32,000 nt of DNA. Source: Coprobacillaceae bacterium. GTDB taxonomy: Bacteria > Bacillota_I > Bacilli_A > Erysipelotrichales > Coprobacillaceae. The stretch's first letter is position 1. Each line of letters starts with the position of its first letter. Below, one piece after another: positions 1 to 32,000 of this stretch. The notes under the pieces were generated by a model that searched no databases, was not told the DNA's origin, and saw only the letters and a program-made list of their open reading frames with translations. The position numbers were made by a program, and so were the translations under genes. The stretch covers positions 2,040,001-2,072,000 of the forward strand of contig OY776328.1 in the NCBI GenBank assembly GCA_963675515.1. Reading direction: 5' to 3'.

Positions 1-513
1 GAGTTTGGTCTGGTTATTCAAAGGCATGGCGGCTATCCGTTTTTTGAGCTGTTCGATATTCGCACCGGTCAAGGCGCTGACCGCCATGGAATGTTCATCG
101 TCTATTTCCACGATGTCCATCAGATCTGTTTTGTTGTAGACAACAAGATAACCGATTCCCTTTTCATTGAAAAGTCCGATCAACTCCTTGTCGTAATCGT
201 CAAGACCAATGGTGCCATCAACGACGAGAATCGCGATATCGGTCTTGTTTAACACCTGGCGGCTTTTATCGACCCGAAGCTTGCCAAGGGCCCCTTCGTC
301 ATCGATTCCGGCCGTGTCGATGACGACAACCGGACCGATGGGCAGCAGCTCCATCGACTTGTATACCGGGTCGGTTGTGGTACCCTTGACATCGGATACA
401 ACCGCCAGCTGCTGGCTGGTGAATGCGTTGACCAGGCTCGATTTGCCCGAGTTGCGCTTGCCAAAAAATCCGATATGGACCCGGTTGGCTCTGGGCGATG
501 AATTCATACTCAT
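1..513 (-). CDS. hydF: [FeFe]-hydrogenase maturation GTPase HydF, N-terminal 171 codons (gene runs off the left edge)
   Basis: Absent from the ORF track because it is open at the window edge. The minus-strand frame from ATG 513-511 reads MSMNSSPRANRVHIGFFGKRNSGKSSLVNAF..GTTTDPV..IDTAGIDD..VYNKTD, giving the G1-G4 GTPase motifs. GGAGG lies 7 nt upstream and the gene starts 12 nt after the hydG stop. Confidence 0.85.
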   Translation of the reverse strand, partial: MSMNSSPRANRVHIGFFGKRNSGKSSLVNAFTSQQLAVVSDVKGTTTDPVYKSMELLPIGPVVVIDTAGIDDEGALGKLRVDKSRQVLNKTDIAILVVDGTIGLDDYDKELIGLFNEKGIGYLVVYNKTDLMDIVEIDDEHSMAVSALTGANIEQLKKRIAAMPLNNQTKL

Positions 514-525
514 TCCAATTCCTCC

Positions 526-1944
526 CTAGAACCGGAAATCCCGGCTTCCTTTGGCTATCTGATTGAGGTTGTCCAAGGCGATTGATTTGACCTTTTCGTT
601 TGGCACCTTTTCGATTTCCTGTTCGATCAGCTTTTCTCCGGTTGCTTTGGTTTCCGGTGATGCGTAGTCCTCGAGATATTCCTTGAGGGTCATCAGGGCA
701 TTTGGATGGCAGCAGTTCTGGATCTGACCGCTTTTGCACAGGCTCATGAACCTATCCCCGGTCCGCCCTTCGCGGTAGCAAGCGGTGCAGAAGCTTGGAA
801 TGTAGCCAAGATCCATCAGCCATTTGACGATCTCGTCAAGGGTCCGCTTGTCGCTGGTGTCAAACTGCTGCGAGTTTTCCTCCTCAGGTTCGGGATCGGC
901 ATAACCCCCGACGCTTGTTTTCGAACCGCCGCTGATCTGGGAAACCCCAAGTTCAAGCACCTTTTCTCGGCATTCCTTGCTTTCCCTGGTCGACACGATC
1001 ATCCCGGTGTAAGGAACGGCGATCCTGATGCAGGCGACAATCTTCGCGAATGTCTCATCATCGATTCCGTTTTCAAACTCGGTCGGGTCGATATCGTCAG
1101 CCTGGCGGATCCGCGGCACTGAAATGGTGTGCGGTCCGACCCCAAAAGCTGCTTCAAGATGCTGTGCATGCATAAGCAAACCGGCGAATTCATAACGGTA
1201 AAGCTCCAGTCCAAAAAGAACACCAAGCCCGACATCGTCGATGCCACCTTCCATTGCCCGGTCCATCGCTTCGGTATGGTAGGCGTAGTTATGCTTAGGT
1301 CCGGTCGGATGAAGCTTTTCATAGCTTTCCTTGTTGTATGTTTCCTGGAAGAGGATATAAGTCCCGATTCCGGCGTCCTTGAGCTTGCGGTAGTCCTCAA
1401 CTGTCGTTGCTGCAATATTCACATTGACCCGGCGGATGGCCCCGTTTTTATGTTTGATGCGATAAATTGTATCGATGCACTCAAGGATATATTCGATCGG
1501 GTTGTTTACCGGGTCTTCCCCGGCTTCAAGGGCGAGCCGCTTGTGGCCCATGTCCTGGAGGGCGATCACTTCCTTCTCGATTTCCGCCTGGGTCATCTTC
1601 TTGCGGGCGATTGTCTTGTTTTTGAGATGGTACGGGCAATAGACACAGCCGTTGATACAGTAGTTTGAAAGATAAAGCGGTGCGAACATCACGATCCGGT
1701 TGCCATAGAAATCCTGCTTGATTTGTCTGGCCAGGTCGTAGATCTCCTGGTTTTTCTCTTCAATTTCGCAATCGAGCAGAACCGCCGCCTCGCGGTGGCT
1801 CAGGCCCTTGCGAAGTCTTGCTTTGGCGATGATGGCATCGATCAGCTCGGCATTGTTTTTGTTTGCCTTGGCATATTCCAAGGTGTCCAGGATTTCCTCA
1901 TGGGAAATGAACTCCTGGGCTTTGGGTGATAATACGTCGTACAT
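526..1944 (-). CDS. hydG: [FeFe]-hydrogenase H-cluster radical-SAM maturase HydG
   Basis: 472-aa ORF with radical-SAM CINGCVYC (CX3CX2C), a ThiH-like body and the cysteine-rich C-terminal motif (CTACYREGRTGDRF..C..CC) typical of HydG. Flanked by hydE and hydF. Confidence 0.93.
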   Translation of the reverse strand: MYDVLSPKAQEFISHEEILDTLEYAKANKNNAELIDAIIAKARLRKGLSHREAAVLLDCEIEEKNQEIYDLARQIKQDFYGNRIVMFAPLYLSNYCINGCVYCPYHLKNKTIARKKMTQAEIEKEVIALQDMGHKRLALEAGEDPVNNPIEYILECIDTIYRIKHKNGAIRRVNVNIAATTVEDYRKLKDAGIGTYILFQETYNKESYEKLHPTGPKHNYAYHTEAMDRAMEGGIDDVGLGVLFGLELYRYEFAGLLMHAQHLEAAFGVGPHTISVPRIRQADDIDPTEFENGIDDETFAKIVACIRIAVPYTGMIVSTRESKECREKVLELGVSQISGGSKTSVGGYADPEPEEENSQQFDTSDKRTLDEIVKWLMDLGYIPSFCTACYREGRTGDRFMSLCKSGQIQNCCHPNALMTLKEYLEDYASPETKATGEKLIEQEIEKVPNEKVKSIALDNLNQIAKGSRDFRF

Positions 1945-1997
1945 AGTTGGTTTCCTTTCTTAACGGGTCAGACTCTTCTTCCCCTTCAGTCTCTGGT

Positions 1998-3041
1998 TTA
2001 TTTGATAGATTTGTGGTCGCCTCTGGAAACAGCGACCTGGTAACCGATCCGTTTCAGGCGCATTTCCATGCAGCTGCGGCATTCGGCTGCCTCGTCTCCG
2101 GTGCAGATCTTGTTGTCATAGAGCATGTAATCCTTGCGGACGCTCCCAGGCGAGAGGTTTGGCATGACTACATTGGCTCCTGCCAGGATTCCCAGTTCCC
2201 GGCCTTTGGGATTGATTGTGCCAAGGGCCGTAGTGGCCGGCAGCAGGACATCGGGAAGCATCAGGCGGATGATGCCAAGCAAAAACAGGGTCTGTTCCAG
2301 CGTTCCGGGAGTTTCCTTGGCAAACGGGGTGTCGTGATGGGGAATGAACGGCCCGATTCCCACCATATGGGGCTCGAGCTCCCTGATGAAAATCAGATCC
2401 TCGACCAGGTTGTCGATAGTCTGGTTTGGTGATCCGACCATGAAGCCGCATCCCACCTGGTAGCCGATTTTTTTGAGATCCAAAAGGCATTGCTTGCGGT
2501 TGGCCAACGTCATTTGGGCAGGATGGAGCGTGGCATAGTGATCATCATTGGCACTCTCGTGACGCAGGAGATAGCGGTTGGCTCCGGCATCGAAAAATGC
2601 CTGGTAGCTTTCCTTGCTTTTTTCCCCGATTGAAAGGGTGATGGCACAATCGGGATAGCCTTCCCTGATCGCCTTGACGATGTTTACCATTCTTTCATCG
2701 CTGTAGTACGGGTCCTCGCCGCCCTGGAGCACGAAAGTCCTGAAGCCAAGTTCATAACCCGTAGATGCACACTCGAGAATCTGTTCCTTGGAAAGCCGGT
2801 AGCGGTTGGCAAAGCCATTGCTTTTGCGGATGCCGCAGTAGTAACAGTCATTCTTGCAGTAGTTGGTGAATTCAATCAGGCCGCGGATGTACACATCGTT
2901 GCCATAGTTTGCCCCTTGGACTTCTCGGGCCTTAGCGAACAGATAGTCCGACAGTTCCGGACTTTGGTTTTCAAGCAAAGCCTTGAATTCTTCTTTGGTT
3001 AAAACCCGCTGCTTTGCGAGTTTGTCGATAAGTTCTTTCAT
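1998..3041 (-). CDS. hydE: [FeFe]-hydrogenase H-cluster radical-SAM maturase HydE
   Basis: 347-aa ORF with radical-SAM CKNDCYYC and BioB-like architecture; length and operon context fit HydE. Confidence 0.92.
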   Translation of the reverse strand: MKELIDKLAKQRVLTKEEFKALLENQSPELSDYLFAKAREVQGANYGNDVYIRGLIEFTNYCKNDCYYCGIRKSNGFANRYRLSKEQILECASTGYELGFRTFVLQGGEDPYYSDERMVNIVKAIREGYPDCAITLSIGEKSKESYQAFFDAGANRYLLRHESANDDHYATLHPAQMTLANRKQCLLDLKKIGYQVGCGFMVGSPNQTIDNLVEDLIFIRELEPHMVGIGPFIPHHDTPFAKETPGTLEQTLFLLGIIRLMLPDVLLPATTALGTINPKGRELGILAGANVVMPNLSPGSVRKDYMLYDNKICTGDEAAECRSCMEMRLKRIGYQVAVSRGDHKSIK

Positions 3042-3043
3042 TC

Positions 3044-3307
3044 TTAATCCTCTTTTTTGAAATTGACCTTCGAATATACCGCCTTGGTCGATAAACCGGG
3101 CAGGTTTCCCAGTTTTCCCGACAGGGCGGAAATCACATCCTGGGGAGCGTCGATGGCTATCGAGATGATCGAAATGCTTTTTTCCCGATATGGCAGCCCC
3201 ATCCTTCCGATGATATACTGCCCGTAGTTGTGCAGGATGGAGTTCATCTTTTCAACCGATTCGGTGTTTTCCACAATGATTCCAATGATCGCTACTTTTG
3301 TTTCCAT
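3044..3307 (-). CDS. TM1266-like small ACT-fold protein (putative iron-only hydrogenase system regulator)
   Basis: 87-aa ORF METKVAIIGIIVENTESVEKMNSILH.., whose stop lies 2 nt from the hydE start. GGGAGG RBS. This small family is the usual first gene of hydEGF clusters. Confidence 0.75.
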   Translation of the reverse strand: METKVAIIGIIVENTESVEKMNSILHNYGQYIIGRMGLPYREKSISIISIAIDAPQDVISALSGKLGNLPGLSTKAVYSKVNFKKED

Positions 3308-3324
3308 TTCGTTTTCCTCCCAAC

Positions 3325-3348
3325 AAAAAAGCGCCCGAAAAAAGGCGC
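3325..3348 (-). terminator. Intrinsic terminator-like hairpin in the hyd operon leader (attenuator)
   Basis: The minus strand reads GCGCC-UUUUUUCG-GGCGC followed by UUUUUU, ending 3 nt before the GGGAGG RBS of the TM1266-like gene. Confidence 0.55.
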
Positions 3349-3469
3349 AATAATCCCATGGATATGAAGATTGCCGGCCTTTCGCCTCATAATCCGATAT
3401 TTGGCGTCAGTAACAATTGTTTAGTCGCTCAATCAGCAGATCGCTCTTTTGACCAAGTTACATAGCCCT

Positions 3470-3498
3470 AGTCTACCTTATTTGAACATTTTTGTAAA
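3470..3498 (-). promoter_or_regulatory. Candidate sigma-70 promoter of the hyd maturation operon
   Basis: Minus strand: TTTACA (3498-3493), 17-nt spacer, TAGACT (3475-3470). Sequence match only. Confidence 0.3.
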
Positions 3499-3876
3499 CC
3501 CTAACAATAACAAAAATGGCGCTTGATCCATGACTTTTCCAAACATCCGGTTTCAAAGGTAGGTCGTTTGCAACTTAAGCACTACCGGACGCTTGTTTGG
3601 TTATGATATCTGATTATTTTCTTTAGGCACATTGTCCCCCCGATCCAGTCTTTTCCTAAAAACAAAAAACCTTAAGAAAATTTTTTCATAATTTGAACGA
3701 ATTTAACATCCCTCATATTGTCAAGGTAGAATGATAAAAAAACGAGGAGCTAACTATATTTAAATCAAGTGTTTTTTGATAATTAGCTGAATTTATTATT
3801 AGATTTTTGAAAAGTGAATTTGTGTACACTGAAAACAACCACACAGTGGCCTTGGAATTTATTTTACAGTTGTAAA

Positions 3877-5046
3877 TTATTTGAGTTCCGATTCGTCAAA
3901 CGTGATGTTTTCAGATAACAGTTTATAAATTACTCTTATTAGTTTTCTAATCGAATGTCCTTGAGCGCAGCGATGTGATTTACCTTGAGAACGTTTTAGG
4001 TTATAATAACTATTGAAAGTGGAGTTGTGGGTGCATACTGGAAGAATGCATTGGTAAAGTGTCTTTCTCAAATAACGTGAACCACGTTTTGACAAAGCAG
4101 TTTGTGGGGCGTTGTATTCTCCGGATTGATATGTTCCAGGATCAACACCTGCAAAACCGATAACTTTAGCTGGGGAGCTAAAATTGTCGAGATCCCCAAT
4201 TTCACTTAATATTGACATTCCTGAGTATATACCAATGCCAGGGATAGTAAAGATAGGAGAATTTAGTGCGATGGCTAGTTCTTCTATTTTTTTATCCACT
4301 ATTTCCAAGTGCTGCTCAGATAAATCAAGGGATTCAATAAGCATTTTGATTTCCATGGTAATTATTTCGTTGTTCTCGCCGATTGATTGTTTAGCTGCTT
4401 CGCGAATTGCCAAGGCATCAACCTTCACAGTTCTACCTTTTCCTTGTTGCCGCAAGACATTTTTAAGATGAGCAAGATTGGCATTGGCTAGATTGTATGA
4501 GTTCCCAAACTCTCTTAAAATAGCCATGTAAGCCCGAGAATACTTGGTTTTGAACCAACTGTTTATTTCAGGAATTACGGTATCAATGCACTTTTGAAGT
4601 CTGTTTTTAAGCTGGTTGATATCTTCAGTAAGTGTTGCGTGATACCGGGTAAGTTCTTTGGCTTGTTTCAATGCCAACTTGCGTTTTGTAACCTTGGTGT
4701 AGTTCTTGTCGAACAGCACAGAGCAGATCAGGAAAGTATCTTTCTTATCGTTTTTGGTCTTCCTGATTTTTCCACGACGCTTGGCATCAGTTGTCAAAGG
4801 ATTTATCATCCCGACTTCGTAGCTGTTTGATACTAGAAAATTTACGATGTTGTCACCGTAGTGACCTGTCGCCTCTAGTCCGACAATATGCCTTGAAGAA
4901 TTGAATTTTCTTGTGTTTTTAAGAAATAAGTCAAATCCATTACGGCTATTGGTGAAGAAAAAAGGTTCGACCAACACTTCGCCATTTGAGTCAACAACGC
5001 AGGCACAGTGTTTGAATTTACCTACGTCAATACCGATGTAATACAT
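3877..5046 (-). CDS. IS110-family transposase / bridge recombinase (DEDD RuvC-like domain plus C-terminal Tnp domain)
   Basis: MYYIGIDVGKFKH.., GLEATGHY, then a C-terminal IPGIGIYSG..LSEIGD..F..FAGVDPGTYQSG..SKRGSRYLR. I moved the start from the track's TTG at 5130 to ATG 5046, which begins the conserved MYYIGIDVGK N-terminus and has an AAAGGA RBS. Confidence 0.9.
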   Translation of the reverse strand: MYYIGIDVGKFKHCACVVDSNGEVLVEPFFFTNSRNGFDLFLKNTRKFNSSRHIVGLEATGHYGDNIVNFLVSNSYEVGMINPLTTDAKRRGKIRKTKNDKKDTFLICSVLFDKNYTKVTKRKLALKQAKELTRYHATLTEDINQLKNRLQKCIDTVIPEINSWFKTKYSRAYMAILREFGNSYNLANANLAHLKNVLRQQGKGRTVKVDALAIREAAKQSIGENNEIITMEIKMLIESLDLSEQHLEIVDKKIEELAIALNSPIFTIPGIGIYSGMSILSEIGDLDNFSSPAKVIGFAGVDPGTYQSGEYNAPQTALSKRGSRYLRKTLYQCILPVCTHNSTFNSYYNLKRSQGKSHRCAQGHSIRKLIRVIYKLLSENITFDESELK

Positions 5047-5297
5047 GATAACACGTCCTTTCGTAATAGGTGAGATGTGATATATCCACATACAAGGTAT
5101 CAAAGATCCTGGTGCAAAATACAAGTTCAAAGACTTATCTAACTAATTTCAATTCAGATACGAAGATGTGGCAATTTCCTCCTCGAGGTAGTCAAGCTAC
5201 AGGAATAAAACATCAAAGTACACATTCACAATTCAATTCTATAACAAAAATAAAAGAAAGGAAAATGTATATCATAAATTGACTACTAGATAAGTCA
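5047..5297 (-). ncRNA. Candidate IS110 bridge RNA region (5' non-coding end of the element)
   Basis: About 250 nt upstream of the recombinase with no credible ORF. Contains several local hairpins, plus a 10-nt perfect complement between 5132-5141 and 5287-5296. The family is known to encode a structured guide RNA in this position. Confidence 0.4.
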
Positions 5298-5304
5298 TTT
5301 ATAA

Positions 5305-5940
<636 letters not shown>

Positions 5941-6610
5941 TAGGCATGAAATGGGAGGATTTTCCAATAGGAAAATCACAACTGAATATTCAATACTTGG
6001 AATGATGGCTGTCATGTTAGCCTGAAACAAGTAGTCTGATACTCCTACACGCATGAGGTTATAACAGTAAAATTATGTGTGAAGCTAGGTGAAGTCGGCT
6101 GAACAATACCTAAGTGATATATCATATGGTAAAGGATAGGCCGGGACGCTATAAATTATCTATGGTGAGAATGTCCGTGTAAGGACTGACGAAACTGCGA
6201 ATGTACGGGTCTAGAAAGTCGTGCTATTGAAAGGTGGCATGTTGCGTGCGCAACGATGAATATCGAAAAGTAAGAATCGTTGATATGAAATTCGAGATAC
6301 TCGACAATGAGGGTATAATTCATCAGGCTCATAGCAGGAACCTAAGGATAAATGTAAAGCTAGAATATTTGGAACGTTGTAAGCGAGAAACGTCTATTAA
6401 ACGACTGTTATCGGGACGGTAACTATAAGTGTAAACGAAGTGTTTTTATTCTCGTGAAAGTAGGGGCACAGTACCGATGAAGCCACGAAAAATGGTGGAG
6501 GGATAGCCCCAAGTCTGGTTCTTTAAAAATCAGTTACAGTTAAATGAAGCTCACAGGGTCTGATAAGATGATGGGAAACAATTGTTCTAAACGAAAGGAA
6601 TAATCCATCG

Positions 6611-8405
6611 GTGAGCACGGGATTACGAAACAACGAATATTACAGTATGCAGGAAACTTTTGACTGGTTGTATCAAATGAGTTTAAACAATGATACTTAC
6701 GGGATAGATCTTTATAATCTGGTGATATCCAGGAACAATATACTCCTCGCCTATCGAAACATCAAAAGCAACACCGGAAGTCACACTAAAGGCACTGACG
6801 GCCTTACTATTGATGATTACAAGATAGAAAACGTTGAGAAATTTATTCAGGATATTAGACTATCGCTATTGGACTATAAACCAAAAACGGTAAGAAGAGT
6901 AGAAATACCTAAACCTAATGGAAAATTACGACCATTGGGAATACCAACGATGCATGACAGACTGATTCAACAGATGTTCAAACAGATACTTGAACCAATC
7001 TGCGAAGCGAAGTTTCATAAGCATTCATATGGATTTAGAGCCAATCGCTCAACCCATAATGCTTTGTCAAGATGTTGCCATATCGCCAATATGACGCACA
7101 ATCACTATGTTGTTGATTTGGATATCGAATCGTTCTTTGACAATGTCAATCATACCAAGTTAATCAAACAACTTTGGAATATCGGCATCAAGGATAATCA
7201 GGTACTGACGATTATAAGTAGAATGCTGAAAGCTCCCATCAAAGGAGTAGGTGTCCCACACTGTGGGACACCACAGGGCAGGAGTGCTTTCGCCATTACT
7301 TTCAAACGTAGTGTTGAACGATCTGGACTGGTGGATAAGCAATCAATGGGAAACATTCAATGCTGATTATAAATGTCCATATAAGTATAGAGTACTCAAG
7401 AAAACCAATCTAAAAGAAATGTATGCGGTAAGGTATGCCGATGACGCACGAGTCTTCACTTGCAGTTATAAAAATGCGGTAAGGATATATCATGCGGTCA
7501 AGGAATATCTGAAGAATGAACTTAAACTTAATGTTTCACCTGAAAAGTCAAAGATTACCAATCTAAGGAAACGTAGGTCGGACTATTTGGGGTTTGAAAT
7601 GAAGCTGGTACCAAAGCGCAAGAAGTACGTTGCGAATACCTTTGTATCGGCGAAAAGTAAAATAAAAATCAAAGCGGAAATAAGGAAAAGAGTTATCGAG
7701 ATACAGCGTCATACAATTTCCAAGAATATCCACAATTATAATTCATATATACTGGGGATAAGAAATTATTATGAAGCTGCAACACATGTAAATATAGATT
7801 TTAGAAATGTTTACCATCAGACGCTCAAGACCTTGTACAACCGATTGAAACCAATAGCTAAATATGAAGTACCCAGGAGTCCCCCACCGTTGTATAAGAA
7901 GTTATTTAAGAATAACTATCGCACATTCACGATTGGAGCCATTTCATTGTTTCCACTGGCGGATACGCAGTGGAAATTGAAGACAAACTTCAATCAAAAC
8001 ATATGCAACTATACCCAAGAGGGGCGCAAATTAGTTTATAAACGATTAGAAAATAATGTAACCTCAGTTATGAAGAGGTTGCTGGAACTGCCAATTGGAA
8101 ACGGAAGTGTGGAATATCGGGATAACACAATCTCAAAGTATTCAATGCAAAAAGGGCGTTGTGGAATCACCCAGTTGTTTCTAACGGCCGAGGAAATACA
8201 CTGTCATCACATTGTTTCCGTTGGAGATGGTGGAACCGATAATTTTGACAATCTAATCATTATTCACAAAGAAGTACATAAACTAATACACGGTAATAAT
8301 CAGGAAACTGAAAAAACGCTATTGAAAAAGTTCAATCTAAACAAAACACAGCTTAAAAAACTGAACATGTTGCGTAAGAGATGTAATTTAACTGAAATAA
8401 ATTAA
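6611..8405 (+). pseudogene. Group II intron-encoded reverse transcriptase/maturase with C-terminal HNH endonuclease domain, split by a +1 frameshift at ~7280
   Basis: Frame 1 (6611-7366) carries RT motifs up to ..GVPHCGTPQG. Frame 2 (7251-8405) continues GVLSPLLSNVVLNDLDWW, RYADDARVF (YADD), the maturase region, and HCHHIVSVGDGGTDNFDNLIIIHKEVHKLIH (HNH). Confidence 0.85.
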
Positions 8406-8422
8406 AGAAGAATTAGATGGAA

Positions 8423-8454
8423 CGCCGTGTGCGGTGAAAGTCGCATGCACGGTG
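8423..8454 (+). ncRNA. Group II intron domain V
   Basis: CGCCGUGU-GCGGU-GAAA-GUCGC-AU-GCACGGUG: two helices, a GAAA tetraloop and a 2-nt bulge, with a CGC catalytic triad. Lies ~50 nt before the 3' splice site. Confidence 0.8.
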
Positions 8455-8504
8455 TGGAGCGGGGGAAAAGATGGAGATAACATCAAAGTCTTACCTATCG
8501 CTAT

Positions 8505-9388
<884 letters not shown>

Positions 9389-9392
9389 CAGC

Positions 9393-9421
9393 AAAAAAGT
9401 CGAAATTTTCGACTTTTTTTG
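9393..9421. terminator. Bidirectional intrinsic terminator after the GH1 gene
   Basis: AAAAAAGUCGAAAAUUUUCGACUUUUUUU: a perfect palindrome flanked by A- and U-tracts. Confidence 0.85.
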
Positions 9422-9438
9422 TTTCCTGCAATCCTAGG

Positions 9439-9819
9439 CTACTGATATCTATTTGATATTGCCTTGTCCGCCCTAAGGGCCCACAGGGTCCAGATTGGCC
9501 CGACCAGATCAAGGGCCGAGATCAAAAAGATATTGGGTCCAGACCAGCCAATTATGAAGAATACGACTGTCCCTAAGAAGAATATCAGCCTTCCAACCAC
9601 CGTGAATATGACCAACGGCCTTAGATTGGTCCGGCCGATAAGCATGTAATACAGGCTCAGGACAATCACCAGCAAGCCCAGGGTCCGGGCAATGACCAGA
9701 TCAAAGCCCACTTGAAACCTGAGCAAACCAAGAAACTGGCTGGGAAACAACATCAGGATGCTTCCGATCGCCAGCAAGATCAAAGCATCGACAAAGACGC
9801 TGAATGCCGCTTTTTTCAT
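9439..9819 (-). CDS. Hypothetical small integral membrane protein (about 4 TM segments)
   Basis: Hydrophobic ORF. Start moved to MKKAAF (ATG 9819), which has GGAGG 5 nt upstream. Confidence 0.6.
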   Translation of the reverse strand: MKKAAFSVFVDALILLAIGSILMLFPSQFLGLLRFQVGFDLVIARTLGLLVIVLSLYYMLIGRTNLRPLVIFTVVGRLIFFLGTVVFFIIGWSGPNIFLISALDLVGPIWTLWALRADKAISNRYQ

Positions 9820-9931
9820 TTTAACCTCCATTTGACATAATTCCTTCAAAAGTGCACCAGTGCATCAATCAAGGAAATTCCAAAATATCACCGAATCAAT
9901 TTGTCTGGTTTGAATGTTTTCTTAGCGCCAC

Positions 9932-10291
9932 TTACGTTTTTTTCTTCCTGATCTGCCAGTTGCGCCAGTACAGCCATCCGACCAGGAATGCCGGCCCGGC
10001 GATGGTCATGCTCCACGAAATGGCAATGTACCATTGCAGGTCGCCGCCTATCACGTTGGAAAAAACAAGTCCGATATAGGCCAACCCCGCCCCAAAAAAA
10101 CCCAGCGCCCCGATGATCTCATGGTTCCAGGCAAGAGAGATCACAATAAGCAAAACTATTGAAGGTATGTTATGCATCAACATCCCAACCAACAGTTCAC
10201 CAATGCCCATTCCGGGCTGGTATACATCAAGTGAAAACAGGAACAGGAAGCCGACAAACGCCAAGGCAAGCATACGTGGCAACCATAACAT
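9932..10291 (-). CDS. Hypothetical integral membrane protein
   Basis: Hydrophobic ORF. The internal ATG at 10291 (MLWLPRML..) is preceded by GGGAGG; the track start at 10303 overlaps that RBS. Confidence 0.6.
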   Translation of the reverse strand: MLWLPRMLALAFVGFLFLFSLDVYQPGMGIGELLVGMLMHNIPSIVLLIVISLAWNHEIIGALGFFGAGLAYIGLVFSNVIGGDLQWYIAISWSMTIAGPAFLVGWLYWRNWQIRKKKT

Positions 10292-10332
10292 TGAACCTCC
10301 CATGACTGAAAGTCACGGGATTCTTGGGAACA

Positions 10333-10530
10333 GAGCTTACTTGATTATGGTGCATCCACCATAATCAGCGGTTTCTCTTCTTTACCAAGCTATCCCCGTA
10401 GTCCCTACGGTTAAGTAGTTGTTTATGTTGATGCTATTATGCGCAGTCCTTCTTTCAGGATGTTCTTGCTTGCATTTATGTCTCGGTCATTGGTACTGCC
10501 ACAATTAGGACAAGTCCATTCCCTGATGTG
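10333..10530 (-). ncRNA. Expected TnpB omega RNA (reRNA) scaffold region: 3' end of tnpB plus the right end
   Basis: Placed by analogy with characterised TnpB loci. The sequence shows a 6-bp hairpin (CCGUAG-GGA-CUACGG) and a 10-bp perfect hairpin (GAUUAUGGUG-GAUG-CACCAUAAUC) directly after the tnpB stop. Confidence 0.45.
10343..10366 (-). repeat. Right-end subterminal hairpin of the IS200/IS605 element
   Basis: gattatggtg / caccataatc: 10-bp perfect stem with a 4-nt loop. Confidence 0.7.
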
Positions 10531-11571
10531 GAGTGGTTTCTTGCAATCCTTGTGGCCACATTTATTGCATATCTGGCTGGACTCATACCAGCGGTCCACC
10601 TTGATGATTTCTCTGCCATACCATTCAGCCTTGTAGATAAGCTTAGCCACAAATGCCGACCAGGAAACATCGGATATGCTTTTAGCCAGTCTATGATTAC
10701 GCAACATTCCTAATGTGTTCAAGTCTTCTATGCAGATTACATCGTGGTTTTTGATGATCTGGGTTGTCAACTTGTTCAAAAAGTCATTGCGTTGGTTCAT
10801 TACCTTTTCATGGAGCAATGCCACTTTGCGTCTTTGTTTCTGGTAGTTTCTTGCTTCAAGAAGATTGATTCCTTTGCTTTTGGCTAGGCGTGCCCGTCTT
10901 GACAGCTTTTTCTGTTCGCGGATTAGTTTCTTTTCCATCTTGCCAGTGAACTTATGATTTGCGACTTTTCTGCCATTTGAAAATGTCGCGAAGTCACGGA
11001 TGCCAAGGTCAATACCGATAATCGAATTCGCTTTGGGCAATTGTTCGATCTTTTCTTCAACAACAATTGCAACAAAGTATTTGCCACTGGGATTTTTCCG
11101 GATTGTCGCCTTAATTATCCTTCCCTTGATCTCCCGACTCTTGGCGAACCTTACCAGACCTAACTTAGGCAACTTGATCGACTTGCCGATTACAGCGATA
11201 CTGTTGTTCACATTCTTTGTAGTGTAGCTTTGAACCGGATTCTTCTTGCTCTTGTATCGCGGGTGGCTGTTTTGCTTTTTAAAGAACCTCGCGAAAGAAT
11301 CGGAAAGATTCTTCACCGATGATTGGAGGGCGATGCTGTCTACTTCCTTTAGCCATTCCGTATTATCATCCCGTTTCATTTGAGGAAGCATGGCTGAGCA
11401 GGAATTGTAAGACAGACCTTTACCGGAATTGACATACGCCTCATTCCACAGATTAAGGAAATGATTGTAGACAAATCGGGCACATCCGATCGTTTTACAG
11501 ATCAGTATTACCTGTTCACTATCAGGGTAGATCCTGAACTTGTATGCCTTATGGTGCAACATCATCATCAC
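10423..11571 (-). CDS. tnpB: TnpB, RNA-guided RuvC-like endonuclease (IS605 OrfB family)
   Basis: YKFRIYP N-terminus, RuvC residues in IGIDLG, ICIEDL and NDRDINAS, and a zinc finger CNKCGH..CPNCG. The exact start among GTG/ATG codons at 11571-11562 is uncertain. Confidence 0.92.
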   Translation of the reverse strand: MMMMLHHKAYKFRIYPDSEQVILICKTIGCARFVYNHFLNLWNEAYVNSGKGLSYNSCSAMLPQMKRDDNTEWLKEVDSIALQSSVKNLSDSFARFFKKQNSHPRYKSKKNPVQSYTTKNVNNSIAVIGKSIKLPKLGLVRFAKSREIKGRIIKATIRKNPSGKYFVAIVVEEKIEQLPKANSIIGIDLGIRDFATFSNGRKVANHKFTGKMEKKLIREQKKLSRRARLAKSKGINLLEARNYQKQRRKVALLHEKVMNQRNDFLNKLTTQIIKNHDVICIEDLNTLGMLRNHRLAKSISDVSWSAFVAKLIYKAEWYGREIIKVDRWYESSQICNKCGHKDCKKPLHIREWTCPNCGSTNDRDINASKNILKEGLRIIAST

Positions 11572-11572
11572 C

Positions 11573-11977
11573 TTATTTCTTCTTCTGAGTTTTTATATAA
11601 TCTATTATCTGCTTTTGAGTATTATCACTAACGGTGGCTACGAAATAGCTGGGATTCCACAAATGACCTTTCCATAGACGACTTTTAAGCTCAGGGTGTT
11701 GCTTGAACAGAAATCTTGCAGATAACCCTTTGAACGCTTTTACCATACTGGGAATATGGTGTTGGGGCTTGCAATCGATAAGCAAGTGGATATGGTCCTT
11801 ATCCGATTCCATTTCAATGATATTTATGTCATTATCAGCTGCAATCTTAGTCAACAATTTCTTGACATCATCGTCAACTTGACCAGTCAAAATATCGTGA
11901 CGGTATTTCACACACCAGACCAGATGGTATTGAATCGAATAGACATAACCACGTCCGTAATTAATATCAGCCATCAT
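11573..11977 (-). CDS. tnpA: IS200/IS605-family Y1 (HUH) transposase TnpA
   Basis: 134 aa with YHLVWCVKYR, HUH motif HIHLL, and the catalytic Tyr region IIDYIKTQ. GAGGTG RBS. Confidence 0.92.
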   Translation of the reverse strand: MMADINYGRGYVYSIQYHLVWCVKYRHDILTGQVDDDVKKLLTKIAADNDINIIEMESDKDHIHLLIDCKPQHHIPSMVKAFKGLSARFLFKQHPELKSRLWKGHLWNPSYFVATVSDNTQKQIIDYIKTQKKK

Positions 11978-12122
11978 TTATCACCTCATATACATTTTAA
12001 CATATGGTTGCAAAAAATTACAGCTTTAAAGCACTTTTAGTCCATAATTTTAACAATATATGTAGCCAATAGAACACAGTTGAAAAGAGTCACAAAAAAG
12101 TCGATTCATCTCCACGACTAAA

Positions 12123-12140
12123 GTCGCGAGTGTTCTCGAC
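12123..12140 (-). repeat. Left-end imperfect hairpin of the IS200/IS605 element
   Basis: Minus strand GUCGAG-AACA-CUCGCGAC (stem with a 2-nt bulge). A second hairpin, AGUCG..CGACU plus a U-tract, lies at 12119-12099. Confidence 0.5.
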
Positions 12141-12279
12141 CAGTTAATAAATTTTCTCGATTTTTCATCAAATCCACCTTCTTTATCCAACGTAGTGAAA
12201 AAATCAAAGTCCAAAAACCATTCAAGATTCCACCAACCGATTAAAAAAATTCGCAGTTAAATATTCCGTTGCACTCGGT

Positions 12280-13465
12280 CTATCCATTCGCTGGCGGGGA
12301 TCGCATCGCCAATAACAACTGTGAAAGTTGGGCTGTGCCCCAGATTTTTGGCACCGGATAAGTCGGATTAGCTTCAGCCAGGGCCCGTTTGATTATTGTC
12401 CCAAAATCTTCTTCCTTGAGCATTTCCAGGTTTTCAGGGATGCCAAACGACCGGTTCCACGCCCGCAAGGAATCGATGAAATTCCGGGCTTTCGCCTCAT
12501 TGCTGTCACCGTCAATCCCGACCAGATCAGCCAATTCCGCCAGTTTTTTCTCCGAACTTTTTCCATAACGCTCCAGGACGTACGGCATTGTGATCGAGAT
12601 CGCCAATCCGTGGGGCAATCGCATGCACATAACCGACATAGGCATTCCTGAAAGCAACCCCCGCATAATACGCTACCAGAAGCATGTTTTGGCGAACTTG
12701 GAGATTGTTCCCGTCCTGAGCTGCCAGTTCCAGATTGTCATAGATGATCTTGATTGCCTTGGTGTCATTGCGTTTGGCTTTGGGTGATACAAACCGGTTT
12801 GTGTAGGCTTCAACGCTATGGCACAAGGCATCGATGCCCGTAAGATAGGTTTGCTCAAGAGCAAGCGAAATGGTCAAAACCGGATCAAGGATGGCATATC
12901 CAGGTATCAGGCACAGATCATTTATCGTATACTTGTAATGGGTCTGGTCATCAGTGATCACGGCGGTGGCCGAAGCCTTTGAACCTGTTCCGGCCGTGGC
13001 GGGAACGGCATAAATCGGTGGCAGTCTTCTCCTGATTTTAAGGATGCCGCTCATTTTTTTCAGGGGCCGGCCCGGCTTAACAATCCGGATACTAACCATC
13101 TTGGCGCAATCAATGACCGATCCTCCGCCAATCGCGATGATTGCATTGCATCGGTTTTCCCGGTAAAGTCTGGCCGCCTCATCACAGCAGCTGATCATCG
13201 GATCGGGTGGCACCGCACCATAGACTATAACCTTGATGTTCGCATCTTCCATATCCTTGATCAGTTTGGCCAGGGTGCCACGTCTGACAAAACCGTTTGT
13301 GGTGATAATCTCAACGCGGTCATTGCCATTCGCTTTGAGAAGTTCCGGCAACTTGTAGATGCTGTTGGGACCCACTAATAACTTGGAGTCCCGGGGATTT
13401 ATAACTACCATGACAAAGCTCATGACCATCTGGCGGATTCTGTAATATAGATATCTGATTCGCAT
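12280..13465 (-). pseudogene. Iron-containing alcohol dehydrogenase, disrupted (internal deletion plus frameshift at ~12614-12616)
   Basis: The N-terminal frame has AIGGGSVIDCAK and PATAGTGS.. up to ..GYVHAIA. The C-terminal frame begins immediately with PHGLAISITMPYVLERYG. About 9 residues normally lie between these motifs, including the second His of HxxxH, and they are missing. Confidence 0.8.
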
Positions 13466-13597
13466 ATAATTTACCTTCCTCAATTGCCTTTGAGGCAAAA
13501 TTTGAATCAATCATGTGGAAATTGGCCGTAGCCATCTCCGGGCCAACGATGTTGCAACAAATAATATGTAATTCTGCATAAAGACAATACTAGATTG

Positions 13598-13617
13598 GCC
13601 ATGCCGGCATGGCTTTT
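13598..13617 (+). terminator. Orphan terminator-like palindrome
   Basis: GCCAUGCCGGCAUGGC (16-nt perfect palindrome) followed by UUUU. No plus-strand gene lies upstream. Confidence 0.3.
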
Positions 13618-13976
13618 ACTAGCACAAATGGTGTGCAAGAAAACAAGGAACAAACCAGTTGTAAAAATTGATAGATGCGAGTAATTCTTATGCGAAGAAA
13701 TATTATTTGGAGTGCAAAAGCTTTTGATCAACTGGAAAAAGTGACCTAGATAAAAGCTTGGCTGATTGTGAATCATATCTCGAAAATCAAGAACAAGCGA
13801 ACCGGGAAAGATGTGGCCACACCAATATTTCCAATTGCCAATATTATGTACAGTATGATTTAGTCTGATTCTAAGCAGATTATATCACGTCAACACAACC
13901 ATTAAAACAGGGTAAAAAGAAATATATTCAAACCTTTTGTCCTCACAAACAGCGACGTCTAAATCCAATAGTAGCT

Positions 13977-14006
13977 TTCCAAACTCAAATGACACAACTG
14001 TATAAT
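13977..14006 (+). promoter_or_regulatory. Candidate promoter with extended -10
   Basis: TTCCAA, 18-nt spacer, TATAAT preceded by TG (TGTATAAT at 13999-14006). Confidence 0.35.
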
Positions 14007-14136
14007 CTAGTTATAAAATCTCAACCAGCAAGTGCGTGTTACCGTTGTGTTGCCACAAATCCTTATACTTCAATCATAAATGTTTTAGAATTCAATTTTC
14101 AATTATATATCCGATATAGAGACTGAAATAATCATC

Positions 14137-14329
14137 ATGAATTTTTTTTAAATTCTTTTTGGCATTTGTTTTGACAGTTGCCATGGTGTTGTCTGCACTC
14201 AAGCCGGTACATGCCAAAGACAAAGAAGCCACCGTTATTGATTTTGTGGCAATGGACGATTCTCTTGCGCCGGGGTGTGGGAAGTTGATAAGGAGCTCCC
14301 TGGTTGGGAAGATGCTTATTCAAAAGTAA
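14137..14329 (+). pseudogene. Candidate small secreted peptide ORF interrupted at a T8 tract
   Basis: ATG AAT then T8 (14142-14149) gives MNFF-stop. With T7 the frame would read [63 protein letters not shown], a signal peptide with a VHA-K cleavage-type site. No clear RBS. Confidence 0.2.
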
Positions 14330-14337
14330 GAGTCAGC

Positions 14338-14366
14338 TTGTAATCGCCTATTTGATATGTTATCAT
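14338..14366 (+). promoter_or_regulatory. Candidate sigma-70 promoter of phnA
   Basis: TTGTAA, 17-nt spacer, TATCAT, about 65 nt upstream of the phnA ATG. Confidence 0.45.
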
Positions 14367-14429
14367 GTGCAGGCACGGCAAATAACAAAACATCATTTTG
14401 CCAAATCAACAAAGAATGGAGTATACAAT

Positions 14430-14768
14430 ATGCAAGATTTTCCTAATTGTCCTCAATGCAACTCAGCATACACTTACCAGGACGGCAACCTTTATGTTTG
14501 CCCCGAATGCGGCCATGAATGGTCAGCTACAAGCGAAGTCAGCTCAATCGAACAGAACGTTGTCAAAGATGCCAATGGCAACATCCTGAGCGATGGAGAT
14601 TCGATTACCATTATCAAAGGTCTCAAAGTCAAAGGCAGCTCACAACCACTTAAAATGGGTACCAAAGCCAAAAACATCCGCCTCGTCGAAGGTGATCACA
14701 ATATCGAGTGCAATATTGACGGGTTTGGAGCTATGAAGCTCAAATCGGAATTCGTAAAGAAAATATAG
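14430..14768 (+). CDS. phnA: PhnA-family zinc-ribbon protein
   Basis: [31 protein letters not shown].. followed by the conserved C-terminal domain ..[45 protein letters not shown]. Start set at ATG 14430 (GGAG RBS), not the track's TTG at 14304. Confidence 0.9.
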
Positions 14769-14782
14769 ACTGTAACATTGTC

Positions 14783-14808
14783 AACGGACCTCACGGTCCG
14801 TTTTTTTT
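14783..14808 (+). terminator. Intrinsic terminator after phnA
   Basis: AACGGACC-UCAC-GGUCCGUU followed by a U-run. Confidence 0.85.
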
Positions 14809-14943
14809 GTTTAAGTAGCAGCTTCCACAATAATATGCATACATATCCATAATCAAAAGTAGAAATCAATTTTAGATTCTTGATTAATGTAGTATAATTA
14901 AAAGAGAGAACTTGGGGACTTTAAGTATTTAAAGGAGAAGAAT

Positions 14944-15405
14944 ATGAGAAAAACAGTTGTTTTGCCCATCGCCGCTATAATTTTATCAGGATGCACCAAT
15001 TCAACTTCAACAACTGAGCTTGGGGAGATTGAGGGATATTGGCTCCAGGTGGAGTCCGACTGGTCTGGTGATGTGACCGATCTTAGTGAAAACAAAGACG
15101 TATACCTGGAAATAACACCTGAGAAGATGTATTTTTATAGGTATTTTGACGACACTGACACCCATGCGGTTGCCAAGAAATTCTACAAAATCGAAGATGA
15201 GAAAATATACTACAACTACTACGAATTCAAGGGTTCCAGATGGAAAGACAATATCGATGATATGTGCGGGGGTGTTTTTTACCCGCGCCGTAATCACGAA
15301 AAGCTGATATTGACCAGATATTACAACGACGAAAACGAGGATGAAGGGTATGAAAAGTACACCTATGTAAAGGTAGATGCAAAAGATTGGCCTATCGAAG
15401 AATGA
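14944..15405 (+). CDS. Hypothetical lipoprotein
   Basis: Signal peptide with lipobox ILSGC; GGAGAAG RBS. Confidence 0.7.
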   Translation: MRKTVVLPIAAIILSGCTNSTSTTELGEIEGYWLQVESDWSGDVTDLSENKDVYLEITPEKMYFYRYFDDTDTHAVAKKFYKIEDEKIYYNYYEFKGSRWKDNIDDMCGGVFYPRRNHEKLILTRYYNDENEDEGYEKYTYVKVDAKDWPIEE

Positions 15406-15430
15406 AAGACGAAAAATCAGGAGGCACATT

Positions 15431-16336
15431 ATGATAACATCAAAGAAATTCTCCAGAATGTTTATCCGGTCGACACTCATCTCAACCCTGTCCCTGGCGT
15501 CATTATCCGGTTGTAGCGGGAGTTCAACTTCAAAGGCTGAGCCCATAATATTTGAAGATGCCACATTTGAGAGCATGCTCCAGGAGGAACTAGACCTGGA
15601 CGTGATTTACGAATCCGACCTGGAGGGTTATACTGGCATAATTATCGCTTCGGATATCCTTCTCTCCCTTTCGGGAAACGGCAAATCCGGTGAAACTGTG
15701 ACCCTGTACGGAGATGACACTTTCGAATACAACGAAACCAGATACTCCCAGGATGGGACCATGAAGTCGCTTGAGGACTTGAAATATTTTCCGGATCTGA
15801 CAAACATCCGGGTTTACCAACAGCCGGGAATCGATTTTGCCACCATTGCCAACAGTGAAACGATAACGAATCTTTCAGTCAATCAAAACGATATCAGCGA
15901 CATCACCTTTTTGGAGGGTTTTGAACAACTAAAGCGGCTTTCCATATCCTCAAATGAGATATCCGACCTGGAAGGAATCGAAAACCTGAACAGCCTTGAA
16001 TATCTTTCAGCCATATCAAACAAAATCACCGACATTGACCCGCTGAAGAATCTTTCAAACATTAAGGAGCTTATCCTGACCTACAACGAAGTTTTTGATC
16101 TGACACCATTGATGAACATGAGCCAGCTCGAATACCTGTCACTCTATCAAAACAACGTTTCCAACATCGGTCCTCTAAAAGACATGAAATCGCTCAAAGA
16201 ACTGTACTTGAACAACAACAAGATTACCGACATCAGTCCGCTTCAGGATTTCGAATCGTTTGATAATCTCAATGTCTCGGGCAACCCGATTGTGAACATC
16301 GAAACAATCAGCCACATCACCAACGCGATAACGTGA
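15431..16336 (+). CDS. Leucine-rich-repeat (internalin-like) lipoprotein
   Basis: Start at ATG 15431 (AGGAGG RBS), lipobox SLSGC, and about eight 22-residue LxxLxxLxLxxNxIxDIxxL repeats. Confidence 0.8.
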   Translation: MITSKKFSRMFIRSTLISTLSLASLSGCSGSSTSKAEPIIFEDATFESMLQEELDLDVIYESDLEGYTGIIIASDILLSLSGNGKSGETVTLYGDDTFEYNETRYSQDGTMKSLEDLKYFPDLTNIRVYQQPGIDFATIANSETITNLSVNQNDISDITFLEGFEQLKRLSISSNEISDLEGIENLNSLEYLSAISNKITDIDPLKNLSNIKELILTYNEVFDLTPLMNMSQLEYLSLYQNNVSNIGPLKDMKSLKELYLNNNKITDISPLQDFESFDNLNVSGNPIVNIETISHITNAIT

Positions 16337-16401
16337 CATCCCAACCCATCTCCTTCTCCGCTTTTATTTGATAACCCTTTTTCAAAAATGATCAAACAAA
16401 A

Positions 16402-16449
16402 ATGACACATTGCCTTCTGTCAAACACAATGGCAATGTGTCATTTTTTC
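16402..16449. terminator. Long-stem terminator between convergent genes
   Basis: AUGACACAUUGCC / GGCAAUGUGUCAU: 13-bp perfect stem, 16-nt loop, then UUUUUU. Confidence 0.7.
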
Positions 16450-16548
16450 ATGGATATCTGTAAAAAGAACGTTAAGAAGATCCACATTTTCTAAAAGATT
16501 TGGATTGATGTCGCTTGACTCATCTACCGTTTGAATTGATCTTCCTGC

Positions 16549-17409
16549 TCAGCTTTTTTTGCCATAGTACATATCAAACATCTTGACCACTACCTTGTCA
16601 ATGATACTTTGGGGCACCAGGGTGGACAGTAGCGAGTTGAACTTGTTGCCGGCAATGATGTAGCGGTCTTTTGGTTTTTTCTTACTGAGGATATCGCCGA
16701 TCTGGCTGGCACAGATATCAACATCCATTCCGCTGTTGCCACCTTCGATGAAGTTGCGTTTGAAGCTTTGGAGACTGTCCATGTATTTTTTCTGGACAAA
16801 CGATATGTCCTGTTTCAATGCCTTGTTCCAGATGGGCGTGGCAACGGCGGCCGGTTCGATCATTATTGTCTTTACGCCAAAAGGATTCATCTCGCGACGC
16901 AGCGAATCGCAAAATCCCTCGAGTGCGAACTTGCTTGAGGCATATGGTGACAAAAACGGCATCGCGATTTTTCCGGCCATCGAACCGATGATCATTATGG
17001 TTCCAGCCGCTTCGATTATCGATGGAATGGCGGCTTTGATCACACTGATTGCCCCAAAGAAGTTGATCTCGAATGTCTTGCGATACAATTCCATCGGGAT
17101 GTCCTCGATCGGTCCGCCCAGGGCGACCCCGGAATTGGTGATCACGGTATCAATGACAAAGCCATCATCGTGCAAGCTTTTAATGAAGCCGACAAATCCG
17201 GCGACATCTTCCTGCAATGTCAGATCCACCTTCAATGCGGTGACTGAGTTGTCGTTGGCGAAGTGATTTTCCTCAAGATAGGTAATAACCAGCTTGCGGC
17301 CTTGTTTGCTTAGATAATCGGCCAGACTTTTTCCTATTCCCGAGTCACAGCCGGTAATAATGGTGATTCTATCCGATTTGTTCCAATGAATACTGTATTC
17401 TTCCTCCAT
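16549..17409 (-). CDS. Short-chain dehydrogenase/reductase (classical SDR)
   Basis: TGCDSGIG cofactor motif and the YASSKFAL (YxxxK) active site. Confidence 0.88.
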   Translation of the reverse strand: MEEEYSIHWNKSDRITIITGCDSGIGKSLADYLSKQGRKLVITYLEENHFANDNSVTALKVDLTLQEDVAGFVGFIKSLHDDGFVIDTVITNSGVALGGPIEDIPMELYRKTFEINFFGAISVIKAAIPSIIEAAGTIMIIGSMAGKIAMPFLSPYASSKFALEGFCDSLRREMNPFGVKTIMIEPAAVATPIWNKALKQDISFVQKKYMDSLQSFKRNFIEGGNSGMDVDICASQIGDILSKKKPKDRYIIAGNKFNSLLSTLVPQSIIDKVVVKMFDMYYGKKS

Positions 17410-17531
17410 GAATTGACCTCCCAGGGCAGCGATATCTCAAACCCAAATGTGAATGCGACATTACAAATCAAGTACTGCAACACAAAATTACGCATTGGCG
17501 GCCAAGTAAACTTGACAGTCACAAATCACAG

Positions 17532-17973
17532 TTAACCCAATCCGCCCATTATGAAAATGAAAACCAGATGCCAGAACAAAGCGCAAAGAACACCTACAAA
17601 ATAGTGATAAGGCAACTTTTTGACCGCCATCCATGCCAATAACCAAATATCACCAAACCATCAAGATAGAAAAGAGGGATTGGCAGATCGGCAGATAGCA
17701 TAGTGTTCATGGCAAGCTCGATATTGGCTCTTAGAAGCGCCAGCAAGATAATCGCCTTGATTGGGTGTCGCTTAGTTTGGAGTTAAAAAGCCGGGATGCC
17801 AAAAATCCCAGCACCACATAGCCAAAAGCGATGATTGCGATATCGAGGACCACCAGGGTCTTGGAGATTGGGTCATCGAATCCCAACACAATATAATAGA
17901 AATATACCATGGTCATGAAAACACTAATGATCAAGATACCGCTTACAGTCAAAACAAGCAAAGATGATGCCAA
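17532..17973 (-). pseudogene. Decayed small membrane-protein gene (three consecutive hydrophobic reading frames)
   Basis: The track ORF 17973-17731 (2 TM) is followed in a second frame by ..IKAIILLALLRANIELAMNTMLSADLPIPLFYLDGLVIFGYWHGW, and in a third by AVKKLPYHYFVGVLCALFWHLVFIFIMGGLG-stop. Family not recognised. Confidence 0.35.
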
Positions 17974-18503
17974 TTTGTTTTGGGATAATGTTGCATTTAT
18001 TGTGAAGTGTCTACCAGCATCTCTTTACTTTAAGTGCCAACCTGAAAAACACTAGTGATGTGCATTGCCTCAAATCAAACAAGCACCTTTCTTTACCACA
18101 TTATACCCCCATATTTGTAAGTATTAAACAGGACAAAAAATATCGATATTTTTGTCGTAAATGTAAAACGATACGGACAGCTCAAATTGTCCGGGCTTTC
18201 AGCTTATGGAAACATGATGCGTTTTAAAAAAACAACGGTTATTATGGAACTTATTCTACCCCCTGAGACCGCGAATCACCCGCACCCTAACCGGTCTTAG
18301 GTTCCTGGTATTACCGACCTTCGATAATATTAGTTCAGCCAGTTGGCAAACCCCATCAGAAGTTGCTTGCTTATATTGCGAGAAGTCAACCGGCCAATCT
18401 ACTAAAAAGAGGCAAGATCCACATGTGGTGGAGTCTCGCCCGGGATTGTTGCCTGCAATCATCATCATATTGATTGTAGATCGGATATGCATATGACCGA
18501 CAA

Positions 18504-19001
18504 TCAGAATATCAAATCATCGTCATCTTCGACTCCGGAATACTCGTCTTCATCGTCATCAAAATCGCAATAGAGATTTTCATACTCGTCTTCGACCATC
18601 TGATCGTACTTTTCCATTTCCCTGAGCCAGTATTTCTTTCTTCTCTTAACTACTTCAAGAAAAGTATTGTACTCATCTTCGGTTATGGCGCCTTGTTCCA
18701 TCATGCACTTGTAGAACTTCTTGATGCTTGCGACTGTCGAATTGATTGCGGTCTTGCTTGACCACATTGCCTTGCGGATGAACCAATAGCCAAAAAAATT
18801 TTCGACAGAATGAAGTCCGTAGCTCATCGGTTCTGGATCGTAGTAACAAAGATAATCGTTGATATAGAAATCCACATTCCATATATGCTGGGATATTGTC
18901 TTTTCTTTTAGTCCCTGATTTTCCAGCCACCGCTTGAACACCTCCAGGTGACGCTCGTTGTCGGACCTTATTTTTTCGATTTCGATTTCCACATCATTCA
19001 T
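18504..19001 (-). CDS. Hypothetical protein with a SAM-like (recombinase core-binding-like) N-terminal region and a poly-acidic C-terminal tail
   Basis: 165-aa ORF with ..LEVFKRWLENQGLKEKTISQHIWNVDFYI.. and the tail CDFDDDEDEYSGVEDDDDLIF. Family not recognised. Confidence 0.6.
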   Translation of the reverse strand: MNDVEIEIEKIRSDNERHLEVFKRWLENQGLKEKTISQHIWNVDFYINDYLCYYDPEPMSYGLHSVENFFGYWFIRKAMWSSKTAINSTVASIKKFYKCMMEQGAITEDEYNTFLEVVKRRKKYWLREMEKYDQMVEDEYENLYCDFDDDEDEYSGVEDDDDLIF

Positions 19002-19093
19002 TAGTCAATTCGCTCCCATTTTGTTTTTAGAATATTCATAACTCAATTGATATCTCATCATTAATTGATGAATCACCCAGATAACGGGTTTCA

Positions 19094-19513
19094 TCATTTT
19101 TCTACCTCGATGTCGTTGTCCTGGCACCATTCCAAGGCTACCGCTTCATATTTTTTATCCCGGAACTTGTACCACGAATCAGCAAGTCGCAACTGGTTTA
19201 CCTTGTCCTTGAATTTGCGGAAGGCTCCTTTGCCAAGAAGAGCCCTGTCAAGGGCATCCTGCGCCTTGCCTTCAGGCAGGCTCGCGACGAAATCTTCCAT
19301 CATGGCATACTCATTTATCTCATATTGGCCTGGTAATGGCACATACTCATCCCAATCGTACTCCAAGTCTTCGTCATCATCATCATCGATCAAGGAAAAG
19401 CTACCGAAGCTGCCCCTCATTATGATTTTACCCGACGGCTTTTCGTAGTAGAAACTCAATTCCTGATTCGCCGACTCCAGCGCATCAATCACATCTTCCA
19501 ATTTTACTTTCAT
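19094..19513 (-). CDS. UPF0158-family protein (function unknown)
   Basis: 139-aa ORF with an acidic insert DDDDDEDLEYDWDEY and the GKGAFRKFKD motif, which I associate with UPF0158. Recalled from memory, not searched. Confidence 0.6.
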   Translation of the reverse strand: MKVKLEDVIDALESANQELSFYYEKPSGKIIMRGSFGSFSLIDDDDDEDLEYDWDEYVPLPGQYEINEYAMMEDFVASLPEGKAQDALDRALLGKGAFRKFKDKVNQLRLADSWYKFRDKKYEAVALEWCQDNDIEVEK

Positions 19514-19710
19514 ACATCTTCCTCTTTCCTACATTGGTGGTGTCAAAACCCCAAACCGGGCAGTCATTTTTGAATCTCAACAGGACATTGACAATCATGC
19601 TCACCTTTTGAGGTACACAGGTTAATTATATACCCTATCCACCTTGAGGTAAACATCTTATATCTGCTTTGAAAATTATTTTCTTTACCCCCAAGAATAA
19701 TGCACCCAAG

Positions 19711-20376
19711 TCATTCATTGGGACGTTGTTTTTTGGTTTGTGTCAACAAATATGTTTTCTTGATTACATGGACAGGTTTTCCATCCAATAACTTATTAAT
19801 GTTTATCGAATTGCCAGACATCAGTAAATTCAAAACAATGGTCATAACCGCTATCATCGCCATTCCATAGATGACACTACCGATAGGTCTGAATGTCGCT
19901 TGAAGCAACAGGATTGCTCCGTCAATCACATTGACCATTACCGCTAAGGAAACGCCGGTCTTTTTATGGATGACCATCGCCAGCAGGTCCCCACCCCCTG
20001 TCGACCCATCCTGTTTCAGGATCATAGCCAGGCCGATTGAAAGCATCGCAGCTCCCAGGATGCTTGAAGCTAATGGATATTCTTCCAGACTGATGACATT
20101 TTGAACTTTACCGCATACCTCTAGTAGCAGCGGGAAGCTTATCACACTTATAAGAGTGTTGCCCAGGACTTTTTTACCCAACGTTACATAACCCAGCAAC
20201 AAGACCGCGAAATTGATCACGCCAACTGCCAAGCTCACGGGAAGGTGCAAATAGTGATTTGCCGCCACTGCCACTCCGGTTATCCCTCCAGTCAATATTC
20301 CACTGGGCAGGATCACCATGGCGATGGCAACCGCCATCATAAGATTACCAGTCAATATGAAAATCACTTTTTTCAT
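19711..20376 (-). CDS. YitT-family integral membrane protein (no C-terminal DUF2179 domain)
   Basis: 221 aa, multi-TM, with GGITG and STGGGDL motifs. Confidence 0.75.
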   Translation of the reverse strand: MKKVIFILTGNLMMAVAIAMVILPSGILTGGITGVAVAANHYLHLPVSLAVGVINFAVLLLGYVTLGKKVLGNTLISVISFPLLLEVCGKVQNVISLEEYPLASSILGAAMLSIGLAMILKQDGSTGGGDLLAMVIHKKTGVSLAVMVNVIDGAILLLQATFRPIGSVIYGMAMIAVMTIVLNLLMSGNSININKLLDGKPVHVIKKTYLLTQTKKQRPNE

Positions 20377-20430
20377 AAAATAATTTCCTCCTTTACTGGT
20401 ATCAATTTACCATTTTTAATGTATAAATTA

Positions 20431-20446
20431 TGTAGCCCATGCTACA
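20431..20446. promoter_or_regulatory. Candidate Crp/Fnr-type operator (TGTAGC-N4-GCTACA)
   Basis: 16-bp perfect palindrome 22 nt upstream of the Crp-family gene ATG, overlapping a TACAAT -10-like hexamer. Confidence 0.35.
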
Positions 20447-20467
20447 ATTAAAAAAAGGAGAAAGATT

Positions 20468-21109
20468 ATGAAATTGGACAAGGATTTGTACCGGTATTTT
20501 TACAATTGCGGCACCTCAAAAAGATATCGGGACCAGGAAACGATCTATCTTGAAGAAGAAAAAAGCCGTGGCATCTACCTCGTGATTTCCGGAAAAGTGC
20601 GCGTCTTTTTGATCTCGCTTGATGGCGGTGAAGTGACAATCGAGCTGCTCGAGCAAGGAAGCATCTTTGGAACATCTTCGATGGTAACGGATTCCTTGCG
20701 GCCAGTCAACATCGAAGCCATCGGGTCGACCGAACTTGTTGTGTGTGACCTGGAGAGTTTCTACCCTTATTTCAAGGAATCGCCCGAACTGGCCATCGCC
20801 TTTATCCAGCTGATATCAAAATCGTGCGACCATCTGACCAACCTGATCAGGAAAGATCGATTCTATGACCGGAACCAGAAAGTTGCCGCATTTCTGCTGG
20901 AAAACGAAAAGGAAGGCAAGGTTGCAAACTTCACCCATGAACAGATCGCCACAATCGTTGGGATGAACCGGGTCACCGTGTCGCGGGTGCTAAAAACGCT
21001 AAGCGACAAGGGACTTGTCGAACAGAAACACAAGCTGATCATCATCAATGATAATGCCAGTCTGAAGGCAATTGTCGAAAAGAGAAGAATGTCTCAGCCA
21101 ACCGTGTAA
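20468..21109 (+). CDS. Crp/Fnr-family transcriptional regulator
   Basis: N-terminal cNMP-binding-like beta-roll and C-terminal HTH HEQIATIVGMNRVTVSRVLKTLSDKGLV. Confidence 0.88.
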   Translation: MKLDKDLYRYFYNCGTSKRYRDQETIYLEEEKSRGIYLVISGKVRVFLISLDGGEVTIELLEQGSIFGTSSMVTDSLRPVNIEAIGSTELVVCDLESFYPYFKESPELAIAFIQLISKSCDHLTNLIRKDRFYDRNQKVAAFLLENEKEGKVANFTHEQIATIVGMNRVTVSRVLKTLSDKGLVEQKHKLIIINDNASLKAIVEKRRMSQPTV

Positions 21110-21185
21110 AAGCCAGCAAAACGCATCGCCTTATGGGCTGACCGCTAGGCGTCGTTCGCAATTCAATCTGACATTTTGAAATGTT

Positions 21186-21231
21186 AAAAAAGACCGTAAG
21201 GCGCATTTGATTGCCTGGGACGGTCTTTTTT
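21186..21231. terminator. Bidirectional terminator between convergent genes
   Basis: AAAAAAGACCGU..ACGGUCUUUUUU. Confidence 0.7.
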
Positions 21232-21264
21232 AGCTTCACTAAAAATAAAACTTTTAGTATGTAA

Positions 21265-22134
21265 TTATTTCTCGTCGATAAATTCATAGCCGGAATTCTG
21301 GAATCCCACAAACCGGAAGTTTTTCATCTTGGAGTTCAGGTTCTTTGCGTAGTTGAATGAGAATATCCCCGAGTAGATGACATTGAGAATATAACCCAGT
21401 GAAGATGATGTCGAATACTGTCCTATCTTCGTGGTGATCATTTCCTTCGATGTCATCCGCAGACAGACGTCGGCATTGTTCGACAGGGTATTGTCGGCCA
21501 GACAGGTGATCCCGATCGTCCTGGCCTGGCGTTTTTTCAGGATATCCAGGATATTGAGGATCGACCTGGTCTCACCCGAGTAGGATATCACAATGGCGCA
21601 GTGGTCCTTGTCACTCATGGCTGCCTGGATCTGGTCGTCTCCTGGAGTCGTCGCGATATTTGCCATGATGCCAAGATAGCCCAGGGCCACGCAAAACTGT
21701 CTGGCGATAAGGTGATTGTAGGACGTGGCATAGATATCGATGACCTTGCAATCGCGAAGCAGCACCAAAGCCGCCTGGATGTCGTCATGATTCAACAAGG
21801 CCTTAGTTTCCTTGATGGCGGCAATCTGCAGCTGGGCGATGTTGTCGGCAATTGTCATGATATCATCGGAGATGGTAAAGGGAATGCTCGCATCGATGTC
21901 CGTCTCCTTGTTGAGGTATTCGAGCTCTTCAAGGTAAGCTTTCTTGAACTCGGTCCAGCCGCCAAATCCCATTTTCTTGGCAATGCGCACAAGCAACGGT
22001 GCCGATGTGAATGTGGCCTTGGCGATGTCATAGCTTGACATGTCCTTTATTTTCATCCCTTCGTTAAGGATGAATTCGATGATTTCGCTTTCCGCTGCGG
22101 AAAAATGCGTCTGTTCGATCCGATGGAATATCAT
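21265..22134 (-). CDS. MurR/RpiR-family transcriptional regulator (HTH plus SIS domain)
   Basis: 289 aa with an N-terminal HTH_6-like region and a C-terminal SIS domain (VISYSGETR). Confidence 0.85.
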   Translation of the reverse strand: MIFHRIEQTHFSAAESEIIEFILNEGMKIKDMSSYDIAKATFTSAPLLVRIAKKMGFGGWTEFKKAYLEELEYLNKETDIDASIPFTISDDIMTIADNIAQLQIAAIKETKALLNHDDIQAALVLLRDCKVIDIYATSYNHLIARQFCVALGYLGIMANIATTPGDDQIQAAMSDKDHCAIVISYSGETRSILNILDILKKRQARTIGITCLADNTLSNNADVCLRMTSKEMITTKIGQYSTSSSLGYILNVIYSGIFSFNYAKNLNSKMKNFRFVGFQNSGYEFIDEK

Positions 22135-22273
22135 TGCTTACCCTCCTGTTTGCACTCCAATTAGTTATTTTTACTCAAGTGACCTTCTCAGTTCATTATA
22201 TCATTTTATCAAGCTGATTAAAATCTTATCTTCGAACCATGAAAACTGAAAACACATGCGATTTCAAGCGAAG

Positions 22274-22297
22274 AAAAAAGAAGGGATTTCCCTTCTC
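22274..22297 (-). terminator. Intrinsic terminator after the 110-aa gene
   Basis: Minus strand GAAGGG-AAAU-CCCUUC followed by UUUUUU. Confidence 0.75.
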
Positions 22298-22311
22298 GTG
22301 TGAATTGGCAA

Positions 22312-22644
22312 TTACTTATTGATGGCTTGGTCAACTTGTTCCTTGATTTTGGCTGAATATTCTTCCTTGTCGAAATCCAATTCGCTGTTTTCAACTTGGT
22401 AATTGTCCTCGTCACCAAAGAAAACAGTGATATTTCCTTTCGCTTCTTTGGCGATCTGATCTCTTAGCACCTGGCGCGCTTTTAGCGAAGCTTCTTCGCT
22501 TTCCACTTGTTCTTTCAATTTGTTCACGTATTCAGCTTTGTCAAAATCGCCTGCTTTGACATCTGGTTGGTAAGCTGATGCCTGACCGAATACTTCCTGG
22601 AATTTTTCTTTTGCGGCTGCGTTGATTTGTTGTTGTGTACTCAT
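22312..22644 (-). CDS. Hypothetical 110-aa hydrophilic protein with an internal duplication
   Basis: Start at ATG 22644 (AAAGGAG RBS). DFDKAEYVNKLKEQV and DFDKEEYSAKIKEQV occur about 60 residues apart. Confidence 0.65.
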   Translation of the reverse strand: MSTQQQINAAAKEKFQEVFGQASAYQPDVKAGDFDKAEYVNKLKEQVESEEASLKARQVLRDQIAKEAKGNITVFFGDEDNYQVENSELDFDKEEYSAKIKEQVDQAINK

Positions 22645-22738
22645 GATTGATTTCTCCTTTGGTTTTTGTCTTGGATTATTTATTACAGGTCCATTATATA
22701 AAAACCAAAGGATTCTACAACGATTCCTGGCCACCTAT

Positions 22739-22792
22739 TAACACTGATAACAAACTTTCTTCAAAATAATAATAATTCTGTTATCAGTGTTA
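22739..22792. repeat. 14-bp perfect inverted repeat with a 26-nt AT-rich spacer
   Basis: TAACACTGATAACA (22739-22752) and TGTTATCAGTGTTA (22779-22792). Confidence 0.9.
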
Positions 22793-22996
22793 TAGAAATG
22801 CCGATAATAAAGCGTTTTCATAAAAAAATGTATCGAAAACCATCTATTTTCAAAGCCGGACAACCAAATCCACACCAAATATCCAATGCCGTTTTTCCGC
22901 CAATCCTTGATCTTCAACCCGTTGTTTGATGCGACTTTGATTAACGAAAAAGACAGACCAAGGATATCCTTTAGCCTGTCCGTTAACTCCATTGTT

Positions 22997-23647
22997 TTAT
23001 GTTCTGGCAACCCGAGCCTTGATGCTGTCATTGATACTTTCGTGTTCTACACTTTTTACATCGAACTTCAATATCTTGAAAGTGAACTCGAGCACGAAAC
23101 CGATTGAGATGACAGAGATAGCCGTCCCGATTCCAACCTTGGCTCCCAAAAGCCAGCCGATAACCAGCACAGCCCCCTCGATAAGACCGCGGATCGCACC
23201 GATCGGCACTTTTGGCAATCTCTTGGCCAGGGCGATCATCAATGCATCCCGGGGACCACACCCAAGAGCCGACCCGATATAGAAATAGCTGCCAAGACAG
23301 ATGGCAAACTGTCCGGTTATAAGCATCACGATTCCCAGAGGCAAGCTTTCCATCTTGGGGACCAGATTGGTGAACTGGATCAGATCGACAAACTTTCCGA
23401 TCAATATCGCATTCAAAATCGTGCCAAAACCGATTTTCTCCTTCAAAAGGAAATCGACCGCAATAATTGCAAGGCCGGTGAAAACCACGACATCGCCATA
23501 AGACAGACCTGTAAGATACGAACCGCCCATACTAAAGGCCTCCCACGGTGCCAGGCCCAGATTTGCCTGGATTGTCAAAAATGAACCCAAGGCAAACAGG
23601 AACAAACCAAAAATCAATTTAGAAAACCGTAAAATGTATTTATTCAT
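22997..23647 (-). CDS. YczE-like integral membrane protein
   Basis: Start at ATG 23647 (AGGGGAAG RBS); multi-TM; motifs LGLAPWEAF and GCGPRDALM. Confidence 0.7.
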   Translation of the reverse strand: MNKYILRFSKLIFGLFLFALGSFLTIQANLGLAPWEAFSMGGSYLTGLSYGDVVVFTGLAIIAVDFLLKEKIGFGTILNAILIGKFVDLIQFTNLVPKMESLPLGIVMLITGQFAICLGSYFYIGSALGCGPRDALMIALAKRLPKVPIGAIRGLIEGAVLVIGWLLGAKVGIGTAISVISIGFVLEFTFKILKFDVKSVEHESINDSIKARVART

Positions 23648-23841
23648 ATCTTCCCCTACCAATTAATAAGTTAAATTCCTGTACTTTTATCCGCCAGGTT
23701 TTCAAAATTCTAACACATGCAGTCGTAGTTGTCCATTCCCAAATAGGCTGGACGATGAGATTGTTGTTTTATGGACAGTTGGTATCATCGCAAAAATAAT
23801 TACCGCTGTTAGCGAGCAAGCGACAATATTCAGATTACACC

Positions 23842-24967
23842 TTATATTTTCCGGTATTTCTTCAATGCCAGAGTATTTAGCACCAGGAAAAGAACCATAT
23901 ATCCAAACAATACGACCAGCTCAGGAATGATCCGGGACAATCCATATCCCCGCAACGCCACATCAAGCAAGGCCTGGGCGCCGTAAGTCAATGGAAAGAT
24001 CCTGGCAAGAAAAGTGAGCCAGACCGGCGCACCATTGAGGGAGAAAAGACCGCAAAAGAGAATCTGAGGCACTATCACAATCGGAATGAACTGGAACAGC
24101 TGAAGTTCGTTGCGGGCAAACGCCGACAGCAAAGTTCCCAGGGCCAATGATCCCGCAGCGAGCAGCAGGTTGACCAGCAATACCACCAGGAATGATCCTC
24201 TTATTTCCAGATTTAGCCCCTTGACCATGAAGATTTGCATCAGCAACGTCTGCAGAAACACAAAAAAGCCAAAACCAAGAAAATATCCTATGACTATCTC
24301 GATACGTCGCACCGGCGTTGCAAGCAGCCGTTCCAATGTTCCGGTAATCCGTTCCCGCAAAAAGGCGACACCGGCCAGGATGAACACGAAAAAGAAAATA
24401 AAGAATCCCATCAGCAATGGCGCTATATTGTCGAAGCTGTTCGCGTCACTATTGCCAAACAGAAAGTGGTAGTCGATAGTCGGGAAGCTTGAAGTTATTT
24501 TCAGATCCGGCAAGTCACCCGGATCCAAATTTCCAAGAATAGGAGCCAGTCGTTCTGACAGCTGGTCGTTTATCTGCGCCTGGAGCTGTCGGGGAACATA
24601 GGACTCCCAAGCCTGAGCCACAGCTTTCTTGACGGCTCCGGTGACTTCGCTTTGGGTTCCTTCGACATAGACGGTCAAGTCGTAATTGTCATAGGTGATG
24701 ATCGCATCGATCTTTCCTTGTTCAAGCAGGTTCAAGGCCAAGTCAAGATCAACTCCATCTTCAACCGTAGCGACATTGTTCAATTCATCATCCAGGGCTG
24801 AAGGCAGGTCGAATGTCTGGATGGATGGATGGAATGATTGCCGGACCGGCCAAAATCGTGTAAAGCAGGAATATCATCATGATCGGCGCCACAAGCAAGA
24901 GCGCAACTGTCCGAGGATCTTTTAAAATTTGGCGGATCACCCTTTGAGCGATGACGAAACTGTTCAC
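23842..24967 (-). pseudogene. ABC-2-type transporter permease, frameshifted at a (TGGA)4 repeat
   Basis: GTG 24967 (AAGGTGG RBS, directly after the ATPase stop) opens VNSFVIAQRVIRQILKDPRTVALLLVAPIMMIFLLYTILAGPAII.. (TM1). The rest of the protein (..QTFDLPSALDDELNNVATVEDG.., TM2-6) is in the +1 frame. The switch coincides with 24818-24833. Confidence 0.8.
24818..24833. repeat. Tetranucleotide repeat (TGGA)4, which is (TCCA)4 on the coding strand
   Basis: ctggatggatggatggaatg read directly from the sequence. Confidence 0.95.
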
Positions 24968-25705
24968 CTAAGCCACCTTCCATTCATCATGGCAGTAGGC
25001 CAGAAAAGCATCATTCAAGTTGTCGGTCCCTGTTGCGCGCAGAAGTTCTTCGTGTGTTCCTGTCGCAATGATTTCCCCATCCCGCATCAGCATGATTGAA
25101 TCACAGCGGACCGCTTCATCCATCACATGTGTCGTGACAAGAATCGTGCAGCCGAAGTCCTTCAAATATTTGAATTCATCCCAAAACTTATTGCGCAAAA
25201 CGGGATCTATTCCAACGGTCGGTTCATCCAAAAGCAGCAACTCGGGACTGTTGATCAGGGCAATTGCCAGCGACAGACGCCGTCTCATCCCACCGGAATA
25301 GTCGCGAACCACCTTCTTGCCATCCTGCTCCAGTCCGACAAATTCGAGCAGTTCCAAGGCCTTTTTGTTTGCCTGTTTGCCTGTCATGCCACAGATCCTT
25401 CCGAAGAAAACAAGATTGTCCATTCCTGAAAGATCATCATATAAGGCGTCATTTTGCGCCATATAGCCTATTTTTCTCATAACATCAAGCGAAGGCACCG
25501 AATGATTGAACACTTTTATCGTACCTTTTTGAAACTGACTTATGCCGACTATCGACTTGACCAGGGTTGTCTTGCCGGATCCCGAAGGCCCAATCAGTCC
25601 AATAATCTTGCCCTTTGCAATCGTGGCATCGAGATTCCTTATGACTTCCTGTTTGCCATAATTGACTTTCAAACCATTTATTTGAATCACAATATCTTCA
25701 TTCAT
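24968..25705 (-). CDS. ABC transporter ATP-binding protein
   Basis: Walker A GPSGSGKTT, signature YSGGMRRRL, Walker B LLLLDEP. Confidence 0.92.
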   Translation of the reverse strand: MNEDIVIQINGLKVNYGKQEVIRNLDATIAKGKIIGLIGPSGSGKTTLVKSIVGISQFQKGTIKVFNHSVPSLDVMRKIGYMAQNDALYDDLSGMDNLVFFGRICGMTGKQANKKALELLEFVGLEQDGKKVVRDYSGGMRRRLSLAIALINSPELLLLDEPTVGIDPVLRNKFWDEFKYLKDFGCTILVTTHVMDEAVRCDSIMLMRDGEIIATGTHEELLRATGTDNLNDAFLAYCHDEWKVA

Positions 25706-25734
25706 ATAAGACTCCTTTAATTCATTTTAGACGA

Positions 25735-26583
25735 TCACAGCTTGTCATCGGCAATTGAATGCTCATGTTCACTGATCCAGCTGTAGGCATCCTTCTTGCT
25801 CGCGGTGAGCAGCAGGTAGAGAACCTCCATCACCGTCATTGCGGATACCCGAGAAAATGAGAATTCATCCAGGAAAAGTTTCTCCCTGGTGGCGGTGGTG
25901 ATGTGATAATCACCCGTGTTGGCCACAGGTGAGTTATCATGATTAGTGATGGCAATTGTTGTGGCCCCTTTGTCTTTTGCCACTTTAAGGAGCGTGACCA
26001 GCTTCTTTGACGAGCCTGAATTGGAAATCGCAATTACCACGTCCTGACTGGTTAGGGTATATGAGAATGCCAGCTGGGTTTCCCAGATCGTATTGGCCAC
26101 CGACGCTATGCCCAACTGGTTGAACTTGTATGCTCCATCAAGGGAAACGGGAATCGTGTTGCCCACCGCCACCAGCTGGACGATCCGGGCATTCTTGATG
26201 GCATCCAGGATATTCCTGATCGTTGTCTCGTCCATCATCGATATCGTCTGTTTGAGTTCATCGATCTTGTTGGCCAGGATGTTTTTTAGCGACTGGGAGA
26301 TATCTTCAGGATCGATGTCATTTGAAGTGGCGGTCTCTTCCGATTCCACCATCTCCTTGGCGATGTTGATCTTAAGGTCATGGAAACCTTTGAGATCGCA
26401 CTTCTTGCAAAACCTGATTATGGTGGCTTCGCTGGCCCCGCTGATAATTGCGAGTTGCGAGACGGTCATTTCAATTACCTTGGCCTGGTTGTTGATGACA
26501 TAATCGGCAATCCGCTTTTCGGCCTCATAAAGACTGTCATATACCGCAAATATCTTGTCGAGCACCTTTTTCTCGCTTTTCAT
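25735..26583 (-). CDS. MurR/RpiR-family transcriptional regulator (HTH plus SIS domain)
   Basis: 282 aa, with the same two-domain layout as 21265-22134. Confidence 0.85.
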   Translation of the reverse strand: MKSEKKVLDKIFAVYDSLYEAEKRIADYVINNQAKVIEMTVSQLAIISGASEATIIRFCKKCDLKGFHDLKINIAKEMVESEETATSNDIDPEDISQSLKNILANKIDELKQTISMMDETTIRNILDAIKNARIVQLVAVGNTIPVSLDGAYKFNQLGIASVANTIWETQLAFSYTLTSQDVVIAISNSGSSKKLVTLLKVAKDKGATTIAITNHDNSPVANTGDYHITTATREKLFLDEFSFSRVSAMTVMEVLYLLLTASKKDAYSWISEHEHSIADDKL

Positions 26584-26619
26584 CCCGATATTCCCTCCTT
26601 TGCTGTATTGAAATCCAGG

Positions 26620-27588
26620 TTATTCAAAAGTGTATTTCAATCCCCACTGGCTACGGATTTCATCCATGATATCCATTACATCAGAGGTCATGCTTAAGGT
26701 GTCCGTTGCCTTGGATTTCATTATCATCTCCTGAATGTCTTCGACCTCGTAGACCAAAGCCTTTGTAGTTTCCCCGGCCTCGATGAGCTCGATAGTGCCA
26801 TCGGGATAGGTGATTGTCGCCTTGTCTGCCCGTGGGAAATTATCTACTGTGATGTAGCCAAGTTCACCGGCAACAACGCCTTTTTTAGGCTGCTTGGCCC
26901 GCATTGTAAGTGAGATCACTGCCATCTCATTGGCTCCGTTATTGAGAATTATCCCTGACTGTTCATCGACACCGGTTTCGAATTTCTTGACTGTGGTCAG
27001 TACTTCATCGGGCTGTTGCGACAGGAAATAACGGGTGAACGACAGGGCATATGTCCCGATATCCAACAGCGCCCCGCCAGCGAGATCCGGTGAGAAGAAA
27101 CGATTTTTAACATCATATTCCTTAAGAGAACCAAAGGACACATTGATTATCTTTACTTTACCGATCTTGCCATCATCAACAAGCTCTTTTAGCAACTTGT
27201 ACAGCGGCATATGGTAAATGGTCATCGCTTCTTCGACAATCAGATTCTTTTTCCTGGCAAGCTCGATTATTTCCTTGAGCTGGGTGGAGTTGACGGTGAT
27301 CGCCTTCTCGCAAAGGACATGCTTGTTGTTTTCAAGACTTTTCATGATGTACTCATAATGGTTGCAATGTGGTGTCGCGATATAGACGACATCGATGTTT
27401 TCATCACTTAGCATCTCACCGTAATCCCCGTATATCTTTTCAACCTTGAACTTTTCAGCGAACTTCAAGGCCCGCTCCTTATTTCGCGACCCTACTGCAT
27501 AGACAGTTCCGTTAACCTGTTCAAGGGCCCCAGCGAACTCGGCAGCTATTGTTCCAGGGCCAAGTATCGCCCAGTTGATCTTTTCCAT
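26620..27588 (-). CDS. Gfo/Idh/MocA-family NAD(P)-dependent oxidoreductase
   Basis: Start at ATG 27588 (MEKINWAILGPGTIAAEFA Rossmann N-terminus); LCEKA motif. The track's 37-residue N-terminal extension overlaps rpiA. Confidence 0.85.
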   Translation of the reverse strand: MEKINWAILGPGTIAAEFAGALEQVNGTVYAVGSRNKERALKFAEKFKVEKIYGDYGEMLSDENIDVVYIATPHCNHYEYIMKSLENNKHVLCEKAITVNSTQLKEIIELARKKNLIVEEAMTIYHMPLYKLLKELVDDGKIGKVKIINVSFGSLKEYDVKNRFFSPDLAGGALLDIGTYALSFTRYFLSQQPDEVLTTVKKFETGVDEQSGIILNNGANEMAVISLTMRAKQPKKGVVAGELGYITVDNFPRADKATITYPDGTIELIEAGETTKALVYEVEDIQEMIMKSKATDTLSMTSDVMDIMDEIRSQWGLKYTFE

Positions 27589-27595
27589 AGTATTC

Positions 27596-28285
27596 TCATC
27601 TCTTTCCTTCATATTTTTTTGTGATTTTACGGATTCCATGATCACCGACCACAATGGCCATGGTGGCCACATCCACAAACAGCGAGGTCTCGATGACACC
27701 GCAGATTCCTTCTAGCTGTTTTTCAAGTCGAGCGATTTCTTCCACCGTGTCAAACTCAACGTCAATTAGAAGATTGCCGTTTTCAGTAATGGTGAAACCA
27801 TCCTTGGCCGTGCTCTTTCTGATGGCCGGTTTCCCACCCAAGGCCTTCACCTGGACATCCACATAGCTCAAGGCGTCTTGGAGAACTTCCAGGACGACAG
27901 GGTGTTTGAAAGCAAGCTGATCCGCCACTTTGGACTCGTCCACGAGCAGTACATATTTCTCAGCCATAGCGGCCACGAGTTTTTCCAATGTGTGGATTCC
28001 GCCTCCGCTTTTCAAGGCGTTAAGGTCATTATCGACCTCGTCACAGCCATCGAAGGCGATATCGACTTTGGCTGTAGCCATCGTGTGGAGCACTTCCAGT
28101 CCGTTATTTAGACAATACAGTTTGGTGTTTACCGATGGGGTTACAACCTTGACCTTGAGATTCGCAGCTTTGATATACTCGACCAGGTAGGATATGGTGC
28201 TCCCGCCCCCAAGTCCGACCACCATGCCGTCTTCAATCATTTTCAATGCCTCTCTGGCACATCTTCTTTTCAAATCATCCACCAT
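27596..28285 (-). CDS. rpiA: Ribose-5-phosphate isomerase A
   Basis: GLGGGSTISY, DGCDEVD and GGGIHTLEK motifs; 229 aa. Confidence 0.9.
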   Translation of the reverse strand: MVDDLKRRCAREALKMIEDGMVVGLGGGSTISYLVEYIKAANLKVKVVTPSVNTKLYCLNNGLEVLHTMATAKVDIAFDGCDEVDNDLNALKSGGGIHTLEKLVAAMAEKYVLLVDESKVADQLAFKHPVVLEVLQDALSYVDVQVKALGGKPAIRKSTAKDGFTITENGNLLIDVEFDTVEEIARLEKQLEGICGVIETSLFVDVATMAIVVGDHGIRKITKKYEGKR

Positions 28286-28476
28286 TTCGCTCTCCTTGTC
28301 TTTTATTGTTGCCTGTTCATCCAGCAGGTAGGCAATCTTGTTACAGACAAATCATACACCTAAAAATATATTTCGTCAATAAGTGTTATAACAAAATATA
28401 ATTTCATGACAATAGTAATGTTCAGCTAATTGCCGCCAGATCAATCATTTCATAATCCCGATATGGGAAGAATAGG

Positions 28477-28516
28477 AAAAGGTGCCACCCTTGGAATTTC
28501 TTCCTGGGTCACACCT
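28477..28516 (-). terminator. Probable terminator after the esterase lipoprotein gene
   Basis: Minus strand AGGUGUGACCC..GGGUGGCACCU (one mismatch, one G-U pair) followed by UUUU. Confidence 0.5.
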
Positions 28517-28550
28517 TCAAGATAAGGAATATATTAATGGAGAGATGATG

Positions 28551-29855
28551 TTAGTTAAGCTGTTCAGCGATCCAAGACCAAGAATCTTGACCTGTTGTAT
28601 CATCGACAGCTTCATTATTGTCGAAATAGATCCATGACCAGTGTCCTGAATATTGGTATGGATTACCATCAGCATCTTTGTACATACCTGATGTGTCAAC
28701 CACGTGTTCAGGTGAGAATACTTTGACGTTTTGAGCTCCGGCATCCATCAATCTTTGGATTGTTGGAATTTCACAGTTTGCAGGGATTACTGTTGTGTCA
28801 TCTTCAGAATAGATGAAGAAGATATTTTGATCTTTCAATGCTGCGATTTGATCATCAGTGATCAAATCGTCTGTCTTGGCTTCACAGATAGGCACTCCAG
28901 CCACGAAGTAGTCTGGGTAGTTGATCATCATGTCCATAGTCATGAAACCACCATTTGAACATCCGGCGATAACCACTTGAGTCGCACCGTATTCAGCCTT
29001 GTAGCTTTCGATAAGTTCCATCAAGCTTTCAGTGTACATGCTTGAGTTGTCAGAAGTGTAGTTTCCAGTACCGTCATCCATCCACATAGTTGGTGATTGA
29101 GGCGCCAGGATTGCCGCTCCACCAATAGTTGTCTGGAATTCTTCTCCAGCCAAAGCTGTAACTTTGTTTGCTAAAACCGGAATCAACGGTGATGAACCTT
29201 CAGTTTCCCCTTCACCGGCACCATGGAGCCATACGAACAGTGTATCTGATTTTTCAGCTGGTTCATAAGTCACGTAATTGTAAGTCACACCATCTGTCGC
29301 TTCGAATGTATCAGCTTCAAACATATCTGCCGAAGTTGTATAGCTTGTTGCTTCAGTATCGATTGTGAATGTTGTTACCGTTTCTCCAAGTGAATCAACA
29401 GTAGCTCCTTCAGCCAACGCGAATGTCAGAGTATAAGGATCTGCCCATGAATTTCGCGATGTAGTCATTGAGTAGTTGAACGGCGAACCGTCATCAGGGC
29501 TCACATACATTTCAACCGCCACATATTTGCTGTCGCCTTCAACCGCATTACCGTCTTCGTCGCACAGATAGACATTTGTGACTTCTCTTGTGAAGTCAGA
29601 AACCTTGACTGCAAAGTCTGCATCAGTCCAGTCAGTAGCTGATTTTGTTTCGGTAACTGTAAGGTCCGCCGCGTCGATTTCACTCAATTTGTGATCCAGG
29701 GTCAATACTGCCTTGTTTACGCTTGAACCCCAGTCATAACCTGTCACCTGATAAGTGTATGTACCTTCGATGGTGTCGCTTCCAGTATCGCCACTTGAGC
29801 AAGCTACCAGTCCAAGGGCCATAAAAGCCGATAAAACCAATCTTGATTTCTTCAT
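28551..29855 (-). CDS. Lipoprotein with a C-terminal alpha/beta-hydrolase (esterase-like) domain
   Basis: Start at ATG 29855 (AAGGAGG RBS), lipobox LVACS, LFVWLHGAGEG and GCSNGG (GxSxG-type) motifs. Confidence 0.75.
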   Translation of the reverse strand: MKKSRLVLSAFMALGLVACSSGDTGSDTIEGTYTYQVTGYDWGSSVNKAVLTLDHKLSEIDAADLTVTETKSATDWTDADFAVKVSDFTREVTNVYLCDEDGNAVEGDSKYVAVEMYVSPDDGSPFNYSMTTSRNSWADPYTLTFALAEGATVDSLGETVTTFTIDTEATSYTTSADMFEADTFEATDGVTYNYVTYEPAEKSDTLFVWLHGAGEGETEGSSPLIPVLANKVTALAGEEFQTTIGGAAILAPQSPTMWMDDGTGNYTSDNSSMYTESLMELIESYKAEYGATQVVIAGCSNGGFMTMDMMINYPDYFVAGVPICEAKTDDLITDDQIAALKDQNIFFIYSEDDTTVIPANCEIPTIQRLMDAGAQNVKVFSPEHVVDTSGMYKDADGNPYQYSGHWSWIYFDNNEAVDDTTGQDSWSWIAEQLN

Positions 29856-30175
29856 TGAATTCTCCTCCTTGAAAACATGAATTAATAATATAACAAATTC
29901 AAAGCGCTTGCATCCCAAATTGTAACCGATATCATGGTGTTTAATAACTTCTTGATTTTTGCTGCCGGTTGATTAAATACATGTTGAACTTTTAGCCACA
30001 TTAGCAACAACCATGTAACCAATCATCCTCAAATAATGATTCAACTCAAACTTAAAAGTTGAAATGACTAATCAATGGGTGTATAAATAAAGTAGGAAGC
30101 AACAAATCATTAATAATTTGGATCGTAAAATTGTTTAAAGCAGTTCGCATCAAATCACTATAAGCGGAGGAATCT

Positions 30176-30505
30176 ATGGAATACATCAAGATTGCGACAA
30201 CCGACGAGGTTGGCAAAAACCAGAAAAAGAAAATTACGCTAAAAGACATGACCATCCTGCTGGTCAATGTCGAAGGAACTTACTATGCCCTTGACAACAA
30301 GTGCCCCCACATGGGCGGATCACTTTTCGACGGTATTCTTACGGGCAATGGAATCACCTGCCCGAGACACAAGACCACATTTGATGTGACAACCGGCAAG
30401 GTAGTGGTTCCTGGCAAAATGGCCTTTATCAAGGTCAACCCCGGTGATGCCCGTACTTTTCCAGTCAGAGTGGTCGGGTCCGACATCCTGGTGGGCATCG
30501 AATGA
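30176..30505 (+). CDS. Rieske [2Fe-2S] domain protein
   Basis: CPHMGG and CPRHKT cluster ligand motifs; 109 aa; GGAGG RBS. Confidence 0.88.
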   Translation: MEYIKIATTDEVGKNQKKKITLKDMTILLVNVEGTYYALDNKCPHMGGSLFDGILTGNGITCPRHKTTFDVTTGKVVVPGKMAFIKVNPGDARTFPVRVVGSDILVGIE

Positions 30506-30543
30506 TTTTAGTTTTTCATAATGAATCTTATTTAATTTCGCAA

Positions 30544-30576
30544 AAGAGACAAGACCAATATGGCTTGCCTCTTTTT
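30544..30576 (+). terminator. Probable terminator after the Rieske gene
   Basis: AGAGACAAGACC..GGCUUGCCUCU: imperfect stem followed by UUUUU. Confidence 0.45.
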
Positions 30577-30697
30577 AGGTATGATCTGAACACTTATAGA
30601 AATGATTCTTTAATGAATGATAAATGATTGGAAACCACATCCTGTGACCTCATTTCCAGATCACGCAGCCACACAGTTGACCTGACAAAATTCACAA

Positions 30698-31822
30698 TCA
30701 GAAGACACTTTGATATATTTCATAAATATGATCACGATTGAACTCAAGGTACCCACAACCAAGCAACCGCTTTTGATTGGTGTAGACGCTGTCGGTGAAC
30801 TCACCTAGTTCACCCAATGTTATTTCGTATGTGCTCAGCCTTTTGATTGGGATGATTGTGAGCAGCATATTTTCCAGGCTCTCAAGCCACTGTTCCTTGG
30901 GGCATTGGAGAATTTTTGCGACAATATCTTTCAAGCTGTCAAATCGGGATTCTCCATCCAAATCATCAAGGGCCTGATATTGTTTCAAAACCGCAACCAG
31001 GAAAGTGTAGTTGGACTCTCCATGGGGTACGTGGTATTTCGTGCCCAAAGGGTAAGATATGCCGTGAACCGGACCGCAACTGGAATTCCCGAATGCATAA
31101 CCAGCCACCAGGCTGGCCATCAAGAAATCGGAAAGTTTTTCCTTATATCTCTTTGTCCCCATGGCTGTCAATTCCAGATAATTTTCCAGCAGCAGTTCGA
31201 TTGCCAATCTCGATTGGCTAAGTGATATTGGCGTAGCCAATGGCGACAGGAAAGACTCGATGGCATGAGTCAGAGCATCCAGGCTGCTGGCAGCGAAGAC
31301 GTCGTAAGGCAAGTCATTGAGCAGTTCAAAGATCATAACGGCATGATTGGCAAACAAGGCGTCATGAGCCAGCGCATACTTGGTCGCCAAAGACTCGATT
31401 GCCAGTACGGAAATGTTTGTCACCTCCGACCCGGTCCCGCAAGTTGTGGGTATCAATATGAGCTCCTTGGTCCGATGCGGTTCAACTTTTTTCATAAACA
31501 GATATTCCAAAGAGATTGAATTGTCAATGACCAGCAGCTTGCTCACATCAAGAATGCTGCCGCCGCCGATGCCGATAACCCGGTCATAATTAAGCAGGCT
31601 CAAATCCTGTTGCATTTTTTCCATATCCCGGCTGGTCGGTTCACCATCAAAATAGCTGCGAAAGTCGATGAAGGTGGCACTTCCTAGATGTTTTTCCAGG
31701 TACTTTTCATAAAGTCGTTTGCTTGCAAGAACCAGGTCTTTACTTGTGAACGGGAATTCTCTGACGAAATCCGCTACAGTATCATATGTTGAAATTTCTG
31801 GCGCGATTTTAAAGCTGTTCAT
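30698..31822 (-). CDS. Iron-containing alcohol dehydrogenase family protein (intact paralogue)
   Basis: GIGGGSILDVSK, PTTCGTGSEV, DALTHAIES and GPVHGISYPLGTKYHVPHG motifs. Confidence 0.85.
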   Translation of the reverse strand: MNSFKIAPEISTYDTVADFVREFPFTSKDLVLASKRLYEKYLEKHLGSATFIDFRSYFDGEPTSRDMEKMQQDLSLLNYDRVIGIGGGSILDVSKLLVIDNSISLEYLFMKKVEPHRTKELILIPTTCGTGSEVTNISVLAIESLATKYALAHDALFANHAVMIFELLNDLPYDVFAASSLDALTHAIESFLSPLATPISLSQSRLAIELLLENYLELTAMGTKRYKEKLSDFLMASLVAGYAFGNSSCGPVHGISYPLGTKYHVPHGESNYTFLVAVLKQYQALDDLDGESRFDSLKDIVAKILQCPKEQWLESLENMLLTIIPIKRLSTYEITLGELGEFTDSVYTNQKRLLGCGYLEFNRDHIYEIYQSVF

Positions 31823-31836
31823 AGTTCCACCTTCTT

Positions 31837-32000
31837 CTATGCCTGGGCATTTTCAAGGGCATCATCCAGGATATCCAGGCCTGCAAGCAACTGTTCATCC
31901 GTTATGACCAATGGAGCCAGGAATCTGATGACGTTGCCATATGCTCCGGCATTTTCGATCAATAGGCCATGGCGGAAACAATAATCAATGACCGCGTTGA
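31837..32000 (-). CDS. Class-III (GabT-like) aminotransferase, C-terminal 53 codons (gene runs off the right edge)
   Basis: The minus frame reads ..NAVIDYCFRHGLLIENAGAYGNVIRFLAPLVITDEQLLAGLDILDDALENAQA-stop, the characteristic C-terminus of this family. Its stop lies 14 nt before the Fe-ADH start. Confidence 0.7.
   Translation of the reverse strand, partial: NAVIDYCFRHGLLIENAGAYGNVIRFLAPLVITDEQLLAGLDILDDALENAQA

What the first reader, a model, noticed from the sequence alone, without database searches (positions are those of the whole stretch)
5047..5297. ORF-free 5' end of the IS110 element: candidate bridge (guide) RNA with a 10-nt match to the junction
IS110-family recombinases are known to use a structured non-coding bridge RNA encoded in the non-coding end next to the recombinase gene. 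Its two loops base-pair with target and donor DNA. Here ~250 nt upstream of the recombinase ATG (5046) have no credible ORF. On the element strand they contain several hairpins: GUAG-CUUGA-CUAC within 5180-5195, UAUCU..AGAUA at 5159-5135, and AUGUG..CACAU at ~5090-5074. GACTTATCTA (5132-5141), inside this region, is perfectly complementary to TAGATAAGTC (5287-5296) at the presumed left junction. That fits either a guide-loop/DNA-end pair or a closing helix enclosing about 145 nt. My rough estimate for a chance 10-nt complement within 250 nt is a few percent, and somewhat higher in AT-rich DNA. I cannot assign the loops or guides from one copy.
Basis: partly seen in the sequence, partly recalled or inferred. 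Interest (0 to 1): 0.8.

Follow-up and report, generated by a model that had tools for sequence, protein, structure and literature searches.

The report
IS110 bridge RNA aimed at ribosome-binding sites

Summary
Window 3750-5310 (minus strand) is a 1,563-bp IS110-family element, counting one copy of its CT core. A syntenic relative (L126) has the site empty.

The element sits between the Shine-Dalgarno sequence and the ATG of a GH1 glucosidase gene. About 70 related copies conserve the non-coding left end. I could assign all four guides:
- LTG 5206-5201, which equals the left flank plus core.
- RTG 5185-5179, the complement of core plus right flank.
- LDG 5145-5137, which equals the right-end terminus.
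- RDG 5113-5109, the complement of core plus the left-end start.

RTG and LTG track the flanks of their own copies (permutation p<=2e-4). Joining the two ends gives a TTGATT-17-TATATT promoter.

Two corrections apply. The junction is at 5310/5311, not 5287-5296. The 10-nt pair is the core of a covarying long-range RNA helix of about 22 bp. This helix joins the RNA's 5' leader to the donor-loop strand that carries the LDG, and it competes with the donor loop's inner stem. IS621 has no such helix.

This is a new member of a known kind, with a possibly new self-masking feature. Nothing here tests expression or activity.

The parts
5313..5322 (-). Left target flank (LT) CATAAGATTC on the element strand. 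CAT is the reverse complement of the ATG (5320-5322, +) of the GH1 6-phospho-beta-glucosidase gene.
   Evidence: Sequence; ORF list; syntenic empty site in L126.
5311..5312 (-). Left copy of the CT core dinucleotide.
   Evidence: CT flanks both ends in all clade-1 copies. L126 has a single AG (= CT) at the empty site.
5303..5311 (-). Extended -10 promoter element TGgTATATT at the very left-end terminus (hexamer 5308-5303). The T of the TG is the core T.
   Evidence: Columns 2-10 are nearly invariant in 55 relatives. The geometry is the same as in IS621.
5296..5296 (-). Predicted transcription start (left end +15), inferred from the -10 position and from the identical geometry in IS621.
   Evidence: Inference. 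In IS621 (L121) the RNA 5' end AGTGCAG also lies at left end +15.
5275..5296 (-). 5' leader arm of the long-range helix.
   Evidence: RNAalifold consensus helix; covariation; present in the MFE of 10/10 representatives; pair probability >0.5 in 55/55.
5256..5276 (-). Anti-SD / anti-start segment (UAUGAUAUACAUUUUCCUUUC), complementary to the recombinase SD and AUG (5062-5044).
   Evidence: MFE of the 253-nt RNA. The SD lies inside the best duplex in 48/54 relatives.
5221..5225 (-). Basal stem of the target-binding loop (TBL), 5' arm AUGUG. It pairs with 5170-5166.
   Evidence: Pair 122-176 switches U-A (25) / C-G (29).
5201..5209 (-). Left target guide (LTG). AUUCCU at 5206-5201 is identical to LT plus core (ATTC-CT).
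   Evidence: Own LTG-LT match exceeds permuted pairs, p<=2e-4. Most variable segment.
5188..5200 (-). TBL inner hairpin GUAG-CUUGA-CUAC.
   Evidence: 99.5% paired, 2 pairs with compensatory changes.
5179..5185 (-). Right target guide (RTG) CGAGGAG, the reverse complement of core plus right flank (CT-CCTCG).
   Evidence: Own RTG-RT match is 6.67/9 against 4.44/9 for cross pairs, p<=2e-4.
5166..5170 (-). TBL basal stem, 3' arm CACAU.
5157..5161 (-). Basal stem of the donor-binding loop (DBL), 5' arm GUAUC. It pairs with 5101-5097.
   Evidence: 4 of 5 pairs show changes on both sides.
5137..5145 (-). Left donor guide (LDG) UAGUUAG-AU. Its first 7 nt are identical to the right-end terminus TAGTTAG (3756-3750).
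   Evidence: The position 2 nt from the right-end terminus (col 207) covaries with the right end in two lineages: TTGG/UUGG in the L004 group and TTCA/UUCG in L013.
5132..5141 (-). It overlaps the 3' part of the LDG and the 5' arm of the DBL inner stem. The full partner of the leader runs 5156-5132.
5121..5126 (-). Arm B' (ACUUGU), the 3' arm of the DBL inner stem. It pairs with 5138-5133 and so competes with arm A for arm B.
   Evidence: 89% paired; pairs 211-243 and 214-240 are compensatory.
5109..5113 (-). Right donor guide (RDG) ACCAG, the reverse complement of core plus left-end start (CT-GGT).
   Evidence: It covaries in three lineages: CTAGT/ACUAG, ATGGT/ACCAU, and GTT/AAC in L064.
5097..5101 (-). 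DBL basal stem, 3' arm GAUAC.
5075..5091 (-). Hairpin AUGUG-GAUAUAU-CACAU between the DBL and the recombinase RBS. Its role is unknown; it may lie at the 3' end of the RNA.
   Evidence: Sequence. A hairpin sits here in both clades but cannot be aligned in register.
3877..5046 (-). IS110-family recombinase gene (389 aa; SD GAAAGGA at 5062-5056).
   Evidence: Pfam DEDD_Tnp_IS110 1.3e-37 and Transposase_20 2.8e-22. PDB IS621 transposase 5e-17 and ISCro4 1e-15.
3837..3851 (-). Terminator-like hairpin after the recombinase stop codon.
   Evidence: conserved in relatives.
3763..3768 (-). -35 hexamer TTGATT in the right end. In the circular form it lies 17 nt from the left-end -10.
   Evidence: TTGAYT is conserved and the 17-nt spacing is kept in all three subgroups.
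3750..3756 (-). Right-end terminus TAGTTAG (left donor, LD).
3748..3749 (-). Right copy of the CT core.
3741..3747 (-). Right target flank (RT) CCTCGTT, the reverse complement of the host gene's Shine-Dalgarno sequence (AACGAGG + AG).

Best explanation
Window 5296 to about 5097 (minus strand) encodes the bridge RNA of a 1,563-bp IS110-family element (3750-5310 plus one CT core).

Shown by sequence comparison:
- The element has precise ends, and a relative has the site empty.
- The left end is conserved as non-coding sequence.
- The left end contains two stem/internal-loop/hairpin modules.
- In the first module (target-binding loop), the 5' strand repeats the left flank plus core (LTG AUUCCU). 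The 3' strand is complementary to core plus right flank (RTG CGAGGAG).
- In the second module (donor-binding loop), the 5' strand repeats the right-end terminus (LDG UAGUUAG). The 3' strand is complementary to core plus left-end start (RDG ACCAG).
- These segments change together with their DNA partners across relatives.
- The target is a translation-initiation region. The element sits between the SD and the ATG of a host gene, antisense to it.

Inferred by analogy with IS621:
- Excision joins the right and left ends and creates a strong promoter (TTGATT-17-TATATT).
- The RNA starts at about 5296.
- The recombinase-RNA complex pairs the guides with target and donor DNA and exchanges strands at the CT core.

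The helix joins the 5' leader (5296-5275) to the 5' strand of the donor loop (5156-5132). In the free RNA this helix closes off the target-loop module, covers the LDG and excludes the donor loop's inner stem (5138-5133 / 5126-5121).

My best guess, not shown, is that this is a closed, self-masked state that must open when recombinase or donor DNA binds. A second leader segment (5276-5256) can instead pair with the recombinase SD and AUG.
For: Recombinase identity:
- Pfam DEDD_Tnp_IS110 and Transposase_20.
- PDB IS621 and ISCro4 transposases.
- The catalytic-motif regions align: IGID, EATG, D..D and YxSG.

Ends and target:
- 53 distinct left and 40 distinct right junctions give the same boundaries.
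- Syntenic L126 (83-91% nt identity) has ...ATGGAGGTAGCTTATG uninterrupted, where the window has ...GAGGAG[IS]AGGAATCTTATG.

Conservation:
- nhmmer finds the left-end profile in about 70 loci.
- The alignment holds 55 distinct sequences.

Guides:
- Table of guides and flanks.
- RTG against own right flank scores 6.67/9 versus 4.44/9 for cross pairs; LTG scores 5.06 versus 4.16. Both have p<=2e-4.
- Donor guides covary with the element ends in five lineage-specific changes.
- The guide strands are the least conserved segments (0.68-0.79 column identity) next to a 0.95-0.97 hairpin.

Stems: TBL basal, TBL inner, DBL basal and DBL inner stems all have compensatory pairs.

Promoter: -35 in the right end, extended -10 in the left end, 17-nt spacing.

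Leader helix:
- RNAalifold selects it.
- Four pairs show double changes. Of the 17 non-Watson-Crick cells in the 7-bp core, 14 are G-U wobbles. That points to RNA on this strand.
- It is in the MFE of 10/10 representatives.
- Mean pair probability is 0.99 in 55/55 sequences. The duplex is -21.7 kcal/mol against -7.3 for shuffled leaders.
- Own leaders bind better than foreign ones: -21.2 versus -15.0 kcal/mol, p<=2e-4.
Against: - There are no expression, binding or activity data. The transcription start is inferred.
- No published bridge-RNA covariance model was available, and Rfam has none.
- The single-sequence fold of the window copy is not unusually stable: z = -1.09.
- RNAalifold recovers only 4 short helices.
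- The window's LTG matches only 6 nt. LTG-flank matches are weak or shifted in many clade-2 copies.
- The LDG core reads AU where the clade-1 donor core is CT. The LDG position next to the core is G in all copies, whatever the right end carries.
- A free-RNA fold that buries the LDG is not what the IS621 architecture predicts.
- When the 5' UTR up to the ATG is included, the helix wins in only 35/55 sequences.
- The permutation and swap tests do not correct for relatedness among the sequences.
Confidence: 0.87

Rival explanations
1. The 10-nt match is an RNA-DNA contact. [quoted passage not shown]
For: The segment overlaps the LDG. Its orientation is compatible with an antiparallel pairing on the same DNA strand that the RDG reads. 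Covariation cannot distinguish an RNA partner from a DNA partner of identical sequence.
Against: Most departures from Watson-Crick in the core helix are G-U wobbles, 14 of 17 cells, and the extended helix uses more of them. These would be mismatches against DNA. The site lies 15-24 bp from the crossover, well beyond the roughly 7-9 nt read by IS621 guides (PMC11208160). The same RNA segment also has a covarying intramolecular partner B'.
Confidence: 0.07
2. The region is only a regulatory 5' UTR of the recombinase mRNA, with translation control through the anti-SD helix. It has no guide function.
For: A leader segment complementary to the SD and AUG is present in nearly all relatives. No transcript data separate a discrete small RNA from the mRNA leader.
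Against: This does not explain why two short hypervariable strands match each copy's own flanks. It also does not explain why two others track the element's ends.
Confidence: 0.04
3. The complement reflects DNA-level subterminal repeats, such as recombinase-binding sites or a promoter element, rather than any RNA structure.
For: Arm A lies just downstream of the -10 element. A weak promoter-like match (5298-5271) overlaps it. An imperfect left-end/right-end inverted motif exists elsewhere in the element.
Against: The pattern of substitutions is strand-specific and tolerates G-U. The internal promoter-like spacing is not conserved: 16, 19 and 22 nt in different subgroups. The helix extends to about 22 bp only when wobble pairs are allowed.
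Confidence: 0.04
4. The 10-nt complement is a chance feature of AT-rich DNA.
For: 2.8% of shuffles give a perfect inverted repeat of 10 nt or more.
Against: The pair is conserved in 55/55 relatives at 41-77% protein identity, with compensatory changes at four positions.
Confidence: 0.01

Closest known systems
IS621 bridge RNA (IS110 group; Durrant et al. 2024, PMC11208160; Hiraizumi et al. 2024, PMC11208158)
   Same: - Left-end-encoded RNA upstream of a DEDD/Ser recombinase.
- CT core at both ends.
- -35 in the right end and -10 at left end +3 to +8, with the start at left end +15.
- Module order is target loop, then donor loop.
- Within each loop: a 5' strand identical to the left DNA half plus core, an inner hairpin, and a 3' strand complementary to core plus the right half.
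- Similar donor-loop 3' strand: GUAUUUGCAAGG in IS621 and GUAUUUUGCACCAGG here.
   Different: - Only about 23-30% protein identity over the aligned segments. The protein here is 389 aa against 326.
- The RNA is about 200 nt and ends about 50 nt before the ATG.
- The RTG is 7 nt rather than 4.
- The target is a translation-initiation region, not a REP element.
- IS621's leader forms its own 5' stem-loop and has no complementarity to its LDG region (z = +0.37). Here the leader pairs with the LDG strand.
IS900 group of the IS110 family (Mycobacterium)
   Same: Orientation-specific insertion between the RBS and the start codon. The IS900 motif is CATGNNNNNNTCTCCTT (PMC8141618; Doran et al. 1997, cited there). 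Here 48/53 left junctions carry CAT 2-12 nt from the core, and 30/40 right junctions carry an SD complement.
   Different: The host phylum differs. No 'hed'-like ORF spans the complementary strand here. The relationship between the IS900 and window proteins was not tested.
seekRNA of ISEc21 (IS110 type) and IS1111 elements (Siddiquee et al. 2024, PMC11187229)
   Same: An RNA derived from the non-coding region matches both strands of the target. A promoter is created at the circle junction.
   Different: The seekRNA description emphasises the target-matching part. IS1111 types carry it downstream of the gene and have subterminal inverted repeats.
CazIS110-1 bridge RNA with an abundant TBL-only RNA (Sun et al. 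2025, bioRxiv 10.1101/2025.10.25.684509)
   Same: An element from Caloranaerobacter azorensis. A separate target-loop-only RNA species exists there. Here the leader helix closes off exactly the target-loop module.
   Different: There is no evidence here for a truncated RNA. I did not compare the sequences.

Membership tests
IS110-group bridge RNA system | Adjacent recombinase with a DEDD RuvC-like domain and a Tnp domain carrying a catalytic Ser. | tested here: met
   Pfam PF01548 and PF02371. PDB IS621/ISCro4 transposase hits. The IGID, EATG, D..D and Y-x-S-G motifs align with IS621. The residue roles come from my own knowledge of IS621.
IS110-group bridge RNA system | Long conserved non-coding left end on the recombinase strand, with no conserved ORF. 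| tested here: met
   Left end of 265 nt (5310-5047). It is conserved in about 70 loci, with no ORF conserved in strand or frame.
IS110-group bridge RNA system | Identical core dinucleotide at both element boundaries and precise, site-specific insertion. | tested here: met
   CT at 5312-5311 and at 3749-3748. The empty site in L126 has one copy.
IS110-group bridge RNA system | Sigma-70 promoter reconstituted across the right-end/left-end junction of the circular form. | tested here: met
   Sequence only: TTGATT (3768-3763), 17 nt, then TGgTATATT (5311-5303). The spacing is kept in all subgroups. Promoter activity was not tested.
IS110-group bridge RNA system | Target-binding loop. LTG is identical to the left-target top strand plus core; RTG is complementary to core plus right target. 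Both covary with natural targets. | tested here: met
   Window LTG matches 6 nt and RTG 7 nt. Family-wide permutation tests give p<=2e-4 for both. The RTG signal is strong and the LTG signal weaker.
IS110-group bridge RNA system | Donor-binding loop. LDG is identical to the right-end terminus; RDG is complementary to core plus the left-end start. Both covary with the ends. | tested here: met
   LDG matches 7 nt and RDG 5 nt. There are two (LDG) and three (RDG) lineage-specific co-changes. The core positions of the LDG do not match in clade 1.
IS110-group bridge RNA system | Two stem / internal-loop / hairpin modules supported by covariation. | tested here: met
   TBL basal and inner stems and DBL basal and inner stems all have compensatory pairs. 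The unguided RNAalifold consensus is sparse.
IS110-group bridge RNA system | Match to a curated or published bridge-RNA covariance model. | not testable with these tools
   Rfam 15 gives no hit here. It also gives none on the genuine IS621 bridge RNA, so the negative result is uninformative.
IS110-group bridge RNA system | The RNA is expressed, binds the recombinase and is required for recombination. | not testable with these tools
   No transcriptome or biochemical data are available.
IS900-like elements that target translation-initiation regions | Orientation-specific insertion between the SD and the start codon of a host gene. | tested here: met
   In the window the reconstructed site is GAGGAG|GAATCTTATG. 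The IS900 motif is in PMC8141618.
IS900-like elements that target translation-initiation regions | A 'hed' ORF spanning the complementary strand and expressed from host signals. | tested here: not met
   The longest + strand ORFs inside 3750-5310 are 95, 78 and 70 aa.

The most novel reading that the evidence does not exclude
The bridge RNA of this lineage is self-masked. Its first 22 nt or so act as an intramolecular anti-guide that pairs with the left donor guide and displaces the donor loop's inner stem. A neighbouring leader segment can instead sequester the recombinase SD and AUG. The two long-range pairings cross each other. The RNA could therefore toggle between two states. In one, the donor guide is hidden and translation is open. 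In the other, the donor guide is free and translation is closed. This would couple guide availability to recombinase synthesis. No such switch has been described for IS621-type bridge RNAs.
Probability: 0.25. Interest if true: 0.7.

Novelty: new member of a known kind. Interest (0 to 1): 0.5.

Why it matters
The finding turns a plausible guess into a fully annotated natural bridge-RNA system. It now has ends, core, promoter halves and all four guides, from a gut Erysipelotrichales lineage far from IS621.

The family provides dozens of natural reprogramming events of the target loop. Examples of RTG variants are GGAGGAU, GAGGUAU, AGGAGAU, GAGGGAU, AAGAAAG and AGACGAG. Each is found next to a matching flank. 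This is useful comparative material for guide rules, including 7-nt RTGs and tolerance in the LTG.

It also gives an RNA-level explanation for the long-known habit of IS900-type elements of landing between the RBS and the start codon. The RTG is itself SD-like, and many LTGs contain CAU.

The conserved leader-to-donor-guide helix is absent from IS621. If it is functional, it would be a built-in regulator of donor binding. That would matter both for the element's biology and for engineering such RNAs.

Tried and rejected
- Rfam at gathering and at E<=10 gave only noise in 3500-5500. The control on IS621 shows Rfam has no bridge-RNA family, so I dropped this as evidence.
- Exact-protein look-ups of the 87-aa neighbour and of P0001 found nothing. 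Genes at 81% identity (L122-L125) are not syntenic and show only that AGGAGGAAT is a normal SD there. The real empty site came from cluster member P0121 / L126.
- Single-sequence folding: the z-score of -1.09 is not informative.
- A local 5' hairpin (5296-5293 / 5284-5281) is only 32% paired in relatives, so I rejected it as a conserved helix.
- The internal promoter-like site 5298-5271 does not keep its spacing across subgroups, so I rejected it.
- Coding explanations (70-aa + strand ORF, TTG-extended recombinase) are not conserved.
- There is no second copy of the element in the window.
- I did not build my own covariance model. It would match the window by construction and would add nothing to the membership question.

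Full report
WHAT IS IN THE SEQUENCE

The gene at 5046-3877 (minus strand, 389 aa) is an IS110-family recombinase. Pfam gives DEDD_Tnp_IS110 at 1.3e-37 and Transposase_20 at 2.8e-22. Its only relatives among solved structures are the IS621 and ISCro4 transposases, at 5e-17 and 1e-15. The IGID, EATG, D..D and Y-x-S-G motif regions align with IS621.

It occurs by chance in 2.8% of dinucleotide shuffles of the region.

ELEMENT ENDS AND TARGET

A protein-seeded scan of representative genomes and metagenomes returned 120 related loci. They come mostly from Erysipelotrichales (Thomasclavelia, Coprobacillaceae, Solobacterium, Bulleidia) at 41-77% identity. A Campylobacterales group is more distant, at 27-29%.

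The non-coding DNA upstream of the gene is conserved in about 70 of these loci. Conservation starts abruptly at ...CT|GGTATAT and ends at ...TATAGTTAG|CT. In the window this gives:
- left end starting at 5310;
- right end finishing at 3750;
- CT on both sides (5312-5311 and 3749-3748);
- 1,563 bp, counting one core.

A syntenic contig from a related strain (L126; hydF-hydG-hydE-TM1266-like-GH1; 83-91% nt identity) lacks the element. It reads ...AAAAAAACTATGGAGGTAGCTTATGAGC, where the window reads ...AAAAAAACGAGGAG[IS]AGGAATCTTATGAGC.

The element therefore sits between the Shine-Dalgarno sequence and the ATG (5320) of a GH1 6-phospho-beta-glucosidase gene, antisense to that gene.

PROMOTER

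The left end begins with an extended -10 element, TGgTATATT (hexamer 5308-5303). The right end carries TTGATT (3768-3763). Joining the ends through one core gives TTGATT-17 nt-TATATT. The 17-nt spacing is kept in all three subgroups; one of them has TTGACT-17-TATAAT.

The geometry is the same as in IS621. I retrieved IS621 from E. coli as a control. There the -10 occupies left end +3 to +8, and the RNA 5' end lies at left end +15. The 177-nt RNA driven by the junction promoter is described in PMC11208160.

GUIDE ASSIGNMENT

Durrant et al. define the guides as follows:
- LTG and LDG have the sequence of the top strand of the left target or left donor, plus core.
- RTG and RDG are complementary to core plus the right target or right donor.

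Applying this to the window gives four guides:
- LTG AUUCCU (5206-5201) matches the flank ATTC-CT.
- RTG CGAGGAG (5185-5179) is complementary to CT-CCTCG.
- LDG UAGUUAG (5145-5139, followed by AU) matches the right-end terminus TAGTTAG.
- RDG ACCAG (5113-5109) is complementary to CT-GGT.

Between LTG and RTG lies the hairpin GUAG-CUUGA-CUAC (5200-5188).

Across the family, the RTG changes with the right flank of each copy. Examples are GGAGGAU / ATCCTCC, GAGGUAU / ATACCTC, AGGAGAU / ATCTCCT, GAGGGAU / ATCCCTC, GAAGGAU / ATCCTTC, UAAGAAAG / CTTTCTTA and AGACGAG / CTCGTCT.

Own-pair matches exceed within-clade permuted pairs. RTG scores 6.67 of 9 against 4.44. LTG scores 5.06 against 4.16. Both have p<=2e-4. 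This test does not correct for relatedness.

The donor guides follow lineage-specific changes of the ends:
- right end TTGG with LDG UUGG;
- right end TTCA with LDG UUCG;
- left end CTAGT with RDG ACUAG;
- core AT with RDG ACCAU;
- left end GTT with RDG AAC.

The LTG and RTG strands are the least conserved parts of the left end, at 0.68-0.79 mean column identity. The hairpin between them is the most conserved, at 0.95-0.97.

The basal and inner stems of both modules contain compensatory pairs.

Together these meet every sequence-level criterion of an IS110-group bridge RNA. Expression and activity remain untested.

THE 10-NT MATCH

RNAalifold, run on 55 distinct left ends, picks columns 19-25 / 208-214 as a consensus helix.

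Pair counts show double-sided changes at four positions:
- G-C/A-U at 19-214;
- C-G/U-A at 22-211;
- U-A/C-G at 21-212;
- U-A/C-G at 26-207.

Fourteen of the 17 non-Watson-Crick cells in the core are G-U. That argues for an RNA helix on the recombinase strand rather than a DNA repeat or an RNA-DNA contact.

When the RNA is taken from the predicted start to the end of the donor module, the helix behaves consistently:
- It is in the MFE of 10/10 representatives and extends to about 22 bp (5296-5275 with 5156-5132 in the window).
- Its mean pair probability is 0.99 in 55/55 sequences.
- On average 7.9 of the 9 LDG nucleotides are paired.
- The leader/LDG-region duplex averages -21.7 kcal/mol, against -7.3 for shuffled leaders.
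- Own leaders bind their own region better than foreign ones: -21.2 versus -15.0 kcal/mol, p<=2e-4.

The downstream arm has a second covarying partner, the 3' arm of the donor loop's inner stem (5138-5133 with 5126-5121). That pairing has two compensatory pairs. The two pairings exclude each other.

IS621 shows nothing comparable. Its leader folds on itself, and its complementarity to its own LDG region is at chance level (z = +0.37).

It closes the target-loop module and, in the free RNA, covers the left donor guide. Whether this is a regulatory masked state or a purely architectural helix cannot be decided here. I favour masking, but only weakly.

TARGET TYPE

Of 53 distinct left junctions, 48 have CAT (a start codon on the other strand) 2-12 nt from the core, against 12.8 expected. 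Of 40 right junctions, 30 begin with an SD complement. Many clade-2 LTGs contain CAU, and their RTGs read like SD sequences.

This habit is already known for IS900. Its motif is CATGNNNNNNTCTCCTT, and Doran et al. 1997 is titled 'IS900 targets translation initiation signals...' (PMC8141618). None of the bridge-RNA papers listed by the search, which required 3 of 4 terms, mentions Shine-Dalgarno. The RNA-level reading may therefore be new. The phenomenon itself is not.

OTHER FEATURES OF THE REGION

A leader segment (5276-5256, containing UCCUUUC) is complementary to the recombinase SD and AUG (5062-5044). It dominates the MFE of the full 253-nt RNA. Its counterpart covers the SD in 48/54 relatives.

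This pairing crosses the leader helix. When the UTR is included, the leader helix wins in only 35/55 sequences.

NEGATIVE AND CONTROL RESULTS

- Rfam has no hit here. It also has none on the genuine IS621 RNA.
- The single-sequence fold energy is unremarkable.
- A local 5' hairpin is not conserved.
- No ORF in the region is conserved.

VERDICT

This is a new member of the bridge-RNA kind, from a lineage that targets translation-initiation regions. It has one feature not seen in IS621, the leader/donor-guide helix, which is worth an experiment.

Noticed in passing
window 5915-8504 (+): A group II intron interrupts the same GH1 gene that the IS sits in front of. Its boundaries come from comparison with the intron-less L126, and Rfam domains hit at 5977-6155 and 8420-8504. 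Its reverse-transcriptase ORF is split into two overlapping frames (6611-7366 and 7251-8405), which suggests a frameshift. The gene is therefore hit twice by mobile elements.
   Followed up: partly
window 5276-5256 and 5062-5044 (-): A leader segment containing UCCUUUC (CUCCUUUC in clade 2, close to the 3' end of 16S rRNA) is complementary to the recombinase SD and start codon. It is present in 48/54 relatives. It probably acts as cis translational repression, and it crosses the leader helix.
   Followed up: partly
window 5229-5218 and 3827-3814 (-): The left-end motif GTGAATGTGTAC, which contains the 5' arm of the TBL basal stem, recurs inverted in the right end as GTACACAAATTCAC. Both blocks are conserved in both clades. 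Its meaning is unknown; it could be a recombinase site or an RNA-RNA contact.
   Followed up: no
clade-2 loci, e.g. L007-L011, L055-L075: The core is asymmetric. The left junction reads TT (mostly) or AT, while the right junction always reads AT. The LTG ends in UU, whereas RTG, LDG and RDG all encode AT. In clade 1 the LDG core reads AU against a CT donor core. These positions may correspond to the 'handshake' positions described for IS621 (PMC13626964). I did not analyse them.
   Followed up: no
L023-L033, L103-L120 (Campylobacterales and others): Distant relatives (27-29% aa identity) also have CAT-N4-8 before a constant CTCC|TACTAATAAATTT left boundary. They therefore also sit at translation-initiation regions. 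Their 5' leader (AUGUAAAGAGAUAAGCAAG) pairs with the 3' end of the left-end RNA (CUUGCUUAUCUGUUUACAU), with clear compensatory changes. I did not map their right ends or guides.
   Followed up: partly
L121:1779-1880 (E. coli IS621 copy): The first ~72 bp of the IS621 left end are duplicated in tandem. The second copy starts immediately after the first copy's own LTG sequence (ATCGGGCCT|TGTATTATCCC). This looks like an IS621 insertion into the LTG-encoding DNA of another copy, i.e. self-targeting.
   Followed up: no
L014:4180-4490: One relative is 1,955 bp long instead of about 1,640. A GC-rich insert of about 310 bp with terminal inverted repeats (TAGAGTCCGGCGAAAAGGGCC ... GGCCCTTTTTGCCGGACTCTAA) lies between the recombinase stop codon and the right-end block. 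It could be a small nested element or cargo.
   Followed up: no
L045/L046/L048 (2789-2989); L001/L003: Some relatives are rearranged. L045, L046 and L048 carry a second partial left-end copy downstream of the first. The Thomasclavelia loci L001 and L003 have a 5'-truncated recombinase gene, and L001 carries a left-end fragment inverted about 2 kb downstream.
   Followed up: no

Follow-up and report, generated by a model that had tools for sequence, protein, structure and literature searches.

Genes and features of the locus

We have analysed a stretch of 32,000 nucleotides of a Coprobacillaceae genome (hereafter the window). On its minus strand, tnpA and then tnpB lie as neighbouring genes, tnpB is followed by a structured segment, and the pieces of a small membrane-protein gene of the DUF7670 family are found on both sides (Table 1). 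Genes nearby carry frameshifts, which suggests that the region is decaying.

The first gene encodes a Y1 HUH transposase (Pfam Y1_Tnp, E 1.6e-41), whose best relative of solved structure is ISDra2 TnpA (2XM3, E 7e-47). Aligned with 2XM3, TnpA has its HUH motif as H62-I-H64 and its C-terminal Tyr within DYIKTQ, at the position of the one in QKYIESQ. The second gene encodes a TnpB with the Pfam domains HTH_OrfB_IS605, OrfB_IS605, and Cas12f1-like_TNB, which aligns end to end (residues 4–376) with ISDra2 TnpB (PDB 8H1J/8BF8, E ~1e-88). Its RuvC triad D188/E282/D364 corresponds to D191/E278/D361 of ISDra2 (IGID188LG with GVD191VG, CIE282DL with GTE278HL, and DRD364INAS with DRD361ENAA), and the zinc-finger cysteines are C335, C338, C354, and C357. 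An earlier reading of this DNA, made from the letters alone (the first-pass annotation), had already named the D/E/D residues and the CxxC..CxxC finger, and both align with those of ISDra2 TnpB. The length of 382 aa that it gave to TnpB holds for the open reading frame counted from a GTG within the Shine-Dalgarno sequence, while the public call of the identical protein has 380 aa (P0132). At the level of aligned sequence, these comparisons show that the catalytic motifs are intact in both TnpA and TnpB. A domesticated, nuclease-dead TnpB regulator was also considered and is out, since no residue of the RuvC triad is lost and the element still has its TnpA and its two ends.

Table 1. Features of the element and of the interrupted gene (positions in the window)
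Feature	Position	Strand	Remark
Whole IS element	12146..10291	minus	1856 bp; tnpA, tnpB, and matching hairpins near the left end (LE) and right end (RE)
Target/TAM TTTAT	12151..12147	minus	flank directly 5' of the left end
Left end	12100..12146	minus	begins TAACTGGTCGAG at 12146
LE outer stem	12140..12136 with 12104..12100	minus	GTCGA pairs with TCGAC
LE inner imperfect hairpin	12130..12110	minus	CTCGCGACT-TT-AGTCGTGGAG
tnpA, Y1 HUH transposase	11573..11977	minus	134 aa
tnpB, RuvC/zinc-finger nuclease (predicted RNA-guided)	10423..11571	minus	380–382 aa; stop TAA 10425..10423
Predicted omega-RNA scaffold (right end)	10291..10412	minus	122 nt
Helix P1	10410..10405 with 10401..10396	minus	first hairpin of the first-pass annotation
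Helix P2	10389..10385 with 10327..10323	minus	CUUGG/CCAAG
Helix P2b	10378..10375 with 10335..10332	minus	AGAG/CUCU
Helix P3	10369..10357 with 10352..10339	minus	contains the 11-bp hairpin
Stem 4	10320..10311 with 10307..10298	minus	hairpin next to the element end
Tail GGUUCAA	10297..10291	minus
Predicted 16-nt guide	10275..10290	minus	TGTTATGGTTGCCACG; flank, codons 8–13 of the interrupted DUF7670 gene
Orphaned DUF7670 5' piece	12147..12168	minus	ATG AAA AAT CGA GAA AAT TTA T
DUF7670 remainder	9932..10290	minus	Pfam DUF7670, E 3.7e-21; downstream of the insertion

Element ends and the interrupted DUF7670 gene

In representative genomes, we have found 77 loci with TnpB relatives at 49–82% identity, with one distant archaeal relative at 32%. 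Most of these loci are from Bacillota (Enterococcus, Paenibacillus, Oceanobacillus, Kurthia, and an Erysipelotrichaceae MAG). The segment directly after the tnpB stop is variable among the relatives; downstream of it, the alignment of 54 distinct relatives is conserved from AACCGTAGG up to GGTTCAA, or its variant AGTTCAC, and in all 54 of them divergence begins at the first base past GTTCA(A/C). Since the last conserved A is position 10291 in the window, the element ends there. The left-end region is kept in 11 relatives, where TTTAT is followed by 6–7 variable bases and then by the hairpin region; the motif, TTTAT in 10 of the 11 and ATTAT in the remaining one, is at the same distance from the hairpin in all of them. 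The place of TTTAT in the window therefore sets the element start at 12146.

A second copy, on a Logan contig (L081) that was reached via the protein P0138, is 89% identical at the DNA level over window positions 12151..10290, while its flanks are unrelated. Homology starts at the TAM, with the upstream flank otherwise dissimilar, and the junctions, cttTTTAT/TAACTGGTCGAG and GGGAGGTTCAA/tatcgg (a slash marks the element boundary here and below), are the same as in the window. Both ends are thus borne out twice, by this copy and by the reading frame that is restored when the element is removed (see below), and the limits are fixed to the nucleotide. TTGAT at 12171..12167, tried as an alternative TAM with the left end starting at 12166, is ruled out by the left-end alignment and by the L081 copy.

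Stem 4, the hairpin TCCCGTGACT-TTC-AGTCATGGGA of the right end, is similar to the inner hairpin of the left end: the core GACT..AGTC occurs in both, and so does a G.T pair in the same place. The left-end hairpin also resembles the right-end hairpin of ISDra2-like elements from Deinococcus. As in the IS605 group, the hairpins lie on one strand near both ends without terminal inverted repeats, and the insertion is 3' of a fixed target of 4–5 nt, with target-site duplication absent. The assignment to the IS200/IS605 class in the first-pass annotation is therefore borne out by the Pfam domains, the ISDra2 alignments, the ends, and the TAM.

The element interrupts the DUF7670 gene after codon 7, and a Shine-Dalgarno sequence AAGGTGGA precedes the orphaned ATG. 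Deletion of 12146..10291 joins the TTTAT side to TG TTA TGG TTG CCA and gives a full-length DUF7670 frame, MKNRENLLLWLPRM, whose junction is without indel and without target duplication. In a longer form, the restored product starts MKNRENLLLWLPRMLALAF, with a good ribosome-binding site upstream. DUF7670 homologues begin MKNTEKLLYWTPR or MKKTGKLLYWTPR, and the restored frame is colinear with them; full-length homologues with the starts MKNTEKLLYWTPRILS or MKKTGKLLYWTPRILS have a spacing equal to that of the restored frame.

What remains downstream is called publicly as a protein of 119 aa (P0001), which starts at an ATG composed of the last A of the element (10291) and the flanking TG. That is, GGGAGGTTCAA/TG provides a Shine-Dalgarno sequence (GGGAGG) and an ATG for the interrupted gene. 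The right end may in this way rebuild the start of DUF7670, and read-through from tnpB or the omega RNA could express the protein without 7 residues, though we consider this unlikely. If it were true, one 3' extension would be both the guide of TnpB and the start of a host mRNA, and the expression of the host gene would be tied to element transcription.

On one 2.88-Mb contig of the host genome, there are at least five TnpB paralogues at 91–100% identity and at least seven TnpA variants, and such numbers and identities suggest that the element has been active recently. No further copies are found within the window. These data bear on the possibility that this copy is fixed or silent and that its main present effect is on DUF7670, for example through translation from the new Shine-Dalgarno sequence and ATG. 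An insertion inside a gene, an GGGAGGTTCAA/TG junction from which a product has been publicly called, and the frameshifts of the decaying surroundings all suit this possibility, but the copy is intact in all its catalytic residues, at its two ends, and in the scaffold, and the paralogues at 91–100% identity point to recent activity. We regard it as quite improbable, and it is in any case compatible with our main explanation, in which the structured segment after tnpB forms the right end of a complete, autonomous element that would also encode a guide RNA.

The predicted omega-RNA scaffold

The first-pass annotation had noticed two hairpins after the tnpB stop. The first, CCGUAG-GGA-CUACGG at 10410..10396 (CCGTAG-GGA-CTACGG in the DNA), is present as described; hairpins of 6 bp are commonplace, with 96 in the window versus ~52 in shuffles. 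The second, placed at 10366–10343, is perfect as stated, but its arms (10367..10357 and 10352..10342, loop of 4 nt) pair over 11 bp instead of 10; the window has 3 sites with a perfect hairpin of this length, where 0.07 would be expected. Overall, the 122-nt scaffold has a folding energy of -49.4 kcal/mol, with a z-score of -5.35 relative to dinucleotide-preserving shuffles, and it is common to the 54 distinct relatives.

We have tested covariation on two sets of sequences. For the first 92 nt, with the four helices P1, P2, P2b, and P3 in 41 distinct sequences, 96.2% of the cells are paired, and 7 pairs show compensatory changes. For the full length, with stem 4 added in 16 relatives of the window type, the paired proportion is 97.9%, with 8 compensated pairs. 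None of 500 shuffles attains the paired percentage or the covariation score of the real alignments, and in slid controls pairing drops to 30–51% (32–51% for the first set, where the 3' partners were moved by 1–3 columns). RNAalifold independently gives the same helices. Among the relatives, P3 is the most variable helix both in sequence and in length, and in stem 4 the window differs from most relatives by an exchange between U-A and C-G. The tail never varies, and for a pseudoknot of its UUC (-5..-3) with an upstream GAA three candidate partners fit equally well: the P1 loop GRA (50 of 51 sequences), positions 17–19 in J1/2 (51 of 51), and positions 18–20 (43 of 51).

A scan with covariance models had been proposed in the first-pass annotation. 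Rfam holds no omega-RNA model, and we have built one (R1) from 16 relatives with the window left out. Its only significant match in the window is 10412..10291 on the minus strand, at full length, with 119.7 bits (E 2.3e-27); a second, non-significant match is the left-end hairpin (E 0.25). The outcome of the proposed scan is thus positive. In Rfam 15, nothing reaches the gathering threshold in 10150..12250, nor in 14 related loci. The best match there is RF02841 (Ref70, Enterococcus sRNA 70), at 25.8 bits versus a gathering score of 115 (E 0.099). The scaffold resembles Ref70 in its 5' motif AAC-nGUAGGGACUACnGG-GAnAGC and the subsequent long-range stem, and the element is outside the Ref70 family. 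A promoter scan finds no sigma-70-like promoter on the minus strand near the scaffold; a separate promoter is unnecessary for an RNA that is cut out of the tnpB transcript.

In relatives of the Enterococcus type, a different and longer hairpin stands in place of stem 4 while the 5' 92 nt are unchanged. This swap suggests that stem 4 follows the specificity of TnpA and the remaining scaffold that of TnpB. The covariation of stem 4 could stem from the constraint on a DNA hairpin alone. Taken together, the conserved and covarying structure supports the reading as an omega-RNA scaffold after tnpB, as the first-pass annotation had proposed.

The same data weigh against a simpler view, namely that the structure is only the single-stranded DNA right end for TnpA and that no functional guide RNA is made. 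The likeness of stem 4 to the left-end hairpin, down to the G.T pair, and the lack of an Rfam family match would agree with this. In characterised IS200/IS605 elements, TnpA needs one end hairpin and a few flanking bases. On the other hand, ~90 further nucleotides (P1, P2, P2b, and P3) are conserved and covarying here, the Enterococcus-type swap shows that two modules are under separate constraint, the ISDra2 omega RNA as resolved by cryo-EM has a matching architecture and the same GGUUCAA tail, and the adjoining TnpB is intact. We consider it very unlikely that the structure serves TnpA only, and keep the reading as an omega-RNA scaffold.

The end proposed in the first-pass annotation, near 10333 at ~10 nt past the 11-bp hairpin and with the guide at 10332..10315, is hardly credible: it has in its favour a real hairpin and the analogy with IS608, where cleavage lies ~10 nt 3' of the end-adjacent hairpin, but no relative lacks the conserved stretch 10332..10291 and divergence of the flanks sets in only past 10291, the supposed guide lies in P2b and P2 (their 3' strands) and in stem 4 (its 5' arm), all of them covarying, the 11-bp hairpin belongs to the most variable helix of the family, and restoration of the DUF7670 frame needs the end at 10291. 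The alignment of related copies, which it had named as the way to fix the right end, puts the end after GGTTCAA, 41–42 nt further on. The error arose because the IS608 rule was put on the internal, variable P3 rather than on the end-adjacent stem 4, a third hairpin (10320..10298) that the first-pass annotation had passed over; actually, the rule fits stem 4 here (7 nt). Accordingly, the span 10333–10560 given for the locus omits the final 42 nt of the scaffold as well as the predicted guide. The neighbouring membrane-protein gene, from which the guide was expected to come, does more than adjoin the end: it is interrupted by the element, and the guide is predicted at 10290..10275.

Comparison with known elements and proposed mechanism

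We consider it very probable that the locus forms the right end of a complete and autonomous IS200/IS605 element of the IS605 group, similar to ISDra2 and ISGst2, with the guide-RNA reading included. ISDra2 is like the window element in gene order, tnpA and then tnpB, and the solved structures of its two proteins are the best relatives of those found here. Its omega RNA, determined by cryo-EM, has a 116-nt scaffold with stems 1–4, of which stem 4 is capped by a UUUA tetraloop, while the UUC of the tail takes part in a pseudoknot; in the supplement it ends GACUUUAGUC..GUGAGGUUCAA, followed by the guide (PMC10097598). Against these 116 nt, the window scaffold has 122 nt. Its 3' two-thirds fit the ISDra2 plan, although the enclosed stem 2/3 region is longer, while its 5' third is unlike that of ISDra2, with a closed hairpin of 6 bp and a loop GRA instead of a stem 1 that encloses a pseudoknot strand. 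The loop of stem 4 is a 3-nt UUC in the window and UUUA in its closest relatives, as in ISDra2. The TAM also differs, with TTTAT in the window and TTGAT in ISDra2. The window TnpB is without the disordered C-terminal tail of ~30 aa of ISDra2 TnpB, so that the scaffold lies almost wholly past the stop codon, whereas that of ISDra2 overlaps the coding sequence.

ISDra2-like copies from Deinococcus have the same right end as the window element, GAATC, a hairpin, and GGTTCAA at the boundary. By our own count, 29 of the 34 terminal positions are identical, with GAGAATCACGCGACTTCAGTCGTGTGAGGTTCAA/ aligned to AAGAATCCCGTGACTTTCAGTCATGGGAGGTTCAA/; in the terminal stem, two pair differences are compensated and the G.U is at the same position. 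R1 matches two plasmid copies from Deinococcus at their right ends (E 9.5e-6 and 1e-4), covering stem 4 and the tail and finishing at GGUUCAA. The TnpB of these plasmid copies is ~82% identical to ISDra2 TnpB.

ISGst2 of Geobacillus stearothermophilus, with TnpB2 (Meers et al.), is an IS605-family element that has the TAM TTTAT and the host phylum, Bacillota, in common with the window element. Its TAM has been determined by experiment, TnpA and TnpB read one motif, and donor-joint cleavage and element retention have been shown experimentally (10.1101/2023.03.14.532601). IS608 of Helicobacter pylori is like the window element in that cleavage takes place on the outer side of each end hairpin (5' at the left end, 3' at the right end), the right end finishes with TCAA, and target duplication is absent; it is unlike in its target, TTAC, and its TnpA (2A6M) is a more distant relative (E 4e-25).

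For ISDra2, experiments have established that TnpB is guided by RNA with a 16-nt guide derived from the flank (PMC8612924), and we infer the length of the guide here from that work. A stable RNA of ~130–150 nt that is bound by TnpB and ends with ~16 nt of flank, and TAM-dependent cleavage of double-stranded DNA, are known from ISDra2 and ISGst2. As the element ends at 10291, the guide would be 10290..10275. The mechanism as a whole is modelled on the experiments with these two elements. A transcript that runs through the 3' end of tnpB would yield an RNA of ~140 nt, that is, the scaffold 10412..10291 plus ~16 nt of flank, and TnpB would bind this scaffold and guide RNA. TnpA would excise the top strand and the flanks would be rejoined into the donor joint TTTAT/TGTTATGGTTGCCACG (in shorter form TTTAT/TGTTATGG), that is, TAM plus target, so the rejoined excision site would read GAAAATTTAT/TGTTATGGTTGCC. 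TnpB would then cut the donor joint, and repair from a sister copy would restore the element, which would therefore be retained. The filled site would be spared, as GTTCAA of the right end occupies the position of the TAM. Stem 4 probably has a dual role in this scheme, as a stem of the omega RNA and as the single-stranded DNA hairpin that TnpA would recognise beside the cleavage site TTCAA/.

Elements of this kind are widespread. More than 5000 database proteins match TnpB at E <= 1e-100. Megablast against plasmids gives only relatives from Enterococcus faecium at ~72% identity, and the metagenome scans give 0 matches for the predicted empty site and 0 for the exact right end of this element.

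In practical terms, the analysis provides a nucleotide-exact annotation of the element limits, the TAM TTTAT, the 122-nt scaffold, and the predicted 16-nt guide, together with a compact TnpB of 380 aa whose scaffold is nearly all outside the coding sequence. For annotation, DUF7670 should be read as interrupted here, with the public 119-aa call using a start codon made by the insertion. The case also illustrates a general pitfall, as the element end in this lineage is marked only by the last of the three hairpins downstream of tnpB.

For biology, little is added. The element, though uncharacterised, is ordinary, and its family has been well studied and abounds in Bacillota, where TnpB/omega-RNA elements of the ISDra2/ISGst2 type are very common and have been characterised well. 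Mildly unusual is only that the last bases of the element and the flank together recreate a ribosome-binding site and a start codon for the interrupted gene.

Mobile elements and interrupted genes around the insertion

We have found that the element lies among other mobile elements and split genes, whose coordinates are collected in the table. The IS110-family transposase gene adjoins the GH1 gene just upstream, and therefore three unrelated mobile elements are present inside 9 kb of the window. The two parts of the GH1 gene are separated by a group II intron, with Rfam matches at 5977..6155 and 8420..8504. Since the RT-HNH protein of this intron is encoded by two overlapping ORFs (6611..7366 and 7251..8405), it is apparently frameshifted. 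Further downstream, the hairpin at 9393..9420 sits between the convergent genes GH1 and 9439..9849, and is probably a bidirectional terminator. On the upstream side of the element, the alcohol dehydrogenase gene, whose end is ~130 bp away from the left end, is split, which reflects either a frameshift or pseudogene, or else an assembly error.

Features of the window outside the element
Feature	Position in window	Strand	Remarks
IS110-family transposase gene	3877..5130	-	DEDD_Tnp_IS110 and Transposase_20
GH1 glycoside hydrolase gene, interrupted	5320..9388	+	N-terminal part 5320..5943; C-terminal part 8516..9388
Perfect hairpins, >=11 bp (two)	9393..9420 and about 28844		
DUF7670 membrane-protein gene, two pieces	12168..12147 and 10303..9932	-	split by element insertion
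Iron-containing alcohol dehydrogenase gene	13510..12280	-	two overlapping ORFs, 13510..12527 and 12666..12280

The element itself has entered the DUF7670 gene after codon 7. At its right end, the joining of the element end (GGGAGGTTCAA) to the flanking TG creates a Shine-Dalgarno sequence and an ATG at 10291, and it is at this insertion-made ATG that the public gene call P0001, a DUF7670 protein of 119 aa, begins.

Probable tnpA promoter motif and right-end variants

Upstream of tnpA, we have observed an extended -10-like motif, TGTTAAAAT (12002..11994, minus strand), inside CATATGTTAAAAT. This motif is not among the sites from the consensus promoter scan. In the left-end alignment it is largely kept in most of the tnpA-carrying relatives, and it is probably the tnpA promoter.

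A second variant of the right end, ~90–150 nt past the tnpB stop codon, occurs in the loci L017-L065 and other Enterococcus-type loci encoding TnpB relatives. In this variant the first 92 nt of the predicted omega-RNA scaffold are unchanged, while the terminal hairpin is longer and different (CTCCCACTT...AAGTGGTGAG) and the element ends in TAGTTCAC. The portion read by TnpA seems to have been swapped as a module. In addition, Rfam Ref70 (Enterococcus sRNA 70) gives a below-threshold match at 10336..10416 (minus strand), having in common the motif of P1, the first scaffold hairpin. Ref70 may itself belong to a related TnpB element, as the 5' portion of its omega RNA.

Copies of the element

In the Logan contig L081, which carries an 89%-identical copy of the element, a terminator-like hairpin (GGCAGAttgattCTGTCTTTTTAT, 885..920) lies 3' of an MFS transporter gene, and the TTTAT target of this copy is the T-tract end of that hairpin. 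Within the host genome, one 2,881,239-bp NCBI contig encodes at least five TnpB paralogues (P0132-P0136, 91–100% identity) together with at least seven TnpA variants from one 90% cluster, which indicates that the IS family of the element is multi-copy and has been recently active.
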